A stretch of 64,000 nt of DNA, from positions 7,515 through 71,514 of the forward strand of contig JAIPUZ010000106.1 of the NCBI GenBank assembly GCA_022833215.1, given 5' to 3'. Both the position numbers and the translations under genes were made by a program. The notes beneath the pieces were generated by a model, which did no database searches, had not been told where the DNA came from, and worked only from the letters and a program-made list of their open reading frames with translations. The stretch is from Mesorhizobium sp. (GTDB lineage Bacteria > Pseudomonadota > Alphaproteobacteria > Rhizobiales > Rhizobiaceae). Positions 1 through 64,000 of this stretch are shown here, piece after piece. Position 1 is the first letter of the stretch. The number at the start of each line of letters is the position of its first letter.

Positions 1-1
1 C

Positions 2-745
2 CGCGATGGCGACGACTATGTCATCAACGGCCGCAAATGGTGGTCCTCGGGCGCCATGGATCCGCGCTGCCGCATCGCCATCGTCATGGGCAAGACCGAT
101 CCGTCCGAAAAGCGCCACCGGCAGCAGTCGATGATCCTTGTGCCGCTCGACACCCCCGGCGTGAAGATCGAACGCGCGCTGACCGTGTTCGGCTACGATC
201 ACGCCCCGCATGGCCATGCCGAGATCAGCTACGACAATGTGCGCGTGCCGGCCGGCAACATCCTGCTCGGCGAAGGCCGCGGTTTCGAGATCGCCCAGGG
301 CCGCCTCGGACCCGGCCGCATCCACCATTGCATGCGCACGATCGGCATCGCCGAACGCGCGCTGGAAACCATGGCCGAACGTGCCCGCTCCCGCACCGCC
401 TTCGGCCGCACGCTCCTCGAAATGGGATCGGTCCGCGAGCAGATCGCGCGCTCGCGCATCGAGATCGAGCAGACCCGCCTGCTCACCCTCAAGGCCGCCG
501 ACATGATGGACAAGGCGGGCAACAAGGTTGCGCGTCTGGAGATCGCCATGATCAAGGCGGTGGCGCCCGCCATGGCCTGCCGCGTTCTCGACCGGGCCAT
601 CCAGGTCCACGGGGCGGCCGGCGTTTCGCAGGACACCTTCCTGGCTTCCGCCTATGCGCGGGTGCGATCTCTGCGCCTCGCCGACGGTCCCGACGAGGTT
701 CACCTCGAAACCATCGCCAAGCTGGAGATCGGCAAGGGTGCCTGA
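2..745 (+). CDS. Acyl-CoA dehydrogenase (5'-partial, starts before window)
   Basis: Frame is open from base 2 ([21 protein letters not shown]). Contains [34 protein letters not shown] and [10 protein letters not shown], typical of ACAD10/11-like enzymes. Confidence 0.92.
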
Positions 746-794
746 CGTCCGTCGCACAACTGCTCCCATTGAAGCGACACGTTCAGGACCAGAC

Positions 795-2483
795 ATGGCA
801 CACATCACCCCTCCGCGAGACAGTGCGCATGCAAGCTGGCTGCGCCACTGGCCGCCCGGCCTGCCGCTCGATCTGCATGTCCCCGCGACCACCGTGCACG
901 ACAATCTGGAAGTGTCGGCGCGGCGCTACCCGGACCTCGACTGCCTGATCTTCTGCGGCACCCGTCTCACCTACGCCGAGGTCCGGCAAAACGTTGAGAG
1001 CCTCGCCGGCTTTCTTCAGAAGCGCCTTGGCCTGGCGCGCGGCGAGCGGGTGCTTCTGTGCCTGCAGAACAGTCCGCAATTCGTGATCGGCTACTACGGC
1101 ATCCTGCGCTCCGATGCCGTGGTGGTGCCGGTCAATCCGATGAGCAAGGCGTTCGAGATCGAGCATCTTGCCCGCGATACCGGCGCCCGCATCGCCGTGG
1201 TCGCCCGCGATATGGTGCCGGTGATCGGGCCGCTCGTGGAGGCGGGGTTGATCGAACGCATCCTTGTCGCCGACTATGCCGACCATGTCGCCCCGGATTT
1301 CGATCTGCCGCTGCCTTTTGCGGCGAGGCCGGACCAGACGCCGCTTCCCGATCGCATGATTGCATGGGGCGACGCCCTGTCCGCCCATGAGCAGGCCGGG
1401 CCTTCCGTTGCCGGTCCGGACGATCTCGCCATCCTGCCCTACACCTCGGGCACCACCGGCAATCCCAAGGGATGCATGCACACGCACCGCACGGTGATGA
1501 TCACGCTGGTGGGCGGGGAAAGCTGGGTGCACGCGGCCGCCGGCGCGGTGAACCTGGCCACGCTGCCCTTCTTCCATGTCACCGGCATGCAGAACTCGAT
1601 GAACATCCCCATCTATGCCGCCTGCACGCTGGTCATCATGCCGAGATGGGACCGCCGCACCGCGGCCGAGCTGGTGCGCCGCCACAAGGTCGAGCGCTGG
1701 CGCATGATCGCCACCATGGCCATCGATCTGGTCAACGACCCCGATTTCGACAGCTATGACCTTTCCAGCCTGCAATATATCGGCGGCGGCGGCGCGCCGA
1801 TGCCCGAGCCCGTGGCAGCCCGGCTGCGCGAAAAGACCGGCCTTGCCTATATCGAAGGCTATGGCTTGTCGGAGGCCATGGCCGCCACCCATATCAACCC
1901 GACCCACCGCCCCAAGCCGCGCTGTCTGGGCATTCCGGTGTGGGGCGTGGACTGCCGCATCCTCGACGTGGACACGGGCACGTTCCTCGCCGACGGCGAG
2001 GTCGGCGAAATCGTCATGGACGCGCCGCAGGTCTTCAAGGGCTACTGGCAGAATCCGGAGGCCACGGAAGCCGCCTTCATCGACATCTCGGGAAAGCGTT
2101 TCTTCCGCAGCGGCGACATCGGCTATCGCGACGAAGACGGCTATTTCTTCATCGTCGATCGTTCCAAGCGCATGATCAACGCCGCCGGCTTCAAGGTCTG
2201 GCCTTCCGAGGTCGAAGCCCTCATGCTGCGTCATCCGGCCATTGCCGAAGCCTGCATCGTCTCCGTGCCGGACGAAAGGCGCGGCGAAGGCGTCAAGGCG
2301 CTGGTCGTGGCGCGCGGCGACAGGCAGACACTGTCGGCGCAGGAGCTCTCCGACTGGTGCCATGCCAACATGGCAAGCTACAAATGCCCCCGGCATTTTG
2401 AATTCATCGATGCCTTGCCACGCTCCTCCACCGGAAAGGTCCTGTGGCGCGAGTTGCAGGCGCGTGAATGGGAAGGCCGATGA
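795..2483 (+). CDS. Long-chain fatty-acid--CoA ligase (AMP-binding family)
   Basis: AMP-binding motifs YTSGTTGNPKG, YIEGYGLSE, RSGDIGY and STGKVLWR. ATG 795 chosen over ORF-track start 654, which overlaps the upstream gene. Confidence 0.92.
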   Translation: MAHITPPRDSAHASWLRHWPPGLPLDLHVPATTVHDNLEVSARRYPDLDCLIFCGTRLTYAEVRQNVESLAGFLQKRLGLARGERVLLCLQNSPQFVIGYYGILRSDAVVVPVNPMSKAFEIEHLARDTGARIAVVARDMVPVIGPLVEAGLIERILVADYADHVAPDFDLPLPFAARPDQTPLPDRMIAWGDALSAHEQAGPSVAGPDDLAILPYTSGTTGNPKGCMHTHRTVMITLVGGESWVHAAAGAVNLATLPFFHVTGMQNSMNIPIYAACTLVIMPRWDRRTAAELVRRHKVERWRMIATMAIDLVNDPDFDSYDLSSLQYIGGGGAPMPEPVAARLREKTGLAYIEGYGLSEAMAATHINPTHRPKPRCLGIPVWGVDCRILDVDTGTFLADGEVGEIVMDAPQVFKGYWQNPEATEAAFIDISGKRFFRSGDIGYRDEDGYFFIVDRSKRMINAAGFKVWPSEVEALMLRHPAIAEACIVSVPDERRGEGVKALVVARGDRQTLSAQELSDWCHANMASYKCPRHFEFIDALPRSSTGKVLWRELQAREWEGR

Positions 2484-2574
2484 GGCCGGGCCCGGAACGA
2501 CAGCCCTCCTTGAAAGACGCCGTCCTTCATGGGAAATGCAATGTTCCGGGCCGGCGTTCCTTTGCCGGGCTGCG

Positions 2575-3384
2575 ATGAAACCGATGGTGCGGATGAACGA
2601 CAAGGGACAAAAACCGGAAAGGTCCGTGGCCACCTCGCTGCGCAAGGCCCTGGCGATCCTCGAGCAGGTGGGCGACGCGGACGGCCCGTTGACCGGCCAG
2701 CAGCTCGCCGTTCAGGTCGGCCTTTCCCGCTCGACCGCATCGCGGCTTGCGCTGGACCTGTGCGAACTCGGCTATCTCTCACCGCTTTCCAACGGGCATG
2801 GCTTCGAGCTCGGGCCGGCGGCGCTCAGGCTCGGCCTGCGCAAGTTCTCCAGCCTAGACATACGCCGGTCGGCCGCGCCTTTCATGCGAACGATCAGCGA
2901 CGACACCGGCCTGATGGTGGATCTCGCCCTCGCGCATGGCGACGAGATGCTCTATTTCGAGGTGTCGCGCAAAAGCGGCTCCGTGGTGCTGGCGACCGAA
3001 CTCGGCAGCCGCATGCCCATCGAGAAGACCGCCGGCGGCCATGCGGCCATATCGGCTTTCATGCCGGTCGAGCGCGAGCAGGTGTTCACCCGGCTGAAGG
3101 CGAAATACGGCGCGGAATGGCCTCAGGTCGAAGCGCGGATAAACCGTTCTCTGGACGAGATCGCGACGCATGGCTTCTGCACCGCCATCGGCACATGGCG
3201 ACCGGACGTTTCGGCCGTCGGGCTCCCTTTCATCGACCCGAGAACCGGACGTGTGTTCAGCTTCAGTTGCTCCGGCATCGGCTACACGATAGAGGAGAAG
3301 CGTCTCCGTACGGAGATCGGTCCGCGTATGGTCGAACTGGTCCACAATGTCGCTGCGGCCATGGGAACCTCTCCCATCCCCTGA
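2575..3384 (+). CDS. IclR-family transcriptional regulator
   Basis: N-terminal HTH (SLRKALAILEQV...GLSRSTASRLALDL) plus IclR effector domain (GFC...W..DVSAVG). Start could be 2575, 2584 or 2593. Confidence 0.88.
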   Translation: MKPMVRMNDKGQKPERSVATSLRKALAILEQVGDADGPLTGQQLAVQVGLSRSTASRLALDLCELGYLSPLSNGHGFELGPAALRLGLRKFSSLDIRRSAAPFMRTISDDTGLMVDLALAHGDEMLYFEVSRKSGSVVLATELGSRMPIEKTAGGHAAISAFMPVEREQVFTRLKAKYGAEWPQVEARINRSLDEIATHGFCTAIGTWRPDVSAVGLPFIDPRTGRVFSFSCSGIGYTIEEKRLRTEIGPRMVELVHNVAAAMGTSPIP

Positions 3385-3417
3385 AGCGTGCGTGGCCAGA
3401 TACCCGGCATCGCACCG

Positions 3418-3431
3418 TTTCGGCTCCGAAA
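3418..3431. promoter_or_regulatory. Inverted repeat TTTCGG-CT-CCGAAA, candidate IclR operator
   Basis: Perfect 6-bp arms, located between the two IclR genes about 45 bp upstream of the second. Function inferred only. Confidence 0.25.
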
Positions 3432-3476
3432 TGACAGCCGTGCGCAGTCGTCGGGAGCTTTCAGGGGAGAGCGCGG

Positions 3477-4304
3477 TTGAAGAAGCGGACGAAACAGCCA
3501 GACAGCGAAACAGCCCTGGAGACGGTGCATCCCGCGTCCGGGGATCGCCAGTTCGTGACTGCCTTGCAACGCGGCCTCGACATTCTGCGCGCCTTTCGCC
3601 CGGCTGACACAGCACTCGGCAATCAGGAACTGGCGGAGCGTTCCGGGCTGCCCAATTCCACCGTCTCGCGGCTCACCTACACCCTGTCGAAGCTTGGCTA
3701 CCTCGTCTATCTGGAAGAAATCGGCAAGTACCGCATGGGCGTGCCGGTGCTGGGCCTCGGCTATGCATGCCTGAGCGGCCTGAAGGTGCGCGAGGTGGCG
3801 CAGCCCTATCTGGACGCCCTTGCCGAGCACGCCGGCAACGGCATCCTTGTCGCCATGGGCGGACGCGATGAGTTCAGCATGATCTACGTTGCATGCGCCC
3901 GTTCGCCCGGTGTCGTGTCGTTGCAGCTCAATGTCGGCTCCCGCATCTCGCTGGCCCGTTCCAGCATGGGCCGCGCCTATCTGGCGGCCGCTCCCGCCCG
4001 GGAAAGGGAAACGCTGCTTCGCGGCATCGAGGCGCGAACCGACAAGGCGCGCTGGCCCCAGCTGCACGAGGAAATCCTGCGCGCCATCGAGGAAATCGAG
4101 ACCCGCGGCTTCTGCCTCAATTCCGGGGAATGGCATGCGGACGTCAACTCCGTCGGCGTACCGCTCGTGCCGCTGCATGGAGGTGGCCCCGTCCTCGCGC
4201 TGAACTGCGGCGGCCCCGCCTACCTGCTGCCACGCGAACGGCTTGAAAACGATCTCGGACCGCGCATGGCGGAGATGGTGAAGAAGATACGCTATTCCGG
4301 TTAG
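3477..4304 (+). CDS. IclR-family transcriptional regulator (PcaR/PobR-like)
   Basis: FVTALQRGLDILRAF...LAERSGLPNSTVSRLTYTL; SSMGRAYLA; GEWHADVNSVG. TTG start preceded by GGGGAG. Confidence 0.92.
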   Translation: MKKRTKQPDSETALETVHPASGDRQFVTALQRGLDILRAFRPADTALGNQELAERSGLPNSTVSRLTYTLSKLGYLVYLEEIGKYRMGVPVLGLGYACLSGLKVREVAQPYLDALAEHAGNGILVAMGGRDEFSMIYVACARSPGVVSLQLNVGSRISLARSSMGRAYLAAAPARERETLLRGIEARTDKARWPQLHEEILRAIEEIETRGFCLNSGEWHADVNSVGVPLVPLHGGGPVLALNCGGPAYLLPRERLENDLGPRMAEMVKKIRYSG

Positions 4305-4407
4305 AGCATCTTGCAGTCAGACGGAATCGTCTGACGTCGCATAAATGCGGATAAGAAAGAGACTGGAGCAGTGGAAGCAGCGTTCGTCAGAACGTCCGCT
4401 GCTCTAA
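4301..4407. repeat. Palindromic mosaic element, family A copy 1 (RIME/Bru-RS-like)
   Basis: Terminal inverted repeat TTAGAGCA...TGCTCTAA, internal hairpin GTCAGACG-GAAT-CGTCTGAC and a right-hand hairpin. The left half recurs at 23179 and 27852. Supplies the TAG stop of the IclR gene. Confidence 0.85.
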
Positions 4408-4510
4408 GCATGTCGCCCGAAAGTGGGAACTGGTTTCGGGATCACGACATGCGTAAAAACAACAGCTTAAAGCGTAAGGAGCGAATCTGAAAGATCTCGA
4501 CACGCTTTAG
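4404..4510. repeat. Palindromic mosaic element, family B copy 1
   Basis: GCATGTCGCCCGAAAGTGGGAACTGGTTTCGG...GCGAATCTGAAAGATCTCGACACGCTTTAG. Recurs inverted at 13112-13211 and degenerate at 55011-55112. Supplies the TAA stop of the AI-2E gene. Confidence 0.85.
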
Positions 4511-5562
4511 ACCGAATCTGCGGCCGCGGCTTTTTCCGCATTACCGAGGCCGAACAGTTCGGAAATCCATCGGCTTGACGGATGCTGGCTGCAGAAGGTC
4601 AGCACCGCGATCATGATGGGAACGCCGATGAAGGCGCCGAAGATTCCCCACAAATGCCCCCACAGGAAAACGGAAAACAGCACCACCACGGGAGACATGG
4701 ACAGCGCACTGCCCGAAACGCGCGGTTCGATATAGCTGCCCACGATGAACTGGATGAAATTCAGCCCGATGAAAATCGCCAGCACCCCCTCCCACGTGCC
4801 GAACTGGACAAGGGCAAGAAGCGTCGGCAGCAGCGTCGCGACAAAGGGACCGATGAAGGGAATGTAGTTGAGCGCGAAGGCGATGAAACCCCATTCCTCG
4901 GCCAGCGAAAGGCCGACGACCCGCGCAAAGGCCCAGACCAGCAGACCCGTTGCCAGGCTCATGGCCGTACGGATCACCATATAGCGCCGGATCTTGACCG
5001 CCGTCTGCTGACACCCTTCGAGCAGCACCCGGCTTGCAATCCTGTTGCGCATTGCCCTGATGCGGTTGCCGAAATCCTCGACTTCCATCAGCCCCAGCAG
5101 GACATAGACGAGCGCGATCAGCCAGAAGCTGAAGATGCCGTTGAGCCGGCTGCTGACGGTCTGCACCGTGCGCAGGATCCAGCTCACGCCGAAATTCTCC
5201 GGCCAGACCGTGGCGGAGGCGATGCCCTGCTCTTCCAGCCAGCGACGGGCCTGCTCGTAGAGCTGCTGGAAATGCGCCGCATCGGCGATGATCCACCGCC
5301 CCACCTGCCCGAAAGCCCAGGCGATGAGCCAGCCGAAGGCCAGCAGTGTGAGCATCACGATCAGGAAGCTGATGGCCAGCGCCACATAGTGCGGCATAAG
5401 CTCCTGCAACCGGCGCTGCACGGGCCACACGAGGGCGATGACAAAGAGCGCAAGAGCGATCGGTGCGAAAACCGTATCCGCCACGGAAAGCACCGCGACA
5501 AACAGCAAAGTCGCAATGATGATCAGCGTGGCTGGAATAAGTTTGTTCCGGGCGGCGAACAT
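4507..5562 (-). CDS. AI-2E family transporter
   Basis: Multi-TM protein with EWGFIAFALNYIPFIGPFVA, IEPRVSGSALSMSP and WGIFGAFIGVP motifs. Confidence 0.9.
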   Translation of the reverse strand: MFAARNKLIPATLIIIATLLFVAVLSVADTVFAPIALALFVIALVWPVQRRLQELMPHYVALAISFLIVMLTLLAFGWLIAWAFGQVGRWIIADAAHFQQLYEQARRWLEEQGIASATVWPENFGVSWILRTVQTVSSRLNGIFSFWLIALVYVLLGLMEVEDFGNRIRAMRNRIASRVLLEGCQQTAVKIRRYMVIRTAMSLATGLLVWAFARVVGLSLAEEWGFIAFALNYIPFIGPFVATLLPTLLALVQFGTWEGVLAIFIGLNFIQFIVGSYIEPRVSGSALSMSPVVVLFSVFLWGHLWGIFGAFIGVPIMIAVLTFCSQHPSSRWISELFGLGNAEKAAAADSV

Positions 5563-5635
5563 GCCGGTTTGTCCTCAGAGCGTTCAATTCTGTTCTGTAA
5601 GCCAATGCCGGGCTGGCACCCGCCCCGCCCCTCGC

Positions 5636-7159
5636 TCACGACGCCGGCTTTTGCGTGCCGGCATCCATCCATTGATAGTAGAAACGATACGTATCTCCCG
5701 GTGCGCCGTAGTGATAGGGCACGTCGACATGCCGGACCAGCCCTTCGGGGCGGGAGTCGGACAGGTTCCGCTCGATGAAACGCGCGACGTTCCCCGGCAT
5801 TTCCGGTGAGATCGCAAGATCGACCTTCCTGCCGCTCCGCCAGATCACGAGGATCGGCCGATCTGCAGCGATGTCCGGGAAGAACTGCTGGCCTGCGGGC
5901 GCCAATATCGGAACCCCCGATACGTGAAGGCGGATTGTTCCGGCAAGTTGCCCGTCGCCCGCCACAATCGCGGCCGGCGGAACCGGCGCCTCGGCCATCA
6001 GCTGATTTATCATCGGGCCGTAAGGCACGTTGAGCTTCTGGTAATTTCCCGTCCAGCCCGCCGTGACGATCCGCAAGCCGAGGACGGAGGGAATGATCAC
6101 CATGATCGCCAGCGCGATGCCGAGCAATATTCTGAACGGCTTGCTTGTGTCTGCCCCGGCTTCCTCCAGTTTCAGGCACAGATAGAGCGGCAAGGGCATG
6201 ACGAGCGGTATCAGCCACCTGTCGCGAATTTCGGACACCCCGAAAAACACGACGAGGCTTACCAGCGCCAGAAACGCCACGATCCACGTCCGCTCGATCA
6301 GCCGCGTCCAGATGTTGCCGGTGCGCAGGCCCGTGAACATCTGCCTGCCGAACACAGCGGCAAAGATCAGCAGGATCAGGCACGATACGCCGATCAAAGC
6401 TTCCGTCAGGGAATACAACCCGAGGAGAATTTGATGAACCGTTCCGGATCCCGAATTGTCGGTCAGCTTCTCAAGGGTCCGGGATGTCGCCTGGTCCAGA
6501 TTTTCCAGGAACCAGACCGCGTGTGGAACGACGATGAGCAGGGTGGCCAGGGCCGCCAGAAGGATGCGCCGGTCGAAAATACGGCGACGCAACCCGTCGT
6601 CCCATAGCGCCGCGAGAAACACCGAGCCCGGCAGAAGCAGAAAATTGTATTTCGAGATGGCGCCGATGCCGATGGCCAGCCCCATGAGCAGGTAGGAGAA
6701 CCCGGTGGGCCGCTCCACCGTCCGGAAAAGCCCGTACAGGAACAGGGATGAACTGAATATCACCGCCACCGTATGCGTAAGGTCGCGCTGTGCGCCATAG
6801 CCGATCTGGGAGATCATGAACAGGCCGAGCGAAGCGACGACAGCCAGACGCTTGTCCCGAAGAACTCCGAAGGCGGTCAGCCCCATGAGCAGATAGGAAG
6901 CGAACAGCATTCCGTTCTTGAGCAGCGAGAGCGAAAGAACGGATGCTCCAAGGATGGCATTGGCCCCGTATTGCAGCCAGTTGTACAGCGGCGGCTGGTT
7001 GCTGTAGCCGAGAGCCAGCCATTGCGAGATGAACATCTGCTCCGCCTCGTCGAGCTCAAGCGATGCCGGCAGCAGGACCCTCAAGACGACGTTGAGAGCG
7101 AAAAAGGCGAACAGCAGGACAAAGACGAAATGCGGCCGCCGCTCCAGCAGGTCGCTCAC
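5636..7159 (-). CDS. GT-C (ArnT/PMT-2-like) glycosyltransferase, RgtA/RgtB-like LPS galacturonosyltransferase
   Basis: LELDEAEQ..SQWLALGY..QPPLYNWLQY, QRDLTHT and SKYNF motifs resemble Rhizobium RgtA/B. GTGA overlap with the upstream GT2 gene. Confidence 0.8.
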   Translation of the reverse strand: MSDLLERRPHFVFVLLFAFFALNVVLRVLLPASLELDEAEQMFISQWLALGYSNQPPLYNWLQYGANAILGASVLSLSLLKNGMLFASYLLMGLTAFGVLRDKRLAVVASLGLFMISQIGYGAQRDLTHTVAVIFSSSLFLYGLFRTVERPTGFSYLLMGLAIGIGAISKYNFLLLPGSVFLAALWDDGLRRRIFDRRILLAALATLLIVVPHAVWFLENLDQATSRTLEKLTDNSGSGTVHQILLGLYSLTEALIGVSCLILLIFAAVFGRQMFTGLRTGNIWTRLIERTWIVAFLALVSLVVFFGVSEIRDRWLIPLVMPLPLYLCLKLEEAGADTSKPFRILLGIALAIMVIIPSVLGLRIVTAGWTGNYQKLNVPYGPMINQLMAEAPVPPAAIVAGDGQLAGTIRLHVSGVPILAPAGQQFFPDIAADRPILVIWRSGRKVDLAISPEMPGNVARFIERNLSDSRPEGLVRHVDVPYHYGAPGDTYRFYYQWMDAGTQKPAS

Positions 7160-8169
7160 CCGGCTTCTCCCGGCCGCACCACCTGCCTCACGATATAGCC
7201 CGGCGTGTCGCTGCCCTGGAAATAGGTCCGGGCGATCATCTCAGCCAGTATGCCCATGGTGATCATCTGCAGCGACGACAGGAACATCATGACGCCGACC
7301 AGCAGCAGCGGGCGGGTGCCGATGTCGTTGCCCATGACGAACTTGTCGATGCCGAGATAGAAGAAGATGAGTGCGCTGATGACGCCCGCAACCAGCCCGA
7401 TCGAACCGAAGAAGTGGCCGGGCCGGGCCTTGTATCGCATGAAGAACATCACCGACAGCAGGTCGAGAATGACGCGGAAGGTTCGCGAGATTCCGTATTT
7501 GGATACGCCGTGCTGGCGTGCATGGTGACGGACCGGCATTTCCCCGATACGCGAACTCGGCACCACGCCCGCCACCCAGGCTGGAATGAAACGGTGCATC
7601 TCGCCCATCAGCTGAACCTGCTTGATGATCGAGGCGCGATATATCTTCAGGCTGCAACCGTAGTCGTGAAGCCGCACGCCGGTCACGCGCCCGATAAGAC
7701 GATTGGCAATCCACGAGGGAACCTTGCGCAGGACGAGGCCGTCCTGCCGGTTCTTGCGCCACCCCACGAGAAGATCGAGGTCCCGTTCCTCCAGGGCCCG
7801 GACCATGTCCGGGATATCTTCGGGATCGTTCTGGAGATCTCCGTCCATGGTGGCGATCAGGCGGCCGCTGGCGAAATCGAGCCCGGCCTGCATGGCTGCC
7901 GTCTGTCCGAAATTGCGTTGCAATTCCACGATCTTCAAAGGCAGGTTACCGGCCGCGGGGTGTGTTCTGGCCTTGAGCACGGTGGCGTCCGAACTGCCGT
8001 CGTCGACAAGGATGAGCTCCCACGGCGCAGCATAGCCCGCCATGGCCTGCCCGATCCGCTCCAGCAGGAAGCCGACGCTCTCCTCCTCGTTGAACAGCGG
8101 GACGATGATGGACAGTTCGAACGCATATGAATTGACCGCGTCCCCGGCATTGACAGTTGTCCGAGACAA
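7156..8169 (-). CDS. rgtE: GT2 polyprenyl-phosphate sugar synthase, RgtE-like (polyprenyl-P-galacturonate synthase)
   Basis: ELILVDDGSSD, LQRNFGQTAAMQAG, MDGDLQNDP, LHDYGCSLKIYR, GEMHRFIPAWVAGVVPSSRIGEM and YKARPGHFFGS, plus two C-terminal TMs. Closely matches my recollection of Rhizobium RgtE. Confidence 0.8.
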   Translation of the reverse strand: MSRTTVNAGDAVNSYAFELSIIVPLFNEEESVGFLLERIGQAMAGYAAPWELILVDDGSSDATVLKARTHPAAGNLPLKIVELQRNFGQTAAMQAGLDFASGRLIATMDGDLQNDPEDIPDMVRALEERDLDLLVGWRKNRQDGLVLRKVPSWIANRLIGRVTGVRLHDYGCSLKIYRASIIKQVQLMGEMHRFIPAWVAGVVPSSRIGEMPVRHHARQHGVSKYGISRTFRVILDLLSVMFFMRYKARPGHFFGSIGLVAGVISALIFFYLGIDKFVMGNDIGTRPLLLVGVMMFLSSLQMITMGILAEMIARTYFQGSDTPGYIVRQVVRPGEAG

Positions 8170-8232
8170 GTATTGCTCCTAATTGTCGGGGCCTTCGGGC
8201 TTCAAGGCGCCTACTACATGATAGTTTTCCGG

Positions 8233-9174
8233 ATGGCTATGAAACAATGGGTTGCGCGTCATCGTGCGGCACTTTTATCCGCAACGGTCGTGTCCGCCTA
8301 TCTGATATTCCTTCAATGGATGTTCGGGTGGAATACGATCCTGTCGCAATGGAAGGACGTGGGAGCATGGGCCATCGTCCTCGCCATATGCCTGATGATG
8401 GGAAGCTATTTGCTGCGCGCCTGGCGCATTCATGACTATTTCCCGGCCGAGACCGGAGGCCATTTCGGACGCCTCTTCCGGCTGACGCAGATTCACAATC
8501 TGCTCAATATCATGCTGCCGTTCCGCAGCGGAGAAATCGGATTTCCGGTGCTGATGCGGGCGGAATTCGGCGTTTCCATTGCGCGATCCACTTCCGCCCT
8601 GCTGGTGATGCGGCTGCTCGACCTGCATGCCTTGCTGGCCGCCGGTGGCGTGGGCGTCGTGCTTGCTTTCGCTCACGGCCCGCTGGGCTGGATCGGCTGG
8701 TTCATCTTTCTGTTCCTGCCCGCGGCCGGCTTTGCCTTCAGACGCCGCGCCATCGAGCTGGCCCGCGCCTGCGCGCCGCAGCGGGCACGGCATCTTGTTT
8801 CCGAACTGGAGGCGGGCCTGCCTGAAAATGCGAGCCGTTTTCTGCGCGCCTGGTGGATGACCCTGCTCAACTGGTTCGCGAAGCTGGCGATGCTCGCCGC
8901 CATTCTGGTGATGCTGGGCGTCGCCCCGCAATCAGCCGCCGTTGGAGGGGCTCTGGGAGGAGAACTGTCCTCCGTTCTGCCGTTTCATGCTCCGGCCGGG
9001 GTGGGAACCTATCCGGCCGCGATCACGGCAGGCGCGCTGGCGTTCGGTTCGCCTGCCACCTCCACCGCGCTCGAAACGCTGGGGCGCGCGGGCATCAACC
9101 TGCATCTGCTCGTAATCGTCTCCTCGCTGGCCGGAACGCTTTTTTCCCTGGTTGTGTCGAGCGATACAAAATAG
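8233..9174 (+). CDS. Lysylphosphatidylglycerol-synthase TM domain / flippase-like membrane protein
   Basis: Hydrophobic protein with NLLNIMLPFRSGE, RLLDL and PAGVGTY motifs of the LPG_synthase_TM (UPF0104) family. Start uncertain (8218-8239). Confidence 0.8.
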   Translation: MAMKQWVARHRAALLSATVVSAYLIFLQWMFGWNTILSQWKDVGAWAIVLAICLMMGSYLLRAWRIHDYFPAETGGHFGRLFRLTQIHNLLNIMLPFRSGEIGFPVLMRAEFGVSIARSTSALLVMRLLDLHALLAAGGVGVVLAFAHGPLGWIGWFIFLFLPAAGFAFRRRAIELARACAPQRARHLVSELEAGLPENASRFLRAWWMTLLNWFAKLAMLAAILVMLGVAPQSAAVGGALGGELSSVLPFHAPAGVGTYPAAITAGALAFGSPATSTALETLGRAGINLHLLVIVSSLAGTLFSLVVSSDTK

Positions 9175-9191
9175 TGAAGAGAGCCTGAGAG

Positions 9192-9416
9192 CGCTTCCTG
9201 AACCGTCACGGGATCAGCCGGCTTCCCGATGTCGAAGGCGACAAGGAGCCGAAGAAGAAGTTCAGGGCCTGCCCGATCGGCTACTTCCACATTGACATTG
9301 GCGAGGTGCAGACGGCCGAAGGCAAGCTGTATCTCTTCGTAGCGATTGACCGCACGTCCAGGTTCGCCTTCGCTGAGCTCTATGCCAAAGCCGGCAAGAT
9401 GAATGCAGCCCAGTTT
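9192..9416 (+). mobile_element. IS481-family transposase internal fragment
   Basis: Frame not in the ORF track reads RFLNRHGISRLPDVEGDKEPKKKFRACPIGYFHIDIGEVQTAEGKLYLFVAIDRTSRFAFAELYAKAGKMNAAQF, containing the first Asp of the DDE domain (HID) and the LFVAIDR motif. No start, no C-terminus, no TIRs. Confidence 0.85.
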
Positions 9417-10257
9417 GATGCAGCTGGAAACAGATGGCCTGATTCACCGATTTAACGGACGGGGATTTCTGGTTGGCCCTGAGGGACCCGACCTCGTGCC
9501 GAACCGCACCGATATAAAGGCCCTCGGTCTCGTCACCGGAAAGAATGAAGACGAGGCACTGCAGAACAGGCCCTCATGGGCACGTATCTACAATACGATC
9601 GAACGCGATGTGGCAGGCTGCGTCGTGTTCGGCAAATATCGAATCATCGAGATCGAGATTGCCAATCATTTCAAGGTAAGCCGCACAGTCGTGCGCGATG
9701 TGCTCGGCCGTTTGCAGGAGCGCGGGCTTGTACGAAAGAACCAGAGTTCCCACTGGATCGCCGGCCCTCTGACCGCTCAGACGATCAAGGATCATTTTTC
9801 GCTTCGCCGAATGCTGGAGCCCGCTGCCCTGAAGGCCGGAGCCAACGCACTTGATCGCAACTCTCTCGTCGGCCTGCTTGGACGCCTCGCCGACCTCGAG
9901 GCTTCCGGCGCAACGGGTCATCTTGAGACGCTGGACGAGATTCAGGAGCAGATGATCGACATCTGCCTGCTGACACCGGTCAATGACAAAATGCAGGAAA
10001 TGATCCGCAACAACCTGCTGCCTGTAAGCGCCGCCGGGCGATTGCTGCGACAGCTGGGCCTGCCCGACGATCCCAGTGCGATCACGGAAATGCGGCTGGT
10101 TGTGGAGTTGCTGGTGCACGAGGCTGTCGATGCCGCAGCCCTGATGCTGGAGGCGCACATCGATGCGTCCCTGAAGCGTATGATCGCACAGATGAAGATC
10201 GTATCGGTCATTCCCGGACCGAGTGCCACGGCCGACTATCTTACCCCAATCGAATGA
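9403..10257 (+). pseudogene. 5'-truncated double-wHTH GntR-family regulator (possibly still translated from an IS-derived ATG)
   Basis: Starts with the tail of a wHTH (LMQLETDGLIHRFNGRGFLVG), followed by a complete GntR wHTH (EIANHFKVSRTVVRDVLGRLQERGLV) and an FCD domain. ATG 9403 lies inside the IS481 fragment. Confidence 0.65.
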
Positions 10258-10291
10258 ACGACATTTACCTGATCGTCGCTGACTATTTCGG

Positions 10292-10480
10292 GTAGCGCTC
10301 ATGGACAATGGCATCCATAGCCTGACTGCGGCCTGACTGCGGCCTGACTGCGGCGATGGCGACGAAGCCGAACAGGATTCCATGATCCTGTCACAGCCGG
10401 CGGCCACGGGCCGCCAATTCCTGAGCTTGTCGAAGAGTTGCTCGATCTGGTTGCGCCATTTGTATCTGGCCGCCTCCACA
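10292..10480 (-). mobile_element. IS5-family transposase 3' remnant (degenerate, frameshifted)
   Basis: Minus strand reads ARYKWRNQIEQLFDKLRNWRPVAAGCDR, then after a frameshift FGFVAIAAVRLWMP, resembling the IS5 C-terminus (Y..RN.IER.F.KLK.WRR.ATRYDK...GFVAIA.IRLW.P). Confidence 0.7.
10320..10352. repeat. Tandem repeat (GCCTGACTGCG)x3
   Basis: Three exact 11-bp units directly visible, inside the IS5 remnant. Confidence 0.95.
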
Positions 10481-10859
10481 AGGAAGCCTTCGATCAAAAC
10501 CCCATGCCCCGCACAACCTCTGTCCACGAACGCTGGCCACCCGGATCGTAAGTTCATATCATTGATCCGGGGATATTCGGGGCGGCGGCATGGTACGGCG
10601 TGAGGCAGACAGAGGTGGTTCTGTGCCCGGTGAAGGGCGGCTTTCCGGAAACTCGGCTTCGATCGCACAAGGCGGCGAATCCGCTGAAGGAGAACGACGC
10701 CACGCAAAACGCCCGCAACGAGGATCCCGGGCCCTGCAAATGTGTCGAATCCGCCGACGAAATACTCGCCTCGGGCAGACGCGTCTGCCAGAAGACAATG
10801 AACCGAACTTAAGTCCGGATAACTGACCATGTCGACATCGACACAAGACAGAGAGACAT

Positions 10860-11357
10860 ATGCCGAAGACAGGGGATGATCTGTTTGCGTTTCTGGCCGG
10901 CCTCGGCCTCGAATCCTCGACCACGCGCCATCCGCCGCTGTTCACCGTGGCCGATTCGCAGGCGTTGCGCGGCAACATTGCCGGGGCCCACACCAGGAAT
11001 CTGTTCCTCAAGGACAGGAAGGACAATTTCTTCCTTGTCACGGTGGAGGAGGACGCCGAGGTCGACCTGAAGCAGATTCACCACCTTATCGGCGCCGCAG
11101 GCCGGGTGTCTTTCGGAAAGCCGGAAATGCTGATGGAACTGCTCGGCGTCATTCCGGGCGCCGTGACTGTGCTTGGCCTCATCAACGACACGCAATGCAG
11201 GGTAAAGGTTGTCCTCGATGCGGGATTGATGGAGAACGACATCATCAATGCCCATCCCCTTACCAACGAGGCCACCACCTCGATGCGGTCGGCGGACCTG
11301 CTCAGATTCATCGAGGCAACGGGGCACGTTCCTGTTATCTTGAAAGTCGCGGCCTGA
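10860..11357 (+). CDS. YbaK/prolyl-tRNA synthetase-associated (ProXp-ala/PrdX-like) tRNA deacylase
   Basis: HPPLFTV, GAHTRNLFLKD, LLGVIPGAVT and INAHPLTNEAT. The usually conserved Lys of TKNLFL is Arg here. Confidence 0.92.
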   Translation: MPKTGDDLFAFLAGLGLESSTTRHPPLFTVADSQALRGNIAGAHTRNLFLKDRKDNFFLVTVEEDAEVDLKQIHHLIGAAGRVSFGKPEMLMELLGVIPGAVTVLGLINDTQCRVKVVLDAGLMENDIINAHPLTNEATTSMRSADLLRFIEATGHVPVILKVAA

Positions 11358-11367
11358 TCGCCACATT
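11339..11367 (+). promoter_or_regulatory. Candidate RpoH (sigma32) promoter for cnoX/ybbN
   Basis: CTTGAA-N16-CCACATT, close to the alphaproteobacterial RpoH consensus, 78 bp upstream of a heat-shock thioredoxin-chaperone gene. Confidence 0.45.
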
Positions 11368-11444
11368 GAAGGCCATGCGGCTCGAGCACGCAAACGAGGG
11401 CTGAACCCGCTTCAGCCACGGCAACACATTCTGGGAAGAGACTT

Positions 11445-12413
11445 ATGAGCGACAGCAATCCGTTCGGCTCGGGCAGCCAGTACGCAACCACCGTCCAGTT
11501 CGGGGATGGCGGCGGCAACGGGCTCAATTCCGCCGCACCGGCCGACCTCGTCAGGGACACCACGACGGCGAGCTTCACCGCCGACGTGATCCAGGAATCG
11601 CGCAATCAGCCTGTGCTGGTCGATTTCTGGGCACCGTGGTGTGGTCCCTGCCGCCAGCTCGGCCCCGTTCTGGAGAAGGCGGTCCAGGCTGCCGGCGGCC
11701 GGGTCAAAATGGTCAAGATGAACATCGACGAGCATCCGGCCATTGCGGGCCAGCTTGGCATCCAGTCGATTCCGGCGGTCATTGCCTTCAGGGACGGCCA
11801 GCCGGTCGACGGCTTCATGGGGGCTGTGCCCGAAAGCCAGATCAACGAATTCATCGCGCGGCTGGGCGGCAAGGACGCCGGCGAGGCCGCGCTGGAAGAG
11901 GCGCTGGCCGCGGCCGCCGAGGCGCGGACACAGGGCGATATGCAGACCGCTGCCGATATCTATGGTGCGATCCTGCAACAGACCCCCGATTCGATTGCAG
12001 CCGCAGCGGGGCTCGCCGATATTCTGTTCGAGGCCGGTGACCATGAGGGCGCGCAAGCCATTCTCGACGGCGTGCCGGAAGACAGGCGAGATGCACCGGA
12101 AGTCGCCGCCGTGCGCACCAGATTGTCGCTGGCCGCGCAGGCGGCGGAACTGGGCGATGCGGCGGAACTGGAAAAGCGCCTCCGGCAGAACCCGGCGGAC
12201 CATCAGGCCCGCTTCGATCTCGCCATGATCCAGAACGCCAGGGGCGAGCGCACGGAGGCGGCGGACAACCTGCTTGCCATCGTCAAGGCCGACCGCAACT
12301 GGAATGACGACGGCGCGCGCTCCCAGTTGCTGCAATTCTTCGAAGCATGGGGCATGGCCGACGAGGCCACGCTGGCAGCGCGGCGCAAGCTGTCGTCGCT
12401 GCTGTTCTCCTGA
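11445..12413 (+). CDS. cnoX: Chaperedoxin CnoX/YbbN (thioredoxin + TPR)
   Basis: VDFWAPWCGPC thioredoxin site plus C-terminal TPR (DRNWNDDGARSQLLQFFEAWG...RRKLSSLLFS). Confidence 0.9.
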   Translation: MSDSNPFGSGSQYATTVQFGDGGGNGLNSAAPADLVRDTTTASFTADVIQESRNQPVLVDFWAPWCGPCRQLGPVLEKAVQAAGGRVKMVKMNIDEHPAIAGQLGIQSIPAVIAFRDGQPVDGFMGAVPESQINEFIARLGGKDAGEAALEEALAAAAEARTQGDMQTAADIYGAILQQTPDSIAAAAGLADILFEAGDHEGAQAILDGVPEDRRDAPEVAAVRTRLSLAAQAAELGDAAELEKRLRQNPADHQARFDLAMIQNARGERTEAADNLLAIVKADRNWNDDGARSQLLQFFEAWGMADEATLAARRKLSSLLFS

Positions 12414-12442
12414 ACGAAGGGTACGCATTGGCAGATAAGGGC

Positions 12443-13114
12443 ATGCAGGCAGGAAACGCACATTACCGGCGAGAATCGGACCTTCCGCACACCGTTCCCG
12501 TGTTCCCGCTCGAAGGTGCGCTTTTGTTGCCGGCCAGCCGTCTCCCGCTCAACATCTTCGAGCCGCGTTATTTGCAGATGGTGGACCACGCCATCGCCTC
12601 CAACCGGCTGATCGGCCTCATCCAGCCGAGCCTCGACGGAGCCCTGCGCGACGACGGACAGCCGGAACTGTGCGAGGTCGGCTGTTTCGGGCGCATCACC
12701 TCGATGACCGAGACCGGCGACGGCCGCTATCTGATAGCGTTGCAGGGCGTTTGCCGTTTCCGGCTTGCCGGGGAGCTGACGGTGAAAACCCCGTTCCGTC
12801 AATGCAGGGTCACGCCCTTCCTTGCCGATCTCGAGGACGACACCGCAGCCGGAAGCATCGACCGGCCCGCTCTTCTGAAGGTGTTCCGCGCCTATCTGCA
12901 GGCCAACGATCTTCAGGCGGACTGGGAAGGCGTGAACCGCGCCGACGACACCATGCTGGTCAACGCGCTTTCGATGATGGCCCCTTACGGGCCGGCCGAG
13001 AAGCAGGCGCTGCTGGAAGCGCCCGACCTGCGCACCCGCGCCGAGACGCTGATCGCCATCACTGAAATGGCGCTGGCGCGAGACAATGACGATTTCGGCA
13101 CGAGCCTTCAATAA
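12443..13114 (+). CDS. LON peptidase substrate-binding (N-domain-only) protein
   Basis: PVFPLEGALLLP...LPLNIFEPRYLQMV; VGCFGRIT; EKQALLEAPDL. No AAA or protease domain. Confidence 0.9.
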   Translation: MQAGNAHYRRESDLPHTVPVFPLEGALLLPASRLPLNIFEPRYLQMVDHAIASNRLIGLIQPSLDGALRDDGQPELCEVGCFGRITSMTETGDGRYLIALQGVCRFRLAGELTVKTPFRQCRVTPFLADLEDDTAAGSIDRPALLKVFRAYLQANDLQADWEGVNRADDTMLVNALSMMAPYGPAEKQALLEAPDLRTRAETLIAITEMALARDNDDFGTSLQ

Positions 13115-13211
13115 AGCGCGTCGCGATCTTTCAGATTCGCTTCCTGCGCTTTAAATTGTTGTTTTTGCGCATATTGCCCGAAACCGGTTCCCACTTTCGG
13201 ACGACATGCGC
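13112..13211. repeat. Palindromic mosaic element, family B copy 2 (inverted)
   Basis: Reverse complement aligns by eye to 4404-4510 (GCATGTCGTCCGAAAGTGGGAACCGGTTTCGG...GCGAATCTGAAAGATCGCGACGCGCTTTA). Supplies the TAA stop of the LON-N gene. Confidence 0.85.
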
Positions 13212-13232
13212 GAGATTCGGGGAGAACGGCAT

Positions 13233-13439
13233 ATGGCGGACGAGCGCGGAGCAACCGGGCCAGAGGTCGATGTGAAGCTGCTGGAACTGCTGGCCTGCCC
13301 GCTCACCAAGGGCCCGCTGACGTGGGACCCCGAACGCAGCGAGCTGGTTTCACGGCTGGCGAGGCTCGCCTATCCCGTCAGGGGCGGCATACCGATCATG
13401 CTGCCTTCGGAGGCCCGCACGCTGACCGAGGATGGCTGA
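13233..13439 (+). CDS. Trm112-family protein (UPF0434)
   Basis: [14 protein letters not shown]...[26 protein letters not shown]; GGAGAA RBS before ATG 13233. Confidence 0.9.
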
Positions 13440-13454
13440 CGTCCCGCCGGCATA

Positions 13455-16400
13455 TCAGTGAAAATTTCGGCCCTTGGGCATCACCGAATGCGCGTTGCGG
13501 GCCAGCGCCTGCCGGCCTTTTTCCGCAGGGATGGGCGATACACCTTCGCTTTCCGGCGCAGGCCCCTCATGGAGCAATGCTCCCAGCCATGAGGAAAGAT
13601 CCTCGACGCGGCCGGCAACGATGTGGATGACATTCGTTTCGGATTGCAGCTTGCCGGTGACGCGCACGAAGCGCCCGCCCATGATCGCCGCCCGGTAGCG
13701 CTCGAATATACGCGGCCACACGATTATGTTGGCGATTGCGCCCTCGTCCTCCAGCGTCAGGAAGATGGCGTTGCCCTTGCCGGGCCGCTGCCGCACCAGA
13801 ACCAGTCCCGACACGGTGACGCGCGCCCCGTCCGGCAGCGCCCCCAGCCGGAGATTCGGCGTCACTCCTGCACGGTCCAGCCGCGTGCGCAGGAAGCTGA
13901 CCGGATGCGCCTTCAGCGACAGGCCGAGGCTGCGGTAGTCCTGCACGACCTGTTCGCCCGGCCGCGTCGCCGGAAGGTGCGTGACGGGCTCGCGGTCCGG
14001 CAGATCGAGCCCCGGACGGTCGAACAGCGGCAGAGCCTCGACGGCGCTTCTGGCGTCCAGCGCGCGCACCGCCCAGAGCGCCCCGCGCCGGTCGAGCCCG
14101 ATCGAGCGAAAGGCATCGGCTTCCGCAAGCTTGCCGATCTCTCCCACATCCAGCCCGGAACGCAGCCACACGTCGCGCACCGAAACATAGCCCTCGCCAC
14201 GGCAGGCGACGAAGGTTTCCATGCGCTTTTCCGCGAGCCCCTTTATCTGGTTGAAGCCCATGCGCAGCGCATGCATGGTGCGGATGGTGCGGTGCATTTC
14301 GACATGGCGCTCCGAGACGCGGGCCGGATCGAAAGCGGCCTTTTCCAGTGTGCACTCCCATGCGGAAGCGTTGATGTCGACGGGCCGGATCTCGACGCCA
14401 TGCTCGGCCGCATCGCGTATAAGCTGGGCCGGCTTGTAGAAACCCATCGGTTGCGAATTGAGGATCGCCGCGCAGAAAACGTCCGGGTAGAAAGCCTTGA
14501 ACCAGCAGGAGGCATAGACCAGCAGGGCGAAGGACGCGGCGTGGCTTTCGGGAAAGCCATATTCGCCGAAGCCCTCGATCTGTTTGAAGCAGCGCTCGGC
14601 GAACTCCTTCGGGTACCCTTTACGAACCATGCCGCCGACCATGCGGTCCTGATAGAGGCTGACCTTGCCGGTGCGCCGGAAAGTCGCCATGGCGCGGCGC
14701 AGCAGGTCCGCCTCGTCCGGCGTGAAGCCGCCGGCGACGATGGCGATCTTCATCGCCTGCTCCTGAAACAGCGGGACGCCCAATGTCTTGCCGAGAATTT
14801 CCTCCAGCTCGGGTTTGTAATACTCGACCTTTTCCTTGCCCTCGCGCCGGCGCAGATAAGGGTGAACCATGTCGCCCTGGATCGGGCCGGGGCGCACGAT
14901 GGCCACTTCGATGACGAGATCGTAGAAGCGGCGCGGCTTCAGGCGCGGCAGCATCGACATCTGGGCGCGCGATTCGACCTGAAAGACGCCGAGCGTGTCG
15001 GCCCGGCAGATCATGTCGTAGACCAGCGGGTCTTCCTTGCGCATGGTCGCCAGCGTTATCGGCCTGCCATGTTCGTCACGCACCCGGTAATGATCTTCCA
15101 GCAAAGTGAAGGCACGTTTCATGCAGCTCAGCATGCCGAGCGCCAGCACATCCACCTTCAATATGCCGACAGCGTCGAGATCGTCCTTGTTCCACTCCAC
15201 CATCCTGCGGGTTTCCATCCCCGTCCTGACGATGGGCACGATCTCGTCGAGCCGGTCACGGGTGATGACGAAGCCGCCGACATGCTGCGACAGATGGCGC
15301 GGGCATTCGCTCGCCACCAGCTCGTTGGCGCGGGCCAGCACATGGCGCGTTATCGGGTCTTCCTTGTCGAGCCCCCCGGCCTTCGCCTGCTCGGAGCCGA
15401 TGCCGGTGGTCCACCAGCCCCAGATCGAACCGGACAAAGCGCCCTGCACATCCTGCGACAGGCCCATGGCCTTCGCCACCTCGCGCAGGGCCGAGCGGCC
15501 CCGGTAGCTGATCACCGCACAGGCCAGAGCCGTGTGCTTTTCCTTATATTTCTCGTAAATATAGGCCATGACCTCTTCGCGGCGCTGGTGCTCGAAGTCG
15601 ACGTCGATGTCGGGCGGCTCGTTGCGGTTTTCCGAAATGAAGCGCTCGAACAGCGAATCGATCTGCTCCGGCGCGACGGCCGTGATGCCAAGCAGGTAGC
15701 AGACCACCGAATTGGCGGCCGACCCGCGCCCCTGACACAATATGTCCCGGCTGCGCGCGTACCGGACGATGTCGTGCACGGTGAGGAAATAGCGCGCGTA
15801 TTTCATCTTGCCGATCAGCGCCAGTTCCTTTTCGATGCGTTCGGCCAGGTCTGCGGACACGCCTTCCGGATAGAAATGGGCCGCTCCCTCCCATGTCAGC
15901 CGCTCCAGCTCCTGCTGCGGGGTGGCGCCGTCGCGCGTCGGCTCGTCGGGATAGTTGTGCTGCAATTCGGAAAGCGAGAAGGACAGCGTTGCGGCAAAGC
16001 GCTGTGTCTCGGCCAGCGCCTGCGGATGGGCCCTGAACAGCCGCGCCATCCCGGCAGGTTCCTTGAGGTGACGCTCGGCATTGGCGGCAAGCGCGAACCC
16101 CGCCCCGGCCACGGTCGTCCTGAGGCGGATGGCGGTGAGCACATCCTGCAAGGGCCGCCGTTCGGCAGCATGATAGAGCACGTCGTTGGTCGCCATCAGC
16201 GGCAGGCCGGCCGCATCGGCAAGGGCTTGCGCCTGCGCCAGCCGGAAGCGGTCGTTGCCGCGATAGTCGGGTGCGACGGCCAGCCACAGGCTCCTGCCGA
16301 AGCGCTCCTTCAGCCGGGCGAGCAGCGTAAGGGTTTCGGCAGCGGGGCCCAGCGGATCGGGCAGGATGGCGAGCGAGATGTTGTCGCCCCATTCCAGCAG

Positions 16401-16796
16401 GTCGTGCAGGTAAAGCAGCGGCGCGCCCTTTTCGCTCTCCTCGCGCAGATTGCCCGTCGTCAGGAGGCGGCACAGATGCCCCCAACCCTTGCGGTCCTGC
16501 GGGTAGGCGAGCACGTCCGGCGTGCCGTCGGCGAAGGCCAGCCGGCAACCGGGGTGATAGGGCAGGACGTGCGGTTCGCCTTCATCCGAAAACCGGATCG
16601 CCTTCGACTGGCTCCAGGCCCGCACCACGCCCGACACGGTGTTGCGGTCGGCCAGCCCCATGCCGGCATGGCCAAGCGCGCAGGCCGTCACCACGAGCTC
16701 TTCCGGCCGCGAGGCGCCGCGCAGCAGCGAGAAATTCGACTGCACGCCGAACTCGATATAGGCGGGCGCGCCGCTTCCGGCAGCAAAAGCGTTCAT
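13455..16796 (-). CDS. dnaE2: Error-prone DNA polymerase DnaE2 (ImuC)
   Basis: SNFSLLRGASRPEELV, CQGRGSAANS, EPPDIDVDFEH, YGFPESHAASFA, LNSQPMGFY and the C-terminal RNFH signature of DnaE2. Confidence 0.97.
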   Translation of the reverse strand: MNAFAAGSGAPAYIEFGVQSNFSLLRGASRPEELVVTACALGHAGMGLADRNTVSGVVRAWSQSKAIRFSDEGEPHVLPYHPGCRLAFADGTPDVLAYPQDRKGWGHLCRLLTTGNLREESEKGAPLLYLHDLLEWGDNISLAILPDPLGPAAETLTLLARLKERFGRSLWLAVAPDYRGNDRFRLAQAQALADAAGLPLMATNDVLYHAAERRPLQDVLTAIRLRTTVAGAGFALAANAERHLKEPAGMARLFRAHPQALAETQRFAATLSFSLSELQHNYPDEPTRDGATPQQELERLTWEGAAHFYPEGVSADLAERIEKELALIGKMKYARYFLTVHDIVRYARSRDILCQGRGSAANSVVCYLLGITAVAPEQIDSLFERFISENRNEPPDIDVDFEHQRREEVMAYIYEKYKEKHTALACAVISYRGRSALREVAKAMGLSQDVQGALSGSIWGWWTTGIGSEQAKAGGLDKEDPITRHVLARANELVASECPRHLSQHVGGFVITRDRLDEIVPIVRTGMETRRMVEWNKDDLDAVGILKVDVLALGMLSCMKRAFTLLEDHYRVRDEHGRPITLATMRKEDPLVYDMICRADTLGVFQVESRAQMSMLPRLKPRRFYDLVIEVAIVRPGPIQGDMVHPYLRRREGKEKVEYYKPELEEILGKTLGVPLFQEQAMKIAIVAGGFTPDEADLLRRAMATFRRTGKVSLYQDRMVGGMVRKGYPKEFAERCFKQIEGFGEYGFPESHAASFALLVYASCWFKAFYPDVFCAAILNSQPMGFYKPAQLIRDAAEHGVEIRPVDINASAWECTLEKAAFDPARVSERHVEMHRTIRTMHALRMGFNQIKGLAEKRMETFVACRGEGYVSVRDVWLRSGLDVGEIGKLAEADAFRSIGLDRRGALWAVRALDARSAVEALPLFDRPGLDLPDREPVTHLPATRPGEQVVQDYRSLGLSLKAHPVSFLRTRLDRAGVTPNLRLGALPDGARVTVSGLVLVRQRPGKGNAIFLTLEDEGAIANIIVWPRIFERYRAAIMGGRFVRVTGKLQSETNVIHIVAGRVEDLSSWLGALLHEGPAPESEGVSPIPAEKGRQALARNAHSVMPKGRNFH

Positions 16797-18385
16797 GCAA
16801 ACAGCCCGTGCATGAACCAGCGCGGCGGCGGCTTGCCGGCTTCATGATGGCCGAGCCGGTAGAGCCAGTAGCGGCGGCCTTCGCTGTCCTCGACCCGGTA
16901 ATAATCGCGCTCCGGCGCCTCTTCGCCATTGCGCCACCATTCGGGGGCGATGCGCTCCGGCCCTTCGGCGCGCACCACGCTGTGCAGGGCGCGGCGCCAG
17001 CGGAACCGCATCGGCGGGCCCTCCGGCAATTCGGTGGCCGGCACCTCGACCGGTTCGGGCCGGCCGAACAGGCGCACCGGACGCTCGGGCAGCAGGGGCT
17101 GTGGCACGCGCTGCCCGCCGCCGTGCGGCAGCTTTCCCGCGAACGGCCGCAGGGCAACCGCCCGTTCGGGAATATGGCTTTCGACCGCCACCGGCTGCAT
17201 CATCGCTCCGGCTCCCAGCCTTGCACGCACGCGATCCGCGAACAGAGCCAGATCGTCTTCTGCCGCGCCGGCCTCGCCGGCAAGACCGGTCTGACGCACA
17301 TCGAACGGTTCGGTCGAAAAGGCGGAAAGACGCGCAAGATCGAACCCATATCCGGCATCGAAGTCGCTGACGATGGCGGCGAGCCTCTCGCGGAACAGGT
17401 TCCGGATCTTCCACGGATCGCGCAGGGCCAGGGAGGTGGAAATGGCGATGCGGCTGACGGCACCATCGACCCGGAACAGGGAGAGCTCCAGCCGTCTCGC
17501 CCCTTCGCCGCGCCGATCGAGATCGGCTTTCAATGCCGTGGCCAGCATCTGCACCAGCCGTTCGACGTCCTCGGTGAGCACGACGGGCTCCGCCAGTTGC
17601 CGCTCCACCACAAGTGCCGGCACCGGCAAGCGCGGCGATACCGCCTCGTCGACGCGGCCGAGCGCCTGATCGAGGCGTATCAGCAATTCCCGGCCGAAGC
17701 GGCGGGCAAGCGGGGCGCGGGGCGCCGCCATGATCTCGTCCACGCTGCGCAGGCCCACACTGTCGAGCCCTGCGCAAACCGGCTTTTCCAGCCGCAGCGC
17801 CTGCGGCGGCAGCGGCGCGAGCAGCTCCCTCTCGGCGCCCGGCGCGACCACCAGCTTTCCCCGAAATCGCGCAGCCGCCCATGCAGCTCCGGCGGTCGAG
17901 GCAAGGCCGGCGCGCACGTCGAACCCCTGAGCGAAAAATTGTGCCAGCACAGTGTCCAGCATCGGCTTTTCACCACCGAACAGCGGCGTGCAGCCGGTCA
18001 CGTCGAGGAACAGCCCATCGACACCATCCAGCGCCACCAGCGGGGTATAGCGGTCGCACCAGTCGGCAAGCGCTTCCAGAAGCCGGCGTTCGCCGGCCGG
18101 GTCCGCCTCGACCACATCGAGGGACGGATGCATGGCGCGCGCATCGGCAAGGCCCATGCCGCGCTTCAGGCCAAGCGCCTCAGCCCGTGCGTCGAGGGCC
18201 GCGATCTGCACCGTGTTGTCGCGATGCAGGCTGACCACCAGCGCCGGATGCACCTTTTTTGCTGAACGCCACGACCTGCCCAGCCGCTGGCGCAATATCC
18301 GTTCGGCCGCCAGATAGGGAAACCACAGCGACAGGATTCGCTGCCCGGATTTCCGGGTTTGCTCTTTCGGTGAACAGGCACTCAT
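16793..18385 (-). CDS. imuB: ImuB, inactive Y-family polymerase-like protein
   Basis: RYTPLVALDGVDGLFLDVTG, clamp-binding-like QTGL, C-terminal GPERIAPEWW...RDYYRVED...YWLYR (DUF6504-like). ATGA overlap with dnaE2. Confidence 0.93.
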   Translation of the reverse strand: MSACSPKEQTRKSGQRILSLWFPYLAAERILRQRLGRSWRSAKKVHPALVVSLHRDNTVQIAALDARAEALGLKRGMGLADARAMHPSLDVVEADPAGERRLLEALADWCDRYTPLVALDGVDGLFLDVTGCTPLFGGEKPMLDTVLAQFFAQGFDVRAGLASTAGAAWAAARFRGKLVVAPGAERELLAPLPPQALRLEKPVCAGLDSVGLRSVDEIMAAPRAPLARRFGRELLIRLDQALGRVDEAVSPRLPVPALVVERQLAEPVVLTEDVERLVQMLATALKADLDRRGEGARRLELSLFRVDGAVSRIAISTSLALRDPWKIRNLFRERLAAIVSDFDAGYGFDLARLSAFSTEPFDVRQTGLAGEAGAAEDDLALFADRVRARLGAGAMMQPVAVESHIPERAVALRPFAGKLPHGGGQRVPQPLLPERPVRLFGRPEPVEVPATELPEGPPMRFRWRRALHSVVRAEGPERIAPEWWRNGEEAPERDYYRVEDSEGRRYWLYRLGHHEAGKPPPRWFMHGLFA

Positions 18386-19151
18386 CGGGGTTCCACTCCA
18401 GTGTGAACAGGCCGGGCAGGGCGGCGGGGCATTTGTCGACCGAAACGGTGAAGGCGGGCCGGCCGATAGAGGCTTCGAGCGGACCCGCGAAGGTATGGCG
18501 CGGCGTGGATGGGGCGGGGGAAACCACCAGACGCACCGGAGCCGCGGTAGCCTGCGCCTGTGCGGCCTGGCGCAGCAGCAGCACCGGCCGCCCCGCCGCC
18601 TGCGCCCGGCGATGCAGGCGGCGCGTCGCCGTAAGATCGAGCTTGTCGGGGTTGCCGCGCACCTCCACCACCACGGCCGCCAGCCGTTGCAGGGGGATCG
18701 CCTCCTCCGTCACCCACAGCACATCGGCAATCCTTGCGGCTTCGGCGATCAGAAGCCGTTCCGGCGCAATGCCGGACAGGGCCTGCCCTCCGGTGGCATG
18801 AGGAAAGCCGGCCTCGCGGAACACTTCGGACATGCCGACCCACAACACCGGCCCCGGCTCTTTTGCCTGCTCCAGCAGCAAACTGGCCAGAGCCAGCGCG
18901 AAGCCTGAAACCGAACCGCACTCCCGCGTTTCATGGCCATGAATCTCGGTCAGGGCCGCCCGCGCCAGCCCGCCGCCGAGCAATCTGTCGAAACCAGCAA
19001 CGCCGATGCGAAGACGCGCGGCATCGCCGGCATCGTCCGTTGCGCCCGGCGTGTCCAGCCGTTGCGGCAACGTGCCTTCGATCCTCGCGATTTCCCGGCG
19101 CAGGGCAAAAACGGCATCCCGCGCCACGGCGCAGCTCGCCATGACGGTCAA
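18180..19151 (-). CDS. imuA: ImuA, RecA-like accessory protein
   Basis: GVAGFDRLLGGGLARAALTEI and LDLTATRRL; first gene of the imuB-dnaE2 cassette. Start TTG 19151 or ATG 19142. Confidence 0.9.
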   Translation of the reverse strand: MTVMASCAVARDAVFALRREIARIEGTLPQRLDTPGATDDAGDAARLRIGVAGFDRLLGGGLARAALTEIHGHETRECGSVSGFALALASLLLEQAKEPGPVLWVGMSEVFREAGFPHATGGQALSGIAPERLLIAEAARIADVLWVTEEAIPLQRLAAVVVEVRGNPDKLDLTATRRLHRRAQAAGRPVLLLRQAAQAQATAAPVRLVVSPAPSTPRHTFAGPLEASIGRPAFTVSVDKCPAALPGLFTLEWNPDECLFTERANPEIRAANPVAVVSLSGGRTDIAPAAGQVVAFSKKGASGAGGQPASRQHGADRGPRRTG

Positions 19152-19163
19152 ACTCTCTTGTTT

Positions 19164-19178
19164 GTTCCTGTTATGTTC
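19164..19178. promoter_or_regulatory. LexA box (alphaproteobacterial GTTC-N7-GTTC)
   Basis: GTTC-CTGTTAT-GTTC, exact consensus, 13 bp upstream of imuA. Confidence 0.92.
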
Positions 19179-19314
19179 CTATGGATTCCAGAGCTGCCGG
19201 TCAGAGTCAAGCATGCATTGAGAAGAATTTATTCCTCTCGAAGTCCTCCGCGCGCATCAGCGTTTGCCCAGCCGGGCGCAAAAGCCTATATGCCGCGGGA
19301 AAGAAGGACGAAGC

Positions 19315-19737
19315 ATGGCCCGCATCTACAAGACCCGCACCTGGCATGGAGAGCTCTCCCCCTCGCTGGAGGAACTGGAGATGCTGGCGCTGGAAGCCTA
19401 CGCGCATCTGCCGGACGAATTTCGCACGCTGACCGGCGAGATCATCATTCAGGTGGCGGAATTCCCCACCGACGAGATCATGGACGACCTCGCCCTCGAA
19501 ACGCCTTTCGACCTGCTCGGCCTGTTCGAGGGGCGGGGCATCGCCGAGCGCTGGAACCCGGCCACGGGCGAGGGTCCGAACCGCGTCACCCTCTACCGCC
19601 GCGCCATCCTCGATTACTGGGCCGAAAACGAGGAAACGCTGAGCGACATCGTCACCCATGTGCTGATCCACGAGATCGGCCATCATTTCGGGCTTTCCGA
19701 CGACGACATGGAGCGCATCGAGACGTCAGCGGAATAG
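19315..19737 (+). CDS. Zincin-like metallopeptidase (DUF1025)
   Basis: DLLGLFEG, VTLYRRAILDYW and the HEIGHHFG zinc motif. Confidence 0.88.
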   Translation: MARIYKTRTWHGELSPSLEELEMLALEAYAHLPDEFRTLTGEIIIQVAEFPTDEIMDDLALETPFDLLGLFEGRGIAERWNPATGEGPNRVTLYRRAILDYWAENEETLSDIVTHVLIHEIGHHFGLSDDDMERIETSAE

Positions 19738-19753
19738 GGCGGGAAGGGGCTCC

Positions 19754-19996
19754 CTACCAGTCGCCGAGCTTCGTCTCGCCCGGCACGTATTCCTGTCCCT
19801 CGACATCCTTCACCACCGCCTGCCCGCAGCGCATGACCTTCTCCTTCTTGTCATAGGCATAGGTGGGTGAGCCGTAGAGGTGCCAGCCCTTGTTCAGCGC
19901 CGCCGTCACCTTGTGGCAGAATGTGGCGTCGTCGACGGCGGTGAGGAAGCGATAGAGGCGCATCTGGTCCATTCCTGTGGGAGCGGGCACCATCAT
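19754..19996 (-). CDS. DUF1737 domain-containing protein
   Basis: YRFLTAVDDATFCHKVTAALNKGWHLYGSPTYAY..CGQAVVKDV. ATGA overlap with the upstream lyase (alternative starts 19972 or 19963). Confidence 0.82.
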   Translation of the reverse strand: MMVPAPTGMDQMRLYRFLTAVDDATFCHKVTAALNKGWHLYGSPTYAYDKKEKVMRCGQAVVKDVEGQEYVPGETKLGDW

Positions 19997-20871
19997 GCCT
20001 CTATGACGGCCGCTTTCGCCAGCAGTTTTTCAGCCTGCGCCAGATGCAGGCGCTCGACCATGCGCCCGCCGAGGCCGATCACGCCCTTGTCCCGGTTCTC
20101 CGCAAGAGCGAAAGCATCGACGATGGTCCGCGCTTGCGCAAGCGCCTCTTCGGAAGGCGAAAAGGCGGCATTGGCAATCTCGATCTGGGCCGGGTGGATC
20201 AGCGTCTTGCCGTCGAAGCCCATATTGGCCGCCTCCGCGCATTCACGCGAAAATCCTTCCGCATCGCGAAAATCGTTGTAGACGCCGTCGATGAGATCGA
20301 GCCCGCCGGCGCGCGCCGCCAGCACCATCTGCATCAGCCAGGGCAGGAAATAGCGCCGGTCCGGGGTCAGCAATGCGCCGGTCTCCTTGGCGAGATCGTT
20401 CGTGCCGGCCACGAAACAGGCAAGGCGCGAGGCAGGGTCGCGGCCAAGCTCGGCGATCGCGGCGCTGTTCATGAGGCCCCTCGGCGTCTCGATCATCGCC
20501 CACAGGGTGATGGCGGCATCCTCGTCGGCCTCGTCCAGCAGATCGCCAGCTTCCAGAACGTCGCGCGCCGTATCCACCTTGGGCAGCAGGATGGCGTCGG
20601 GCTTGCAGGCAATCGCCGCGGCAAGGTCGTCCGCGCCCCATTCGCCCGACAGCGCATTGATGCGCACCACCATCTCGGTCCGCTGCGGGCGGGCTGCGAA
20701 GATCGTGGCAAGCTTCTGCCGCGCCGCGACCTTTTCGGATGGCGCAACCGAATCCTCCAGGTCGATGACGACCGCATCGCAGGACAACTGCCCGATCTTC
20801 GCCAGCGCCTTGTCGTTGACGGCAGGCACGTAAAGAACGGAGCGGCGGGGGCGGATTTGCGTTTCGGTCAT
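19993..20871 (-). CDS. CoA-ester lyase (CitE/HpcH-HpaI family)
   Basis: RPRRSVLYVPA, DLEDSVAP, MIETPRG, GTNDL, GFDGKTLIHPAQI and GRMVERLH. Confidence 0.92.
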   Translation of the reverse strand: MTETQIRPRRSVLYVPAVNDKALAKIGQLSCDAVVIDLEDSVAPSEKVAARQKLATIFAARPQRTEMVVRINALSGEWGADDLAAAIACKPDAILLPKVDTARDVLEAGDLLDEADEDAAITLWAMIETPRGLMNSAAIAELGRDPASRLACFVAGTNDLAKETGALLTPDRRYFLPWLMQMVLAARAGGLDLIDGVYNDFRDAEGFSRECAEAANMGFDGKTLIHPAQIEIANAAFSPSEEALAQARTIVDAFALAENRDKGVIGLGGRMVERLHLAQAEKLLAKAAVIEA

Positions 20872-20968
20872 CTGGTCTTCTTGCCCGGCTGCGCTGGCCC
20901 TTGCAAGGGCTTGCCGCCAGATGGCCAAAGCTGCATTGATCGGCACTGGCAAAATCGGGAATCGCATC

Positions 20969-22138
20969 ATGGCGAAATACGACATCGTCATCATCGGCGG
21001 CGCGATCATGGGCGCTTCGCTCGCCTATTATCTCCGCAAGGAAGGCTTTAGGGGCTCCCTCGCCCTGATCGAGCGCGATCCGCAATTCACCCATTCCGCC
21101 ACGACGCTGTCGGCGGCCTCGATCCGCCAGCAATTCTCGATCGCCGAGAACATCCGCCTGTCGCGCTTCACGCTCGACCTGTTCCGCCGGCTGAGGGAGG
21201 AGTTCGGCGACGAGGCAGACATCGGCTTCCGCGAAGGCGGCTACCTGATCCTCGCCCCGGAGGAGGGGCTTCCCGTCCTGCGGGCCAACCATGCGGTGCA
21301 ACTGGCCGAAGGCGCAGACATCGTTCTTGAAGATGCCGCGGCTCTGGTGAAGCGTTTTCCGTGGCTGTCGGGCGAGGGGATCGCGGGCGGCGCTTATGGC
21401 GTCAGCGGCGAGGGCTGGTTCGATGCGCACGCCTATCTGCATCTCTTCCGCAAGGCGCTGCGCACCATGAAGGTCGATTTTGTCACCGCCTCGGTCACCG
21501 CCATGGAGCGGCAGGGCGACCGCATCGAATCGGTAGGGCTCGACAATGGCGACAGGCTGGAGGCAGGGCTTGTGGTCAACGCAGCCGGCCCGAATGCCGG
21601 CAAGGTGGCCGCACTTGCCGGCATCGAACTGCCGGTGGAACCGCGCAAGCGCAACGTCTTCGTGTTCGAGGCGCGCGAGCGCTATGCCGACATGCCGCTG
21701 CTGGTCGATCCCTCCGGCATCTATGTGCGCCCGGAAGGCTCGGTCTACATTACCGGCGGCGCCGAGGACGAGGGGGGCGAGCAGGCCGCCGATCCGACCG
21801 ATTTCGAGCCCGAATGGAGCCTGTTCGAAAACGAGATCTGGCCGGTTCTGGCCACCCGCATTCCGGCCTTCGAAGCCATCAGGATGACGCGCGCCTGGGT
21901 TGGCCATTACGACTACAACACGCTCGACCAGAACGCGGTGATCGGCCCGCATCCGCAAGTATCGAACTTCCTGTTCGCCAACGGCTTTTCCGGCCACGGA
22001 CTGCAACAGGCCCCCGCCGTCGGCAAGGCGCTGGCCGAGCTGATCGTGCACGGCGAATACCGCACGCTCGACTGCTCGGTGTTTTCCTACCGGCGCATCG
22101 TGGAAGGCCGGCCCTTCCGCGAGCTCAACGTGATCTGA
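20969..22138 (+). CDS. FAD-dependent oxidoreductase (DAO/FOXRED1-like)
   Basis: DIVIIGGAIMG FAD motif; WVGHYDYNTLDQNAVIG; NGFSGHGLQQAPAVG. Confidence 0.92.
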   Translation: MAKYDIVIIGGAIMGASLAYYLRKEGFRGSLALIERDPQFTHSATTLSAASIRQQFSIAENIRLSRFTLDLFRRLREEFGDEADIGFREGGYLILAPEEGLPVLRANHAVQLAEGADIVLEDAAALVKRFPWLSGEGIAGGAYGVSGEGWFDAHAYLHLFRKALRTMKVDFVTASVTAMERQGDRIESVGLDNGDRLEAGLVVNAAGPNAGKVAALAGIELPVEPRKRNVFVFEARERYADMPLLVDPSGIYVRPEGSVYITGGAEDEGGEQAADPTDFEPEWSLFENEIWPVLATRIPAFEAIRMTRAWVGHYDYNTLDQNAVIGPHPQVSNFLFANGFSGHGLQQAPAVGKALAELIVHGEYRTLDCSVFSYRRIVEGRPFRELNVI

Positions 22139-22153
22139 GCGGTTTTTGCTGCG

Positions 22154-23332
22154 CTACTCGTGCAGCACGAATTCGAGATAGAGATTGCGCTGCAGGAACG
22201 ACTGGTTGTCGTCCGACATCATGGAAACCATCGTGGCCCCGTCTGCGCGCCGCCACACATCGAGCGCTTCCATGTTGTCGATCTGCCAGGCCATGTCGGC
22301 CTGGAACAGCACCCGCCCGTCGACCAGCGCGCCCTTGCCGATGCTGTCGCCGGCAATGCGCCGCAACCGCATGCGAACGCCGCTCATGATGGTGTAGCTG
22401 CGCTCCAGCAGAAGCAGGTCGCCATCGGGCAGGAAAGCGCCGTCGGTGATGTCGAACCCGTCATGGCGGCGTACCGTGAAGATGCCCTTCCGCGGCCCGT
22501 CGGTCACGGCGGCAAAGATGTTGCCTTGCCCGTCGAGGCTCTTTTCGGTGATCGCCACCAGCGCGCCCCGCAGCGGACCGGAGGAAGGCGCGAAGGCAAG
22601 CGTCTCAAAGCCGCGATTCTGGCGCAGTTCATAGGCGGGAATCAGGAAATCGATGTTTCCTGTCGGCCCTTTCATGTCCTCCGGCTCCAGCCGGAACCGG
22701 CTGATGCGGTGCCGCCGCTCGAAGCCGACGATGGCCTCGCCATCGCGCACGGCGAGGCTCTCGGCATCCATCTCTCCCTTTTCGGGAAATATCCTGCCTG
22801 CCGCATCGACCATGGGCTGGAGGCGCACCTGTTCCAGCCCTGCCGGTTTTCCCGCCGCGTCGCGCGCGATGCTGGCGAACAGCCAGTAGCCGGTGTCGGT
22901 CACCGCCACGAGATCGCGGCCGGGCGAAAGGAAGCGCATCGCGGAAATGCCGCCGAAGGCGCGCGTGGGGGCAGACATCTCCAGCCCGCCAACGAACTCC
23001 AGCGGACCGAAGCGCGTCTCGTCACGGCCGATATGGAAGCCCGAAATCTGCCGCGAGGATACGCCGACGGACTGAACGGACGCCGGTTCGGCAAATGCGG
23101 GAACCGACAAGAGGACGGCGAGAGCAATTCCAGCAAAAGTGCGAAGCGGTTTTGCTGGAATTGCGTAAAAACAAAAGATTAGAGCATTTTGCAGCCAGAT
23201 GGAAACATCTGGCATCGCATAAATGCGGCCAAAACAAAGAGATAGAGCGTTTCTGCGATTCGGGGAAAAGCAGAAATGCTCAAGTGCGGGCAGAAGCCCG
23301 CGTAGCAGGCCCCTGAGCAGGCAGGAGGGCAC
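22154..23332 (-). CDS. Esterase-like activity of phytase family protein (exported), with in-frame repeat insertion in the signal peptide
   Basis: LEFVGGLEMS...FGGISA, DAESL, NRGFETLA, ITDGAFLPDGDLLLLER, DNMEAL and MSDDNQSFLQRN. The N-terminal aa 18-71 are repeat-derived. Confidence 0.85.
   Translation of the reverse strand: MPSCLLRGLLRGLLPALEHFCFSPNRRNALSLCFGRIYAMPDVSIWLQNALIFCFYAIPAKPLRTFAGIALAVLLSVPAFAEPASVQSVGVSSRQISGFHIGRDETRFGPLEFVGGLEMSAPTRAFGGISAMRFLSPGRDLVAVTDTGYWLFASIARDAAGKPAGLEQVRLQPMVDAAGRIFPEKGEMDAESLAVRDGEAIVGFERRHRISRFRLEPEDMKGPTGNIDFLIPAYELRQNRGFETLAFAPSSGPLRGALVAITEKSLDGQGNIFAAVTDGPRKGIFTVRRHDGFDITDGAFLPDGDLLLLERSYTIMSGVRMRLRRIAGDSIGKGALVDGRVLFQADMAWQIDNMEALDVWRRADGATMVSMMSDDNQSFLQRNLYLEFVLHE
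23120..23284. repeat. Composite palindromic element (half-element plus family A copy 2) inside a CDS
   Basis: Perfect 15-bp inverted repeat GCAATTCCAGCAAAA/TTTTGCTGGAATTGC (23124-23164), then TTAGAGCATTTTGCAGCCAGATGGAAACATCTGGCATCGCATAAATGCGG... matching 4301ff, ending in hairpin GAGCGTTTCTGC/GCAGAAATGCTC. Confidence 0.85.
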
Positions 23333-23352
23333 TGGCTAGGCCGGCGCGGGCA

Positions 23353-25248
23353 TCAGGACGCCCGCCGTAGTCCGCCGCCGCGGCCGTGTGTGCTTTCTTC
23401 CTCGAACAGGGAAGCGAGCTGCTCGGTCATGGCCCCGGCCAGTTCCTCCGCATCGACGATGGTGACGGCGCGGCGATAGTAACGGGTGACATCGTGGCCG
23501 ATGCCGATGGCCAGCAGCTCGACCGGCGAGCGCGTCTCGATCAGATCAATGACCGCGCGCAGATGCTTCTCCAGATAGTTGCCCGGATTGACCGACAGGG
23601 TTGAATCGTCCACCGGCGCGCCGTCCGAAATCATCATCAGGATCTTGCGCTGCTCGGGCCGGGCCATCAGCCGGTGATGCGCCCACAAGAGCGCCTCGCC
23701 GTCGATGTTCTCCTTGAGCAGGCCCTCGCGCATCATCAGGCCGAGATTGCGGCGCGCCCGCCGCCACGGCGCGTCGGCCGATTTGTAGACGATGTGGCGC
23801 AGATCGTTGAGGCGGCCGGGATTGGCCGGCTTGCCGTCCTTCAGCCATTTTTCGCGCGCCTGCCCGCCCTTCCACGCACGCGTGGTGAAGCCGAGGATTT
23901 CCACCGAAACGCCGCAGCGCTCCAGCGTGCGGGCGAGAATGTCGGCGCAGGTCGCCGCCACCGTGATCGGGCGGCCGCGCATCGAGCCCGAATTGTCGAG
24001 CACCAGCGTCACGACCGTGTCGCGAAATTTCGTGTCGCGTTCCTGCTTGAAGGAAAGCGGCTGCATGGGATCGATGACCACGCGCACGAGGCGGGCCGGA
24101 TCGAGATAGCCTTCCTCGAGATCAAAATCCCAGGAACGGTTCTGCTGCGCCATCAGGCGGCGCTGCAGGCGGTTGGCCAGCCGGCCGACCACGCCCTGAA
24201 GATTGGCGAGCTGCTTGTCGAGGAAGGCACGCAGCCGGTCGAGCTCCTCCTCTTCGCAAAGCTCCTCGGCGCCGACCGTCTCGTCGAACTGGGTCGTATA
24301 GACTTTGTAGTCCATGTCCTTCGCCAGATTGGCGAAGGGGTTGTCGCCGCGACGCGCCTCGCCGGGCGTTTCGGCGTCGGCATCGTCGTCGTCCGACAAA
24401 TCTTCCGACATGGCGTCGTCGGCATCCGCCTCGGCCTGCGACTGGTCGTCCTCGGACGCTGCGGCGTCCTCGGCCTGCGCATCTTCCGAGCCTGAATCCT
24501 CCTCGCCGCCGTCTTCGGAATCGTCGCCGCCCTGCGGTTCCTCTTCCTGATCGTCCTCGGCCTCTTGCGTCTCGTCGTCTTCCTCGAACTGCTCGGCCAT
24601 GTTCATGGAGGCGAGCATGTCACGCACCACGCGGCCGAACGCCTGCTGGTCCTGAAGCTTGTCGCCCAGTCCGTCGAGGTTGGCGCCGGCCTTGTCCTCT
24701 ATCCAGCCGCGCCACAGATCCACCAGCCGCTCCGCGCTCTTCGGCACCTTCCGCCCGGTCAGCCGCTCGCGCACCAGAAGGGCGACGGCTTCCTCAAGCG
24801 GCGCTTCCTCCCGATCGCGAACCTCGGCCAGGTTGGCTTTTGCGTATTTGTCTTCCAGCATCGCGCCGAGATTGCTGGCGACGCCCGCCATGGCGCGCGC
24901 GCCGATGGCTTCGACGCGGGCCTGCTCGACGGCGTCGTAGACGGCGCGGGCCTGCTTGCCTTCGGGAGCCAGCCGCGCATGCACGCGGTTGTCGTGACAG
25001 GCGCGGCGCAACGCCATGGAATCGCCGATGCCGCGCGTCACCGCGATGTCGGCGGCCGTCGGCTTCTTCGGCAGTTCGGGCAGGCGCGCCCGGTTGCCGG
25101 CCATGGCCGGCTTGTCCTTGGCGAAGGAAACCTCCATCTCCTTGTCGTTGGAGATGGCGCGTATGGCCACGGTCATGGCGCGCTTGAAACCGTCGGTTTC
25201 AGCGCCTGCCTTGAGCTTGTTTCTCGTATTGTCGCCGGGGCCTGCCAT
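23353..25248 (-). CDS. cobT: Cobaltochelatase subunit CobT (VWA domain)
   Basis: Acidic linker; [12 protein letters not shown]; [18 protein letters not shown]; [11 protein letters not shown]; [12 protein letters not shown]. Confidence 0.96.
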
Positions 25249-25262
25249 GATCCTGTCGCCTG

Positions 25263-25610
25263 TCAGCGCGAGCGGCCGTCCACCTGATGCGGCTCAAGCG
25301 CATCGAGGTCGACGCCGTCGAGGCAGCGGACGTTCACCGCCACCATCTTCCTGCCATCCGGCATCGTGCCGCGCGCAAAGGATTCCATGCCGCACGCGCT
25401 ACAGAACAGATGCTCGATGGTCTTCGAATTGAACCGGTATTCGGTAAGATCGGCTTCGCCGCTTTCCAGCGAAAAAGCCCCGGCCGGCGTGAACGCAAGG
25501 ATGCTGCCCCGTTTGGCGCAATAGGAGCAATTGCAGGTGATGGGGCTAGACAGGTCGATCTCGACGCTGAACCGCACCTTCCCGCAATGACACCCGCCCT
25601 GATACCTCAC
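25263..25610 (-). CDS. GFA / CENP-V family Zn-binding protein
   Basis: [22 protein letters not shown] and AVNVRCLD. Confidence 0.92.
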
Positions 25611-25626
25611 CCCGTCCTCCCGTTTC

Positions 25627-26613
25627 TTACCCCAGAACGACGTTGGCCGCGCTTTCGGGCAGGTCCTCGCCGAACACGCGCTGGTAGAACTCGGCCACCA
25701 CCGGGCGCTCCAGCTCGTCGCACTTGTTGAGGAAGGTCAGGCGGAAGGCCATGCCCACATCCTCGAAAATCTCGGCGTTCTCGGCCCAGGTGATGACCGT
25801 GCGCGGGCTCATCACCGTGGAAAGGTCGCCGTTGATGAAGGCAGAGCGCGTCATGTCGGCGACACGCACCATCTTGTTGACGATCTCGCGGCCCTTCTCG
25901 TCGCGGTAGTGCTTGGCCTTGGCGACGACGATGTTCACTTCGTTGTCGTGCGGCAGATAGTTCAGCGTCGTCACGATCGACCAGCGATCCATCTGCGCCT
26001 GGTTGATCTGCTGGGTGCCGTGATAGAGGCCGGTGGTGTCGCCGAGGCCGACCGTGTTGGCGGTGGCGAAGATTCGGAAGGCCGGGTGCGGACGGATGAC
26101 GCGGCTCTGGTCGAGCAGGGTCAGGCGGCCCGAAGCCTCCAGCACGCGCTGGATGACGAACATCACGTCCGGCCGGCCGGCATCATACTCGTCGAAGCAC
26201 AGCGCCACGTTGCGCTGGTAGGCCCAGGGCAAGATGCCGTCGCGGAATTCCGTCACCTGCTTGCCGTCCTGCAGCACGATGGCGTCCTTGCCGACCAGAT
26301 CGATACGGCTGACATGGCTGTCGAGGTTGACGCGCACGCACGGCCAGTTGAGACGCGCCGCGACCTGCTCGATATGGGTCGACTTGCCGGTGCCGTGATA
26401 GCCCGACACCATCACGCGGCGATTGTAGGCAAAGCCGGCGAGGATCGCGAGGGTGGTGTTCCTGTCGAACAGATAGTCGGGATCGATATCGGGCACATGC
26501 TCGCTCGGCGCCGCGTAGGCCGGCACGACCATCTTCGATTCGAATCCGAAAGTATCCTTCACCGAAACCGTGGTATCCGGCAGGTTGGCGATGTCTCGAT
26601 CGACCTTGTTCAT
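25627..26613 (-). CDS. cobS: Cobaltochelatase subunit CobS (MoxR-like AAA+)
   Basis: GYHGTGKST Walker A; [10 protein letters not shown] Walker B; AQMDRW; [10 protein letters not shown]. Confidence 0.96.
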
Positions 26614-26687
26614 GATGTTTCCAACGTCTCCGCGGGCGAAGCAAAGACCATGCCTTCGCCGGTAATCATCGTGTATCCGGGGCGGTC

Positions 26688-26731
26688 TTAAAGCCTTTTC
26701 CAGCCGGATGAAAGTTGGAAAAGCGCTCTGG
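26688..26731. repeat. Probable solitary half-unit of the palindromic element family
   Basis: TTAAAGC-CTTTTCCAGC-CGGATGAAA-GTTGGAAAAG-CGCTCTGG has the same TA(A/G)AGC...GCTCT boundaries around a hairpin. It could equally be an ordinary terminator. Confidence 0.4.
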
Positions 26732-26743
26732 CCCTGTCACTTA

Positions 26744-27358
26744 TCAGCACAGGCCCGCCTGCTTGAGCACCCGATAGGCCTGCAGCACGTCGCGGAACCG
26801 CTCCTCCGAGCCCCGGTCGCCGCCATTGGCGTCAGGGTGATGGCGCTTGACCAGTTCCTTGTAGCGCGACTTGATTTCCTTGGCGGTCGCCTGCGGGGTC
26901 AGGCCCAGCGTCTCCAGCGCCTTGGTTTCCAGCGGGCGCGCCTTGCGCTGTCGCGGCGGCGTGTTCGGGTCGGTGCCGAAGATGTTGAACGGGTCGCGCA
27001 CGCGATTGTAGTAGCCGGCGCGGCCGGAACGCATCTGGGCGAAATCCGGCGCCGAGCGGGCGGAATTGTTGACGCCCATCTTCCAGGTAGGCCGGTGGCC
27101 GGTGAGCGCCTCCTTCTGGAAGCGGGCGACCTCGGAATCCGGAACGCCGGAGAAATAGTTGAAGCCCTTGTTGTACTCGCGCACATGGTCGAAGCAGAAG
27201 CGGAAATACTCGCCCTCGCGCATGCGGCCCACCGGCGCGCGATGGGTGCCCGGCTCGCGGCAGCCGTCCCACTGGCACAGCGGAGCCTCCGGCTTCGCGT
27301 CCGCGTCCTTGTCGCGGCGGATGCGAATTTTCTCGAAATATTTGGGATACGGTTTCAT
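26744..27358 (-). CDS. J-domain protein with N-terminal Cys/His motif
   Basis: C-terminal J domain (IKSRYKELVKRHHPDANGGD); N-terminal CQWDGC...HRAP...FCFDH. Confidence 0.92.
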   Translation of the reverse strand: MKPYPKYFEKIRIRRDKDADAKPEAPLCQWDGCREPGTHRAPVGRMREGEYFRFCFDHVREYNKGFNYFSGVPDSEVARFQKEALTGHRPTWKMGVNNSARSAPDFAQMRSGRAGYYNRVRDPFNIFGTDPNTPPRQRKARPLETKALETLGLTPQATAKEIKSRYKELVKRHHPDANGGDRGSEERFRDVLQAYRVLKQAGLC

Positions 27359-27534
27359 CTGACCGTTCTATGGCCCCTTCGCTGCCGCGAAACAAGAATT
27401 GACATTTGCGCTTTCCATGTCCCTAACCCGTCGATAGCGGGGATCATGCGCGATTTTTTGCGCATTCCGTGGCGATGATGCCTGTATCGGGGGACCATGC
27501 AACAGCGGCAGGGCCCATATGGTGAGGAGCCTGA

Positions 27535-27840
27535 TTGATGTCCAGACATGAGCGGATCGAGAAGAAGCTGACCGGGATTTTCGCGCCGGAAAGGCTCGTC
27601 GTCATCAACGAGAGCCATCTTCACGCCGGGCACCATCATCACGATTCCGAACATCACGCCACGTTCGACGGCACCGGCGAGACGCATTTTCGGGTGCGCA
27701 TCGTCTCCCCTGCCTTTGCCGGCATGAGCCGCATCGAGCGCCACCGGGCCGTCAACGACGCGCTGGCCGACGAGATCGCCGGCGGCCTCCATGCGCTGGC
27801 CGTCGAGCCGGCTGCCCCCGGCGAGAAAACACGCTGGTAG
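27535..27840 (+). CDS. bolA: BolA family protein
   Basis: INESHLHAGH, GETHFRVRIVSPAFAGMSRIERHRAV and GLHAL. Confidence 0.93.
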   Translation: MMSRHERIEKKLTGIFAPERLVVINESHLHAGHHHHDSEHHATFDGTGETHFRVRIVSPAFAGMSRIERHRAVNDALADEIAGGLHALAVEPAAPGEKTRW

Positions 27841-27851
27841 CTGCGCGACAA

Positions 27852-27956
27852 CCAGAGCGTTTTGCAGCCAGACGGAATCGTCTGACGTCGAATAAATACG
27901 GCAGAAACAAGCAGATAGACCGGCATCCCGGAATATCCGGGCAGCCGCCGCTCCAG
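27852..27956. repeat. Palindromic mosaic element, family A copy 3
   Basis: CCAGAGCGTTTTGCAGCCAGACGGAATCGTCTGACGTCGAATAAATACGG matches 4301ff. The right half carries a different hairpin (CCCGGA-ATA-TCCGGG) and ends CGCTCCAG. Confidence 0.82.
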
Positions 27957-27965
27957 CACCCGCGC

Positions 27966-28850
27966 TCAAAGTGCCTGAAGCGCGGCTTCGACCCTTCCGC
28001 GAACTTCCCCCGAAAGAGGCAGGATGGGACGCGGCGGCGCCAGACTGAACAGCCCGAGAACGTCGGCCAGCGCATACATGACGCGAAAGCTTCCGAATTC
28101 CCTGAACAGGGTCCAGAGCGGCTGGAAACCGGCATCGATTCGCCTGACTTCCGCCTCGTCCTGCGCCCGGGCGGCGCGCACCAGCCGCAGGGCCGGTTCC
28201 GGCAGAAGGCCGGCCACGACGCTGTACCATGCATCGCATCCTGCGAGCAGGGCGTCCGCGGCGCCCCAGTCGCCGCTGTAGCCGATCGCGAAACCCTCCG
28301 GCAGACGGGCACGCAGGCGCGCGAGTTCTCCGGCAAAATCGCCGTCGGAAGGCAGCGGCATCTTCACCGCCACGATATTGGGCACCTCCGACAGGCGGAC
28401 GATCAGGTCTTCGCTGAAGGTAAACTTCGTCGTGCCGGGGTTGTTGTAGATGCACAGCGGCAGGTTGCCGGCCTCCGCCACCGCGACCATGTGCCGGAAG
28501 ACCTCCTCCTCTGTCAGCGGCGTGTAGGACATGGGGGCCAGCAACAGCCCGTCGGTGCCCGCGCTCCTTGCGTCTGCGGCCAGAGCCTGCGCTTCGTCGG
28601 TCCTCAGCGCGCCGACGCCTGCGATAAGGGGACGTTTGTCGCCAAGGCACTCCACGGCCACATGAACGGCTCGCTGGCGCTCGGCGCGTGTGAGGTAGGC
28701 ATAGCCGCCCGTACTGCCGAGCAGCCAGACTGAATCCGCCGCGGCAGCGTCGATGCGCCTGACGAGAGCGGCAAGGGCCTTTTCCTGGATGCGCCCTTCG
28801 GCGTCTGCCGGAGTGGGCGGAAAAGCCGAAAGTCCGTCGAACAATCCCAA
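27966..28850 (-). CDS. Dihydrodipicolinate synthase (DapA)-like family lyase
   Basis: LGSTGGYAYL, LCIYNNPGTT and IVAVKMP Schiff-base Lys. TTG start with GGAG RBS. Confidence 0.9.
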   Translation of the reverse strand: MGLFDGLSAFPPTPADAEGRIQEKALAALVRRIDAAAADSVWLLGSTGGYAYLTRAERQRAVHVAVECLGDKRPLIAGVGALRTDEAQALAADARSAGTDGLLLAPMSYTPLTEEEVFRHMVAVAEAGNLPLCIYNNPGTTKFTFSEDLIVRLSEVPNIVAVKMPLPSDGDFAGELARLRARLPEGFAIGYSGDWGAADALLAGCDAWYSVVAGLLPEPALRLVRAARAQDEAEVRRIDAGFQPLWTLFREFGSFRVMYALADVLGLFSLAPPRPILPLSGEVRGRVEAALQAL

Positions 28851-28970
28851 AGGCAGCTCCCGTAGCCTGTCTGGCCGTCAAATGGCGGCCCGCAATGTCG
28901 AAATCCCGGCGATGCTGCAGGGCCGCATCCGCCGTGTCCGTCAGGCCAGTCGTTGGTGCAGAGGCCGGCC

Positions 28971-29870
28971 TTACTGGCGAGACGCCGGGGAAAGCGGGGC
29001 GGCGACCACGGTCTGCGCTTCATCGACCGGCCTGATCCTGAGTCGCGCAATGCGGTTCTTGTCGCGCTTCATCACCACGAAACGCTTGCCATGGAAGGTG
29101 AAAGCCTGCTTCTCGTCCGGGATCGACTGGGTCTCGTGGATGACGAGGCCGGCAATGGTCGTGGCCTCCTCGTCGGGCAGATTCCAGTCGAGGGCGCGGT
29201 TGAGGTCGCGGATCGGCACGGTGCCGTCGACGACGACCGAGCCATCCGCTTCCTTCTTCACCCCGGCCAGATCGATGTCGCTTTCGTCCGCGATCTCGCC
29301 GACGATCTCCTCGATGATGTCGCCCAGCGTCACCAGCCCCTCGACCTCGCCATACTCGTCCACCACGATGGCGAAATGCGCCTTGCGCCGCAGGAAGGCA
29401 TTGAGCTGCTCCTGCAAGGTGGTGGTGTCGGGCACGAACCACGGCTTTTCGGCGAATTTCATCAGATCGACGCGCGTGAGATCGTTGCCGGCCTCGTCCA
29501 GCGCGCGCAGCACATCCTTGGCGTGCAGCACGCCGACGATGTTGTCGAGCGAGCCGCGCCACAGCGGGATGCGGGTGTTGGGGCTTTGCAGGATTTCCCG
29601 CACGATGGCTTCCGGCGGATTGTCGGCATTGAGCGAGCGCATGTTGGTGCGGTGGACCATCACGTCGGAGACTTCGAGTTCGTCCAGTTCGAAGCGCTCG
29701 CCGAGCCATTGCCGGTCGTCGCGCGTTCCGTTGCCGCGCTGAGGCTCCTCGCCACCGGCCTGATCGGCCCGGACATAACCCATGGCTTCGGCCAGCCGGT
29801 GGCGCAGCAGCAAAGCTGCGGCCCCGAGCACCGCCAGAACAAGGGCGACGATCCAGCCGGCTTCCTTCAT
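28971..29870 (-). CDS. HlyC/CorC-family CBS-pair + CorC_HlyC protein with one N-terminal TM, lacking DUF21
   Basis: [45 protein letters not shown] and C-terminal [19 protein letters not shown] overlap with aroB. Confidence 0.85.
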
Positions 29871-30982
29871 CCCGTGTGGTTCTCCTTCAGGAAGGCCAGC
29901 ACTTCCGAAACGGGAACGTCGCGGGCGATGAAGGACTGGCCGATGCCGCGCGTCAGGATGAAGGTCAGCGCCCCGCGGCTGACCTTCTTGTCCTGCGCGA
30001 TGAAGGAAAGCAGCGTTTCGGCATCCGGCAGGCCGCCCGGAACGTCGGCCATGCGCCATGGCAGGCCAACGGCCTTCAGATGGGCCTCGACGCGCGCCGC
30101 ATCGTCGGGGCTGGCAAGATTCATGCGCGCCGAAAAGCGGTGCGCCAGCGCCATGCCGATGGCCACCCCCTCGCCATGCACGAGGCGGGCGCCGTCATAG
30201 GCGACGGCCGCTTCCAGCGCATGGCCGAAGGTGTGGCCGAGATTGAGCAGGGCGCGGTCGCCGGTCTCGAACTCGTCGCGCGCCACCACGTCGGCCTTGG
30301 CGCGGCAGGACTGCGCGATGGCCTCGATGCGGGCCGGGCCGCCGGCAAACACGTCCTGCCAGTTCCTCTCCAGCCAGGCGAAGAAATCCGGCCGGTCGAT
30401 GAGCCCGTATTTGGCGACCTCGGCATAGCCGGCGCGGAATTCGCGCAATGGAAGCGTGTCGAGCACGGAGGTGTCCGCCAGCACCAGCTTCGGCTGGTGG
30501 AACACGCCGATGAGGTTTTTTCCGCGCGTACTGTTGATGCCGGTCTTGCCGCCGACCGAGGAATCGACCTGCGCCAGCAGCGAGGTCGGCATCTGCACGA
30601 AATTCATGCCCCGGCGCACGATGCCGGCGGCGAAACCGGAAAGATCGCCGATCACGCCGCCACCGAAGGCGATGACCGCATCGCCGCGCTCCAGCCTTGC
30701 GGCCAGAACCGCGTCGACCACCTCCTGAAGGGCGGCGAAATTCTTGGTCTTCTCGCCGGCCGGCAGCACGATGGTGGACGATGCGATGCCGCCCGCGTCG
30801 AGCCCCGCCTTCAGGGCTTCCAGATGCTGCGCCGCAACGTTTTCATCGGTGACGATCGCCGTGCGGATGCCCGCAAGCCGGCTGCCGATCTCCGCGCCGG
30901 CGCGCCCGATCAGGCCAGGCCCGATCAATATATCGTAGGCCCGATCGCCCAGCCCCACCTCGACCTTCACGTCTTCGCTCAC
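29867..30982 (-). CDS. aroB: 3-dehydroquinate synthase
   Basis: [52 protein letters not shown] and [12 protein letters not shown] overlap with aroK. Confidence 0.97.
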
Positions 30983-31575
30983 TCGTCCACCTCGCCGGAA
31001 AGCCCCATATGGCGGCTGATCGCATCGATCACCTCGGCGGCGATCACGTCCTTGGTTTCGTCGCGCGTCACCACGGCCATGTCGGCAAGCGAATAGACCG
31101 GATAGCGCTCGTCCATCAGCCGCCTGAGAACGCCGCGCGGATCGGGATCGCGCAACAATGGCCGGTGCTGCTTCTTCGCCACCCGCTCCATGAGCAGGTC
31201 CAGATCGGCCTTCAGCCAGACGGACACGCCCTGGCTGGCGATGGCCGCGCGCGTATCCTCGTTCATATAGGCCCCGCCGCCGGTGGAGAGAACCTTCGGC
31301 CCGCTTTCGAGGATGCGGGCGATGACCCGCTGCTCCAGCGCCCGGAACTCCGGTTCGCCATAGGCTTCGAACAGTTCGGGGATGGTCATGCGAGACACAT
31401 CCTCGATCTCGTGGTCGCTGTCGACGAAGGGCAAGCCGAGCGCGGCCGCCACCTTGCGGCCGATGGAGGTCTTGCCGGCACCCATCAGGCCGACGAGCAC
31501 GATGGAGCGATTGCCCAGCCTGTCGAGGAGGGCGGCGTGGTCGGCCTGCTTTGCGGATGCCTGCTGTGCGTTCAT
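30979..31575 (-). CDS. aroK: Shikimate kinase
   Basis: [26 protein letters not shown] and RPLL. Confidence 0.97.
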
Positions 31576-31704
31576 TGTGGCGTATCCACATGAAAAGCCG
31601 GGTTGCGTCAAGCAGCGCGGAAGCCTGCATGCCCTTGAAATACCCGCAACACCGTCTCATAAGGAGACAATTCCGGGCCGGCGAGAAAGAACCAGCGAAA
31701 ATTC

Positions 31705-31857
31705 ATGCCGACACTGTTCCGTTTCGTCGTCACGCTCGCCGTACTGGCGGGCATCGTCTATGGCGCCATGGTGGCGCTGGTCATGTTCGTCGAGCCGAAG
31801 CAGGCGGAGCTGAGCGTGCGCATTCCGGCCGAAAGACTGAACCCGCAAAAACCGTAA
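31705..31857 (+). CDS. Small single-TM protein (50 aa), not in the ORF track
   Basis: [50 protein letters not shown]. Fills the aroK-xerD gap and resembles the short protein I recall preceding xerD in Rhizobiales. Confidence 0.75.
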
Positions 31858-31876
31858 CAAGCTGCGGCAGACGCCC

Positions 31877-32794
31877 ATGAAGGATGCGGCCCGCATCGAA
31901 GCCTTCCTCGAAATGATGAGCGCCGAACGGGGCGCGGCGCACAACACGCTCGAATCCTATCGCCGCGATCTCGAGGATGCCTCAGCTACCATCGGGGGCG
32001 GGCTGGCGGCGGCGGATACGGCAGCGCTTCAGGCCTATCTGGAAGGGATCGCCACACGCGGCTTCGCCGCCTCCTCGCAGGCCCGCAAGCTGTCGGCGCT
32101 GCGCCAGTTCTTCGCCTTCCTCTATGCCGAAGGGCTGCGGACGGACGACCCCACCGGCACGCTCGACAGCCCGAAGAAGAAAATGGCGCTGCCCAGGACC
32201 ATGAGCGAGGCCGACACCGGACGCCTGCTCGACCGCGCCGCGGCGGAGGCTGCCGATCCCGCGCTCGCGGGCGGTGACGCCATTGCCGCCCTGCGCCTTC
32301 ATGCGCTCGTTGAGGTGCTTTACGCGACGGGCCTGCGCGTCTCCGAACTGGTCGCCCTGCCGGTCGCCGTTGCGCAGCGCGACGACCGTTTCTTCATGGT
32401 CAGGGGCAAGGGCAACAGGGAGCGCATGGTGCCGCTGTCGGCCAAGGCTCGCGCCGCCATGCAGACATGGCTTGCTGCGCGAGGGAGGGTGCCGCGCTTC
32501 GCCGAAAGCCCGTTCCTGTTTCCCGCCGCCTCCGAAGGCGGCTGTCTCGCACGGCAGGTGTTCGCGCGTGAACTGAAGGGCCTTGCCGCGCGCGCCGGCA
32601 TTGCGTCGGGAAAGATTTCACCGCATGTGCTGCGCCACGCCTTCGCCAGCCATCTGCTGCAAAACGGCGCCGACCTGCGCGCCGTGCAGCAGCTTCTGGG
32701 TCACGCGGATATTTCGACCACCCAGATCTACACCCATGTTCTGGAAGAGCGGCTGATGCGGCTGGTCAATGACCACCATCCGCTTGCCGACTAG
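31877..32794 (+). CDS. xerD: Site-specific tyrosine recombinase XerD
   Basis: [41 protein letters not shown] and [16 protein letters not shown]. Confidence 0.9.
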
Positions 32795-32900
32795 GTCTCA
32801 TATCGCTATGTGAGGGCGACATTTCGCGCCTGATAACCTTCTGTTCACGGTTGCGCAGGCATCAATCAACGCCATTTCCGGCGCACTGGTCCGCTCACGA

Positions 32901-33851
32901 ATGTACAATTATCTCGACTTCGAAAAACCGGTTGCCGATCTGGAAGGCAAGATCCTCGAACTGAAGAAGCTTGCCGAAGGCGGCGAGTCCGTGGATGTCG
33001 CCGACGAGATCGCACGGCTTGAAAAGCGCTCCCGCGATGCACTCCGCGACCTCTACAAGGCGCTGACGCCCTGGCAGAAAGTGCAGGTGGCGCGCCATCC
33101 CGACCGCCCGCACTGCCTCGACTATGTGCGCGGCCTGTTCACCGGGTTCACGCCGCTCGCCGGCGACCGCACCTTCGGCGAGGATCAGGCGCTGATCGGC
33201 GGCTTCGCACGCTTCCGCGGCGAGCCGGTGGCGATCCTCGGGCAGGAGAAAGGCTCCGATACGGCAAGCCGCCTCAGGCACAATTTCGGCTCGGTGCGTC
33301 CCGAAGGCTATCGCAAGGCGGTGCGCATCATGGAGCTTGCCGACCGCTTCGGCATTCCGCTGATCTCGCTGGTCGATACCGCCGGCGCCTATCCCGGCGT
33401 CGGCGCCGAGGAACGCGGTCAGGCCGAGGCCATTGCACGCTCGACCTCGACCGGCCTCGGCCTCAAGGTGCCCTCCATCTCCATCATCATCGGCGAGGGC
33501 GGTTCCGGCGGCGCAATCGCCATCGCCACCGCCAACCGGGTCTACATGCTGGAGCACGCCATCTATTCGGTGATCTCGCCGGAGGGCGCGGCCTCGATCC
33601 TGTGGCGGGATACCACCCGCTCGAAGGACGCGGCCACCAACATGAAGATCACCGCGCAGGACCTGCTCAATCTCAGGATCATCGATGCGGTGGTTCCCGA
33701 GCCACTGGGCGGCGCTCACCGCGGCCCCGAAACGGTCATCGCCGCAACCGGCGACCTGATCGCGCGCACCATGAAGGAATTCGGCGAAGGAAACGTCGAT
33801 TTCCGCGAGCAGCGCCGCGAAAAATACCTGGCAATGGGCCGCAACCTCTGA
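32901..33851 (+). CDS. accA: Acetyl-CoA carboxylase carboxyltransferase alpha
   Basis: YLDFEKP, ARHPDRP, PEGYRKAVR, DTAGAYPG and GEGGSGGA. Confidence 0.97.
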   Translation: MYNYLDFEKPVADLEGKILELKKLAEGGESVDVADEIARLEKRSRDALRDLYKALTPWQKVQVARHPDRPHCLDYVRGLFTGFTPLAGDRTFGEDQALIGGFARFRGEPVAILGQEKGSDTASRLRHNFGSVRPEGYRKAVRIMELADRFGIPLISLVDTAGAYPGVGAEERGQAEAIARSTSTGLGLKVPSISIIIGEGGSGGAIAIATANRVYMLEHAIYSVISPEGAASILWRDTTRSKDAATNMKITAQDLLNLRIIDAVVPEPLGGAHRGPETVIAATGDLIARTMKEFGEGNVDFREQRREKYLAMGRNL

Positions 33852-34152
33852 TCGTTGCGGTCGCCACCGCATTTTCGCCATAAAGATGCCACCGCATCCG
33901 CCGATAACGCAGCCGTGAAGGCCGTTCCGGCGGTGAGGTGTGCCGGACCGGCTTGCGGTAAGGATTTTGCAAGGTTAACGAGTTTATAGCAATTTCAGGA
34001 AAAGGCCCGGCATCAGCTTGCCGAACCGGCCGTTTCCATGGGAATTGAGCGGCTATGCCTTCCGGCTGCGAAAGGTGTCCGGTCGTTCGCTCCCGCCAGT
34101 TGTGACGTTGTTGCCTGGCCGACGGGCCGGATGACGGGGAAAGACGAAGAGC

Positions 34153-35448
34153 GTGTCCATGCTGACCAGATTCGCCAGGGCCGGACTTCTCATCGGTGCG
34201 CTAGGGGGCGCCATCGCGCTTGCCGGCTGCACAGATTCCTCCATCGGGGATTTTGCGCCCCAGCATGCCAACCGGCAGCTTCCGCCAAAAATTCAGCAGG
34301 CGATGAAGGCCAAGGGCATGAACAAGACGTCGCCGATCCTGGCGCGCGTGTTCAAGGAAGAAGGCAAGCTGGAAATCTGGAAACAGAAGACCAACGGCCG
34401 CTACGATATCATCGCCAGCTACGACATCTGCAAATGGTCGGGCAAGCTCGGCCCGAAATTCACCGAGGGCGACCGGCAGGCGCCGGAAGGCTTCTATACG
34501 GTTCGGCCTTCGCAGATGAAGCCGAACTCGCAATATCATCTGGCATTCAACATCGGCTACCCGAATGCCTATGACCGCGCCAACGGACGCACCGGCTCCA
34601 ACCTGATGGTGCATGGCGCCTGCTCCTCGGCCGGCTGTTATTCGATGACCGACCAGCAGATCGAGGAAATCTACGCCTTCGGCCGCGACGCCTTCCAGGG
34701 CGGCCAGACCGAGTTCCAGGTGCAGGCATTCCCCTTCCGCATGACCGCCGCCAACATGGCGCGCTACCGCAACGACCCGAACTATGAGTTCTGGAAGATG
34801 CTGAAGGTCGGCTACGACCATTTCGAGCTGACCAGGGTGCCGCCGAAGGTGGACGTGTGCGAGCGGCGATACGTGTTCAACCAGATTCCGGTGGATGGCC
34901 AGCCCTTCAACCCGACCGGCGCCTGCCCGGCCAGCTCGCAGCCGGATTCGCTGAAAGTTGCCTACAGCAGCTACCAGAGCACCTATGAAGCGGCCTTCAA
35001 CAGCGCGCTGAAGGCTTCCACCCCGGCGCCCAAGCCCACCATCGCCGGCATCAAGGAAGCCAACATCGTCTCGGAGTGGACGCGCAAGCGTGCACGCGGC
35101 GAGCGCGTGCCGGTCGAGCCGCCGTCGCTCAACCCTGACGGCACCGTCACCCAGACCGAGCGCATGGGCCGCATCGATTCGGCCGAAGGCCGCCGCATGG
35201 CCGCCATCGATGCCGAGCAGGCAGCGAAGAAGAAAGCCGCCGAGGAAAAGGCCGCCGCCGTTGCAGCCGCCAGGGCTGCCGTGGAAGCGCAGAAGGTTGA
35301 AACCGCTGCTGCGGCCAAGGCCGCCGAGATCGCTGCGCAGACGCCCCGGCAGGCGCTGGAGGTTCAGGCGGCCCAGTCCGGCGCTCCGGCTGACGATGGC
35401 GCCGCCGCCAAGCTGAAGAAGCGGCTGCTCGGCATGTTCGGTGGCTGA
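34153..35448 (+). CDS. Murein L,D-transpeptidase family lipoprotein (YafK/DpaA-like) with Ala/Lys-rich tail
   Basis: Lipobox LAGC; ARVFKEEGKLEIWK; EGDRQAPEGFY; MVHGACSSAGC catalytic motif. Confidence 0.9.
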   Translation: MSMLTRFARAGLLIGALGGAIALAGCTDSSIGDFAPQHANRQLPPKIQQAMKAKGMNKTSPILARVFKEEGKLEIWKQKTNGRYDIIASYDICKWSGKLGPKFTEGDRQAPEGFYTVRPSQMKPNSQYHLAFNIGYPNAYDRANGRTGSNLMVHGACSSAGCYSMTDQQIEEIYAFGRDAFQGGQTEFQVQAFPFRMTAANMARYRNDPNYEFWKMLKVGYDHFELTRVPPKVDVCERRYVFNQIPVDGQPFNPTGACPASSQPDSLKVAYSSYQSTYEAAFNSALKASTPAPKPTIAGIKEANIVSEWTRKRARGERVPVEPPSLNPDGTVTQTERMGRIDSAEGRRMAAIDAEQAAKKKAAEEKAAAVAAARAAVEAQKVETAAAAKAAEIAAQTPRQALEVQAAQSGAPADDGAAAKLKKRLLGMFGG

Positions 35449-35689
35449 CACCGACTTGCCCGGCGACACCGACGTCTACGATCTGCGGGGTCTCAACTGC
35501 CCGTTGCCGGTGCTGAAGGCGCGCAAGCGCCTCGCAGGTCTCCCGCGGGGCGCGCGACTGTGGCTGGAAACCACCGATCCGCTCGCTGTTCTCGATATTC
35601 CGGCCTTCTGCAACGAGGCCGGTCATATTCTCATCGAGACCATGGCGCTGGACGGCGCCCACCGCTTCCTGATCGAGCGGGGCGGCTGA
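35441..35689 (+). CDS. TusA/SirA-family sulfurtransferase
   Basis: YDLRGLNCPLPVLK and TTDPLAVLDIPAFC. Confidence 0.9.
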   Translation: MADTDLPGDTDVYDLRGLNCPLPVLKARKRLAGLPRGARLWLETTDPLAVLDIPAFCNEAGHILIETMALDGAHRFLIERGG

Positions 35690-35697
35690 GTCCGGTC

Positions 35698-36813
35698 TTA
35701 TCGTCCCGGTATGGCCAGCGGATTGTGTTCGAGCGCGGTGCGATCCGGCATGTCGATCTGCGGCGTGTTGGTGATTGCCGCGAACAGACGCGCCACGTAG
35801 TCGCCCGGCATATCGAGCGTGATCAGCACCAGTCGCGTGCCGCGCTTCTCGTCCGGCCAGGCGGGAAGGCGTGCCGGTGGATGCAGAATCTTCTGCACGC
35901 CGTGCACCACCAGCGGGCGCGACGGGTCTTCGGCAAGCTCCACGATCCCCTTCATGCGCAGAAGGTTCTCACCATGGGTGGAGCGCAGCAGATCGAAAAA
36001 CATCTCGATGGCCGCGAACGGCACCGGCCCGTCATGGACCAGCGTGTCGGTGCGGATGCGCGAGTCGTGGTGGTGATGGTGTGGTGCGGCATGGTCGTGA
36101 TCGCAATCATGATGATGGTGGCCGTGCCCATGCCCGTGACGGTCATGCTGAGCCTCGCCCAGCCAGCGGCGCACATCGGCGCTCTTGGTTTCCGGGTCAT
36201 AGAGCCCGCAGCCGAACAGGTCGGGCAGCCCGGCATTGCGGACATCGAGGATCGGCGCGGACGGATTGAGTCGCCGCAGGCGCGCCGCCAGCTCGGCCGG
36301 AACCGCCTCGTCTGCAACCATGTCCAGCTTTGAGATGACGATGCGGTCGGCGACCGCCGCCTGCTTCACCGCCTCCATATGGGCATCCAGGGTGGCCGCG
36401 CCATTGACCGCATCGACCAGCGTCAGAACGCCGTCCAGCCGGAAAGCCTGAACCAGCACCGGATGCGCCATGATCGACTGAAGCACCGGCGCCGGGTCGG
36501 CAAGGCCGGTCGTCTCGATGACCACCCTCGACAGAGCCGGGATACGCCCGGTCTGCACCCGGTCGACCAGCTCGGCCAGCGTATCGACCAGTTCGCCGCG
36601 CACCGTGCAGCACAGGCAGCCGTCCGACAGCTCGATGATGCCGTCCGACGCCTGCTCGACCAGCAGGTGGTCGATGGCGACATCGCCGAATTCATTGATG
36701 ATGACGGCGGTGTCCCTGAGTTCGGGATTCTTCAGCAGACGGTTGAGCAGAGTCGTCTTGCCCGAACCGAGGAAGCCGGTCAGCACCGTGACGGAAATGG
36801 GAAAGCCGGACAT
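35698..36813 (-). CDS. CobW/COG0523 GTP-dependent metallochaperone
   Basis: TGFLGSGKTT, INEFG, GCLCC, IETTGLADP, His-rich insert and LLRMKG. Confidence 0.93.
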   Translation of the reverse strand: MSGFPISVTVLTGFLGSGKTTLLNRLLKNPELRDTAVIINEFGDVAIDHLLVEQASDGIIELSDGCLCCTVRGELVDTLAELVDRVQTGRIPALSRVVIETTGLADPAPVLQSIMAHPVLVQAFRLDGVLTLVDAVNGAATLDAHMEAVKQAAVADRIVISKLDMVADEAVPAELAARLRRLNPSAPILDVRNAGLPDLFGCGLYDPETKSADVRRWLGEAQHDRHGHGHGHHHHDCDHDHAAPHHHHHDSRIRTDTLVHDGPVPFAAIEMFFDLLRSTHGENLLRMKGIVELAEDPSRPLVVHGVQKILHPPARLPAWPDEKRGTRLVLITLDMPGDYVARLFAAITNTPQIDMPDRTALEHNPLAIPGR

Positions 36814-36822
36814 GGATAAGGA

Positions 36823-37938
36823 TCAGCCGCCCTGTGCCGAAGTGGCGAACACTGGCGGCGGCAGGTCCGGCCGCCAGCCGGGGACCGGCACATCCGCATA
36901 TTCGGCACGCCCGATCATGGCTTTCGGCACCGGCCCGGTCGCGCCGCCAAGGCTGACGACGACCAGCTTCGGGTCGGTGAGCTTCTGCTGATAGATCGAC
37001 TTCGGTCCTTCCTCCTTCGGCCCGGTGGAGGCTTCGGACTGGGTTGCGGCCTCGGCGGGCTTGCACACCACCGGGCGCAGGTCCGTCGGCGTCTGCGTAT
37101 CGCCATAGGGCGCCAATGTCGCGATGGTGGCGCTGCCCTGCCCCTGCGTGGCGAAGCCGGCGTCGAGCAGCTTTGCCACGGTCTCGGCACGGGTAAGCCC
37201 GTTCTTCTCGCCGAACACGACCGCGGCCAGCGTGCGCCCGTTGCGGGTGGCCGTGCCGATCAGGTTGAAGCCCGATTCGCACACGAAGCCGGTCTTCATG
37301 CCGTCGGCGCCCGGATAGCGGCCGACCAGAAGATTGTAGTTCGGAATCCGGGTCTTGCCGAAGGCGAGTCCCTCGATGCCGTACCAGGCGTTATATTGCG
37401 GGAAATCGCGGCGCAACGCCGTCACCAGCAACGCCATGTCGCGCGCCGTCGTATATTGCTCGGGCGAGAACAGCCCGTTCGGATTGACGAAATGCGTGCC
37501 GCTCATGCCGAGCCGGGCGGCTTCCGCATTCATGCGTTTGGCGAAATCAGCCTGCGTGCCGCCGATGTTTTCGCCGATGGCCATGGCGACGTCGTTGGCC
37601 GACTTGATCATCATCATCTTCAGCGCATTGTCGAGCCGCATCACCTGCCCGACCTTGAAGCCCATCTTGCTGGGCGGCTGGTTGACGGCATTGCGCGTCA
37701 TCCTGATCGGCGAATCGAGCGCCACCTCTCCCGCGTCGATGGCGCGGAAGGCGACGTAGGCCGTCATGATCTTGGTCAGGGACGCCGGGTACCAGCGCTT
37801 GAACGCATCTTCATGCGCAAGCACCTTGCCGGTGTTCAGCTCGAAAAGCAGCGTCGGGTTTGCCCATGAAGGCGCCGAAAGAGCGCCAAGCCCGAGCGCA
37901 CCGAAAAGCGCCAGTTTCACGAAACGCGTGGTTGTCAT
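36823..37938 (-). CDS. D-alanyl-D-alanine carboxypeptidase (S11)
   Basis: PASLTK (SxxK), SAND (SxN), KTG and an N-terminal signal peptide. Confidence 0.93.
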   Translation of the reverse strand: MTTTRFVKLALFGALGLGALSAPSWANPTLLFELNTGKVLAHEDAFKRWYPASLTKIMTAYVAFRAIDAGEVALDSPIRMTRNAVNQPPSKMGFKVGQVMRLDNALKMMMIKSANDVAMAIGENIGGTQADFAKRMNAEAARLGMSGTHFVNPNGLFSPEQYTTARDMALLVTALRRDFPQYNAWYGIEGLAFGKTRIPNYNLLVGRYPGADGMKTGFVCESGFNLIGTATRNGRTLAAVVFGEKNGLTRAETVAKLLDAGFATQGQGSATIATLAPYGDTQTPTDLRPVVCKPAEAATQSEASTGPKEEGPKSIYQQKLTDPKLVVVSLGGATGPVPKAMIGRAEYADVPVPGWRPDLPPPVFATSAQGG

Positions 37939-38113
37939 GTCGATCCGAATATCCTGTGCCGTGGTCGGTCTGGCCCTCGGACGCGCAGCAATGGCGCTGC
38001 CCGCTCTTCCCCGGCCGCTTCAGCTGGTGCTATTTAACCTATATGTCGTCAACATGGCAAAGCCGGTCGTCATCCTGCGACCGCAATTTGTCCATCCGGA
38101 GCCAAGAGAAGCA

Positions 38114-39277
38114 ATGCCGATCCTGAACCGCGCCGCCGAAATGCAGGAAGAGGTGGCCGGCTGGCGCCGTCACCTGCACAGCAAGCCCGAGCTCGGCTTC
38201 GACGTCATCGAAACGGCCGCCTTCGTGGCCGGCAAGCTGCGGGCCTTCGGCTGCGACGAGGTGGTGACCGGTCTGGGCCGCACGGGCGTGGTGGGAATCA
38301 TCCGCGGCAGGCTGGGCGAGGGACGCACAGTCGGCCTGCGCGCCGACATGGATGCGCTGCCGATCGCAGAGATCACCGGCAAGTCCTATGCCTCCACCCA
38401 TGAGGGCAGGATGCATGCCTGCGGCCATGACGGCCATACCGCGATGCTGCTTGGCGCGGCCGCCTATCTGGCCGAGACCCGCAACTTCGCCGGCACTGTC
38501 GCGGTGATCTTCCAGCCGGCCGAGGAAGGCGGCGGCGGCGGCCGCGAAATGGTCAGGGATGGCCTGATGGACCGCTTCGGCATCGGGAATGTGTTCGGCA
38601 TGCACAACATGCCGGGCCTTCCGGTCGGCCATTTCGCGATCCGGCAGGGACCGATCCTCGCCGCGACCGCGGAATTCGACATCGAGGTGTCGGGGCGCGG
38701 CGGACATGCGGCGATGCCGCATCGCTCCATTGACCCGGTTGTGGCCGCCAGCCATCTGGTGACAGCCACCCAGTCCATCGTGGGCCGCAATGTCGATCCG
38801 CTGGAAGCTGGCGTGGTGTCGATCACGAAATTCCATGCCGGCGACGCCCACAACATCATTCCCGAAAAGGCCGCGCTTGCCGGCACGGTGCGCACGCTGA
38901 AGAGCGAAACCGCGCAGCTGGCCGAGCAGCGGCTTCAGGCCGTATGCGACGGCACGGCCGCCACCTTCGGTGTCGCGGTCGAACTCCATTTCCGGCCCAA
39001 TTACCCGGTGACCTTCAACCACGCGCGGGAAACCGTCTTCGCCGGCGACGTGGCTGCCGAGGTCGCCGGCGCGGGGCAGGTCGATCGGGACATGCAGCCG
39101 CTGATGGCCGGCGAGGATTTCTCCTACATGCTGGAAGCAAGGCCCGGCGCGTTCATCTTCATCGGCAATGGCGACAGCGCCGGCCTCCATCACCCGGCCT
39201 ACGATTTCAACGACGAGGCAATCCCGCACGGTGTCAGCTACTGGGTGAGGCTGGCGGAGACGGCTCTGGCTTCCTGA
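38114..39277 (+). CDS. M20D amidohydrolase (hippurate hydrolase-like)
   Basis: PELGF, LRADMDALP, MHACGHDGH, FQPAEEG, GEDFS and LHHPAYDFND. Confidence 0.93.
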   Translation: MPILNRAAEMQEEVAGWRRHLHSKPELGFDVIETAAFVAGKLRAFGCDEVVTGLGRTGVVGIIRGRLGEGRTVGLRADMDALPIAEITGKSYASTHEGRMHACGHDGHTAMLLGAAAYLAETRNFAGTVAVIFQPAEEGGGGGREMVRDGLMDRFGIGNVFGMHNMPGLPVGHFAIRQGPILAATAEFDIEVSGRGGHAAMPHRSIDPVVAASHLVTATQSIVGRNVDPLEAGVVSITKFHAGDAHNIIPEKAALAGTVRTLKSETAQLAEQRLQAVCDGTAATFGVAVELHFRPNYPVTFNHARETVFAGDVAAEVAGAGQVDRDMQPLMAGEDFSYMLEARPGAFIFIGNGDSAGLHHPAYDFNDEAIPHGVSYWVRLAETALAS

Positions 39278-39373
39278 TCCGGTCCCGCGCCCGATTTCCC
39301 GGAGCGGGAGCGGATTTTTGACGAATCCCGGCCTTGGCGAGCGGACGCGAAACCGTTATGTGTCTGCTCCAGT

Positions 39374-39450
39374 GGTCCCGTAGCTCAGTAGGATAGAGCG
39401 GCAGATTCCTAATCTGTAGGTCGCAGGTTCGATTCCTGCCGGGATCACCA
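39374..39450 (+). tRNA. tRNA-Arg (anticodon CCT)
   Basis: GGTCCCG acceptor stem, TAGCTCAG D arm, anticodon arm GCAGA-TTCCTAA-TCTGT, GGTTCGATTCC T arm and encoded CCA; 77 nt. Confidence 0.97.
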
Positions 39451-39571
39451 CCCTTCCAGCTCCCATGCGCCCAGAATCCAGTGTCTGGATCCGGTGTCTG
39501 GCATGATGGCTGGCATCCCGTCGCAAGTCCCCCGGTTCCGGCAGGAATCGATCACAAAGGCCGAAACCACG

Positions 39572-40228
39572 ATGTCCGATGAAACCCGCCCCCCGAAGCA
39601 CTGGTCGATGGTGGAGTATCTCCACGAGACGGTGAAGAACCCGAACATCCACATTCGGGGCCGCAACAGCTACTACAGCAACGCATGGACCGCCTCCTTC
39701 GAGGAAAGCGTGGTGCGCTACCTTTATGGCGACGCCTACAGCCTGAGCGCCTGGGAGCCGCAGTGGGAGATCGACCAGCTCCATATCGGCGATTATGTGT
39801 GCATCGGGGCCGAGGCCGTCATCCTCATGGGCGGCAACCATACCCATCGCACCGACTGGTTCAGCCTCTATCCCTTCGCCGATGTCATTCTCGACGCCTA
39901 CAAGGGCAAGGGCGACACCCTGATAGAGGATGGCGCCTGGATCGGCATGCGCGCCATGATCATGCCGGGCGTCACCATCGGCGAGGGCGCCATCGTCGCT
40001 TCCGGCGCCATCGTCACCAAGGATGTCGCGCCCTACACCATCGTCGCCGGCAATCCGGCCGCGCCGGTGCGCCGGCGTTTTCCGGATGCGACGGCCGAAG
40101 CGCTGCTGGCGCTCGGCATCTACAGGTGGGAGCGCGAGAAGTTCGACGCGCTGCGATCCTTCCTGTGTGCCGACGATCTCGACGCACTGGTCAGGGCCGC
40201 CACCGACTACGACGCCGGCAAGGCCTGA
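39572..40228 (+). CDS. Hexapeptide-repeat O-acetyltransferase, CatB/CatC (xenobiotic acyltransferase) family
   Basis: KHWS..EYLHETVKNPNIHIRG, IGDYVCIGAEAVILMGGNHTHRTDW and WIGMRAMIMPGVTIGEGAIVA...VTKDVAPYTIVAGNPA. Confidence 0.88.
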   Translation: MSDETRPPKHWSMVEYLHETVKNPNIHIRGRNSYYSNAWTASFEESVVRYLYGDAYSLSAWEPQWEIDQLHIGDYVCIGAEAVILMGGNHTHRTDWFSLYPFADVILDAYKGKGDTLIEDGAWIGMRAMIMPGVTIGEGAIVASGAIVTKDVAPYTIVAGNPAAPVRRRFPDATAEALLALGIYRWEREKFDALRSFLCADDLDALVRAATDYDAGKA

Positions 40229-40235
40229 ACCTCAT

Positions 40236-40267
40236 CATGCCTGAACCGTACTTCCGGTTCAGGCATG
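40236..40267. terminator. Hairpin between the convergent acetyltransferase gene and lpd
   Basis: Perfect 13-bp stem CATGCCTGAACCG-TACTTC-CGGTTCAGGCATG overlapping the lpd stop. No clear U-tract. Confidence 0.55.
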
Positions 40268-41653
40268 CAAGGCGAGCCCGAGCGCCTTGAGCGCGGCCTC
40301 CTGAAAGGCCTCGCCCTGCGTCGGATGGGCATGGATGGTGCCGGCGATGTCTTCCAGCCGCGCGCCCATTTCCAGCGCAAGGCCGAAGGCCGCCGACAGT
40401 TCCGACACCCCCTGCCCGACCGCCTGAATGCCCAGCACCAGATGATTGTCGGCCCGCGCCACCACGCGCACGAAGCCGTCCTCGCCCTGCCTCGTCATGG
40501 CGCGGCCATTGGCCGAGAACGGGAACTGGCCGATCTTGATCTCGCCCTGCGCCTTCGCCTCCTCCGGGGACAGGCCGGCGGTCACCAGTTCGGGATCCGT
40601 GAAGCAGATGGCCGGAATGGCGCGCTTGTCCCAGTTGCGCCGGTGGCCGGCGACGATCTCGGCCACCATCTCGCCCTGCGCCATGGCCCGGTGCGCCAGC
40701 ATCGGCTCGCCGGTCACGTCGCCGATGGCGTAGATGCCGCGCATCGAGGTGCGGCAGCGGTCGTCGATGCGGATGAAGCGGCCGTTCATGTCGAGATCGA
40801 TTTCCTCAAGGCCCCAGCCGTCCGTCACCGGTCTGCGGCCAACGGTGACGAGCACCTTGTCGGCGGCAATCTTCCTGTCCTTGCCGTCGGCGGTCTCGAC
40901 CAGAAGCGCATCGCCTTTCGAAGACAGTCCCCTGGCCTTCGCGCCGACCAGCACCTCGACACCGAGGGCGGCAAGGCGCTTCGACACGGGACGCACCAGT
41001 TCGGCATCATACTGGGCAAGCAGGCGCGGCAACGCCTCCACGATGGTGACCTTCGCCCCCAGTTTCGCAAACGCCGTGCCGAGTTCGAGCCCGATATAAC
41101 CGCCGCCGACCACGCTCAGCTTCTGCGGAATTTCCTTCAGCGACAGCGCTTCGGTGGAAGAGATCACCTTCCCGCCAAACGGCAGGAAAGGCAGCTCGAC
41201 CGGCGCGGAGCCGGTGGCGATGACCACGTTTTCAGCCCGGATGATCTGCAATCCGGTTTCGGTCTCAACCTCGATTGTCTTGCCGTCGCGAAACTGCGCA
41301 CGACCCTGAACATATTTGACGCGGGCTTTTTTAAGCAGCGCGGCAACACCGCTGCTAAGTCGGCTAACTATACTGTCCTTCCAGCCGATCGTCGTGGCAA
41401 AATCGAGTTTGGGTTCACTGGCGGAAATTCCGAGAGTATCGTCCTTGCCCGCCCGGTGAACTGCCTTCTCGAACTCCTCAGCCGCATGAATCAGCGCTTT
41501 GGAGGGGATGCAGCCCACATTCAGGCACGTTCCTCCCGGCTTCACAGCTTCCACGATGACCGTGTCCAGCCCGAGTTGGCCGGCGCGAATGGCGCAGACA
41601 TAACCACCCGGACCGGCACCGATGACCAGAAGCTTGCAGGAAATCTCCTTCAT
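40259..41653 (-). CDS. lpdA: Dihydrolipoamide dehydrogenase (E3, branched-chain complex)
   Basis: [39 protein letters not shown] and HAHPTQGE. Confidence 0.96.
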
Positions 41654-41708
41654 CCTGCCGCTCCTTTCCCGATTTTCATTAGCCGGCGTTCAAAAATACG
41701 ATCCATGA

Positions 41709-43019
41709 TTACTCTCCGACGAAAATCATGGCCGGCGTTTCGAGCAGGGCCTTGATCCGTTGCACGAAGACGGCGGCGTCCCATCCGTCGATGACACGAT
41801 GGTCGAAGGACGATGACAGGTTCATCATCTTGCGCGGCACGAACTGCGCGCCATCCCACACCGGGCGCACCATCATCTTGTTGACGCCGACGATGGCCAC
41901 TTCCGGGTAGTTGATGACGGGCGTCGTAACCACGCCACCCATCGCGCCAAGCGAGGTGATGGTGATGGTCGAGCCGGACAGTTCCTCGCGTGTGGCGATG
42001 CCCGATTTCGCCGCTTCCGCCAGCCGGTTCAGTTCGGCGCCGCTCTCCCACAGGTCCAGCGCCTCGGCGTGTTTCACCACCGGCACAACGAGCCCGTTGG
42101 CGGTCTGCGCCGCAATACCGATATGCACCCCGCCATACTGGCGGATGATGCCGGCATCGTCGTCGTAGAGAGCGTTGAGGTGCGGCTGCTCCGCTATGGC
42201 CCTGACCATGGCGCGCATGAGGAACGGCAGCAGCGTCAGCTTCGGCCGATCCTGACCCGCCTTTTGCTTGTTGAGGGCTGACCGCAGCTCTTCCAGCGCC
42301 GTGACATCCACCTCCTCGACATAGGTGATGTGCGGGATGCGGGCCTTGGCGCGCTGCATCTTCTCGGCGATCTTGCGGCGCAGGCCAACGACCCTGATCT
42401 CTTCGACCCTGTCGCTGCGCACCAGACCGGAAGCCTTGCCGGGCTGCGGGCCGCGGGTGATGAAGGCGTCGAGATCTTCATGACCGATGCGACCGGCCGG
42501 GCCGCTGCCCGGCACCTGCCGCAGATCGATACCGGCCTCCTTCGCCCTGAGGCGCACGGCAGGCGAAGCCAGCGGCTTTTCGCCCTCGCGGCGCGGAGCG
42601 CCGACAGGAGCGCTGCGCGCTCCGGCAGGTTGCACCGGAGCCGGTTCCTTTTCACGCTTGGCCAGGGGGGGCATGGCTGGCTTTTCCGGAACCGGCGCTG
42701 CTTTTTTCTCCTGCGCGACTGGCTCTGGTTCTGCTTGCGGCTCCGTCATGGCATCGCCCTGCCCGACATTGCCCTCACCGGCCACCTTGAGCCGAACGAT
42801 GGGCGAGCCGATGGCGACCGTGTCGCCGATCTCCGCACCGAGCCAGAGGATCTCGCCTTCGACCGGCGAGGGAATCTCGACTGTCGCCTTGTCGGTCATA
42901 ACCGCCGCGAGCAGCGCGTCCTCCCGCACCATGTCGCCGACCTTGACGTGCCATTCGACCAGTTCGGCTTCTGCCACGCCCTCGCCGACATCGGGAAGCC
43001 TGATGACATGTTCGCCCAT
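41709..43019 (-). CDS. bkdB: Branched-chain 2-oxoacid dehydrogenase E2
   Basis: Lipoyl motif VMTDKA, ASPAVR E3-binding domain and SFDHRVIDG. Confidence 0.95.
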   Translation of the reverse strand: MGEHVIRLPDVGEGVAEAELVEWHVKVGDMVREDALLAAVMTDKATVEIPSPVEGEILWLGAEIGDTVAIGSPIVRLKVAGEGNVGQGDAMTEPQAEPEPVAQEKKAAPVPEKPAMPPLAKREKEPAPVQPAGARSAPVGAPRREGEKPLASPAVRLRAKEAGIDLRQVPGSGPAGRIGHEDLDAFITRGPQPGKASGLVRSDRVEEIRVVGLRRKIAEKMQRAKARIPHITYVEEVDVTALEELRSALNKQKAGQDRPKLTLLPFLMRAMVRAIAEQPHLNALYDDDAGIIRQYGGVHIGIAAQTANGLVVPVVKHAEALDLWESGAELNRLAEAAKSGIATREELSGSTITITSLGAMGGVVTTPVINYPEVAIVGVNKMMVRPVWDGAQFVPRKMMNLSSSFDHRVIDGWDAAVFVQRIKALLETPAMIFVGE

Positions 43020-43020
43020 C

Positions 43021-44034
43021 TCAAGCCTCCATCGTTTCAATGAGCGCACGGCCGACACGCGCCGGGCCGGGGAAATAATCCCACTCCTGCGCATGCGGAT
43101 ACGGCGTATCCCAGCCCGCGACCCGCGCTATCGGCGTTTCCAGATGATAGAAACAATTCTCCTGCACCAGGGTTGCCAGCTCGGCACCGAAACCGGATGT
43201 CTGGGTTGCCTCGTGCACCACCACGCAGCGCCCGGTTTTGCTCACTGAAGCGACGATGGCATCGAGATCGAGCGGCAGCAGGGTGCGCAGATCGATGATT
43301 TCGGCGTCGATGCCCGTCTCCGCGGCTGCGGCCTCGGCCACGTAGACCATGGTGCCATAGGCGAGCACGGTCACGTCGCTGCCCTCCCGGCGGATCGCCG
43401 CCTTGCCGAGCGGCACGCTGTAGTGCCCGTCGGGGACCTCACCGAGTTCATGCTTCGACCATGGCGTGACCGGACGTTCGTGGTGCCCGTCGAACGGACC
43501 GTTATAGAGCCGCTTGGGCTCGAAGAAGATCACCGGATCCGGGTCCTCGATTGCCGCGATGAGAAGCCCCTTGGCGTCGCGCGGATTGGACGGCACCACC
43601 ACCTTGAGGCCGGAAACATGCGTGAACAGCGCTTCCGGGCTCTGGCTGTGTGTCTGGCCGCCGAATATGCCGCCGCCGGACGGCATGCGAACCACGATCG
43701 GGCATGTGAAATCGCCATTGGAACGATAGCGCAGGCGCGCCGCCTCCGAGACGATCTGGTCATAGCCCGGATAGACATAGTCGGCGAACTGGACTTCGAC
43801 GCAGGGACGCAGCCCGTAAGCGGCCATTCCGATGGCGGCGCCGACGATGCCGGATTCGTTGATCGGCGCATCGAAGCAGCGGCTCTTGCCGTATTTGGCC
43901 TGCAGGCCGGCGGTACAGCGGAATACACCGCCGAAGAAGCCGACGTCCTCGCCGAACACGATGACGCGTTCGTCGCGCCCCATGGAAACGTCCATGGCGT
44001 CGCGAATGGCCTCGATCATGGTCTTGCGCGCCAT
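43021..44034 (-). CDS. bkdA2: 2-oxoisovalerate dehydrogenase E1 beta
   Basis: GEDVGFFGGVFR, VQFADY, GGQTHSQSPE and DTPYPH. Confidence 0.96.
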   Translation of the reverse strand: MARKTMIEAIRDAMDVSMGRDERVIVFGEDVGFFGGVFRCTAGLQAKYGKSRCFDAPINESGIVGAAIGMAAYGLRPCVEVQFADYVYPGYDQIVSEAARLRYRSNGDFTCPIVVRMPSGGGIFGGQTHSQSPEALFTHVSGLKVVVPSNPRDAKGLLIAAIEDPDPVIFFEPKRLYNGPFDGHHERPVTPWSKHELGEVPDGHYSVPLGKAAIRREGSDVTVLAYGTMVYVAEAAAAETGIDAEIIDLRTLLPLDLDAIVASVSKTGRCVVVHEATQTSGFGAELATLVQENCFYHLETPIARVAGWDTPYPHAQEWDYFPGPARVGRALIETMEA

Positions 44035-44037
44035 GGC

Positions 44038-45297
<1,260 letters not shown>

Positions 45298-45590
45298 TCA
45301 TCGCACAATATCGCGGCCTGATCAGCAGCGATGCGGCTCGGCGTCGGCGATGCGGCGATACTGGCAGGAAACCGGAGCAATTTCCCATTTTTGAAGATGA
45401 CCCTGCGGCAATAATGGGAAAAGCAGGAGCCGGTTCCGCGAAGCAATGCTGCGCGCGGGAGCATTTCGGTCCCTCCCGGCGCGCGGCACGTCCCGCTGCG
45501 CTTCGTTCTTGCGGCCCTCCCGGCTGCTTCTGCACACTTCACTGGCACCGAGCCGGTTCCCACATCCGGACGACATGATAGAAAGGCCGC

Positions 45591-46634
45591 ATGGCACAGA
45601 AGAAAGCACATGAAGTCGATTCCTGGCTGGCGAGACCGGACTCGAGGACTTTCCTCATTCTCATCTACGGTCCGGATCGCGGTCTCGTGTCCGAGCGAGG
45701 CAAGGCCTATGCTCAAAGCACCGGCCTGCCGCTGGACGATCCGTTCAGCGTCGTGAAGCTGGATGGCCCGGAAGTGGAAAAGGGCGACGGGAGATTGTCC
45801 CAGGAAGCCCGCACCGTGCCGATGTTCAGCGATCGCCGCCTGTTGTGGGTTCGCAATGCCGCCGGCCAGAAAGGGCTGGCCGACGAGGTAAAAGCCCTTC
45901 TTGCCGAACCGCCCCGCGACGCGACGATCCTGATCGAAGCCGGTGACCTGAAAAAGGGCGCGCCATTGCGTTCGGCCGTCGAGACCGCCCAAGGCGCCAT
46001 GGCCCTGCCCTGCTATGCCGACGATGGCCGCGATATTGAAGCCGTGATCGACGACGAATTGCGCAAGGCGAACCTGACAATGCCGCTGGATGCGCGGCAG
46101 GCGCTGCGCCGCAATCTGGGCGGCGACCGCCTCGCCACCCGCGCGGAACTGCACAAGCTTACCCTCTATGCGCAGGGTCAGTCTCAAATCTCGCTGGAGG
46201 ACGTCAGGCTGATGACCGGCGACGTCTCCGGACACTCTCTCGATGAGGCCGTCGACGCCATTCTCGACGGGCGTATCGAGGATTTCGACACTGCATTCGC
46301 ACGTCATTGCCAGGCCGGAGGTCAACCCTTTCTGGCCCTTTCGGGGACGATGCGCCAGTTTCACGCCCTTCACGTGATGCGTGGCGCAATGGAAGAAGGC
46401 AGCCGCAACGCCGCCTCGGTCGTGGCTGGCGCAAGGCCCCCGGTCTTCTTCTCGAGGCGCAAGCTCATCGAGCGTGCGCTCGAGCGCTGGAACCGGCAAT
46501 CCATCGAACGCGCGCTGGCAAGGCTTCAGAACGCCGTCCTGCAAACGCGCCGTCGCCCCGAACTCGCCTCAGCGCTGGTCAGACAGGCCCTACTCGGTAT
46601 AGCCGTGGAAAGCGCACGCCTTTCGCGGCGATGA
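45591..46634 (+). CDS. holA: DNA polymerase III delta subunit
   Basis: LIYGPDRGLVSER, IEAGDLKK..PLR, ALPCYAD, LGGDRLATRAELHKL and PPVFFSRR. Confidence 0.93.
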   Translation: MAQKKAHEVDSWLARPDSRTFLILIYGPDRGLVSERGKAYAQSTGLPLDDPFSVVKLDGPEVEKGDGRLSQEARTVPMFSDRRLLWVRNAAGQKGLADEVKALLAEPPRDATILIEAGDLKKGAPLRSAVETAQGAMALPCYADDGRDIEAVIDDELRKANLTMPLDARQALRRNLGGDRLATRAELHKLTLYAQGQSQISLEDVRLMTGDVSGHSLDEAVDAILDGRIEDFDTAFARHCQAGGQPFLALSGTMRQFHALHVMRGAMEEGSRNAASVVAGARPPVFFSRRKLIERALERWNRQSIERALARLQNAVLQTRRRPELASALVRQALLGIAVESARLSRR

Positions 46635-47178
46635 AATCTCAGGAAATACTATACAATACAACAGGATAGAGAGTTACGGCGAGGCATTGACCTCGTTATC
46701 GAAGCCTATGTGACCGACTCACGGGCTCGCTGCACATGCGGATTGAAACGCGTTGGAGCGATGCAAGGAAATTATCGTCACGCTTGCCATATCGCGTGGC
46801 TACCACCCTGAAGTTTTGAATTTACGAAAGACGCGCCCGACGGTTTTGCGCTGACGACACACAGATGCGCTGAAAGGGAAGGTTTTACGTGGTTGGGCAT
46901 GGCGCAGATGTTGCCTCATGAGCCGCGCAGGGCGCATGCGAGCCGTAGAGCGCCGGAATGTCGGCTTCTGGCACTCCGGTTCGCAGCAATCGGAAGGTGC
47001 CGCTCCCAATCCGACTGCCATCGACACGGGGACCACCGCGCACCTTGATTCGCAGCTGTGGCTTGGTCGCCGACCACTCGAGGCCCGTCAGATCAACGCC
47101 TGTCATCCTGAACCTCCGAAAAGGAGGTCGGTAATCCAGAACGCCCATCCGGGAGCAGCTTGCTTGTGACCGTGTAAC

Positions 47179-48057
47179 CTAGAGCTTCAGTTTGCGGCAC
47201 AGGTCGTCGAGCTGGTCGAGCGTCTTGTAGGACACGCGCAATTCCCCGCCCCGCTCCTTGTGAGGAGCAATGGTCACCTTCATGCCTATCGTATCGGTCA
47301 GCAGTTTCTCCAGCGCCAGCGTATCGGCGTCCTTCTCGGCGGGACCTGAAGACCGGTTTTCCCGGACAGGACCTGCGGGCGCCTGCGCCAGCGCTTCCGC
47401 CTGACGCACGGACAGCCCTTCATCGATGATGCGCCGGGCCAGCCCCACCGGGTCCTCGGCCGTAACGAGGGTCCGCGCATGACCGGCCGACAGGGATCCG
47501 TCGACCACCAGATCCCGGATCACGTCGGGCAGCTTCAACAGGCGCAGCGTATTGGCCACGTGGCTGCGGCTCTTGCCGATAACCTGCCCCAGATCGGCCT
47601 GGCTGTAATTGTGCTCCTCGATGAGTTGCTCATAGCCGAGCGCCTCTTCGATCGGGTTGAGGTCCGCACGCTGGACGTTCTCGATGATCGCCAGCTCAAG
47701 CGCGGTGCGATCGCTGACCTCGCGAACGATGACAGGAATCTCGACCAGCCCGGCCCGCTGCGCCGCGCGCCAGCGACGTTCACCGGCGATGATTTCATAG
47801 AGGCCCTGCTGTTCGGGCGCCGGACGCACCACCACCGGCTGCACGATGCCATGCTCGCGGATGGACTGCGCGAGGTCTGTCAGTTCAGGCTCACCGAAAT
47901 GCCGGCGCGGATTGCGCGGGTTAGGGGCGACGAACTCGATCGGAACCTTGCCGTCGGCCAGCGCCGCCGGCCTTTCGGGCTCCGCCGGTCGGTCGATTTC
48001 GCCGATCAGAGCTGCCAGTCCCCGTCCGAGCCGCTTTCTTGAAGGATCTTCGCTCAT
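47179..48057 (-). CDS. parB: Chromosome partitioning protein ParB
   Basis: LGRGLAALIG, NPRNPRRHF, IIAGERRWRAA, ENVQRADL and SRSHVANTLRLL. Confidence 0.97.
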   Translation of the reverse strand: MSEDPSRKRLGRGLAALIGEIDRPAEPERPAALADGKVPIEFVAPNPRNPRRHFGEPELTDLAQSIREHGIVQPVVVRPAPEQQGLYEIIAGERRWRAAQRAGLVEIPVIVREVSDRTALELAIIENVQRADLNPIEEALGYEQLIEEHNYSQADLGQVIGKSRSHVANTLRLLKLPDVIRDLVVDGSLSAGHARTLVTAEDPVGLARRIIDEGLSVRQAEALAQAPAGPVRENRSSGPAEKDADTLALEKLLTDTIGMKVTIAPHKERGGELRVSYKTLDQLDDLCRKLKL

Positions 48058-48107
48058 CGTTCACCAAAATCGTTTCATTACCGAATCAATCTGTCGTCTT
48101 GCCGGGT

Positions 48108-48908
<801 letters not shown>

Positions 48909-48947
48909 GCTTTCCTGCCGGAATTTCACTCCGATAGACGGATGCTT

Positions 48948-49577
48948 TCACCTGGCGCTTAAACCACTGATCTCGAGCACGACTCCTTCAGGGTCGACCG
49001 AGCTTCTATGTTCTACCAGATCGAAAGACCAACGTTGACTGCTTTCTTCGACCTCGGCCCGGTAATCCCGGCCTTTGTGGAAGAGTGCGGTCGCTCCAGC
49101 CAACAGCCAGGGAGAAGCCAGTTCGAGCAGCAAGGGCAAAGCTGCCAATGCGCGTGCAGTCACAAACTGCGGCTGATCCACAAAGGCCGGCGCTTCTTCG
49201 ATACGCCGGGCAATGACCCGCGCAGGAAGATCGAACTCGCCGATCATGGCTTGCAGAAAGGCGGCTTTCTTGCGGTTGCTTTCAACGAGATCGATCCGGC
49301 CGGAACGATCCCGCATCAGGAAAGCGAGAACCAGGCCCGGAAAACCGCCTCCCGACCCAAGGTCGAGCCATTTTGTAGCACCCGGAGCCAGAGTGGCCAG
49401 TTGGGCACTGTCCAGAATATGCCTGCTCCACACATCGGACAGGGTCGAACTTGCGGCAAGGTTGATGCGATGGTTCCACTTCAGGAACTGGGCTTCAAAC
49501 AGCGAAAGGGCTTCAAACGTTTCACGTGAAACGACACCGGCGGCCGCCTGCAACGCAAGGAAGCGCTCTGCGCTCAT
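48948..49577 (-). CDS. rsmG: 16S rRNA m7G527 methyltransferase RsmG (GidB)
   Basis: [27 protein letters not shown] and VTARALA. Confidence 0.96.
49518..49533. promoter_or_regulatory. parS site within rsmG CDS
   Basis: Perfect palindrome CGTTTCACGTGAAACG (consensus TGTTTCACGTGAAACA); encodes VSRET. Confidence 0.88.
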
Positions 49578-51448
49578 GCCGCACCTTTCCGGATCATCAT
49601 TTCATGGGCGCGGATATGGGCGACGATGATCGCAAGGGCTGCCGGCGTCATGCCCTCTATACGTTGCGCCTCCGCGACCGAACGCGGCTGTTTCCGCTTC
49701 ATTTTCTGCTTCAGCTCATTCGACAGGCCGGGAACGGCTCCAAAGTCCAGATCGTACGGAATAGCCCTGGATTCTTCCGCCTGTATTCTGGCAACGTCAA
49801 CCTTCTGCCGGTCCATGTACACAGCGTACTTCGCTTCAATCTCAAGCGCTTCCGCGGTTTTCCTGTCGATATGATGGAAGGCCGGCTCAAGTGCGGCCAA
49901 CCATGCAATATCCACATTCTCATAGCTGAGCAATTCGTACCCTGAACGACGAACGCCGTCCTGATTGATCGTCAGCCCCCTGCGGGCTGCCTCCTGCGGT
50001 GTAAGCACAATGGAACGCGCCAACGCGCGCGCCTTATCGAGAGCCCGGTTGGATCGCTCAAAATGAGCAGCCCTCTTGCTCGAAACGATGCCCAGCCGGA
50101 GGCCAAACGGCGTCAGCCTCTGATCTGCATTGTCCGCGCGCAGCGACAGGCGGAACTCCGCCCTGGAAGTGAACATGCGATAGGGCTCGGTAACCCCCCG
50201 ATGAATAAGGTCGTCCACCATCACCCCTAAATAGGCTTCGGTTCGGCTGATTGTCACCGGCTGGGAACCGGAAGCATATCGGGCTGCATTCATCCCGGCC
50301 AGCAAACCCTGACCGGCCGCCTCCTCATAACCGGTGGTCCCGTTGATCTGTCCGGCCAGAAACAATCCTGTTACGCGCTTTGTTTCGAGCGTTGCATGAA
50401 GCTCCCGCGGATCGACGTGATCGTATTCGATGGCGTAGCCCGGCTGAAGCATAACGGCTTTCTCAAGCCCGGGTATGGTCTTGAGGATATCGAGCTGGAC
50501 GTCCTCAGGCAGGGACGTCGAAATGCCGTTCGGATAGACCGTGTGATCATCCAGCCCCTCCGGCTCCAGAAATATCTGATGTGAATCGCGATCACCGAAC
50601 CTGACAATCTTGTCCTCGATGGATGGGCAGTACCGCGGACCGATGCCCTCGATCGAACCCGAATACATGGCCGAACGGCCGAGGTTGGCCTGGATGAGAT
50701 CATGTGTGGCAGATGTGGTCCGCGTTATTCCACATTCGATCTGGGGAACAGTGATGCGCTCGGTCAGCGAAGAGAAAGGTACGGGATCCTCATCTGCGGA
50801 TTGCATATCGAGGGATTTCCAGTCGATGGTCCGTCCATCCAGACGCGGCGGCGTTCCGGTCTTGAGACGACCAAGCGCGAAACCCGCACGGGCCATGGTT
50901 TTGGAAAGCCCGATGGTGGCCTGCTCATTCATGCGGCCGGCTACGATCTTCCGATCTCCGATATGGATCAATCCGCGAAGAAAGGTTCCTGTGGTGAGGA
51001 CCACCGAACCGCAGGCCACCCTCTCTCCATCCGCCAGCAAAACAGCGGTTATCCTGCCTTCCGAAATCTCAAGATCATGAACCTCTCCTTCGATGACATC
51101 GAGATACGCTTGCTGCCTCAGCTCAGCCTGAACGGCCAGCCTGTAGAGTTTGCGATCCGCCTGCGTTCGGGGGCCCCGCACCGCGGGTCCCTTGCGCCGG
51201 TTGAGCATACGATACTGGATGCCCGCCTGATCGGCCATTCGCCCCATCAAACCATCGAGAGCGTCGATCTCCCGGACGATCTGGCCCTTTCCAAGACCTC
51301 CAATCGCCGGGTTGCATGACATTACCCCAACGCTGTCGGCCCGCAAGGTGATCAGGGCTGTAGCCGCGCCTGAACGAGCGGAGGCGCTCGCGGCTTCACA
51401 ACCGGCATGCCCACCGCCAACCACGATTACGTCGTAACTGGATTTCAT
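49574..51448 (-). CDS. mnmG: tRNA U34 carboxymethylaminomethyl modification enzyme MnmG (GidA)
   Basis: [49 protein letters not shown] and [10 protein letters not shown]. Confidence 0.98.
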
Positions 51449-51513
51449 TTCAGCTTCTCTATTCTATAGAGATGGAGTTTCGTGCGCCTTTTCGTACTAA
51501 CGGCGCTTGTAAA

Positions 51514-51595
51514 TGTTTCACGTGAAACGAGCAACTTATTCCAACTAGCCATGTTTCACGTGAGTCAGTTTTCCTCTCATGTTTCACGTGAGTCA
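51514..51595. promoter_or_regulatory. Cluster of three parS sites (51514-29, 51552-67, 51580-95)
   Basis: TGTTTCACGTGAAACG, TGTTTCACGTGAGTCA and TGTTTCACGTGAGTCA in the mnmE-mnmG spacer. The last overlaps the mnmE stop. Confidence 0.88.
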
Positions 51596-52921
51596 CTTAC
51601 CGATACAGAATTGCGAGAAGATCACATCCAGCAAGTCCTCGACATCGATCGCGCCGGTAATACGTCCCAGCGCATCCGCCGCGAGACGAAGCTCTTCTGC
51701 TCTGATTTCGAGAGGGCCCAGCGCATCGTTCTGAGCGATTTTCAGGTGGCCGAGTGTATCTTCCAATAATTCCACATGCCGCAGACGGGATGGCAACGTA
51801 TCTCCTGCCATGCCTAGGCTGTGCTCCGCGCGATCTCCAATGGCTTCAAGAAGGTCGTGTATGCCTTCCTCTGTAAGGGACGAAATTCGGAAATCGTAAT
51901 TGGCATCACCCGGATCTTTAGCTGCGATCAGATCCAGCTTCGTGCCCACCCGCAGGCAATCAGTTTCGAGCCAACCCGTCTCCACCGGTTGCGGGTTGAG
52001 CATATCCTCCAGTGTCAGGACAAGATCTGCGGTTCGGCTCCTTGCACGTGCTTTTTCTATCCCGATGGTCTCGACGGTCCCGGCATCTTCCCGCAGGCCG
52101 GCTGTGTCGGTGATCACAACCTTCAAGCCGCCAATATCCAGAGTCACATCCAGCAGGTCGCGCGTCGTTCCCGGCTCGTCTGTCACAATGGCGGCATCGC
52201 GCCGGGCGAGCGCGTTGAACAGGCTCGACTTGCCGGCGTTTGGAGCGCCCAGTATCACGACCCTGAAGCCGTCATGGATGATCTCTGCCGCAGCAAAACC
52301 CCTGATGTGGCTATCCACCTCGTCGGTCAGGATGGCCATATCCGTCCACACGGTGTCGGCCACCGAACCCGGAACATCGCTCTCGTCCGCAAAGTCGATC
52401 TCCGCCTCGATCATCGCCCGGGCATGGATGAGGCGTCGACGCCAGCCTGTATAGAGGGCGCTCTGGGCACCCTCGGCATTGCGCAGGGCAAGCCGCCGCT
52501 GAGACTCGGTCTCGGCATTTATCAGATCGGCCAAAGCCTCCGTCTGAACCAGATCGAGCTTTCCATTCATGAAAGCGCGGCGGGTAAACTCCCCGGCCTC
52601 CGCATGGCGGACGTTCGGGATTGCCGTGAGAGACGTCATCACAGCTTCAACCACGGCTCGGCCGCCATGTATCTGAAACTCGGCAACCTCTTCGCCCGTA
52701 AAGCTGTTCGGAGCGGGAAAGTATATGATCAAACCCCGATCCAGCGCTTCCTTTCTCGAAGGCGAATACAGGGCGCGGTGAACGGCTTTTCTGGCCGGAG
52801 GGACGGTGCCACAAATCGTTTCGAGAACGAATCGAGTATCGGGGCCTGAAATTCGTATCACTGCAACGCCTGCCGGGAGCCGACCGCTCGACAAGGCAAC
52901 AATGGTCTCACCGAATATCAT
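51593..52921 (-). CDS. mnmE: tRNA modification GTPase MnmE (TrmE)
   Basis: TIVALSSG, SFTGEEVAEFQIHGG, GEFTRRAF, GAPNAGKSSL, GTTRD, DTAGLR and FCIGK C-terminus. Confidence 0.98.
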   Translation of the reverse strand: MIFGETIVALSSGRLPAGVAVIRISGPDTRFVLETICGTVPPARKAVHRALYSPSRKEALDRGLIIYFPAPNSFTGEEVAEFQIHGGRAVVEAVMTSLTAIPNVRHAEAGEFTRRAFMNGKLDLVQTEALADLINAETESQRRLALRNAEGAQSALYTGWRRRLIHARAMIEAEIDFADESDVPGSVADTVWTDMAILTDEVDSHIRGFAAAEIIHDGFRVVILGAPNAGKSSLFNALARRDAAIVTDEPGTTRDLLDVTLDIGGLKVVITDTAGLREDAGTVETIGIEKARARSRTADLVLTLEDMLNPQPVETGWLETDCLRVGTKLDLIAAKDPGDANYDFRISSLTEEGIHDLLEAIGDRAEHSLGMAGDTLPSRLRHVELLEDTLGHLKIAQNDALGPLEIRAEELRLAADALGRITGAIDVEDLLDVIFSQFCIGK

Positions 52922-52981
52922 TTGCTCCACAGCGCGAACCCATCTACCAGTTGAATGTCTTCCTCAGCCAAGGGCGGCCAT

Positions 52982-55000
52982 ATGAGCTTACCGCCTCGGA
53001 ATCTGCTTGCCGATCAGGCAAGCCCCTACCTGCAACAGCACGCCACCAACCCCGTGCACTGGCGGCCCTGGTCTTCTTCCGCCCTGGAGGAAGCCCGGGA
53101 ACTCGACCGCCCCATCCTGCTCTCGGTTGGCTATGCAGCCTGTCATTGGTGCCACGTCATGGCCCATGAAAGCTTCGAGGACGCCGGGATAGCGGCGGTC
53201 ATGAACCGTCTGTTCGTCAATATCAAGGTGGATCGTGAAGAACGGCCTGACATAGATCAGATCTATATGGCTGCACTCACAGCCATGGGCGATCAGGGCG
53301 GCTGGCCGCTGACCATGTTTCTCACGCCTGACGCCAGGCCCTTCTGGGGAGGTACATATTTTCCGCCACGCGCCCGGTTTGGCAGGCACGGCTTTATCGA
53401 GGTGTTGGAGGCCGTATCCGGCGCATGGCGAAACAAGCGGGCCGACATACTGCACAGCGCCGATACGCTGAACGGGCATATCCGCTCCAGGCTTGGCCCT
53501 TCGCACGGGAGGGGCTCCATACGCGCGGATGCCTTCGCCGGTATCGCCGAGAGCATCCACAGCATGATCGATGGCGATGCCGGAGGCTTGAAAGGCGCGC
53601 CCAAATTCCCGAACGCCCCCTTCATGCATGCCTTGTGGCTGTCCGGTCTCAATACCGGCAACGATGCCCACCGATCGGCCGTTCTCTCCAGCCTCGAACA
53701 CATGCTGGCTGGCGGAATCTACGATCATATCGGCGGCGGGCTGGCACGTTATTCCACGGACGCGCAGTGGCTCGTGCCGCATTTCGAGAAAATGCTCTAC
53801 GACAATGCGCAATTGCTGCGGCTCGCCAATTGGGCCTATGCCGCGTCGGGATCGGCATTGTTCCGGATACGAATCGAAGAGACGGCTGATTTCCTGCTGC
53901 GTGAGATGAAAGCGAGCGGAGGCGCGTTTGCCTCCAGCCTAGATGCGGATAGCGAGGGCCAGGAAGGCTTGTTCTACACCTGGGACAGGTCGGAGATCGA
54001 GGAGGTGCTGGCCGAAGACGCATCCTTCTTCTTCACACATCATTCGCTCGCAAAGCCCCGCTCATGGGAAGGCAAGCCTATCCTGTACCAGACCCACGGC
54101 CAGGCACTGGGATTATCCGCTCAAATTGAGCGTTTGAGACACATCAGGCAAAGATTGCTGGATGCGCGGGGAAAGCGTATCCGGCCAGCCCGCGACGACA
54201 AGGTTCTGACCGACTGGAACGGACTGGCGATTGCCGCGCTGGCCGAATGCGGACGTTCCCTCGGTCAGGCGGAATGGGTAAGGGCAGCCAGCGACGCTTT
54301 CCACTACATCGTCGGCACATCAAAAGACGGGCGCCTGCCCCATTCCACGCTTGGTGACAAGGCACAGTTTCCCGCCATGTCGAGCGACTATGCAACCATG
54401 GCCAATGCCGCGATCTCCCTGTACGAAGCGACCGGAGAAAAGGCCTATATCGATCATGCCCTGCACTTCGGCGAACAGCTCGACCGATGGCACAGGGACG
54501 ATACCAAGACCGGTTACTATCTGACCGCATCGGATAGCATCGACGTTCCCGTCCGCATCCGCGGCGATGTGGATGAAGCTATCCCCTCGGCGACAAGTCA
54601 GATCATCGAAGCGCTGATACGGCTGGCCTCGATGACCGGCGATATGGACATACAGGAGAAAGCCTGGACCGTCGCCGAATATGCCGTTGGACGCGCGGCG
54701 AAACAAAGCTACGGGCAGATCGGAATTTTGACGGCATGCGAGCTGGCGCGCGCGCCACGCAAGCTGGTAATGGTGGAGAATCCTGGCGATTACCGGTTTG
54801 TTCCGGTAGCGAATCGATATCCCGATCCGCGCCGGATCGATATCGTCCTGCATGTCGGCGATGCGGCTGACGTCAGTCTGCCCGGAGATGTTCTGCCTTC
54901 AACGGAAAAACCGGGCGCATATCTGTGCGAGGGCCAAACCTGCCTGCCGGTGATTTCCGATGCTGAAGTGCTGGAAAAAACACTGAAGGCGAGACCATAG
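52982..55000 (+). CDS. YyaL/SSP411-family thioredoxin-domain + (alpha/alpha)6 barrel protein
   Basis: NLLADQASPYLQQH, GYAACHWCHVMAHESFED, KVDREERPDID, GGWPLT, HFEKMLYDNAQ, DDKVLTDWNGL and AYLCEGQTC. Confidence 0.93.
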   Translation: MSLPPRNLLADQASPYLQQHATNPVHWRPWSSSALEEARELDRPILLSVGYAACHWCHVMAHESFEDAGIAAVMNRLFVNIKVDREERPDIDQIYMAALTAMGDQGGWPLTMFLTPDARPFWGGTYFPPRARFGRHGFIEVLEAVSGAWRNKRADILHSADTLNGHIRSRLGPSHGRGSIRADAFAGIAESIHSMIDGDAGGLKGAPKFPNAPFMHALWLSGLNTGNDAHRSAVLSSLEHMLAGGIYDHIGGGLARYSTDAQWLVPHFEKMLYDNAQLLRLANWAYAASGSALFRIRIEETADFLLREMKASGGAFASSLDADSEGQEGLFYTWDRSEIEEVLAEDASFFFTHHSLAKPRSWEGKPILYQTHGQALGLSAQIERLRHIRQRLLDARGKRIRPARDDKVLTDWNGLAIAALAECGRSLGQAEWVRAASDAFHYIVGTSKDGRLPHSTLGDKAQFPAMSSDYATMANAAISLYEATGEKAYIDHALHFGEQLDRWHRDDTKTGYYLTASDSIDVPVRIRGDVDEAIPSATSQIIEALIRLASMTGDMDIQEKAWTVAEYAVGRAAKQSYGQIGILTACELARAPRKLVMVENPGDYRFVPVANRYPDPRRIDIVLHVGDAADVSLPGDVLPSTEKPGAYLCEGQTCLPVISDAEVLEKTLKARP

Positions 55001-55010
55001 GCCCCGCCTT

Positions 55011-55112
55011 CTAAAGCATCTCGCCTGAAAGTGGGTGGGACCCGGTTTCGCGGCAACGACGCGTGAAAGCAAGAGCGTGAGGAGCGAATACGAAAGATCG
55101 CGACACGCTTTG
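55011..55112. repeat. Palindromic mosaic element, family B copy 3 (degenerate)
   Basis: CTAAAGCATCTCGCCTGAAAGTGG..GGACCCGGTTTCG...GGAGCGAATACGAAAGATCGCGACACGCTTTG aligns to 4404-4510. Lies between convergent genes. Confidence 0.75.
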
Positions 55113-55128
55113 ACAATCCGATCCCGGA

Positions 55129-56394
55129 TCAGGTGTTCATCGAATCGAAGAAATCCGAATTGGTCTTCGTCTGCTTGAGCTTGTCTATGAGGAACTCGAT
55201 CGCATCGGTGGTGCCCATCGGCGCAAGGATGCGGCGCAGCACGAAGATTTTCTGCAGGTCCTGACGCGGAACCAGCAGATCCTCCTTGCGGGTGCCGGAC
55301 TTGAGAATGTCCATGGCCGGGAAGATGCGCTTGTCGGCCACCTTGCGGTCGAGCACGATTTCCGAGTTGCCGGTGCCCTTGAACTCTTCGAAGATCACCT
55401 CGTCCATACGGCTGCCGGTATCGATCAGCGCCGTGGCGATGATGGTGAGGGACCCGCCTTCCTCGATGTTGCGCGCCGCGCCGAAGAAGCGTTTCGGGCG
55501 CTGCAGGGCGTTGGCGTCCACGCCGCCGGTCAGCACCTTGCCGGAGGACGGCACGACGGTGTTGTAGGCGCGCCCGAGGCGGGTGATCGAATCGAGCAGG
55601 ATGACGACGTCACGGCCATGCTCAACCAGGCGCTTGGCCTTCTCGATGACCATCTCGGCCACCTGGACGTGGCGCGCCGCCGGTTCATCGAAGGTCGAGG
55701 ACACGACCTCGCCCTTCACCGAGCGCTGCATGTCTGTCACTTCCTCCGGCCGCTCGTCGATCAGCAGCACGATCAGGTAGCATTCGGGGTGATTCGTGGT
55801 GATCGAATGGGCGATGTTCTGCAACAGCACCGTCTTGCCGGTGCGCGGCGGCGCCACGATCAGCCCGCGCTGGCCCTTGCCGAGCGGAGCGACCAGATCG
55901 ATGACGCGGGGCGATATGTCCTTGGTGGTCGGATTGTCGACCTCCATTTTCAGGCGCTCGTTCGGATAGAGCGGCGTCAGATTGTCGAAATGGATCTTGT
56001 GCCGGATCTTCTCAGGATCGTCGAAATTGATCGTGTTGACCTTGAGCAGGGCGAAATAGCGCTCGCCCTCCTTGGGGCTGCGGATAGGCCCCTCGACGGT
56101 ATCGCCGGTCTTCAGCGAAAAGCGGCGGATCTGCGAGGGCGAGATGTAGATGTCGTCCGGACCCGGCAGATAGTTGGCGTTGGCCGAGCGCAGGAAGCCG
56201 AAACCGTCCTGAAGCACTTCCACGACACCGTCGCCGATGATCTCGATATCCTGCGCCGCCAGCTTCTTGAGGATGGCGAACATCAGCTCCTGCTTGCGCA
56301 TGACGCTGGCGTTCTCCACCTCGAGCGATTCGGCATAGGCGATCAGCTCTGGCGGCTTCTTGTTCTTGAACTCTGCGAGTTTCATTTCCTGCAT
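55129..56394 (-). CDS. rho: Transcription termination factor Rho
   Basis: [43 protein letters not shown] and FEEFKGTGN. Confidence 0.98.
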
Positions 56395-56544
56395 GGCGGG
56401 ACTCTGGGTGTGCTGGGCGGGATATCGGCGGATGCGATGGATTGCCGGGCGCGGTCGAATGGGAAAACAACGGCGCATGGCGAAAAGGAGGGACTTCCTT
56501 TTAACGCCGCGCCTGCCAAAGAGCAAGACAGCTTTTAGGGTGCC

Positions 56545-57075
56545 TCAGAATGGCTTGACGATCACCAGAATAACGATGGCGATCATCAGCAAGGTAGGAA
56601 CTTCGTTGACGATCCGCCAGTGCTTCGCCGGTTTTTCGTTACGATCCTCGGAAAATTTTCGGACCGCGGCCGACAGATAGCCATGAACGCCGGACATCAG
56701 GACGACAGCAGCGATCTTGGCATGCAACCAGCCGCCATGAAAGCCGAACCCTTTCCAGGCGAGCCACAGACCCATCACCCAGCTCACGATCATCGCCGGA
56801 TTGATGATGGCCCTCAGCAAACGTCGCTCCATGACCTTGAAGGTCTCGGATTGCACCGACCCTTTTTCCGCGTCGGCATGATAAACGAACAGGCGCGGCA
56901 GATAGAGCATGCCCGCCATCCATGAAATCACGGCGATGACATGAATGGCCTTGATCCAGTTATAAGCCTCTTCCGGCGCGAAAAGAAAAAGCGCGGCCGC
57001 GAGCGCAACAAGAACGGCAATCGCCACCAGCGCCCGCAAGGCAGCGTTGCGGTTGCTTGTCTGCACAGTCTTCAT
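56545..57075 (-). CDS. hemJ: Protoporphyrinogen oxidase HemJ
   Basis: [37 protein letters not shown] and NEVPT...VIVKPF. Confidence 0.96.
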
Positions 57076-58106
57076 GGGCGGGCTTCCCCGCGTACCTGAC
57101 GCACCATGGCCTCGACATGGGCGACAGGGGTTTCGGGAACGATGCCGTGTCCGAGATTGAAGATGAACGGCCCGTCCTTCAGTTTGTCGAGAATTGCAGA
57201 CACGCCCTCGGACAGGGCCCTGCCCCCGGCGACAAGCCGCAACGGATCGAGATTGCCCTGTACGGCCCCTTCCTTCTGCAATTCGGCCGCCTGTGAGAGC
57301 GGAACCGACCAGTCCAGACCAAGCCCCGCCACACCGCTCTTGCGACGATAGGCGCTGTAATTCGCGCCTGCCCCCTTGGGGAACCCGATCACCGGAACGC
57401 CGGGATGGACTTCATGCACCTTGCGCACGATACGGGCGACAGGCTCCACGCAGAAGGCTTCGAACGAAGGCTCATCGAGCACACCCGACCACGAATCGAA
57501 AATCTGCACCGTATCCGCACCTGCCTCGATCTGGCGGATCAGATAGGAAGCAGACTGGTCGGCCAGCACAGCCAGCAGTTTCCTGAAGGCTTCCGGCTCC
57601 CGGTAAGCGAACAACCGCGCCGGCGCCTGGTCCGGAGTGCCGTGGCCGGCAATCATATAGGTGGCGACGGTCCAGGGCGCCCCGCAGAAGCCGATCAGGG
57701 TCGTCTCATCCGGCAATTGCCGGCGCAGACGCCGCACCGTTTCGTAAACCGGTTCCAGATTCACGTGAAACGCCCCTGTATCGAGCGCATCGATCTCGCC
57801 TGCCGTAATGGGTGTCATCAGCGGGCCCCGGCCCTCCTCGAACCGCAGGTCGCGGCCCAGCGCATGCGGCACGACGAGAATGTCGGAAAACAGGATCGAC
57901 GCATCGAAGCCGAAACGCTCGATGGGCTGCAGCGTCACCTCGACAGCCCGGTCCGGGTTGTAGCAGAGGTCGAGAAACGAGCCCGCCTGTTTCCGGGACT
58001 CGCGATATTCCGGCAAATAGCGGCCCGCCTGCCGCATCATCCATAGCGGGGGCGGAAATACCGTCTCGCCTTTCAGGACCCGCATCATTTTCCGTTCGGC
58101 GCTCAT
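57072..58106 (-). CDS. hemE: Uroporphyrinogen decarboxylase
   Basis: [40 protein letters not shown] and FNLGHGI. Confidence 0.98.
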
Positions 58107-58515
58107 TGCGTCTCGCTTTCAGGACCCAAATCTAAAAACAAATCTCTGAATGAGAGATTCTTTTGATTCTATGAGTCTGTTGGAATCGGTAATTCATATC
58201 TTTCCCGGTTTGCTCTTTCGAAAGCCATCCAGCATTTTGTCGCGACCGGAATTGTCCAGCCTGAAGAATGCTGGGGATAGTGGCCAAAACACCAGCATAA
58301 TCAAAAAGATTCCTGCCCGGTTCGGAATCGCTGTCTGTGGATGGAAGGAGAGCTTCCTCGACTGTTCACGATCTTGTCCCCAGCGGTGAAACGGAATGCA
58401 CGCCGTGCCGAATTGTGGACAAGCCGTCATCTGATACAGTCGCCTCCGGTCAGCCGCGGAATTTCACCCGGCTTGTCCACAGTCGCCCACAGAGCCGGAT
58501 GTATAGTGTGAACAA
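58107..58515. other. Predicted chromosomal replication origin (oriC)
   Basis: hemE/ppsR divergent interval, the known origin position in Caulobacter and Sinorhizobium. AT-rich tract 58125-58200; DnaA-box variants TGTGGACAA (58414), TTGTCCACA (58473) and TGTGAACAA (58507); six GANTC sites 58156-58329; parABS within 11 kb. Confidence 0.85.
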
Positions 58516-59329
58516 GCCTCAAAGTTTCTTCCATCTGCACATGATTTCGGATGCCACCGGTGAAACGCTGCTGGCGGCCGGGCGAGCGGCTTCGGCGCAA
58601 TACAAGAACGCACGCGCCATCGAGCACATCTACCCTCTCATCCGCAACGAGAAGCAGCTGATGAAGGTGTTCGAGGAGATCGAGGAAGAGCCCGGCATCA
58701 TTCTCTATACGGTGGTCGACCAGAAGCTGGCGCGCCTTATAGACGAGCGCTGCGCCTCCATGGGCCTGCCCTGCGTCTCGGTGCTGGAGCCGGTGCTGAC
58801 CGTGTTCCAGTCCTATCTGGGCACGCCGGCGGGGCGAAGGGTGGGGGCGCAGCATGTTCTGGATGCGGATTATTTTCGCCGTATCGATGCGCTCAACTTC
58901 ACCATGGAGCATGACGACGGCCAGCTGCCGCTCAACATGGACGATGCAGACATCGTGCTGATCGGCATTTCGCGCACGTCCAAGACGCCCACCAGCATCT
59001 ATCTGGCCAATCGTGGCATCAGGACGGCCAACATTCCGATCGTTCTGGGCGTGCCTGTGCCGGAAAGCCTGATCAGGGCCACCCGGCCGCTCATCGTCGG
59101 GCTGGTGGCGACGGCAGAGCGCATCTCGCACATCCGCCAGAACCGCACCCTCGGGAATACGAGCGGCTTCGAGGGCGGAAGCTATGTCGACCGCGCCTCG
59201 ATCACCGAAGAACTCGCCTATGCGCGGCAGATCTGCACCCGCCATAACTGGCCCATGATCGATGTGAGCCGCCGTTCGATCGAGGAGACCGCCGCCGCCA
59301 TCCTTGCCCTGCGCAACAAGAGCCGGTAA
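58508..59329 (+). CDS. ppsR: PEP synthetase / pyruvate,phosphate dikinase regulatory kinase-phosphorylase
   Basis: [45 protein letters not shown] and [12 protein letters not shown] start 58508. Confidence 0.93.
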
Positions 59330-59368
59330 TCGCTGAACAACAAGCCGCAACAGAAGCCAGAAGGTCCC

Positions 59369-59968
59369 ATGGCCGAGAAACTCATCCTCGCTTCCGGCAG
59401 CCCGTTCCGCAAGGCCATGCTGGTCAATGCCGGCATCGATGTGGAGGCGGTTCCCGCTGAAATCGACGAACGCTCAGTGGAAGCGCCGTTGCAGGACAGT
59501 GGTGTCGCGCCGGAGGATGTGGCTGCGATCCTTGCCGAAGCCAAGGCGGTGGAGGTCAGCGAAAGACGGCCGGGCGCGCTGGTGCTCGGCTGCGACCAGA
59601 CGCTTTCGCTGGGCGACAGGCTGTTCCACAAGCCGGCCGACATGGAAGGCGCCCGCCGTCACCTGCTTGCCCTTTCGGGGATGACCCATCAGTTGAACAG
59701 TGCAGCGGTGCTGGTTCGCAGTGGCGAGGTGCTGTGGCGTCACGTCGGCATCGCCAACCTCACCATGCGCCGGCTCGATCCGGCCTTCATCGGCCGCCAT
59801 CTGGCGCGCGTGGGCGACAGGGCCCTGTCCAGCGTCGGCGCCTATCAGATCGAGGGCGAGGGCATCCAGCTTTTCGAGAAGGTCGAAGGCGATCACTTCA
59901 CCATTGTCGGCCTGCCGCTGCTGCCGCTGCTGGCCGAACTGCGACGGCTGGGAGCTATGGATGGCTGA
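59369..59968 (+). CDS. maf: Maf-like nucleotide pyrophosphatase
   Basis: [30 protein letters not shown] and IVGLPL. Confidence 0.93.
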
Positions 59969-60803
59969 TATTGCAAAAAGGGCCTTCGTCATCGGCCATC
60001 CCATCGCCCATTCGCGGTCTCCGAAAATCCATGGCCATTGGCTGAAGGCCTACGATCTTGCCGGCAGCTATGAGGCGGTCGACGTCGCGCCAGACGATCT
60101 GGCGGGTTTCATCGGAGGCTTGCAGGAAAACGGCTTTTGCGGGGGCAACGTCACCATCCCGCACAAGGAAGCGGTGGCCGCTCTCGTCGGTCGCCTCGAC
60201 GATGCGGCCGAACGGATTGGCGCCGTCAACACCCTGTGGTTCGGGGATGGTTGCCTGTGGGGCAGCAATACGGATGCGCACGGCTTCGCCGCCAATCTCG
60301 ACGAACATGCGCCGGGCTGGGCAAAAAACGGCCCTGCGGTCGTGCTCGGCGCCGGCGGCGCGGCGCGAGCCGTCATCCATGCGCTGAAGGAGCGTGGGGT
60401 GGCAGACATACGCATCGTCAACCGCACACTGGAACGCGCGCTGGAATTGCGCGACCGCTTTGGCGGCGGAACGAGCGTGCACCGTATGGATTCCACCGGC
60501 GAACTGCTGGCCGATGCCGGACTTCTGGTGAACACCACCGCGCTCGGCATGCATGGCAATGAAGGTCTGCCGGCGGACCCGGCAGCGTTGCCGGACACGG
60601 CGATCGTCACCGACATCGTCTATGTGCCTCTGGAAACGCCACTGCTGGCGGCGGCGCGCGAACGCGGCCTGAAATGTGTGGACGGGCTCGGCATGCTGCT
60701 GCATCAGGCCGTTCCCGGCTTCGAACGCTGGTTCGGCAAGCGCCCGGAGATCACGCCGCAACTGCGAAATCTTATTCTTGCCGATCTCGGGGTTGCGGCA
60801 TGA
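59961..60803 (+). CDS. aroE: Shikimate dehydrogenase
   Basis: [31 protein letters not shown] and GLGMLLHQA. Confidence 0.96.
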
Positions 60804-61402
60804 TCGTGCTCGGCCTCACAGGCTCGATCGGCATGGGCAAGTCCACGGCCGCGGGCATGTTCCGCGACGAAGGCGTGCCGGTCCACGATGCCGACGAGGC
60901 GGTGCATCGCCTCTATGCGGGTGCCGCGGCACCGCTGATCGAGGCGGCGTTTCCGGGAAGCACGGTCGATGGTGTTGTGGATCGCGCCGCGCTCGGCAAG
61001 CTCGTGCTGGGCGATGCGGCCGCGATGAAGAGGCTTGAGGCGATTATCCATCCACTGGTGCGGGCCGATAACGATGCGTTCCTTGCCGGGCACCGCGCTG
61101 CCGGAGCGAAGCTTGTGGTGCTGGACATTCCATTGCTGTTCGAAACCGGCGGCCGCGACCGGGTTGAAAAGGTCATCGTCGTTTCCGCGCCGGCCGATGT
61201 GCAGCGCGACCGGGTGCTGGCGCGACCGGGCATGACGGAAGAAAAGTTCGAGGCGATACGCGCCCGGCAAATGCCCGACGATGAAAAGCGCCGGCTGGCC
61301 GATTATGTCATAGATACGAGCCAGGGTTTCGACGTTACCCGCGCGCGCATTCGCGGGATAATAGAAGAACTCTCCGGCAACGAGGAGCCATCCGGTGCGT
61401 GA
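60800..61402 (+). CDS. coaE: Dephospho-CoA kinase
   Basis: [24 protein letters not shown] and RQMPD. Confidence 0.96.
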
Positions 61403-62108
61403 GATCATTTTCGATACGGAAACCACAGGTCTCGATGCGCGTGAGGATCGCATCATCGAGATCGGCGGCGTCGAGCTGGTAAACCGGTTTCCGACCGGCC
61501 GCACCTTTCACAAATACATCAATCCCCAGGGGCGCCAGATCCATCCCGACGCACAGGCCGTACATGGCATCAGCGCCGACGATCTGGCAGGAAAGCCGGT
61601 TTTCCCGGAGATCGCCGAAGAATTCATGGCTTTCGTGGAAGGCGCGAAGCTCGTTGCCCACAACGCCAGTTTCGACATCAATTTCATCAATGCCGAATTC
61701 GCCCGGCTGGGTCACCCGCCGGTGGCTTCGGAACTTGTGGTCGATACGCTGGCGCTCGCCAAGCGCAAGCATCCGATGGGTCCCAATTCGCTCGATGCCC
61801 TGTGCCGCCGCTACGGCATCGACAACAGCCATCGCACCAAGCACGGCGCCCTGCTCGATTCCGAGTTGCTCGCGGAAGTCTATATCGAACTGATCGGCGG
61901 CAAGCAGGCGGCGCTCGTGCTGGACACGGCCGTCGTCTCCGGTGTCGAGCAGGTCAGCACCGAGACGGCCGAGGTCAGGATCGGTGCGCGCCCCTCACCC
62001 CTGCCGTCGCGGCTGAGCGAGGCCGACCGCGCCGCTCATTCCGCGCTGGTCGATTCGATGGGCGAAAAGGCCGTATGGCTACAGGTTGCAGATCGTGCCG
62101 CGACCTGA
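61395..62108 (+). CDS. dnaQ: DNA polymerase III epsilon subunit
   Basis: DTETTG, HNASFD and [14 protein letters not shown]. Confidence 0.97.
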
Positions 62109-62162
62109 AACCGAATATAAGACATTGATTTTATTATTGTTTTATAGGAAATCGACGCAAAT

Positions 62163-62190
62163 AAAAACCCGGCGCGAAGCCGGGTTTTTT
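62163..62190. terminator. Bidirectional intrinsic terminator between dnaQ and secB
   Basis: AAAAACCCGGC-GCGAA-GCCGGGTTTTTT. Confidence 0.9.
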
Positions 62191-62212
62191 GTATCGTCAT
62201 CGCGGCTGGGGC

Positions 62213-62713
62213 TCAGCTTACCTGAACCTTGGAAGCCGCCTGATCCTCGGCCAGCTTCTGCTGGAACATCTGTGCGAAGTCGATCGGATCGAGCATCAGG
62301 GGCGGGAAGCCGCCGTTGCGGGTTGCGTCGGCGATGATCTGGCGCGCGAAGGGGAACAGCAGGCGCGGGCATTCGATGAACAGGATCGGCAGCATGTGCT
62401 CCTGCGGGAAACCGTCGATGTTGAAGACGCCGCCATAGACGAGTTCGACATTGAACAGCACATCCTTGTCGACGGTGGCTTTGGCCGTCAGGGACAGGAT
62501 CACGTCGAACTGCTTTTCCGAAAGCGGATTGGCATTGACGTTGACATTGATGGCGATGCCCGGAGCCTTGTCGCGGCCACGCAGAGAGTTTGGCGCGCCG
62601 GGGCTCTCGAAGGACAGGTCCTTCACATACTGCGCCAGCACGTTGAGCGTGGGCTGCTGCTGGGTTGCGTTGCCATTGCCGTTGCCGGCTTTCTTTTCAT
62701 TGTCGTCGGCCAT
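62213..62713 (-). CDS. secB: Protein-export chaperone SecB
   Basis: [25 protein letters not shown] and [13 protein letters not shown]. Confidence 0.97.
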
Positions 62714-62837
62714 GAGCCCTGTTCCTGTTTTCGGACCGTCCGGCCCCGAGGTGGATTCGCGGGGTTGGCTATCACGAGAGTGCCGCCAAGACAAGTTTCC
62801 GGCTGGTTTCCATGCAGCGTCCGCGCTGCGCGAGCCG

Positions 62838-63323
62838 TCATTCCTCGGGCAGACGGCGCCAGGGCGAGCTGTCGTCGGGCCGCCCCCGCGAGAAATCCTC
62901 GCTGTCGAGGTCGATGGTATGGCTGCTGGCGTCCCGGCGGAAACCGGCGGTGCCGAACTGGCTGGTGAACACGACCCGGCGCCCGAACATCTTCCAGAAC
63001 AGCGCCCGCACCGGAGGCAGGAGGATCAGCAGGCCGATGGCCGAGGTGATGAAGCCCGGAACGATGAGCAGGATGGCGGCGACGACCGCCATGGCGCTGT
63101 TGGCCAGCTGAAGGCCGGGGTCCTTGCCGGCGTCCATGGCAGCGCGCGCCCTGTTCATGGCGCCTAGCCCCTGATGACGGAGCAAGGCGCTGCCCGCCAC
63201 GGTGGAAAGCATCACCAGGCCGACGGTAGCCAGCGCGCCGATCTGCTTTCCGACAACGACGAAGCCGGCGATTTCCAGCAGCGGAAGCAGCAGAAGGAAG
63301 ACGGGGAGGAAGGAAACACGCAA
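62838..63323 (-). CDS. fxsA: FxsA family membrane protein
   Basis: [21 protein letters not shown] and [25 protein letters not shown] start assumed. Confidence 0.9.
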
Positions 63324-63511
63324 ATTTGTAACCGTTTTCTGGTCGTTTAAGCCTTCGGCATCATTTGCCTCTGGCACTGGTTCCTACAGATAGGTATGCG
63401 TGCCTTTGATTTGAATGATTGTGTCTCGCGTTCTATATGCTTTGATAGGACGACGCCAGACAGGGTGCTGTGCGTTCGGTGCAGCCGCAAGAAGGGATCA
63501 TTGGCGCGCGC

Positions 63512-64000
63512 ATGGAATTCTTCGACTTCGGCACGATTTTCTTCATGATCGCGGCGGTGGTGATCTTCTTTCAGCTGCGCAACGTTCTGGGCCGCCGCAC
63601 CGGCAGCGAGCGTCCGCCCTTCGATCCCTATTCTGCGCGCAAGCAGGAAAAGCCGGGTGCCGGCGATGGCGACAACGTGGTGGCGCTGCCGCGCAAGCGC
63701 GGTGAAGCCTCCGCCGAGACCTATGCGGCCATCGACGCGCTCGCCAAACCCGAGACCGAGCTGAACAGGGGGCTGCGCGCCATCAAGGACGCGGATGCGA
63801 GCTTCGACCCGAAAGGCTTCGTCGAGGGCGCGAGCATGGCTTATGAGATGATCGTGATGGCCTATGCCGACGGCGACCGCAAGACACTCAAGAATCTGCT
63901 GTCCCGGGAGGTTTACGACGGTTTCGTCACCGCTATTTCCGAGCGCGAGGGCCGTGGCGAGAAGATCCAGTCTTCCTTCGTCGGCATCGACAAGGCCGAG
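63512..64000 (+). CDS. timA: Tim44/TimA-family adaptor protein (3'-partial, not in ORF track)
   Basis: MEFFDFGTIFFMIAAVVIFFQLRNVLGRRTGSERPP...FDPKGFVEGASMAYEMIVMAYADGDRKTLKNLLSREVY. Confidence 0.88.
   Translation, partial: MEFFDFGTIFFMIAAVVIFFQLRNVLGRRTGSERPPFDPYSARKQEKPGAGDGDNVVALPRKRGEASAETYAAIDALAKPETELNRGLRAIKDADASFDPKGFVEGASMAYEMIVMAYADGDRKTLKNLLSREVYDGFVTAISEREGRGEKIQSSFVGIDKAE

What the first reader, a model, noticed from the sequence alone, without database searches (positions are those of the whole stretch)
23120..23332. Palindromic repeat inserted in-frame into a signal peptide (RPE-like domestication of a rhizobial repeat)
Seen: a composite of two repeat units, the same family as intergenic copies at 4301 and 27852, occupies 162 bp (23120-23281, aa 18-71) of the phytase-like esterase ORF with no stop or frameshift. 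Deleting these 54 codons yields MPSCLLRGLLRGLLPAL-AVLLSVPAFA|EP, a clean Sec signal peptide with an AxA site. With the insert, the protein either has an ~81-aa leader or starts at the repeat-internal ATG (23215; MPDVSIW...KPLRTFAGIALAVLLSVPAFA), where the repeat donates the basic n-region and part of the h-region. Established: in-frame insertion of palindromic elements into proteins is known for Rickettsia RPEs, whereas RIME/Bru-RS elements are described as intergenic. Inference: this family can create new protein sequence. The strand used reads its TAGAGC ends as GCT CTA (Ala-Leu), leaving one frame open.
Basis: partly seen in the sequence, partly recalled or inferred. Interest (0 to 1): 0.7.

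Follow-up and report, generated by a model that had tools for sequence, protein, structure and literature searches.

The report
Mobile repeat inside a signal peptide
A 162-base copy of a small mobile palindromic repeat sits in frame inside the export signal of a secreted phytase-like enzyme gene in an Aquamicrobium genome. The gene still evolves like a working gene, and a sister lineage has a second, independent in-frame hit a few codons away, so this is a clean but not unprecedented case of selfish DNA tolerated inside a coding sequence.

Summary
Window 23120-23281 is a 162-nt insert (54 codons, aa 18-71) in the minus-strand PF13449 gene 22154-23332. It belongs to a genome-wide mosaic MITE-like repeat family with about 90 module copies in this genome, present in about half the sampled genera of the family. 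The predicted empty allele exists: A. ahrensii reads ...GLLRGLLFAL|AVLFFAPAFA|EPA. Three diverged lineages carry the insert (window, A. defluvii DSM 11603, a metagenome lineage). Their mature domain has dN/dS 0.21-0.24, the same as insert-free orthologs (0.16-0.24), so the gene is not dead. The insert's own amino acids drift neutrally (8 nonsynonymous: 1 synonymous). The internal ATG is unique to the window. In the other two lineages the ancestral GTG is the only standard start that keeps a signal peptide. An A. terrae-like lineage has a second, independent in-frame insertion of the same family in the same signal peptide. A. ahrensii has a third copy 6 nt before the start. No other intragenic copy turned up in the genome or in protein databases. 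Verdict: a tolerated in-frame MITE insertion in a disposable leader, not a family-wide RPE-like domestication. It is a new member of a known kind, of moderate interest.

The parts
22154..23332 (-). Phytase-like esterase gene (PF13449), 392 aa when read from the ancestral GTG at 23332
   Evidence: ORF list. Pfam PF13449 E 4.6e-41 at aa 125-376. More than 2500 homologues; the median leader is 27 aa against 81 aa here.
23282..23332 (-). Pre-insert 17 codons: ancestral GTG start, n-region and first half of the old h-region (VPSCLLRGLLRGLLPAL)
   Evidence: Homologous to the A. ahrensii leader VRPCPSTGLLRGLLFAL. Among the three filled lineages there are 3 nonsynonymous and 5 synonymous changes (binomial P = 0.027).
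23123..23280 (+). Repeat element core, 158 nt, antisense to the gene: head M1 (23123-23178) + TTAG + head M2 (23183-23241) + ATAG + tail hairpin (23246-23280). 23183-23280 is a canonical 98-nt element.
   Evidence: Module hits by nhmmer and blastn. The canonical core length of 98 nt is modal for full-length M1+tail copies (12 of 22). Termini are AGCAATTCC... and ...GAAATGCT.
23119..23122 (+). Left copy of the putative 4-nt target-site duplication (CGAG)
   Evidence: The empty site in A. ahrensii has a single CGAG (GG CGAG CGC). A. defluvii has CGAG on both sides of the core.
23281..23284 (+). Right copy of the putative duplication (CAAG in the window and in L005; CGAG in A. defluvii)
23213..23215 (-). 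Repeat-internal ATG (codon 40), a derived ACG to ATG change found only in the window lineage
   Evidence: L005 and A. defluvii have ACG, and intergenic copies of the repeat have the ACG form too. A public 353-aa protein call identical to the window's sequence starts here (P0134).
23090..23152 (-). Rebuilt signal peptide: KPLR (n) + TFAGIAL (from the repeat) + AVLLSVPAFA (original h/c-region), with AFA|EP cleavage after codon 81
   Evidence: The 17-residue uncharged stretch has mean hydropathy 2.08, against 16 residues at 2.35 in the empty orthologue. The 64-aa extension upstream of this stretch has 7 K/R and 2 D/E.
23353..25248 (-). cobT, whose stop codon lies 20 nt upstream of the GTG, leaving almost no intergenic space
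   Evidence: Pfam CobT/CobT_C. Synteny is kept in L005/L110. In Mesorhizobium the start ATG overlaps the cobT stop (ATGA).
4303..4371 (+). Intergenic M2-type copy that opens a longer mosaic array; its TAG is the stop codon of the upstream gene
27854..27922 (+). Intergenic M2-type copy
   Evidence: The spacer is 14% diverged with a 21-nt deletion against the sister lineage, compared with 3.1% for the intragenic copy.

Best explanation
A non-autonomous, MITE-like mosaic repeat transposed into codon 17/18 of the phytase-like gene in the common ancestor of the A. defluvii group, after that group split from A. ahrensii. The element core runs AGCA...GCT and is built of hairpin modules separated by YYAG 4-mers. 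The 158-nt composite core plus a 4-nt target duplication (CGAG) adds 162 nt, which is 54 codons. In this orientation and phase it has no stop, so the reading frame continues. The insertion splits the hydrophobic core of a cleavable Sec signal peptide. The C-terminal half of that core and the AFA|EP cleavage site survive, and the last inserted codons happen to encode K-P-L-R plus hydrophobic residues. A normal n-h-c signal is therefore rebuilt at the insert/gene boundary. Everything upstream becomes a net-positive N-terminal extension that should stay cytoplasmic and is removed with the leader, so the mature enzyme is unchanged. The insertion is tolerated rather than recruited. Translation most likely still starts at the ancestral GTG, 20 nt after the cobT stop. 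The window lineage has also gained an internal ATG that may now serve as a shorter start. The site is hit repeatedly because this family settles at the 3' flanks of genes, often sharing the stop codon's TAG, and downstream of cobT there is almost no spacer before the next gene. Shown: the insertion, the empty site, its age, purifying selection on the mature part and the recurrence. Inferred: export, the start codon used, the transposition mechanism and the reason for the hot spot.
For: Empty and filled alleles with the exact junction. The filled allele is found in three diverged lineages: two named isolates' records and at least 24 metagenome contigs. Mature-domain dN/dS is 0.21-0.24 within the filled clade and 0.16-0.24 among insert-free orthologues; nonsynonymous changes are depleted (P = 1e-4). 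The insert has 9 variable sites, 8 of them nonsynonymous, and no indel or stop. It diverged 3.1%, against 12-14% plus a 21-nt deletion for the spacers that hold intergenic copies in the same genome pair (Fisher P = 5e-4). L005 and A. defluvii have no ATG/GTG/TTG in frame between codon 15 and the cleavage site. The rebuilt h-region matches the ancestral one in length and hydropathy, and the extension is net positive. One CGAG at the empty site becomes two at the filled site. There is a second, independent in-frame insertion of a canonical 98-nt element in the same leader in an A. terrae-like lineage, with the ORF open in all 4 contigs, and a third copy 6 nt before the GTG in A. ahrensii. Genome census: 77 copies are intergenic and 13 overlap a stop codon by 1-2 nt; 34 lie in convergent spacers against 4 in divergent ones.
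Against: No Shine-Dalgarno-like motif precedes the GTG or the ATG. An open frame across the insert is expected by chance over this divergence (P about 0.77). Three of the six frames are open, so an intact frame is not rare a priori. Annotation pipelines disagree on the start (392, 353, 324 and 274 aa). An 81-aa leader with a second hydrophobic patch (ALIFCFYAIPA) could impair targeting. Among old copies the flanking 4-mers of one element match each other no better than those of different elements, so the 4-nt duplication rests on three filled/empty comparisons. No partner transposase was identified.
Confidence: 0.7

Rival explanations
1. Start-site shift. After the insertion the first 17 codons and most of the insert became 5' UTR. 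The protein now starts inside the repeat: at ATG 23215 in the window (42-aa leader MPDVSIW...), at a non-standard codon such as ATT-69 in the other lineages, and at the repeat-internal TTG in the A. terrae-like lineage. The repeat would then donate the start codon and the n-region.
For: The window lineage gained an ATG in frame, a derived ACG to ATG change. A public 353-aa call identical to the window's sequence starts there, and PGAP calls ATT-69 for A. defluvii. In the second event all gene callers start at a TTG inside the element, preceded by AGGTGGA. The pre-insert segment is highly diverged in both events: 12% against 6.9% at third codon positions in event 1, and 13% against 0.2% in the mature part and downstream gene in event 2.
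Against: A. defluvii and L005 have no standard in-frame start inside the insert. An ATT-69 product (MALAVLLSVPAFA) lacks any basic n-region. The pre-insert codons show 3 nonsynonymous and 5 synonymous changes, which hints at coding constraint (P = 0.027). The upstream ORF is open in every filled contig of both events. No SD-like motif precedes ATG 23215.
Confidence: 0.2
2. Inactivating insertion. The split signal peptide no longer works, the protein is not exported, and the gene is a young pseudogene whose frame is still open by chance.
For: The frame could stay open by chance (P about 0.77). The leader is three times the family median. Strong hairpins lie in the 5' coding region.
Against: dN/dS in the filled clade (0.21-0.24, tree dS about 0.14) is no higher than in insert-free orthologues and far below 1. 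There is no stop or indel in 311 mature codons in three lineages. A rebuilt n-h-c signal with intact AFA|E is present.
Confidence: 0.05
3. Adaptive recruitment. The insert was kept because it adds function, for example hairpins that tune translation downstream of cobT, or a long leader that delays or regulates export.
For: The intragenic copy evolves four times more slowly than the spacers holding intergenic copies. The same leader was hit twice independently and both alleles persisted. The hairpins are preserved in all three lineages.
Against: The insert's amino-acid changes are neutral (8:1) and include charge changes. The two events use opposite orientations and unrelated peptides. Most orthologues manage without any insert. 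The slower rate needs only selection against stops and indels in a translated leader.
Confidence: 0.05

Closest known systems
Rickettsia palindromic elements (RPEs; Ogata et al. 2000, 2002, as summarised in PMC10969869)
   Same: A palindromic, non-autonomous repeat of about 100-150 bp inserted in frame into a protein-coding gene, adding tens of residues while the host gene stays functional.
   Different: RPEs sit in frame in dozens of unrelated genes and encode conserved peptides. Here only one gene's leader is affected (twice), the encoded peptides are unconstrained and differ by orientation, and the insert lies in a segment that is cleaved off. No sequence relationship to RPEs was detected.
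In-frame or terminal fusions by other bacterial MITEs: intragenic ERIC, pneumococcal BOX, Coxiella QMITE1/2, Anabaena MITEs (PMC10969869; PMC5896051)
   Same: Small mobile repeats that are mostly intergenic, often abut or supply stop codons, and occasionally read through as part of an ORF.
   Different: Those cases are mostly C-terminal extensions or insertions in hypothetical proteins. I found no described case of insertion into a signal peptide's hydrophobic core with the signal rebuilt (literature search; that search covers open-access text only).
Rhizobiales intergenic mosaic/palindromic repeats: RIME1/2, Sm-repeats, Brucella Bru-RS1/2 (Halling and Bricker 1994, cited in PMC2266754)
   Same: Units of about 100 bp built from palindromic modules in mosaic arrays, spread across rhizobial genera, with CTAG/YTAR-like sequences at the ends. 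There are sub-threshold Rfam matches to two Brucella sRNA models.
   Different: Direct sequence identity with the published RIME or Bru-RS consensus could not be tested here. Those elements are described as intergenic.
Extended signal peptide regions (ESPR) of autotransporters (from general knowledge)
   Same: Sec-dependent leaders of 50-60 aa, with an N-terminal extension in front of an ordinary n-h-c signal, are exported and cleaved.
   Different: ESPRs are conserved, functional extensions. This one is an accidental, unconserved insert of repeat origin.

Membership tests
MITE (miniature inverted-repeat transposable element) | Short (under about 500 bp), multi-copy, with no coding capacity for a transposase | tested here: met
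   The canonical core is 98 nt and the composite 158 nt. There are about 90 module hits in the genome.
MITE (miniature inverted-repeat transposable element) | Terminal inverted repeats | tested here: met
   The 5' end AGCAATTCC(A)GC pairs with the 3' end GCGGAAATGCT (reverse complement AGCATTTCCGC), about 10 of 11 bases, across canonical copies.
MITE (miniature inverted-repeat transposable element) | Target-site duplication shown by comparing filled and empty sites | tested here: inconclusive
   Three filled/empty comparisons fit a 4-nt duplication: CGAG is perfect in A. defluvii, and CTGG and CTAG each fit with one mismatch. Old copies show no own-pair excess over the shared YYAG consensus.
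MITE (miniature inverted-repeat transposable element) | A cognate autonomous IS or transposase with matching ends | tested here: not met
   No IS-sized pair of matching ends was found. Two DDE_Tnp_1 fragments showed no link to the repeat. The draft assembly may hide IS copies.
REP/RAYT system | A RAYT (Y1 transposase, PF01797) gene in the genome, and 20-40 nt REPs tagged GTAG or CGTC | tested here: not met
   PF01797 is absent from the genome, while positive controls matched. The elements are about 100 nt and lack a consistent GTAG tag.
Rickettsia palindromic elements (RPE) | Recurrent in-frame insertion into many unrelated genes, with a conserved encoded peptide | tested here: not met
   No other intragenic copy was found in the genome. 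The 54-aa peptide matched only short or low-complexity proteins among 1.84 billion representatives, and only its own cluster among proteins of 215-686 aa. The peptide evolves neutrally.
RIME / Bru-RS type rhizobial repeats | Sequence similarity to the published RIME1/2 or Bru-RS1/2 consensus | not testable with these tools
   No reference sequences were held. Indirect evidence: sub-threshold Rfam hits to Brucella sRNA models BASRCI27 (29.8 bits, E 7e-5) and BASRCI408.
RIME / Bru-RS type rhizobial repeats | Mosaic of palindromic modules, mostly intergenic, spread across rhizobial genera | tested here: met
   Modular heads and tails occur in varying combinations. 77 of 90 copies are intergenic. 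Matches occur in 62 of 120 sampled genera of the family.
Sec (SPase I) signal peptide | Basic n-region, hydrophobic h-region of 10-20 residues, small residues at -3 and -1 (AXA) | tested here: met
   KPLR + TFAGIALAVLLSV + PAFA|EP, with hydropathy equal to the insert-free orthologue. This is sequence-rule based only; no predictor or experiment was used.

The most novel reading that the evidence does not exclude
The family may be built to be readable. Its units come in multiples of three once the 4-nt duplication is counted: 98+4 = 102, head+4 = 63, and here 158+4 = 162. About half of its frames lack stops. Copies landing in 5' coding regions would then be 'exonised' into leader peptides rather than killing the gene. 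The repeated hits in this cobT-coupled gene might also reflect selection for a hairpin-rich, long leader that tunes translation or export.
Probability: 0.1. Interest if true: 0.6.

Novelty: new member of a known kind. Interest (0 to 1): 0.4.

Why it matters
This is a well-controlled natural experiment on how much abuse a signal peptide tolerates. The hydrophobic core was split by 54 (or, in the second case, about 34) foreign codons in two independent events, in opposite orientations. Insert-free sister alleles are available, and there is evidence that the gene kept working. It extends in-frame capture of mobile repeats to the widespread rhizobial mosaic repeats, which are usually described as strictly intergenic. 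It gives filled/empty site pairs that bear on how these elements insert (4-nt duplication at CYAG-like sites). It also explains a practical annotation problem: public records give this one gene four different starts (392, 353, 324 and 274 aa).

Tried and rejected
(1) A 55-aa protein (P0121) looked like an intermediate allele carrying only half the insert. Its contigs are assembly chimeras that join this locus to a DUF2093/mutL locus of another organism through the repeat: 96% identity on one side and 82% on the other. Rejected. (2) Stop-to-stop ORFs spanning repeat copies gave many false 'intragenic' candidates in this GC-rich genome. A home-made codon-usage gene finder and flank scoring left only this locus. 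That finder is crude, with 82% coding density. (3) Searching for the 54-aa peptide found nothing meaningful among 1.84 billion representatives or among proteins of 215-686 aa in the 5.8-billion-cluster set. Clustering can hide insert-bearing members. (4) A metagenome pattern scan for the left junction returned 0 hits, probably because near-identical records are withheld. (5) A search for a parent IS by paired termini showed no enrichment. RAYT is absent, and the DDE_Tnp_1 fragments are unlinked. (6) A permutation test for target duplications on old copies was not significant. (7) There are no promoter-like or intrinsic-terminator-like sites in 22900-23500. (9) search of earlier findings returned nothing for this genome.

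Full report
**What is there.** The minus-strand ORF 22154..23332 encodes 392 aa from a GTG. It carries a Phytase-like domain (PF13449, E 4.6e-41, aa 125-376). It lies 20 nt downstream of cobT (23353..25248, minus strand). Bases 23120-23281, codons 18-71, are repeat DNA:
- The repeat finder links 23181-23249 to 4303-4371 and 27854-27922.
- blastn and iterated nhmmer on the whole 4.55-Mb genome find 43 'M1' and 47 'M2' module hits.
- As RNA the 162 nt fold at -63.4 kcal/mol, z = -8.75.

**Anatomy of the family.** Canonical copies have a 98-nt core running AGCA...GCT. The core is a 59-nt head (type M1 or M2, each a hairpin), a YYAG 4-mer and a 35-nt tail hairpin. The ends are inverted repeats (AGCAWTTCC / GGAAATGCT). 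A further C(C/T)AG-like 4-mer sits on each side. The window copy is a two-headed composite of 158 nt:
- M1 head, 23123-23178
- TTAG
- M2 head, 23183-23241
- ATAG
- tail, 23246-23280

In the genome, 77 of 90 module hits are intergenic by a crude in-house gene finder. Thirteen overlap a gene's stop codon by 1-2 nt, always in the gene's orientation, so the TAG of TAGAGC serves as the stop. Flanking-gene arrangement is 34 convergent, 40 co-directional and 4 divergent. The family matches in 62 of 120 sampled genera of the taxonomic family. It gives sub-threshold Rfam hits to two Brucella sRNA models. There is no RAYT gene and no partner IS was found.

**Empty and filled alleles.** Homologue searches and named genomes show the following.
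- A. ahrensii DSM 19730 (same as P0002, 86% identity) reads VRPCPSTGLLRGLLFAL|AVLFFAPAFA|EPA.
- A. terrae and all Mesorhizobium orthologues also lack the insert. The median leader is 27 aa.
- The insert sits at the same site in A. defluvii DSM 11603 (L030), in a second A. defluvii record (EXL03385.1), and in a metagenome lineage seen on at least 24 contigs (P0001; L005, L110).
- Written on the element's strand, the empty site is GG-CGAG-CGC. The A. defluvii filled site is GG-CGAG-[158-nt core]-CGAG-CGC. This fits a 4-nt target duplication, so the insertion adds 158+4 = 162 nt, or 54 codons.

**Is the gene still alive?** Pairwise Nei-Gojobori estimates for the 311 mature codons give dN/dS 0.21-0.24 within the filled clade (dS 0.08-0.10). 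Insert-free orthologues give 0.16-0.24. Nonsynonymous changes are depleted relative to neutrality (P = 1e-4). There is therefore no relaxation after the insertion.

Within the insert, the three lineages differ at 9 sites. Eight are nonsynonymous, including L to R, A to E and Q to K. There are no indels or stops. The inserted amino-acid sequence is therefore not conserved as such.

The insert diverged 3.1% between the window and L110. Third codon positions diverged 6.9%. The two spacers that hold intergenic copies of these repeats diverged 12-14% and one has a 21-nt deletion (Fisher P = 5e-4). That pattern fits selection against disrupting a translated leader. On its own, though, frame retention is expected by chance (P about 0.77).

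**Which start codon?** ATG 23215 (codon 40) is a derived ACG to ATG change unique to the window lineage. In L005 and A. defluvii there is no ATG, GTG or TTG in frame between codon 15 and the cleavage site. The next in-frame start is codon 119, inside the conserved mature domain. If those proteins are exported, as the selection data imply for a protein whose orthologues all carry signal peptides, they must be read from the ancestral GTG through the insert, or from a non-standard codon. The 17 pre-insert codons show 3 nonsynonymous and 5 synonymous changes (P = 0.027), a weak hint that they are still translated. Public records use four different starts: 392, 353, 324 (ATT) and 274 aa.

**Why it can work (inference).** The insert ends in K-P-L-R-T-F-A-G-I-A-L. 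Joined to the retained AVLLSVPAFA|EP, this gives a basic n-region, a 17-residue uncharged hydrophobic stretch (mean hydropathy 2.08) and an AXA site. The ancestral LLR-GLLFALAVLFFAPAFA|EP has 16 residues at 2.35. The 64 residues in front carry 7 K/R against 2 D/E. Under the positive-inside rule they should stay cytoplasmic and leave with the cleaved leader.

**Recurrence.** An A. terrae-like lineage (P0003 cluster; L111, L113, L114, L116) carries a canonical 98-nt M2-type element (nhmmer E 8e-20), in the opposite orientation. It sits between codons 16 and 17 of its leader: MPPRPASASPLRLRG.-[34 aa]-AFAILLALGASVQALA|DP. The frame from the ATG is open in all four contigs. The empty allele, in two A. 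terrae genomes, reads MPPRPASAASLCLLCGLVLAIVLAAGAPAPVLA|DP and has one CTGG where the filled alleles have CTGG on the right and CTGA, CCGG or CGGA on the left. A. ahrensii carries a third, different module 6 nt upstream of its GTG, at a site that reads CTAG in the window.

In Mesorhizobium the gene's ATG overlaps the cobT stop (ATGA). My reading is that elements settling just downstream of cobT have almost no spacer to land in, and that only stop-free hits of a length divisible by three in the disposable leader survive. Three of the six frames are open in both inserts, so such survivors are not rare.

**What is not supported.** No other intragenic copy was found in this genome. The 54-aa peptide has no meaningful match among 1.84 billion representative proteins. 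Among proteins of 215-686 aa in the larger collection it matches only its own cluster. A supposed half-insert intermediate (P0121) is an assembly chimera. In-frame fusions by MITE-like repeats are already described for RPE, ERIC, BOX, QMITE and Anabaena MITEs. I found no report of one inside a signal peptide.

**Limits.** No signal-peptide predictor was available. The gene census uses a crude in-house gene finder. The 4-nt duplication rests on three site pairs (one search is not significant). Identity with the published RIME or Bru-RS sequences was not tested.

**Verdict.** It is a new member of a known kind, with interest 0.4.

Noticed in passing
L111:1475-1572 (also L113, L114, L116); empty alleles L112 and L032: A second, independent in-frame insertion of a canonical 98-nt M2-type element into the same gene's signal peptide, in an A. 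terrae-like lineage and in the opposite orientation. Gene callers start the protein at a TTG inside the element.
   Followed up: yes
L031 about 990-1110 (A. ahrensii, spacer between cobT and the gene): A different module of the mosaic family is inserted 6 nt upstream of the GTG, at a site that reads CTAG in the window (23338-23341). It is flanked by CTGG and CTAA.
   Followed up: partly
L111:1381-1659 compared with L112: The leader region is 10-17% diverged between filled and closest empty alleles, while the mature gene and the downstream gene differ by about 0.2% and cobT by about 3%. This points to a recombination mosaic or very fast leader evolution. The left junction 4-mer differs among the filled contigs (CGGA, CCGG, CTGA).
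   Followed up: partly
genome-wide, e.g. window 4301-4303: 13 of 90 repeat copies share 1-2 nt with a gene's stop codon (the TAG of TAGAGC), always in the gene's orientation. Copies are enriched between convergent genes (34) and rare between divergent genes (4).
   Followed up: partly
window 4380-4510, 13112-13209, 55074-55111: Further repeat modules of other types (GCATGTCGCCCGAAAGTGGGAAC...TTTCGGG and AGCGTAAGGAGCGAATCTGAAAGATC...GCTTT) are joined head to tail with the M2 unit at 4301. The array is a true mosaic of several module families.
   Followed up: no
L028, L029 (JGI metagenome contigs): These are chimeric contigs that jump from this locus to a DUF2093/mutL locus of a more distant organism exactly at the repeat. 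They create a spurious 55-aa protein in public collections.
   Followed up: yes
window 27841-27965 and 13115-13232 compared with L110: Spacers that hold intergenic repeat copies are 12-14% diverged (one has a 21-nt deletion) between genomes whose third codon positions differ by 6.9%. These repeats evolve faster than synonymous sites.
   Followed up: partly
public protein records for this gene (P0126, P0134, P0131, P0125): The same gene is annotated with four different starts (392, 353, 324 using ATT, and 274 aa). The 274-aa form removes about 37 conserved mature residues.
   Followed up: partly
window 23150-23165: The M1 head in the gene is 3 nt shorter than the family consensus (GCTGGAATTGCG against GCGTTCGGAATTGCG). 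This deletion preserves the reading frame.
   Followed up: no
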